From NCBI GenBank assembly GCA_947177005.1, contig CAMWSZ010000020.1, positions 1-16,528 of the forward strand: a stretch of DNA of 16,528 nucleotides, given 5' to 3'. Positions within the stretch are counted from its first letter, which is position 1. Every line of letters begins with the position of its first letter. A program made the translations under genes and the position numbers. The stretch comes from an uncultured Clostridia bacterium. Its GTDB lineage: Bacteria; Bacillota; Clostridia; Oscillospirales; Oscillospiraceae. Positions 1 through 16,528 of the stretch are shown in pieces. The notes below the pieces were generated by a model, which did not search any database, was not told the origin of the DNA, and saw nothing but the letters and a program-made list of their open reading frames with translations.

Positions 1-276
1 CGCCGCCGCGGACTGTCGACTTGTACCGGAAGCCCTCACAACAGTAGCCTGATATCTATTTCTGAACAGCGGACGGGCCGCTTCTGATACGCGCCTATTT
101 TAGCAGGTTGGCGATGTGGAGGAAATATTCTCGAAAAATACAGCCAGAGCGTAAAGATTGCGTGTTGGAAAAAACAAGTCTGGATAAACGATTGTCTAAC
201 AACGGTTTTAGGCCAACTTGATACCGTATTTTAATGCTACTAATTTATGTAACATAAAATAAGTCTTTGATACAAA

Positions 277-312
277 AACCGGCTGTCTTGCAGTAATGCA
301 AGACAGCCGGTT
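277..312 (-). terminator. Rho-independent terminator downstream of the 355..831 minus-strand ORF
   Basis: Perfect 16-bp stem AACCGGCTGTCTTGCA / TGCAAGACAGCCGGTT with a GTAA loop. On the minus strand it is followed by TTTTGTATC. Confidence 0.75.
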
Positions 313-354
313 GACAGACTTTCACCGAATTTACGGAGTGCAGACCGCCTATTA

Positions 355-831
355 CTAAGCGGCAGGGCGACAAACCACCTCATTAGTTAAAATTCCATGT
401 ATTGCAGTAAGTACATGGTCAAACAGTCTTGGTCTGTCAGATAAATCAAGGCCACTGAGGAGACATTGTTCTGCAGCTACCAGAACTTCTTCAATCTGAT
501 GATGCTGGTCCTCATCCATCTCTAAAGTATCATGTGCTGCAGTCAGAAGGCGGTCAAAGGATCTGCTTATAGCCGTTCCTTTTGCGATATCCTGTTCAAC
601 TGCTTCTACCAATTCTGCGTATTGGTAATACAGTTCTATGCCTCTTGAAGTATGCGCCTCAGAGGCCGGATTTCGTGTTCTCTGTGTACTAGATTCATCG
701 GCATTCTCCTGTTCAACCGCATGAATTATTCCTCCAATCTGATTGTGTGGGGCAGCATGTTCGTGCCCGATTGTGGTCAGGTGTGATGCTTCTCCAGGTA
801 CAAATGGGTTTGAAGGGTCTACTCTACGCAT
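355..831 (-). CDS. Hypothetical protein, 158 aa, His/Glu-rich, no family recognised
   Basis: Only long ORF in this stretch and the only convincing minus-strand gene outside the IS. It is followed by the 277..312 terminator. The SD is weak (GGAA 7 nt upstream of the ATG). Confidence 0.5.
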   Translation of the reverse strand: MRRVDPSNPFVPGEASHLTTIGHEHAAPHNQIGGIIHAVEQENADESSTQRTRNPASEAHTSRGIELYYQYAELVEAVEQDIAKGTAISRSFDRLLTAAHDTLEMDEDQHHQIEEVLVAAEQCLLSGLDLSDRPRLFDHVLTAIHGILTNEVVCRPAA

Positions 832-1097
832 ATTATTCCAAGTTGTTGCTCCACTGGTTTGTGGGGGCGGGGCGTTTCCGCCCGCCTCTTGCAGTCGCCT
901 GCAAGTTCAGACTGTGCCTTCATCCCAATAGGATGCTCCGTGTCCAGTCGTTACACCTTCCCGATTAGCAGGGCTTGGCTCGGCGTTTTCTGTCAGACTA
1001 AGTATATAGTGAATCAGACAGAGTTCATGAACAAAATGTAAATTTTAGGAAGATAGAGCTACAAACAAATTAAATAGTTCTTTTATGAGGTGTAGTC

Positions 1098-1355
1098 ATG
1101 CGAATGTACCAAGTTTACGTCTGTGATTTTTGCGGACATGAATCTACAAGCCACGATGAAATTGAGTTGTGCGAAGCAAGGCACATTGGGCTTCAGTCTA
1201 TCGAAGAAAAGCACGAATACGATGCGTTAAAATCCGCTACCGCTTATTTTGCTAGCGTGGTTTACAGAATGAATAATAAGGAGACCCGTGCCGCTTATGA
1301 TAAGGCGGTGGAAAAGCAACTTGTGTTTGAGGCAAAGCATGGTATATCCTGTTGA
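1098..1355 (+). CDS. Small hypothetical protein, 85 aa, possible zinc-binding (CDFCGH...LCEARH)
   Basis: ATG follows GAGGTG. First gene of a co-directional tightly packed array. Confidence 0.6.
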   Translation: MRMYQVYVCDFCGHESTSHDEIELCEARHIGLQSIEEKHEYDALKSATAYFASVVYRMNNKETRAAYDKAVEKQLVFEAKHGISC

Positions 1356-1384
1356 ACAAAATAGTCCTTTTGTGAGGTGAAAAC

Positions 1385-1720
1385 ATGGAAGTTAATTTGA
1401 GCCGTAATAGTTTAGCGATGTGGGTCGTTTGTGAAGCAATTAGAGATAACACGCATCTGATAGACAAGTTTGATTACTCCAAAAATGGAATCCATGAAAT
1501 CAAAATGACGGTTGACGGAGTAGAAGTCAACTTTCTAAACGTAATAAACCGCATTGATGAAATCCATGACAACATGGTCGAAAAGGCTGCTGGTAGAATG
1601 TATCTGGAGAAGTACGATAGGCGATCAGATGAGATTACCGATGAACTCACAAAAATTGCAGAGCGACTCAAAGAAATCAGACGAACAAAGTTCCCGGAAA
1701 TAGATTGGGGTGATGATTGA
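1385..1720 (+). CDS. Hypothetical protein, 111 aa
   Basis: ATG follows GAGGTGA. The stop overlaps the start region of the next ORF. Confidence 0.6.
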   Translation: MEVNLSRNSLAMWVVCEAIRDNTHLIDKFDYSKNGIHEIKMTVDGVEVNFLNVINRIDEIHDNMVEKAAGRMYLEKYDRRSDEITDELTKIAERLKEIRRTKFPEIDWGDD

Positions 1721-1955
1721 TGGGTTTGATAGACCGGATTTCTTCCATGAAACACCGACTGCCTGTGTAACTAAATTGTTCAATATGATTCAGGCGTGCA
1801 GGGTAGATGCCTCCATCATGAGAGGAAGAAAAGAGACTTACAAAATCGACTTTGAGTTGATTAAGGTGGCGGAGGCGTTGGTAAGCGAGCTTAAATCAAT
1901 GTCAAAAAATTACTCTTTTATGAAGGAGGTAGTTGTTTGGTTCAAAATGTTGTAA
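1710..1955 (+). CDS. Hypothetical protein, about 80 aa
   Basis: GTG 1710 or ATG 1713 overlaps the previous stop. The SD is weak. Confidence 0.5.
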   Translation: MMIDGFDRPDFFHETPTACVTKLFNMIQACRVDASIMRGRKETYKIDFELIKVAEALVSELKSMSKNYSFMKEVVVWFKML

Positions 1956-2212
1956 TAGGAAAGCCGCTTGTTCCTGCTTCTGAGCTGATAGCAAATAGCA
2001 AAACGGATTGGGAAGAGTGCGAACGGTCACAAACCCTATTTACTGATACGAGATTTCTTCCTGCTATTATGAAGGAGGCAGGTTTAGTCTCATCCATCAG
2101 TGAAGTCCGGCGGAACCAACCTGCACTTATGGTGAATTTAACCGAACCAGATTGTGTGTGGCTGAAATGGGGTAAGCGATTCTTATTTATTGTAATCGGG
2201 CTGGACAGATAA
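1937..2212 (+). CDS. Hypothetical protein, 91 aa
   Basis: TTG start lies 7 nt after GAAGGAGG. It overlaps the previous ORF end by 19 nt. Confidence 0.55.
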   Translation: MVQNVVIGKPLVPASELIANSKTDWEECERSQTLFTDTRFLPAIMKEAGLVSSISEVRRNQPALMVNLTEPDCVWLKWGKRFLFIVIGLDR

Positions 2213-2236
2213 AATACTCGTTAATAGGAGGTCCAT

Positions 2237-2404
2237 ATGAACGAAGTGTGTTTCCCCAATGACGTTGTTGATGTTATACGATCATTTATCCAAGTCAATG
2301 AAGGCGATGAAGCAACGATTGCTCTAATTATCTCTATAGGGGCAGAATTGCTTGATGTCTCATCTGATACAATGGTGGAAATGATAAATCATGAGAGCGA
2401 ATAG
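2237..2404 (+). CDS. Small hypothetical protein, 55 aa (below the ORF-track cutoff)
   Basis: ATG 2237 lies about 6 nt after TAGGAGG and the TAG stop is at 2402-2404. The ORF fills an otherwise empty gap in the gene array. Confidence 0.45.
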   Translation: MNEVCFPNDVVDVIRSFIQVNEGDEATIALIISIGAELLDVSSDTMVEMINHESE

Positions 2405-2416
2405 GTGGTGAGATCA

Positions 2417-2755
2417 ATGTGGGAAACTCAATTTAGCGAACAAATGCTAGTCCTCAATTGTTTAGTTGTGATTCTTTGTACAACTAGAGAATTAGAGCGT
2501 GAGATGGCTGAGTTTTTAGATTGCCTCGGTTATCGATATCCTGATGATTCAATGTTAAGTCAAAAAGAACACTGGAGTGAGTTTAGAGAAAGCTTCTGTT
2601 ACTTTGTGAACGATAGATATGTGCGGCGTGGGTCCAAAGAACTAGCCGAATGCTCACCTTATCGAAGATATACAAAATGTTCATTTCAAGGATTAAACGT
2701 ATCAGATTTCGATATTGCCTCACGTCAAGAGCTTCTCTCTCTTCTTGGTATGTGA
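2417..2755 (+). CDS. Hypothetical protein, 112 aa, paralog of the 2773..3120 product
   Basis: ATG 2417 lies 5 nt after AGGTGGTGA (the track uses GTG 2405). It shares with the next ORF: M-W/F-ET-x-F, ML, CY-F/W, Y-x-KC-S/T-F-x-G, DF-D/E-x-A, and LG near the C-terminus. Confidence 0.65.
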   Translation: MWETQFSEQMLVLNCLVVILCTTRELEREMAEFLDCLGYRYPDDSMLSQKEHWSEFRESFCYFVNDRYVRRGSKELAECSPYRRYTKCSFQGLNVSDFDIASRQELLSLLGM

Positions 2756-2772
2756 AAGGGGATAGTTGATAA

Positions 2773-3120
2773 ATGTTTGAAACATCATTTGATTCTTCGA
2801 TGTTAGGTCAGTCCAACATCATCGTGCATTGTCCAGACAAAGTTCTTGCTGATGAACTAATGGAGATTCTTGACGCCAATAGCATCAGATGGCATGGTGG
2901 GGCATCAGTTATAGGTAACTCACAGTGGGAAGTTTATGATAGAAAGACTTGCTACTGGATCGAAGGCTATTCTTTGCTGTTTGGAGATCTGGATTGTGTC
3001 GGGGATGGAGCATATAAAGGCTATATCAAATGCACGTTTTGTGGTGCCGATACCCCGGACTTCGAGGTTGCAACAGATGAAGAGTTTCAAGTTTTTTTAG
3101 GCTTTGATCGAACGGGGTGA
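2773..3120 (+). CDS. Hypothetical protein, 115 aa, paralog of the 2417..2755 product
   Basis: Collinear similarity by eye to the previous ORF along the whole length. SD-like GGGGATAG lies upstream. Confidence 0.65.
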   Translation: MFETSFDSSMLGQSNIIVHCPDKVLADELMEILDANSIRWHGGASVIGNSQWEVYDRKTCYWIEGYSLLFGDLDCVGDGAYKGYIKCTFCGADTPDFEVATDEEFQVFLGFDRTG

Positions 3121-3296
3121 ATGCTTTGTGTGAGTTCTGTGAAAATCATGGGAAAAAGATGAGTCAGTTGTTTATTGATGATATTTTCATCACAAGTCCA
3201 GCGCAATATGCTCAAATGGGGAATATAGGCAGGCATCCGATTCCCCTTAATTTTTGTCCGGCATGTGGTGAGAAGTTCAAAGAAAAGCAAGAGTGA
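3117..3296 (+). CDS. Small zinc-ribbon protein, 59 aa (below the ORF-track cutoff)
   Basis: GTG 3117 overlaps the upstream TGA (GTGA). Two CxxC pairs are present (CEFC ... CPAC). The competing minus ORF 3087..3290 has no supporting signal. Confidence 0.5.
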   Translation: MNALCEFCENHGKKMSQLFIDDIFITSPAQYAQMGNIGRHPIPLNFCPACGEKFKEKQE

Positions 3297-3310
3297 AGAG
3301 GGTGAAATTT

Positions 3311-3577
3311 ATGTTTATTTCCATACATACTGGAGAAGAATACGGTACTTTACAAGAAGCTTTTAAGCACTTCTGTGGAGATAACATCTGCAACGGATGT
3401 CCATTTGATGGTTTTGATATAGATCATCCAGAAGGTAATATCATTTTTTGTGATGAGATTGTAGATAAATATCCAGAAGAGGCTATGCAGATGATAGGAA
3501 TAGTCAAAAAAGATGAGAATTTTGAGGATAATTTTGAGTTTGATGAAATTGCATTTATGGATATGATGGGTTTCTAG
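3311..3577 (+). CDS. Hypothetical Cys/His-rich protein, 88 aa
   Basis: ATG 3311 follows GAAGAGGGTGA (the track uses GTG 3293). It contains CGDNICNGCPFDGFDIDH and a C-terminal tail FEFDEIAFMDMMGF resembling the tails of the 2417 and 2773 paralogs. Confidence 0.55.
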   Translation: MFISIHTGEEYGTLQEAFKHFCGDNICNGCPFDGFDIDHPEGNIIFCDEIVDKYPEEAMQMIGIVKKDENFEDNFEFDEIAFMDMMGF

Positions 3578-3626
3578 GGCTTCCCGTGGGCTCGCCCCGG
3601 CTTTCTGACTAATCAATAAACCATAA

Positions 3627-3656
3627 AAATCCGCCACACGAAAGTGGGGCGGATTT
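3627..3656 (+). terminator. Hairpin terminator after the early small-gene array
   Basis: AAATCCGCCaCAC GAAA GTGgGGCGGATTT, a 12-bp stem with one mismatch and a GAAA tetraloop. The T tail is short. Confidence 0.55.
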
Positions 3657-3743
3657 ACTATGCCCACGCGGCCCCAACCTCCACGCGGTGTGGGTGGATA
3701 ACCAACCAATGGGGTACATAATTGATTAAAAGGAGAATACGTT

Positions 3744-4145
3744 ATGGCAAAGATCGTAGTCGCAGGAAACGCAGTCGTCATCACTTCCGCCCTGAAGCTG
3801 GAGGACATCAAAACCGTCGAGAAGTACCGCCCCAACGAACTCGTCCTGAAGGGCGGCGAGGACGGCAAAGAACCCATCTTCCGGCTGGGCACTACTTCCG
3901 GCACCGGCAGCATCAACACCGTGGGCGCATCCTTCGGTCGTGAGGCGAGCGACGGCAGCGGTCTGGCGGCAATCACGATGGTCATGCCCGATATCCCGGT
4001 CAGCGATGTCACGGAGTGGGTCGCCGACAAGCTGGGCAGCGCGGTCATCAACCTGAACGCCGTCGAGAGCAAACTGCCGGATGTCCTGGTGTCCATCGAG
4101 GCCGAGAAAGCCGCCGTCATGAGCCACATCAGCGTCGCGGGCTGA
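3744..4145 (+). CDS. Hypothetical protein, 133 aa, GC-rich codon usage, no family recognised
   Basis: Strong SD AAAGGAGAA lies 7 nt upstream. GC3-rich codons contrast with the neighbours. The gene has its own terminator. Confidence 0.7.
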   Translation: MAKIVVAGNAVVITSALKLEDIKTVEKYRPNELVLKGGEDGKEPIFRLGTTSGTGSINTVGASFGREASDGSGLAAITMVMPDIPVSDVTEWVADKLGSAVINLNAVESKLPDVLVSIEAEKAAVMSHISVAG

Positions 4146-4156
4146 TTCGCCCCCCT

Positions 4157-4184
4157 AGAGCCGCCCCATTCCGGGGGCGGCTCT
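4157..4184 (+). terminator. GC-rich hairpin terminator
   Basis: 11-bp stem AGAGCCGCCCC / GGGGCGGCTCT with loop ATTCCG, followed by TCT. Confidence 0.6.
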
Positions 4185-4231
4185 TCTGCCACCACACCAA
4201 CAAATTTATTACATAAAAGGAGACTACAACT

Positions 4232-4459
4232 ATGATTAAGGTCACAATCGGCAACAACGTCAAACGCGAGAGCATCATCATCGACGAAAACACCACCCTG
4301 CGCAGCGTCCTGGATACCAACGGCGTGGACTACACTCGCGGCGTCATGCACCTGGACGGCTCCTCTCTCCAGCCCGGCGACCTGGACAAGACCTTCGCCC
4401 AGTTCGGCATCTCCGAAAAGTGCTTCCTCCTCAACGTCGTCAAGGCCGACAACGCCTGA
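4232..4459 (+). CDS. Hypothetical protein, 75 aa, GC-rich codon usage
   Basis: SD AAAGGAGAC lies upstream. The N-terminus MIKVTIGNNV resembles MAKIVVAGNAV of the preceding protein. The gene has its own terminator. Confidence 0.7.
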   Translation: MIKVTIGNNVKRESIIIDENTTLRSVLDTNGVDYTRGVMHLDGSSLQPGDLDKTFAQFGISEKCFLLNVVKADNA

Positions 4460-4473
4460 TTCCCTCCCTACCA

Positions 4474-4503
4474 CAGAGCTGCCCCTAATCTGGGGCGGCT
4501 CTG
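4474..4503 (+). terminator. GC-rich hairpin terminator, near-copy of the 4157..4184 hairpin
   Basis: 12-bp stem CAGAGCTGCCCC / GGGGCGGCTCTG (one G-U pair) with loop TAATCT. Confidence 0.6.
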
Positions 4504-4507
4504 GCAC

Positions 4508-4579
4508 GCCGTTGTAGCTCAGATGGTAGAGAGATGGAGTCGGCTCATCAGGTCACCGGTTCGAGTCCGGTCAACGGCA
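4508..4579 (+). tRNA. tRNA-like gene with a non-canonical anticodon arm. Nominal anticodon is UCG (Arg), but identity is uncertain. No encoded CCA.
   Basis: Acceptor stem GCCGTTG/CAACGGC (7 bp) plus discriminator A. D arm is GCTC-AGATGGTA-GAG(A). T arm is ACCGG-TTCGAGT-CCGGT with the canonical GGTTCGAGTCC. Variable loop is AGGTC. The only 5-bp anticodon stem is GATGG/TCATC, which leaves loop AGTCGGC with G at position 33 and no nucleotide 26. Confidence 0.6.
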
Positions 4580-4801
4580 ATCTTAATAGCGGCCATTGAG
4601 AGACGCATGGAACTATATCTGTGCAGCAGTACCAATGGCTGTTTGTGACGCTGGGTCGCTCCCATCCGTGAAAGCCGGACGGATCAAAACCGATAGAGCC
4701 ATAATAAAGTCGAGTACCAAACGGGGCTAAGTGGCACTTTGTGATGCCCCACTCGCACCCTATGCAGACAGATCGTACAAGTGCAACATGACTGAAAGGA
4801 A

Positions 4802-5347
4802 GTGTGCAATTTGACCAGAAACTATTTTTTAGATTACATTGATGAATTCGATGGGTTAAAGGATTTATGCAGAGAACACGATTGTGATATCTGTGATGGA
4901 ATCATTGACAGCCGTCAGTTTGATGAATATGTCGATGACGACATTAGCGAGGCTTTACCATATCACAATTGGCAAGAAATCCGTGATATGTTAAACGGAA
5001 TCCCCTACGGATACGATTATTACCGTGTAGATGGTTCGTTTGATTACTCCGGCCTGGACTCATACGATTTTGAAAGTTATAAGCAGGAAGTCCTTGAGTG
5101 GATGGATGAAAATGGTTTATGGGATTATGAAGCTGATGAAGAAGAGGATGAAAATGACTCTGAAGAGGTAGAAGTTCTTGAGCCTGAGGAGCCCGAGGTT
5201 GAGGAGGAGGATTTTACCGTGTCTGATCTTATGAGTATGTGTGGAGCTGAGCTCCTCTCTATCAATCGTGCGTCCGAACAGCGTCGGCGGGAAGAGGAAA
5301 ACGTTGACATGAGCCTATTGTTCACTGTTGCCGCTGCTGCCTGCTAA
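4802..5347 (+). CDS. Highly acidic hypothetical protein, about 180 aa
   Basis: GTG 4802 or in-frame TTG 4811 (9 nt after GAAAGGAAG). It contains a long D/E tract, DYEADEEEDENDSEEVEVLEPEEPEVEEEDF. A terminator follows. Confidence 0.65.
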   Translation: MCNLTRNYFLDYIDEFDGLKDLCREHDCDICDGIIDSRQFDEYVDDDISEALPYHNWQEIRDMLNGIPYGYDYYRVDGSFDYSGLDSYDFESYKQEVLEWMDENGLWDYEADEEEDENDSEEVEVLEPEEPEVEEEDFTVSDLMSMCGAELLSINRASEQRRREEENVDMSLLFTVAAAAC

Positions 5348-5360
5348 GGATATTGGTCAT

Positions 5361-5379
5361 AAGCGGTGTCGCCGCTTTT
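5361..5379 (+). terminator. Short rho-independent terminator
   Basis: AAGCGG TGTCG CCGCTT followed by TT(TT)G. Confidence 0.5.
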
Positions 5380-5640
5380 GATAGTTGACTGCTTTGAATA
5401 TTTGCTGTGCTTACATAAAAACTTTTCAGTGATTAGTTGCATAGCATCTTCTCGCTAATAGCAGAAGAAACAATATGATATCTTCGCTTTTTACAGTATC
5501 CATTTCAGCAAACAACTAAAAATTGATCCAATTTTCAGTTGTTCACTAAAATGTTTACGTAAAAAGCGTCGCTGTAGTGCATACGTCTCAGCCTCGTTAC
5601 ACACACACTTCGGCTTCGGCGTACAGAAAGCAGTCAACTT

Positions 5641-5671
5641 AGGGACGGTACAAAATTTATGTACCGTCCCT
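5641..5671. repeat. Perfect 11-bp inverted repeat or hairpin 40 nt upstream of the NAD island
   Basis: AGGGACGGTAC AAAATTTAT GTACCGTCCCT. There is no T-run on either strand. Confidence 0.8.
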
Positions 5672-5711
5672 ATCTTACATACAACGCCCAAAATAAAAAG
5701 GAGGAAAGTCT

Positions 5712-6266
5712 GTGAAATATTTGATCGTTGTTGATATGCAAAAAGACTTTGTAGATGGTGCTCTTGGTACAAAAGAGGCGCAGGCGGTTGTCCAGAATGT
5801 TGCCAATAAAATTCTGAACTTTGACGGTAGATTCTGCGTCACGCTTGACACCCACCAGAAAGACTATCTGTCTACGCAGGAAGGCCGTATTCTTCCGGTT
5901 ATGCACTGCGTAGAGGACACAGATGGGTGGAAATTGGTTGAACCTATTTTTTCGGCATTTGATAAGCGGATATTAGAGGACGTTGTTGATGTGGAGTTCT
6001 TTATGAAACCCACGTTTGGTTCAACAAAACTGGGCGAGTTCTTGGTTTCCGCCAACAGCGTGGAGCCTATTGAAGAGGTTGTTCTGGTTGGGCTTTGCAC
6101 GGATATCTGCGTTATCTCCAATGTTCTACTTGTCAAAGCGTTTCTGCCGGAAGTCAAGGTGACAGTTGATGCCGCCTGCTGCGCAGGTGTAACACCCGAG
6201 AGTCACGCTAACGCTCTGCGGGCCATGCAGATGTGTCAGGTGCATATTCAGAATTGGGAGGGATAA
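5712..6266 (+). CDS. pncA: Isochorismatase-family cysteine hydrolase, nicotinamidase-like
   Basis: GTG start follows AAGGAGGAAAG. Hallmarks present: LIVVDMQKDF (catalytic Asp), KPTFGS (Lys), GLCTDICV (Cys), and LDTH...LPVMHC (metal-site-like). Confidence 0.8.
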   Translation: MKYLIVVDMQKDFVDGALGTKEAQAVVQNVANKILNFDGRFCVTLDTHQKDYLSTQEGRILPVMHCVEDTDGWKLVEPIFSAFDKRILEDVVDVEFFMKPTFGSTKLGEFLVSANSVEPIEEVVLVGLCTDICVISNVLLVKAFLPEVKVTVDAACCAGVTPESHANALRAMQMCQVHIQNWEG

Positions 6267-6268
6267 AA

Positions 6269-7096
6269 ATGATTTTGTTCAACGGAAAAGCAGTGAATCC
6301 TACAAAGTTTCCCGATGGAACATCGTCGTTTCGGTTCGACGTATCTGGCCTGGAGTGCCCCAGTATTCCAACAATTGACACGATTGAGTGGAAGTACGAT
6401 GGCGATCATGAATGTATCATTGTGTGGTATCTGGTCAAACAGATTCGCAGTATCTTGGGTCCGGCCATCCCCATCCAGCTCATGCTGCCCTATGTCCCCA
6501 ATGCCAGAATGGATCGGGTGAAGTCTGGCGATGAAGTGTTTACACTGAAGTGGTTTGCCGACTTCATCAATTCCATGAATTTCTGTCATGTTGCGGTACT
6601 TGATCCGCACTCCAACGTGGCCGCCACTCTCATCAACAACATCTACGTTATGTGGCCTGATGACTACATCAGGTCTGTAAAAGCCTTGCTTGAGGAAGAG
6701 TATGGGTGTCACGATCCGCTCATGTGCTATCCAGATGAAGGCGCTGCCAAACGCTATTCTGAACTGATGAAGGCCGAGTATATATTCGGCATCAAGCATC
6801 GGGACTGGCGCTCTGGAAAAATCGAGAGTCTGGAGCTGACTACTCCTGAAAAGGTATCAGGCCGCGATGTACTTATTGTAGACGATATCTGCTCTCGCGG
6901 CGGTACATTTACTCACACGGCAAGAGCTTTGAAGGAAGCTGGAGCTAATGATATCTACCTGTATGTTTCTCACTGTGAGAACAGCATTTTCAAAGGGTCA
7001 GTGCTGACAGATGGTTTGATTCGCCATGTCTTCACCACTAGCAGTATCTATCGTGGGGAGCACGAAAATATCACCGTAATCGGAGGGAAGGAGTAA
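6269..7096 (+). CDS. prs: Ribose-phosphate pyrophosphokinase (Prs) family protein, 275 aa. Candidate ADPR-pyrophosphate synthetase (Adps-like).
   Basis: ATG 6269 follows GGGAGGG, 2 nt after the upstream stop (the track starts at 6233). Prs-like blocks: LPYVPNARMDR, VLDPHS, CYPDEGAAKRY, KHRDWRSGK and VLIVDDICSRGGTFTHTA. Confidence 0.8.
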   Translation: MILFNGKAVNPTKFPDGTSSFRFDVSGLECPSIPTIDTIEWKYDGDHECIIVWYLVKQIRSILGPAIPIQLMLPYVPNARMDRVKSGDEVFTLKWFADFINSMNFCHVAVLDPHSNVAATLINNIYVMWPDDYIRSVKALLEEEYGCHDPLMCYPDEGAAKRYSELMKAEYIFGIKHRDWRSGKIESLELTTPEKVSGRDVLIVDDICSRGGTFTHTARALKEAGANDIYLYVSHCENSIFKGSVLTDGLIRHVFTTSSIYRGEHENITVIGGKE

Positions 7097-7237
7097 TACC
7101 AATCCTGGTAAACCAGGTTCATGTAAGATTGATAAGTGCATGGTAAAACTGTCTGTTACTGCGTGAAATTATTCAATACGAACTTCGGGTTTGTAGAAAG
7201 TAGCTTGGGAGGATTAGGCAGTTGACCTAAACCAGAT

Positions 7238-8013
7238 ATGGTTGTGGTCGGTATGAAATACATAGCAAGCGTGAGCTTTGGCAAAGACTCTTTAGCGATG
7301 CTATTACGGATTATGGAAGAGAAGCTCCCATTGGATATTGTGGTCTTCTACAATACCGGAATGGAGTTTGAAGCGATATACCATATCAGAGACGAGATTA
7401 CTCCTTTGCTGTCCAAACATGGAGTAGAATTTGTGGAATTGCAGCCAGCAGAACCTTTTCTCTACTCTATGCTTGAGCGAAAAGTTGTGAGCAAGCAAAA
7501 GGAGAGCACTTCGGGTATGGGTGGTGCGGCGGGCTTTGCCGATGGGGAACAGCGAAGAAGACGACAGCGATTAAGAAGTTCAAGCAGTCTATCGATGGAG
7601 AGACGGTCGATTATGTCGGCATAGCGGCGGATGAAACAAAGAGATTTGAAAAAGAGAAGTCTCCTCAACGGCGGTTGCCATTAGTCGAGTGGGGTATGAC
7701 AGAAGCAGATTGTCTGCGATATTGTTATGAACATGGCTTTCACTGGATTGAAGAATCTTCCGTTTCCAGTAGCGGATATGTTGACCTGTACGAGATTCTT
7801 GACCGTGTTTCGTGCTGGTGCTGTACAAACAAAAATCTAAAAGAACTCAAGAATATCTACCAATATCTCCCAAAGTATTGGGATAGACTCAAAATACTGC
7901 AACGGAAAATCGAGAGACCGTACAAGGGGTACTATAAAGGAAAGCATCTCGGAGTATTCGAGTTGGAGGAGCGGTTCTCAAAGGAATTGAGGCTGATGAA
8001 TAACAAAGCATAA
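7238..8013 (+). pseudogene. PAPS reductase-like PP-loop protein interrupted by a frameshift near 7497-7501
   Basis: The N-part has the SFGKDS PP-loop. The family motif GYGWCGGLCRWGT..K and the rest (VDYVGIAADE, VEWGMTE, CWCC) lie in the -1 frame, which opens after TGA 7474-7476. Restoring one A in the A4 run (7497-7500) gives ...SKQKGEHFGYGW... Confidence 0.75.
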
Positions 8014-8180
8014 TGAGATGGATTATTAACTACATTCGGTCACTATTTTGTAAACACGAGTGGGAGCTGGTTGGAAAAACATCCTGTTATATCGACTGGT
8101 TCCCAAAAGATATGCCAGTTGGATATATTGTCGTGTATCGCTGCTGGAAATGCGGATATGTCCAAAAAATCAAATATTGA
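8013..8180 (+). CDS. Small Cys-containing prophage protein, 55 aa (DUF1660-like by recollection)
   Basis: ATG overlaps the upstream TAA (TAATG). It contains LFCKHEWE ... YRCWKCGY. It is below the ORF-track cutoff, and the competing minus ORF 8043..8255 has no support. Confidence 0.5.
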   Translation: MRWIINYIRSLFCKHEWELVGKTSCYIDWFPKDMPVGYIVVYRCWKCGYVQKIKY

Positions 8181-8204
8181 GTAAATGGAACAGGAGGAAA
8201 CAAT

Positions 8205-9707
8205 ATGATTCAGTATAATCCGCTGCTCTGCCTGGATTTTTACAAAACCGCCCATGCTGAGCAGTACCCGCAGACGTTGACAAAGATGGTCTCCTACTAT
8301 ACACCGCGTATGACCCGGCTGTCCGACACCGAAAAGGTTACGATGTTCGGTCTCCAGGCGTTTATCAATGAGTATCTTATCGAAGCATTCAACAAATTTT
8401 TCTTCAAGCGTTCCTTTGGGAAGGTGCTTTCGGAGTATAGACGTGTTCTTCTCTCCACGATTGGAACGACCGGAGTGGGAGAAAAACGTTTGAAGGATTT
8501 ATACAAATTAGGATACTTGCCTTTGGAGATTCGGGCTGTTCCGGAAGGCACCCGCACTGACATTAAGGTGCCGCAGATCGAAATCTCCAACACCCACCCG
8601 GATTTCGTATGGCTGGTCAATTCTATTGAGACTATGCTCTCCTGCACTATGTGGCATACTCAGATTTCCGCTGAGGTTGGATACCGCTATCGTAAAATTG
8701 TCAATGAATTTGCCGACCGCACCTGCGAAGACAGCGTTGCTCGGGCATAACTTCTCGGAGATTTCTCCATGCGTGGACAGGAGAGTGTCGAAAGCGCAAC
8801 GAAGAGTTCTGCGGCTTTCTGCCTGAGCTTCCTGAATACGGCTACTGTTCCCGCTATTTTGTGGCTGGAGAGCAACTACGGCTGCAATTGTGCTAAAGAA
8901 CCTGTGGCCTTTGGTGCGCTATCCACGGAACATAGCGTAATGTGTTCTAACTTTGCGATTGATGGCGATGAAATCTCGCATGTCCGCCGCCTGCTGACAG
9001 AGATTTATCCACATCAGAATTTTTCTATGGTCAGCGACAGCTACGACTATTGGGGATTGGTGGATAATATCCTGCCTCAACTTAAGGATGAAATCCTTGC
9101 TCACGATGGATGCCTGTCCATCCGTGGAGACAGCGGAGACCCCGTTGAAGTTGTCACGCAGACAGTGTTCAAACTGTGGGATATCTTTGGAGGCACCGAG
9201 AACAGCAAAGGCTACAAAGTGCTAGACCCGCACGTCAAAGCTTTGTACGGCGACAGCATCACGCCGCAGCGGTGTCGGCAGGTCTATGAAATTCTGGAGA
9301 GTAACGGCTTTGCTATCAATAATGTGGCTTTGGGCGTTGGGTCTTTCTCTATGCAATGTCTGGAGACCATCTGTGATGAAACCGTTCAAAAAGGCGTTCC
9401 GTCCTACGCTCCATATACTCGCGATACCTTTGGCATTGCTGTGAAGGCGACATATGCCGAGGATGCTGATGGAAAGCCAATTATGATCTTCAAAAATCCC
9501 AAGACTGATACCGGACATTTTAAGAAGTCGCAGCGCGGCTGCTGCCGTGTATTCAAAGACGGTGATGTATACACCTACGAGGACGGATTAACTTGGAATG
9601 AGGCTCAGGAAGGCAATGAACTTCGTCTCGTATTCAAAAATGGTGAGTTTATTCAAACATATACATTGGAGGAGGTTCGGCGAAATCTCCACGGGGATCA
9701 GTTCTAA
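8205..9707 (+). pseudogene. nadV: Nicotinamide phosphoribosyltransferase (Nampt/NadV) family gene with an in-frame TAA at 8748-8750. Candidate Namat-like enzyme.
   Basis: ATG follows AGGAGGAAACA. Track ORFs 8205..8750 and 8769..9707 are in the same frame. Family motifs run across the stop: NPLLCLDFYKTAH, (TAA)LLGDFSMRG, STEHS, MVSDSYD, IRGDSGDP, ENSKGYKVL, YGDS, GVGS, LVFKNGEF. Confidence 0.8.
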
Positions 9708-9723
9708 AGAAAGAGGTGTGGAT

Positions 9724-10485
9724 ATGTTAGTTAATGCTAAGCAGACTAAAAATGAGATTGTTCAGTGGATTCGCGACTATTTTGCGGAGAACGGCCCCGA
9801 GTGCAGCGCCGTTGTTGGTATCTCCAGCGGAAAAGACAGCACAATCGTAGCTGCCCTGTGTGTTGAAGCGCTGGGTAGAGACAGGGTTTTCGGCGTGATG
9901 ATGCCAAACGGCGTTCAGTCCGACATCAATGATTCGGTTAATGTCGTCAACGCTCTTGGAATTCCCAATATGAAGGTCAACATCAGTGGCGCATACAGCA
10001 AACTGATGGCTGCTGTCAGTGCTGAACTCGAATGTGATGCCAGCGAACAGACTAAGGTCAACCTCCCGCCTAGGCTTCGTATGGCTACGCTTTATGCAGT
10101 TGCTCAATCCCTTCCCAACGGCGGGCGTGTGGCGAACACTTGTAATATGTCCGAGGATTATGTCGGATATTCTACCAAATTTGGCGACAGTGCGGGGGAC
10201 TTTAGCCCGCTTGCGAACCTTATGGTTCATGAGGTGCGGCAGATCGGATATGAACTGCCGATTCCCATGGAATTGGTAGATAAGACCCCAACGGATGGTC
10301 TGTGCGGCAAGACCGACGAGGATCATCTTGGCTTCACATATGCCCAGCTCGACGACTACATCATGAATGGAACGAGCGGGATCTTGTCTATCGATTCTGC
10401 TATCTATACGATGCACCAGCATAATTTGCATAAGCTGAATCTAATGCCGTCTTTTAGGCCGCAGAAACTGTGTGAAGCCGTCTAA
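9724..10485 (+). CDS. nadE: NH3-dependent NAD+ synthetase, 253 aa
   Basis: ATG 9724 follows AGAGGTG (the track ORF starts upstream at 9598 inside the previous gene). Motifs present: GISSGKDS PP-loop, PPRLRMATLYAVA, NMSEDYVGYSTKFGDSAGDFSPL, KTPTDGL, DEDHLGFTYAQLDDY. There is no glutaminase domain. Confidence 0.85.
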   Translation: MLVNAKQTKNEIVQWIRDYFAENGPECSAVVGISSGKDSTIVAALCVEALGRDRVFGVMMPNGVQSDINDSVNVVNALGIPNMKVNISGAYSKLMAAVSAELECDASEQTKVNLPPRLRMATLYAVAQSLPNGGRVANTCNMSEDYVGYSTKFGDSAGDFSPLANLMVHEVRQIGYELPIPMELVDKTPTDGLCGKTDEDHLGFTYAQLDDYIMNGTSGILSIDSAIYTMHQHNLHKLNLMPSFRPQKLCEAV

Positions 10486-10513
10486 TGTATTAAGAATCGG
10501 AGGAGGTCTTTAG

Positions 10514-10573
10514 ATGGCCAATAAGCACAGCAGGCCAAAATTTTCTCCCATCATCAGCGATTTCGTAAAATGA
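10514..10573 (+). CDS. Possible 19-codon leader ORF translationally coupled to the next gene
   Basis: ATG lies 7 nt after the strong SD GGAGGAGG. The stop overlaps the next start as ATGA. Confidence 0.25.
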   Translation: MANKHSRPKFSPIISDFVK

Positions 10574-10908
10574 TGGAGGAAGCGGCCAAAGATTATGCTT
10601 GGAACTTTGAAGAAGTGGGTCGTATGGATAAGCTTACGCAGGACTACCTTCATAAGCTTGAACTTGACAACCTAAACTACAAAGAGCGGGCCAAAATAGC
10701 AACACAGATCACAAAATGCAGGCAGGCCCGGCGAGCGTGCAAAGATACCGTTGAGGTGCTGAAGCCGCTCGTGGAATTCCTTGAAAGCGACAGGGGCAGG
10801 AATCTATATAACCTGGTACGCGAAGCGCTCGGTAAGACCAGAAAGGTGGAAGAGCGTATGGAAACTCGCGTATACAGACCAAGAGTTCTGAAGGAGGAGT
10901 CTGTATGA
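10570..10908 (+). CDS. Hypothetical protein, 112 aa, charged and helical-looking
   Basis: Long ORF in the co-directional array. It has no SD of its own and is coupled to the 10514 mini-ORF. Confidence 0.6.
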   Translation: MMEEAAKDYAWNFEEVGRMDKLTQDYLHKLELDNLNYKERAKIATQITKCRQARRACKDTVEVLKPLVEFLESDRGRNLYNLVREALGKTRKVEERMETRVYRPRVLKEESV

Positions 10909-11090
10909 ATATTGTTTTCTGGCTTCTCATCGTCATCGTGCTGGTTCTGATCTGGTTCTGCCTTAGCTTTGCCTTTAAGGGCATCGGCGGAATCTGGTTG
11001 AAACTGTACAACGGTGCAAAGAAAGAAATCGAGGGTGATAAGCCCGAAAAATCGAAAGAATGTGAGGATGATTCATCAAATGAAAGGTAA
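10905..11090 (+). CDS. Small membrane protein, 61 aa (one or two TM segments plus a charged tail)
   Basis: ATG overlaps the upstream stop (ATGA) after GAAGGAGGAG. Sequence is IVFWLLIVIVLVLIWFCLSFAF followed by a K/E/D-rich tail. Confidence 0.55.
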   Translation: MNIVFWLLIVIVLVLIWFCLSFAFKGIGGIWLKLYNGAKKEIEGDKPEKSKECEDDSSNER

Positions 11091-11976
11091 AATTGGTGCA
11101 ATTCTGCTGGCGCTGGTCATGGTCTTCGGCCTGATCGGTGCCATTATCTGTCTGGAGCGTGTTCCCGCTGGCTATGTCGGCGTGGTGTACAACATGAACG
11201 GCGGCGTGGATGGAGAGGTGCTGACTCAGGGATGGCATTTGGTCCCTCCGACCAAGAAGATCACTACATACTCAATCGGCATTGAGCAGTCTTATCTGAC
11301 CGCAGAGGATAAGGGAGATTCCAGAGAAGACGAGAGCTTCAGTATTCCTACATCCGACGGCAAGACCGTGCGTGTAAATCTTGAGTTCTCTTATCGTTTT
11401 GACGAAGGCAGCGTGGCGAGTACCTTCGTCACTTTTAAGGGCAAATCAGGCGAGACGATTAAAGACACATTCATCAAGCCGAAGGTTATCGCCTGGACGC
11501 AGGAGGTTTCCGCAAATTATCCGGTCACGGATATTTTTGGTGACAAGCGTACTGCTATCAATGCAGAACTTGATACCTACCTGCGGGAAAAATTTGATGT
11601 CTATGGTATTATCATCGATACGGTGAATTTTACCGACATTTCTGTTGACGCGGAGACAGCGGCTGCTATCCAGAAAAAGGTCACAGCGCAGCAGGAACTG
11701 GAACTGGCAAATATCGAAGCACAAACTGCAAAAATCCAAGCAGAGAAGGATAAGCAGGTTGCCGAGATTGCAGCTCAGCAGGCCATTGTTGAGGCCGAGG
11801 CTGCTGCAGAGGTCGTTCGCATTGAGGCTGAAGCTGAGGCTTCTGCCAATCAGAAGATCGCTGCATCGTTGACGCCAGAGCTGATTGAAAAGATCAAGTA
11901 CGAGCAGTGGAACGGCGTGGTGCCAAAGGTTACTTCATCCAGCGGCACCATTATCGACTTTGACAGTCTCGACTAA
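11080..11976 (+). CDS. SPFH/band-7 (prohibitin/HflC-like) membrane protein, 298 aa
   Basis: ATG 11080 follows GAGGATGA (alternative ATG 11068; the track starts at 11014). N-terminal TM is IGAILLALVMVFGLIGAIICL, then ERVPAGYVGVVYN...GWHLVPP typical of SPFH. The C-terminus is an A/E/Q-rich coiled coil. Confidence 0.8.
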   Translation: MKGKIGAILLALVMVFGLIGAIICLERVPAGYVGVVYNMNGGVDGEVLTQGWHLVPPTKKITTYSIGIEQSYLTAEDKGDSREDESFSIPTSDGKTVRVNLEFSYRFDEGSVASTFVTFKGKSGETIKDTFIKPKVIAWTQEVSANYPVTDIFGDKRTAINAELDTYLREKFDVYGIIIDTVNFTDISVDAETAAAIQKKVTAQQELELANIEAQTAKIQAEKDKQVAEIAAQQAIVEAEAAAEVVRIEAEAEASANQKIAASLTPELIEKIKYEQWNGVVPKVTSSSGTIIDFDSLD

Positions 11977-12040
11977 ACAGTAAACGAACGGCCATAAACT
12001 TGTGCCCCGAGTCGCTTGGCCGTTCTGACCAGACCGTCAT

Positions 12041-12093
12041 AGAAAGCCTTCTTGCCTGTGGAGTTTCCACCACAGTGAGAAGGCTTTCTTTTC
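12041..12093 (+). terminator. Strong rho-independent terminator
   Basis: Outer 12-bp stem AGAAAGCCTTCT/AGAAGGCTTTCT plus inner CTGTGG/CCACAG, followed by TTTTC. It is preceded by a second hairpin, GAACGGCCA...TGGCCGTTC, at 11986..12025. Confidence 0.75.
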
Positions 12094-12112
12094 GTAGAAA
12101 AGGACTGAATAT

Positions 12113-12424
12113 ATGAAAAAAGGGATTATGCAGCGAGATGCAATGCAATCACCCTCTCTGAGTCTGTCTCGAATGAGGAATGACGATGAAAATCCATACC
12201 AGAATCTTGCTAACGCTATTGTCTGCGTTGCGGCAGACGATTACCGCACAGCTTTATCAAACGGGGATAAGCCGCTGCTGTTTAGTCTGCAAAGCTTTTT
12301 TCGTTCGCAGTGGTGTGGGATACTTACCACTATTGATACAGAGTGCCTAATGGACGCTTTACACAAAGAATGCGAAGGGCGGATCGAAAAAGCAGGAGGT
12401 GTGTCTATTGTATGTAAGTATTAG
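12113..12424 (+). CDS. Hypothetical protein, 103 aa
   Basis: ATG lies 8 nt after AAGGA. It is the first gene after the terminator. Confidence 0.55.
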   Translation: MKKGIMQRDAMQSPSLSLSRMRNDDENPYQNLANAIVCVAADDYRTALSNGDKPLLFSLQSFFRSQWCGILTTIDTECLMDALHKECEGRIEKAGGVSIVCKY

Positions 12425-13007
12425 TAAAGGTAATGGAAAATTAGGGGTTATCCAAAGTGTATCCTTTCCATCCGGCATAACTTGCAGACAATGTGACTGC
12501 ATTAAGAAATGCTATGCACACAGAATAGAGCGTCTCCGACAAAATGTGGAGGCGGCGTATCAATCAAATCTGCGCGTATTGACCGAACAGCCGGATATCT
12601 ATTGGCGGGAAGTCGAAGCGGCTATTATGCTGTCTCGATTCTTCCGCTTTCATGTTTCCGGAGATATCCCTAATGAAATATACCTTTATCAAATGGTTGC
12701 GGTTGCAGAACGGAATATGCACTGCGAAATTTTGTGCTTTACAAAAAGGTTCGAGTTTGTTAATGAACTTTTTATGCGTGGAATTGCTGTCCCTAAGAAT
12801 CTGCATATCATTTTTAGCGCATGGCCAGGACTGGAAATGAGCAACCCGTATAATCTGCCTGAAGCCCATGTCAGGTTTCGGGACAAGACTACTACGGCGA
12901 GGGTAGACGCAAAGGAATGTAACGGAAACTGTACAGAGTGCGCAATAACGGATGGCGGATGCTGGTCTCTGGGGCTTGGAGAACAAGTTGTGTTTAATGA
13001 ACACTAG
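12399..13007 (+). CDS. Cys-rich phage protein, GP88-like by recollection
   Basis: Start is GTG 12399 or, more likely, TTG 12408 (8 nt after GGAGG). The N-terminus reads GNGKLG..SFPSGITCRQCDCIKKCYA and a C-terminal cluster reads CNGNCTECAITDGGCW. Confidence 0.6.
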   Translation: MCLLYVSISKGNGKLGVIQSVSFPSGITCRQCDCIKKCYAHRIERLRQNVEAAYQSNLRVLTEQPDIYWREVEAAIMLSRFFRFHVSGDIPNEIYLYQMVAVAERNMHCEILCFTKRFEFVNELFMRGIAVPKNLHIIFSAWPGLEMSNPYNLPEAHVRFRDKTTTARVDAKECNGNCTECAITDGGCWSLGLGEQVVFNEH

Positions 13008-13027
13008 GGGAGATTAGGAGGAATTTT

Positions 13028-13387
13028 ATGACTTTCTCTCAGTTTGAAGAGCTGGCAAATAATGGCGTGATTGTTGAATGCAAGACGGTTCTTCAAAGAA
13101 GGAATGTTCTTGAATTATTTCAAGAAATGGGATTTGAGGCTGGTGCCGCCTCTAAAGCCCACCTTGTCTTGGATGTAGAAGAAGACAAAGATACCAGATT
13201 TATGCACCCTGGCGTTAATGCCAACTCAAGACGTGTATCATGCTACAGAAAATTTGATGAAGCTCGAAGCACAATAGGCCATGGTGTTTACTACCAGGAT
13301 ATTGCAAATCTTGCTGAGAACCCGAGATTATTAGATGATCGAAGTGATGAAGAGTTCTTAAAAGATTTCGCACTGCTAATCCAATAG
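13028..13387 (+). CDS. Hypothetical protein, 119 aa
   Basis: ATG follows TAGGAGGAA. The C-terminal SDEEFLKDFALLIQ resembles the tails of the 2417/2773/3311 products. Confidence 0.6.
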   Translation: MTFSQFEELANNGVIVECKTVLQRRNVLELFQEMGFEAGAASKAHLVLDVEEDKDTRFMHPGVNANSRRVSCYRKFDEARSTIGHGVYYQDIANLAENPRLLDDRSDEEFLKDFALLIQ

Positions 13388-13508
13388 CATCCTGCGCGGT
13401 AAGGAGATAGCAAACAGGAGGTGTGGGCAGATATCGGAAAGAGATAAGAAGAGCAGAATTGAACTATTTGACACTTATGGTATTCTCTGTATTGGTACAG
13501 CGGAGTTT

Positions 13509-13955
13509 TTGTTTGATTTAGATAATCTCGCCTTGATTGAAAGCCGCAGCTGGTATCGGGATAAAGACGGGTATCTTGTGAGCTGCTACTTCTATAACGG
13601 AAAACGGCGGTTAGTTCGTTATCACAGAATTGTGTTAAATGCCAAGCCTGGACAATTTGTTGACCATATCAATAAGAACCGGGCCGACAATCGAAAATGC
13701 AATCTGCGATGCTGCAATCGAGATGAGAACGATCGAAACCGCAGTATTTATTCTACCAATACCTCCGGAGTAACCGGAGTTTACTTTGATAGGCAGCGCA
13801 ACCAATGGGCGGCAAGTATCTCATATAACAAAAAAAGAATGCTTATTGGCCGGTTTGTAGCGAAAGAAGATGCGATCAAAGCTCGCCTTGAAAAGGAGGC
13901 AGAGCTGTTCAAAGAGTTTGCCCCACAAACGGCATTGTGGAGCATAGCGGATTAG
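13509..13955 (+). CDS. HNH endonuclease with a C-terminal AP2-type DNA-binding domain (free-standing, homing-endonuclease-like)
   Basis: YHRIVLNAKPGQFVDHINKNRADNRKCNLRCC is the HNH_3 motif. SGVTGVYFDRQRNQWAASISYNKKRMLIGRFVAKEDAIKAR is AP2-like. The track start is TTG 13509, but the frame is open from 13380 (see findings). Confidence 0.8.
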   Translation: MFDLDNLALIESRSWYRDKDGYLVSCYFYNGKRRLVRYHRIVLNAKPGQFVDHINKNRADNRKCNLRCCNRDENDRNRSIYSTNTSGVTGVYFDRQRNQWAASISYNKKRMLIGRFVAKEDAIKARLEKEAELFKEFAPQTALWSIAD

Positions 13956-13967
13956 GAGTAGTTCCGT

Positions 13968-14147
13968 ATGGAAATTTTGAAACCTTGTCCTTTTTGCAGC
14001 AGTAAAGCAAGACTGTTTACAGCTTTTGGAACCATAGTAGAATGTGAAAAATGTGGAGCAAAAATATACGATTTTACAGAAGAAAAAGCGATCAAAAAAT
14101 GGAACAGAAGGGTGATTGTAGATATCGCAAGCAGCCGTAAAAGCTGA
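13968..14147 (+). CDS. lar: Lar-family restriction alleviation protein-like, 59 aa
   Basis: It is below the ORF-track cutoff. ATG follows TAGGAGTAG. MEILKPCPFCSSKA...VECEKCGA...EEKAIKKWNRR matches the Lar pattern CPFCG..C..CG...eA...WNrR. Confidence 0.65.
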   Translation: MEILKPCPFCSSKARLFTAFGTIVECEKCGAKIYDFTEEKAIKKWNRRVIVDIASSRKS

Positions 14148-14186
14148 TACGTCCCCTATGTTTGCAAGAATACACTGAAAACAAGG

Positions 14187-14531
14187 ATGAGTATGGTGAT
14201 GCTTATGGGAAAGCAATTCAAGGAAAGAACCGAGTCACGCATGGTCAAGGTCACAGATAACTGGTGTCCATGTTATCCCAATAACGAGATCTGTCTATCC
14301 ATTGTTCTTCGATCGTACAAACCATACCCAAAAGCCGGTGAGGACAAAACCGTATACTATGTGAAGATAATGGCATGGGGAATGGATGATACTGGCGTAG
14401 AGCTGGAGTTTGACGGTAGCAGGGGGTGTGCAGAGAGCAGATATAGTTTCTGGAAGACGCATATTTTTGACAAAGTCTTTGACGGCGTAGATATGAAGTG
14501 GTTCTTTGAACATGCATTTGTGCCAGCATAA
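14187..14531 (+). CDS. Hypothetical protein, 114 aa
   Basis: ATG lies 5 nt after AAGGATGAG. It sits in the co-directional array. Confidence 0.55.
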   Translation: MSMVMLMGKQFKERTESRMVKVTDNWCPCYPNNEICLSIVLRSYKPYPKAGEDKTVYYVKIMAWGMDDTGVELEFDGSRGCAESRYSFWKTHIFDKVFDGVDMKWFFEHAFVPA

Positions 14532-14547
14532 AATAAATTGGGTGGTG

Positions 14548-14853
14548 ATGAAATTGAATCCATGTATAGAGCTCTGCTGGAATCGATACAGCAGGCATTA
14601 TTCTCCTGAGTGCGATAATAAATGCGACTATGCAAAGGCGGTTTTAGAAAACAAAGCGCTCAAACAGTCACTCGTTCAATCGGCATCTGAACAAGCCGCA
14701 GCTGAACATGGACGGTGGCTCGATGAATATATGGTTGACCAGGAAAATTTGTCTATGGAGTGCTCTGCCTGTGGCGGCAGGCATATTGCATATTGGAAGA
14801 CTATAGTGCCTTATTGTCCAAATTGCGGTGCAAAAATGGACTTAAAGGGATAA
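14548..14853 (+). CDS. Hypothetical zinc-ribbon protein, 101 aa
   Basis: ATG 14548 follows GGGTGGTG (the track starts at 14506). The C-terminus has CSACGG...CPNCGA. Confidence 0.55.
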   Translation: MKLNPCIELCWNRYSRHYSPECDNKCDYAKAVLENKALKQSLVQSASEQAAAEHGRWLDEYMVDQENLSMECSACGGRHIAYWKTIVPYCPNCGAKMDLKG

Positions 14854-14871
14854 TTTTGAGGAGGTAAAACA

Positions 14872-15036
14872 ATGGAAACAAAAAGGGATATGTCCCTGGC
14901 GTGTGAGATGCGTTACGAAGAATACTGGGCCGCAGTTCACATTCAGAAGGCCATGACGCAGGAAGACTTCGATAAGTGGCTGCACGACAACTGCTACCGG
15001 TGCAAGTTCATGAGCGAAATCTGTATGAAAAAATAA
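14872..15036 (+). CDS. Small hypothetical protein, 54 aa (below the ORF-track cutoff)
   Basis: ATG lies 6 nt after GAGGAGGTAA. The TAA stop is at 15034-15036 and a terminator follows directly. Confidence 0.45.
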   Translation: METKRDMSLACEMRYEEYWAAVHIQKAMTQEDFDKWLHDNCYRCKFMSEICMKK

Positions 15037-15042
15037 TCTGAT

Positions 15043-15076
15043 AGCAGCTCCCACCATTCGTTTGGCGGGAGCTGCT
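15043..15076 (+). terminator. Hairpin terminator
   Basis: 10-bp stem AGCAGCTCCC/GGGAGCTGCT with a 14-nt loop, followed by GAATTGTTTG. Confidence 0.6.
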
Positions 15077-15165
15077 GAATTGTTTGTGCAGCGAATATAT
15101 GCCAAAACTGCGGAGCCGAGTATATCAGCAGGCCATATATAACAAGTAAAAAGGGGTGAAATGAT

Positions 15166-15354
15166 TTGAAATGTCCGTTTGAAAAAGAACTGCAAGCAGG
15201 AACAATGGTGTGCGATTACATGGAATGTAAACCTCCAGTTGGAGTAGAACAATGCCCAACAGATATTTTTAATCGCTGTCAAGGTGATGAAGAAACTGTA
15301 GAGTTTCCAGCAGACGATGCGGCTCCTATAAAGAATAGTTTGGTGGTGGAATAA
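15166..15354 (+). CDS. Small Cys-rich hypothetical protein, 62 aa
   Basis: TTG start follows AAAGGGGTGA. It overlaps antisense with a competing minus-strand ORF (see findings). Confidence 0.4.
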   Translation: MKCPFEKELQAGTMVCDYMECKPPVGVEQCPTDIFNRCQGDEETVEFPADDAAPIKNSLVVE

Positions 15355-15404
15355 ATGTGGCTATACAGAAAATTCCTCTTGTCTAACTGGTTGCAGCGAG
15401 CAAC

Positions 15405-15431
15405 TATAGCAATCATCAAAACTACTGACAG
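15405..15431. repeat. IS630-family left inverted repeat
   Basis: TATAGCAATCATCAAAACTACTGACAG. Confidence 0.75.
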
Positions 15432-16358
15432 AAGAAGACAGAATTGAACCAGTGCTGGCAATCACGAAGGGAAACAAGGTCCAGAGCCCGAGAGACAGAC
15501 TGTGGGAGATCGTCTGGTGAACGGACTTTCCATGCACGGAGAAAAGCCTTCATTTTGGACCACATTTTTTCAATAGGATTGAGATCCGGGCTGTAGGGAG
15601 GAAGATATACCGGGGTAATACCATGAGAAGCCAGCAATTCGCCCACAGCTTTCATACGATGGGTACGCATATTATCCATCACGACAATATCCCCCGGATG
15701 CAGAGTGGGAAGCAGTGTGTCCTTCAAATAGGTCAGGAAACGCTCTCCGGTCGTTCCGCCCTGGTAAGTGGTAAAAACTTTCTCTCCGTTGAAGCGAATA
15801 GACGACAATACCGTTGTGGTTTTCGGTGTATTGAGCGGTGCGTGGTCTACTACTCGCTGAGAAGACGGTGCTCTCCCGTAACGCCGCGTCAGATTGGTAT
15901 TAACGCCGCTTTCGTCCAGAAATACCTGATGTTCTGCCATTTCTGCTGTGATGTTTTCCTTCCACAGTTCCCTTTTTTCCTGTACGTCGAAGACGGTCAC
16001 GCTCACTTGCGTACCGTGTCTTCTTTTTCAACGTATAGCCCAGAGACAAGATCGCTCGCTCTACTGTGGAATAACTGGCATCCAGTCCCAGTTTTTCTTG
16101 TATCTCCTCTACCGTGCTATCCGGATTCTCGTCCATGCTTTTTGGGATTTCCTCTTTATCCTCCGCTGTCAGTAATGGTTTCCGGCCTCGTTGGCTGGTT
16201 CGCAACGCCACGCTCCCTGTTTCTCGTTTTTGCTGCGCTAACCGATATACTGTTCGCTCACTTACCGAATATGCCGCTGCGATTGTTTTGGCATCTCCTG
16301 TCTTTTCATACCCTTTTACCAGCAGTTCCCGCGCTTCATTATGCAGCATTTCTATCAT
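15422..16358 (-). CDS. IS630-family transposase in two overlapping frames (HTH part 15900..16358/16400, DDE part 15422..16006)
   Basis: The likely start is ATG 16358, after AGAGGGAGAGGGG. The N-part has HTH-like AAAYSVSERTVYRL and LGYTLKKKTRYASERD. The C-part has VFLDESGVNTNLTRRYGRAP, IVVMDNMRTH and YLPPYSPDLNPIEKMW. Joining the frames requires a +1 (or -2) shift. Confidence 0.75.
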
Positions 16359-16393
16359 CCCCTCTCCCTCTGTTATACCACTCTTGTCAATAC

Positions 16394-16420
16394 CTGCCAC
16401 TATTTTTGATGGTTGCTATA
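16394..16420. repeat. IS630-family right inverted repeat
   Basis: The reverse complement reads TATAGCAACCATCAAAAATAGTGGCAG. Confidence 0.75.
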
Positions 16421-16528
16421 AAACGCGCTTCTGCATGGTTGTGTACTCCTGTTTTAATTTTAATAGCTGGTTTCAACGCTGCTCTTTTCCGTATACATTT
16501 TGTAAAATACTTCCGCAATCCGTGCAGG

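Follow-up and report, generated by a model that had tools for sequence, protein, structure and literature searches.

A phage cassette predicted to rebuild NAD+ through nicotinate and deamido-NAD: a candidate deamidated variant of NARP1

The window analysed here, the whole stretch of DNA and at the same time an entire public contig of 16,528 bp, carries a cassette that we read, with a rough probability of 0.55, as a deamidated variant of NARP1 that would rebuild NAD+ via nicotinate and deamido-NAD (NaAD). NARP1 consists of Adps and Namat (Osterman et al. 2024 preprint 10.1101/2024.02.11.579819; Namat structure PMC12774641; Adps structure PMC13586617). In the proposed pathway, for which all enzyme substrates and products are predicted from sequence, a host NADase would split NAD+ into ADP-ribose and nicotinamide; the nicotinamidase-like enzyme would convert nicotinamide to nicotinate and NH3, and the Adps-like enzyme would use ATP to turn ADP-ribose into ADPR-pyrophosphate (ADPR-PP). 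A remodelled Namat-like enzyme would then join ADPR-PP and nicotinate directly into NaAD, needing neither a mononucleotide intermediate nor an adenylyltransferase, and NadE would complete the cycle by converting NaAD, NH3 and ATP to NAD+. The gene content, the family placement of the proteins, the active-site substitutions and the linkage of the transferase to two extra genes are observed directly. No description of such a four-gene deamidated route was found in the searchable literature.

The four genes (Table 1) lie where the sequence-only reading had placed them, all on the + strand, but its description of them as tightly spaced fails between the Prs-like and Nampt-like genes, where two passenger ORFs intervene. 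The first of these is PAPS-reductase-like, with matches to PF01507 and phrog_424 on both of its halves, and has been frameshifted by the loss of 1 nt from a Gly codon near 7501-7503 (GGN to GG in DNA comparison); it is intact, at ~255 aa, in the related loci L003 and L021. The second is a 55-aa ORF that has no Pfam match but for which tblastn finds counterparts in L001-L004 and L014 (53-67% identity). An IS630-type transposase lies at the contig end. The proposed phage-borne origin is supported by relatives on IMG/VR viral contigs of 100-160 kb, together with the PHROG matches.

Table 1. Cassette features in the window
Feature	Positions	Strand	Basis
Nicotinamidase-like (PncA-like) isochorismatase-family hydrolase, 184 aa, GTG start	5712..6266	+	PF00857, phrog_19305, 1ILW
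Adps-like Prs homologue, predicted ADP-ribose pyrophosphokinase, 275 aa	6269..7096	+	phrog_619, BLASTP
PAPS-reductase-like (PP-loop) gene, frameshifted passenger outside the pathway	7238..8013	+	PF01507, phrog_424
Zinc-ribbon ORF (CxxC...CxxC), 55 aa, passenger	8013..8180	+	tblastn
Namat-like "Ala215 class" transferase, predicted nicotinate ADP-ribose transferase, 500 codons, one stop inside	8205..9707	+	PF18127 + PF04095, 9W5X/9W5W match
Premature TAA, Lys/Arg codon in relatives	8748..8750	+	Comparison with relatives
GCT (Ala) at the Namat Asp215 / human NAMPT Asp219 position	8841..8843	+	Alignments
Insertion of 19 residues within the "selectivity clamp helix" motif	9357..9413	+	Alignments
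NH3-dependent NAD+ synthetase (NadE), 253 aa, without glutaminase domain	9724..10485	+	TIGR00552, PF02540, phrog_11189, PDB matches

The Prs-like protein groups with the validated Adps enzymes. It matches phrog_619 at 234 bits (4.9e-69), as do the validated Adps of SPbetaL1 (248 bits) and ICP1 (287 bits), and on TIGR01251 it scores 85.5 bits against a cut-off of 113, below which the two validated enzymes likewise fall. By BLASTP it is nearest to SPbetaL1 Adps (150 bits, 37% identity), followed by ICP1 Adps (114) and E. coli Prs (69), and it is as distant from E. coli Prs as the validated Adps are. Residues equivalent to ICP1 R87, H121, D161, K185, D212 and D213 are all kept, although these catalytic residues are common to true Prs and do not separate Adps from Prs. 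The Nampt-like protein, in turn, matches the SPbetaL1 Namat crystals 9W5X/9W5W at 393 bits (2.5e-116 for 9W5X), while against true Nampt it scores ~155-171 bits (about 1e-45 to 1e-49); at ~43% identity to Namat versus ~30% to NARP2-type Nampt, it groups with Namat. The pair is thus of NARP1 type and not a Prs/NadV pair, as had been proposed, with the Prs-like protein nearer Adps and the Nampt-like protein nearer the Namat crystal 9W5X.

What sets the transferase apart is its pyridine pocket. In SPbetaL1 Namat, Asp215 hydrogen-bonds nicotinamide and the D215A mutation cuts NAD+ output about 8-fold (PMC12774641); the human equivalent, Asp219, sets substrate specificity (PMC7096376, PMC4919578), with D219S listed as a switch of substrate affinity and D219A as a loss of activity (Khan et al. 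2006, summarised in PMC7096376, PMC4919578). In the window this nicotinamide-binding residue is Ala, as it is throughout the class (199 of 199 members), versus Asp (Glu in three) in all the classic Namat/Nampt sequences examined. Further class changes (SPbetaL1 numbering) are F184R/K, H187G, G213N, A242S and P307G, giving the signature R/K184, G187, N213, A215, S242, G307; taken together, Asp215 and four neighbouring pocket positions are replaced in all 199 members and invariant in 81 classic sequences. In human NAMPT, a D219-H191-water-Y188 network depends on G217 (PMC4186856), and the other three members of this network change along with the Asp (Y/F184 to R/K, H187 to G, G213 to N), while Ala242, a nicotinamide contact, becomes Ser. 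The loss of one acid and the gain of a base and a hydroxyl would fit the needs of a carboxylate ligand.

Like NARP1 Namat, the class retains D13, Y15, R40, F189, R192, the catalytic His245, R306, D308, F392 and T398-R399-D400, and also D361, with the adenine-clamp residues Arg40 and Phe392 present in 197 and 198 of the 199 members, respectively; the NARP2-type Nampt of phage D481 is without F392 and T398. Namat accepts PRPP as well in vitro, and an R40A/F392G double mutant of Namat loses all use of ADPR-PP while keeping use of PRPP. Since Arg40 and Phe392 (with D361, T398 and D400) are retained, ADPR-PP is the preferred candidate donor over PRPP. In the window's clade, unlike in NARP1 Namat, the Namat-defining clamp motif GSxPhixPhixPhiTRD is broken by an insertion of varying length and sequence that all clade members share (GSFSMQ[CLETICDETVQKGVPSYAP]YTRD in the window, 19 residues), with loss of the Tyr396 equivalent; in the alignments neither classic Namat nor the lineage of the gut phage Phass-1 has the insertion. 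This insertion could alter recognition of ADPR-PP.

Of the two extra genes' products, the nicotinamidase-like protein matches PF00857 (Pfam, 1.1e-19) and phrog_19305 (3e-29), and its best solved relative in the PDB is the Pyrococcus horikoshii nicotinamidase 1ILW (7.5e-9); at 34 bits it falls below the curated NCBIfam PncA cut-off of 174, which counts against the assignment. Across 147 unique cassette homologues there is no variation in its catalytic D8, K99 and C133 or in its metal ligands D46-x-H48 and H65. NadE scores 169.9 bits on TIGR00552 (cut-off 63.65) and matches PF02540 at 7e-50, phrog_11189 at 5e-61 and, as best PDB matches, 3FIU (Francisella NadE, 3.5e-33) and 2E18 (1.7e-31); the NaMN specificity of 3FIU speaks against the proposed NaAD step, though its lead over 2E18 is small.

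Gut and rumen phages and Clostridia genome assemblies yield ~200 related loci with the same cassette, and the four genes are kept together across at least three gene orders. When the count is confined to unique sequences that are flanked on each side by 4 kb or more, a PncA-like gene and NadE are both present at 127 of 132 Ala-class loci, and either gene is found at 0 of 51 Asp/Glu-class loci; Adps accompanies both classes. A nicotinamidase-like gene and NadE adjoin none of 80 classic NARP1 loci examined, and among INPHARED phage records Namat/Nampt homologues are present in 2,045, NadE homologues in 46 and homologues of this nicotinamidase in 8. The main clade has a single origin (200/200 NJ bootstraps), so the covariation counts as one or two events in evolution, regardless of how long the linkage has persisted. 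The second lineage, Phass-1-like (12 loci, at most 42% identity), has A215, S242 and G187 with a basic residue at 213 and not at 184, and carries PncA, Adps and NadE in 12/12 loci. Phass-1 itself (OQ749652, PMC10607447) is a gut phage with a published, annotated genome in which nicotinamidase, Prs-like, Nampt-like and NadE genes follow one another; it differs from the window in its deep separation, in reading TAG as Gln, in a classic clamp helix and in the site of its basic pocket residue, Arg at 213 and not R/K at 184. The annotation calls its NadE "hypothetical", and the cassette is not discussed in the paper (PMC10607447). The suggested nicotinate route is favoured on two independent counts: the loss of the Asp215 pocket, Asp to Ala together with its whole hydrogen-bond network, and the almost one-to-one tie of this loss to the nicotinamidase and NadE genes.

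The strongest competitor to the deamidated NARP1 reading, though an unlikely one, is a phage-boosted Preiss-Handler salvage, in which PncA would make nicotinate, the Prs-like enzyme PRPP and the Ala215 transferase, as a nicotinate phosphoribosyltransferase, NaMN, which host NadD would convert to NaAD for the phage NadE. The pocket remodelling points to nicotinate with either ribosyl donor, and the in vitro use of PRPP by Namat-type enzymes, the clamp insertion with its lost Tyr396 position and the non-discriminating catalytic residues of the Prs-like protein are all compatible with this scheme, as is the presence of NadD in every host. It is weakened by the placement of the Prs-like protein with validated Adps, as far as they are from E. 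coli Prs, and by the near-invariance of Arg40 and Phe392, needed only for use of ADPR-PP. Supplying all steps but one would also leave low-abundance host NadD as the bottleneck, whereas NARP2 phages, whose route passes via the mononucleotide, bring their own Nmnat in 94% of cases. Of the ~200 loci fetched here, just four have an NMNAT- or NadR-like ORF in the vicinity (L194, L201 and the pair L049/L122, which are a single contig), and neither NMNAT nor NadR is found in the complete Phass-1 genome. That the window holds no adenylyltransferase, as first noted, is borne out by Pfam scans (no CTP_transf_like in 30 ORFs), by phmmer with E. coli NadD and NadR, and by a scan of all six-frame ORFs for HxGH-type motifs, all of which came back empty.

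We consider it improbable that the cassette is an ordinary NARP1 whose transferase still uses nicotinamide, with the nicotinamidase and NadE serving other ends, such as a general boost to host salvage or the clearing of nicotinamide. Some NARP1 operons do carry acquired accessories (a Macro-domain phosphatase, a RyDEP glycosidase), and two unrelated genes do sit inside the window's cassette, but this reading leaves the near one-to-one linkage of pocket and extra genes in two deep lineages without explanation, and it conflicts with the class-wide replacement of Asp215 and its neighbours and with the harm that D215A and D219A do to nicotinamide use. Least probable of all is a route from nicotinate and PRPP to NaMN and, through a Francisella-type NadE, to NMN for adenylation by a host enzyme: the best solved match of NadE is indeed the NaMN-specific (not NaAD-specific) NMN synthetase 3FIU, but its lead over the archaeal NadE 2E18 is a narrow 118 versus 113 bits, a nicotinamide-using Nampt would give NMN in one step so that deamidation and re-amidation gain nothing, and the adenylyltransferase still required is absent here.

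The state of this particular copy is a separate matter. The in-frame TAA splits the Nampt-like gene, such that ORF finding returns 8205-8750 and 8769-9707; it falls at SPbetaL1 Namat position 184 (human NAMPT Tyr188), where the gene is uninterrupted with K or R in 74/74 of the relatives first fetched (AAG, AGA, CGT, AGG, AAA and other codons). Recoding of the TAA is excluded, since genuine genes in the window end in TAA more often than in any other stop codon. The stop removes the transferase from codon 182 onward, and the ORF that follows begins beyond the ring-stacking Phe189, so this contig's copy of the transferase is probably inactive or mis-sequenced. For this contig only, we lean slightly towards a cassette that does nothing here, as a decaying remnant or a stretch of poor-quality sequence, given the stop at a conserved Lys/Arg codon, the downstream ORF without Phe189, the deletion in the adjoining PAPS-reductase-like gene, the terminal transposase and a 312-aa transferase fragment confined to this contig (close relatives have ~500 aa). 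Against this, none of the other three genes is damaged and each keeps its full set of catalytic residues, and both lesions are single-base changes such as sequencing or assembly errors produce.

Taken as a class, the cassette resembles NARP1 in pairing a phage-encoded Adps-clade Prs homologue with a Namat-clade transferase without Nmnat, and differs in its two additional conserved genes and in a predicted transferase product of NaAD, not NAD+. It shares phage-encoded restoration of NAD+ with NARP2 (Nampt and Nmnat, KVP40) and NARP3 (PnuC and NadR, PMC13464706), but the window has no Nmnat, NadR or PnuC. As in bacterial Preiss-Handler salvage (PncA, PncB, NadD, NadE), nicotinamide would be deamidated, deamido-NAD would be penultimate and NadE would act last; unlike that pathway, the cassette lacks a PncB-family enzyme and NadD, and ADPR-PP from Adps, as the predicted donor, would merge the PncB and NadD steps. 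The pocket changes fall at the same structural positions as the human NAMPT Asp219 mutants, in which changing the Asp alters the choice of pyridine substrate, but here the replacements are natural, fixed and multi-residue, and their effect on specificity is predicted. Finally, extended NARP1 operons with the Macro-domain phosphatase Adpp against aRES (bioRxiv 10.64898/2026.01.28.702374) or the RyDEP glycosidase (bioRxiv 10.64898/2026.05.28.727677) also embed accessory enzymes that broaden pathway intake; those accessories act on the ADP-ribose side and leave both core enzymes unchanged, whereas the additions in this cassette would act on the pyridine side, with the core transferase itself apparently re-specified.

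Few outcomes of bacterial defence against phages are commoner than NAD+ depletion. The principal known phage response to it is NARP1, in which Adps converts ADP-ribose (ADPR) to ADPR-PP and Namat joins ADPR-PP to nicotinamide to give NAD+. The cassette carried by the window contains relatives of both enzymes together with a nicotinamidase-like hydrolase and NadE, and family matches confirmed all four genes, on the plus strand, where the sequence-only reading had placed them (5712-10485). The tight spacing described in that reading held except between the Prs-like and Nampt-like genes, where two passenger ORFs intervene.

Features of the window and the matches on which their naming rests
Feature	Position	Strand	Match or remark
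tRNA-Arg(TCG)	4508-4579		
Isochorismatase-family hydrolase	5712-6266	+	PF00857, 1.1e-19
Prs-like protein	6269-7096	+	TIGR01251, 85.5 bits; phrog_619, 4.9e-69
PAPS-reductase-like (PP-loop) gene, two frames	7238-8013		Between Prs-like and Nampt-like genes
55-aa zinc-ribbon ORF	8013-8180		Between Prs-like and Nampt-like genes
Nampt-family gene	8205-9707	+	PF18127 and PF04095; in-frame TAA 8748-8750; split by ORF calling into 8205-8750 and 8769-9707
NadE, single-domain NH3-type, 253 aa	9724-10485	+	TIGR00552, 169.9 bits (cut-off 63.65)
IS630-type transposase (HTH + DDE_3), two overlapping ORFs	15422-16400	-	Right contig end

Besides the tRNA gene, the window encodes a GP88-family protein, an HNH endonuclease, an SPFH protein (phrog_200) and several ORFs with PHROG matches only, and outside the cassette it has the look of a large-phage fragment. 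The window makes up a complete public contig of 16,528 bp. When the full sequence was compared with 50,697 phage records by megablast, nothing matched, and a promoter and terminator scan of 4500-11100 returned counts indistinguishable from those of shuffled sequence. The IS630-type transposase at the contig end is probably the reason for the assembly break there. A segment at 3350-4507, with 56% G+C against ~40% in its flanks, ends exactly at the tRNA-Arg(TCG) gene; its sole long ORF (385 aa) lies on the minus strand, opposite to every neighbour, and searches of Pfam, PHROG and Rfam, as well as blastn against every fetched locus, found nothing for the segment.

As the earlier reading had proposed, the Prs-like and Nampt-like genes form, by sequence, a NARP1-type pair and not an ordinary Prs/Nampt pair. 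With the interrupting TAA read through, the repaired transferase matches the SPbetaL1 Namat structures 9W5X and 9W5W (PMC12774641) at 2.5e-116 and 393 bits, as against about 155-171 bits for true Nampt from Xanthomonas and mammals. One more solved protein named nicotinamide phosphoribosyltransferase (PDB entries 9KE8 and 9KEO, 495 aa) scores 324 bits, and because this lies between the scores of Namat (393) and true Nampt (~170), it is probably another phage Namat. Along its full length the Prs-like protein shares 37% identity with SPbetaL1 Adps (BLASTP, 150 bits); its scores against ICP1 Adps and E. coli Prs are 114 and 69 bits. Its phrog_619 score of 234 bits can be set beside those of the validated Adps of SPbetaL1 (248) and ICP1 (287), and all three proteins fall below the cut-off (113 bits) of TIGR01251, the model for cellular Prs. 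Scored against E. coli Prs, the window's class has a median of 57 bits and classic Adps one of 58, which places the two at equal distance from it, and PDB sequences searched with the Prs-like protein gave no Adps-like entry, the top match being a Prs at 58 bits. Other discriminators were dropped: neither phrog_448 nor NCBIfam PRK09198 tells Namat and Nampt apart, and the Gln of the Prs 'RQDR' motif is found in 39 of 74 classic Adps. Osterman et al. recognize NARP1 by an Adps-clade protein encoded together with a Namat-clade protein (10.1101/2024.02.11.579819), and on these criteria the pair in the window is NARP1-type.

What sets this transferase apart is its pyridine pocket. In SPbetaL1 Namat, nicotinamide is sandwiched by Phe189 and Tyr15' and hydrogen-bonded by Asp215 in a pocket completed by Ala242 and Arg306, and D215A reduces NAD+ formation ~8-fold (PMC12774641). 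The equivalent residue of human NAMPT, Asp219, has been called fundamental for substrate specificity, and mutant listings give a switch in substrate affinity for D219S and loss of activity for D219A (PMC7096376, PMC4919578); there, Asp219, His191, a water and Tyr188 make up a hydrogen-bonded cavity wall beside the pyridine site, and Gly217 is needed to accommodate the water (PMC4186856). When all fetched transferase sequences were aligned to SPbetaL1 Namat, the window's type, hereafter the Ala215 class, was found to depart from classic Namat (Asp or Glu at 215) at exactly these wall and pocket positions.

Pocket positions that distinguish the two transferase classes (SPbetaL1 Namat numbering, human NAMPT in brackets)
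Position	Classic	Ala215 class
184 (Tyr188)	F/W/Y	R or K, 197/199; TAA in the window
187 (His191)	H	G, 199/199
213 (Gly217)	G	N, 197/199
215 (Asp219)	D	A, 199/199; window codon 8841-8843
242	A	S, 199/199
307	P	G, 198/199

The 81 classic sequences show no variation at positions 187, 213, 215, 242 and 307, and all but one of them (80/81) have an aromatic residue at 184; in three more classic sequences position 215 is Glu. No change affects the residues for catalysis and ribose-phosphate binding, D13, Y15, F189, R192, H245, R306, D308, G360, D361, G390 and S391. The net result at the amide end is that a carboxylate is lost and a cationic side chain and a hydroxyl are gained, which we infer from the alignment to be what binding of the nicotinate carboxylate would require.

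The other half of the reaction concerns the ribosyl donor. Namat holds the adenine of NAD+ with Phe392, Arg40' and Asp400', aided by Tyr396 and Thr398', and the R40A/F392G double mutant loses ADPR-PP-driven synthesis with its PRPP chemistry intact (PMC12774641). The stacking residue of the clamp loop, for which NARP1 allows Arg40 or Lys/Tyr, is Arg in 197 of the 199 Ala215-class members (8316-8318 in the window), and Phe392 is kept in 198, with D361, T398 and D400 invariant; the NARP2-type Nampt of phage D481 has neither F392 nor T398. In the window's clade an insertion whose length varies (19 residues in the window, 9357-9413; 8 to ~40 in relatives) breaks the clamp motif GSxPhixPhixPhiTRD and leaves GSF and TRD in place; Tyr396, the aromatic at motif position 7, has no counterpart there, an aromatic instead always directly preceding TRD. 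The window thus shares with known NARP1 an Adps-clade Prs homologue, a Namat-clade transferase and Arg40, and differs from it in the absence of Asp215 and of an intact clamp motif. These residues, together with the scarcity of NMNAT- and NadR-like ORFs around the loci (below), give moderate support to ADPR-PP as the donor and to NaAD as a product that would be formed directly. A second-ranked possibility follows the same nicotinate logic with PRPP as the donor and relies on the host's NadD; given the kept Arg40 and Phe392 on one side and the interrupted clamp motif on the other, we consider it rather doubtful.

The hydrolase and NadE would act on either side of the transferase. In the hydrolase, the triad D8, K99 and C133 and the metal site D46, H48 and H65 are invariant across 147 unique homologues. 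In alignment they match the Asp-x-His, His and Cys motifs of the P. horikoshii nicotinamidase (1ILW), the best solved relative of the hydrolase, which has an Asp-Lys-Cys catalytic triad and an Asp-x-His...His metal site. Against the NCBIfam PncA model PRK11609 the hydrolase scores 34.1 bits, far under the cut-off of 174, and the PDB search gives comparable scores to other hydrolases of the isochorismatase family. The membership of NadE in its family is clear; it has an SSGKDS (PP-loop) motif and no glutaminase domain. Its top solved relatives, Francisella 3FIU (118 bits), described as NaMN-specific, and 2E18 (113 bits), were both deposited under the name NH3-dependent NAD+ synthetase, and with 2E18 only 5 bits behind, the preferred substrate of NadE may be either NaAD or NaMN.

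For gene content, profiles of the cassette proteins were searched against every ORF of every locus, and counts were taken over unique transferase sequences flanked by 4 kb or more on each side; the classic set was drawn from 80 IMG/VR loci fetched with an alignment of classic Namat. Since the window's clade has a single origin (200/200 NJ bootstraps), the following figures count retention and not independent events: among 132 Ala215 loci, 127 have both the PncA-like gene and NadE, three the PncA-like gene only, one NadE only and one neither, as against neither gene in all 51 Asp/Glu215 loci. Adps accompanies both classes within the fetched flanks (77/80 classic and 187/198 Ala215-class loci), and the cassette occurs in at least three gene orders, namely PncA-Adps-transferase-NadE, Adps-transferase-NadE-PncA and transferase-NadE-PncA-Adps. 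The phage record collection agrees, with a Namat/Nampt homologue in 2,045 records, a NadE homologue in 46 and a homologue of this nicotinamidase in 8. An unchanged NARP1 with unrelated passengers is unlikely in the face of this linkage and of the altered pocket.

A second deep lineage, consisting of the gut phage Phass-1 and 11 IMG/VR contigs, reads TAG as Gln (our loci L075 and L286-L288 for Phass-1, OQ749652, and L289-L299 for the contigs). Its transferase shares no more than 42% identity with any other sampled sequence, has A215, S242 and G187 with Arg at 213 instead of 184, and keeps a classic clamp helix. PncA, Adps and NadE are present in 12/12 of its loci, and the lineage serves as a partial replicate of the linkage between pocket and cassette; the Phass-1-type pocket may be a convergent solution. 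A single clade of all Ala215 sequences was unsupported with Phass-1 included (25/200 NJ bootstraps).

Pfam scans of 30 window ORFs yielded no nucleotidyltransferase (CTP_transf_like) match, which bears out the earlier claim that the window has no adenylyltransferase, and nothing was found in any six-frame window ORF with E. coli NadD and NadR as queries or with an HxGH-type motif. The mark of NARP2, a phage Nmnat beside Nampt, was not found in the window; for that of NARP3 (PnuC + NadR; PMC13464706), the 30 ORFs gave no Pfam match to a PnuC-like transporter or NadR-like enzyme and phmmer gave none to NadR. For comparison, 94% of phages with NARP2-type Nampt, whose route runs via NMN, encode their own Nmnat. 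Translation of the whole Phass-1 genome (136 kb) with code 15 revealed no NMNAT- or NadR-like ORF, and just four fetched loci have one in their flanks: L049 and L122, which are one contig, L194 and L201. The NMNAT-like (GSFNPITLGH) or NadR-like ORF lies ~8.5 kb downstream in L049/L122, at 361-1503 in L194 and at 10027-11097 in L201; the flanks of L201 have the NadR-like ORF and no NadE, a gene set that hints at mixed pathway designs.

Overall, the remodelled pocket and the linkage to two extra genes lend support, at the level of sequence, to the nicotinate/deamido-NAD route preferred in the sequence-only reading. The most likely interpretation, to which we assign a probability of roughly 0.55, is a deamidated NARP1, in which a re-specified Namat-like enzyme would join nicotinate to ADPR-PP to form NaAD and NadE, acting last, would complete NAD+ from NaAD. 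A wider proposal stands at about even odds: that the Ala215 class is a nicotinate ADP-ribose transferase, making deamido-NAD directly from ADPR-PP; that with the nicotinamidase and NadE it constitutes a distinct four-enzyme pathway; and that this is the standard form of NARP1 in large gut and rumen Clostridia phages, having either two origins or a history of retention since before the two lineages split to ~40% identity. We know of no organism in which deamido-NAD is synthesized directly from ADPR-PP. In the searchable literature, subscription-only papers lying outside it, we found no description of NARP1 combined with NadE or a nicotinamidase. The known NARP1 extensions, a Macro-domain phosphatase (10.64898/2026.01.28.702374) and the RyDEP glycosidase (10.64898/2026.05.28.727677), act on the ADP-ribose side, and the Phass-1 paper lists the nicotinamidase, leaves the cassette undiscussed and annotates NadE as 'hypothetical' (PMC10607447).

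About 200 loci with the same transferase (53-87% identity) were recovered in three scans, two of them of IMG/VR, with viral contigs mostly of 100-160 kb, and the third of GTDB species genomes. The latter returned the isolates Dysosmobacter segnis, Hominicoprocola fusiformis and an Oscillospiraceae bacterium, along with numerous MAGs from gut and rumen whose labels include Lachnospiraceae, Christensenella and Ruminococcus. Of the phages that have been isolated or deposited, none but uncultured records from the human gut are close, the nearest cultured-phage proteins being 45-47% identical; the best 120 homologous proteins of the transferase search are all in-clade.

In every relative the transferase gene is uninterrupted, at ~490-510 codons, with Lys or Arg at the site of the window's TAA. 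Stop-codon recoding of this TAA was excluded on the strength of those residues and because no other true stop is as common in the window as TAA, which terminates 11 of 25 ORFs, including four cassette genes. In the PAPS-reductase-like gene, a Gly codon near 7501-7503 is one base short; the gene is intact in the related loci L003 and L021. The two lesions, each of a single base, point either to decay of this copy or to assembly errors, and the cassette in this contig is probably inactive or mis-sequenced. The PAPS-reductase-like gene occupies different positions relative to the cassette in L003 and L021, and thus behaves as a mobile passenger. The stretch NTNPGKPGSCKIDKCMVKL.VTA, found immediately 5′ of it in the window (~7097-7170) and in L021 (~7180-7266), may represent a short conserved ORF or else a conserved non-coding element accompanying the gene. 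In L003, the closest long relative, an HD-domain ORF (3586-4209) lies between Adps and the transferase, and its HD..HD motifs make it look like a RelA/SpoT-type hydrolase.

The nicotinate variant is a specific, widespread and directly testable prediction. If the reading is true, the five co-varying residues would be a natural specificity switch in the Nampt/Namat fold that could be transferred to SPbetaL1 Namat or human NAMPT, and detection rules of the form 'Adps plus Namat equals NARP1' would currently be masking the variant. A large group of gut and rumen phages would then be working with another pyridine (nicotinate), passing through another intermediate (NaAD) and relying on a new enzyme activity, which would raise the question of why Clostridia phages spend one extra ATP on the nicotinate route; possible motives are the removal of nicotinamide by host nicotinamidases, the trapping of a charged acid in the cell or the pull of an ATP-driven amidation.
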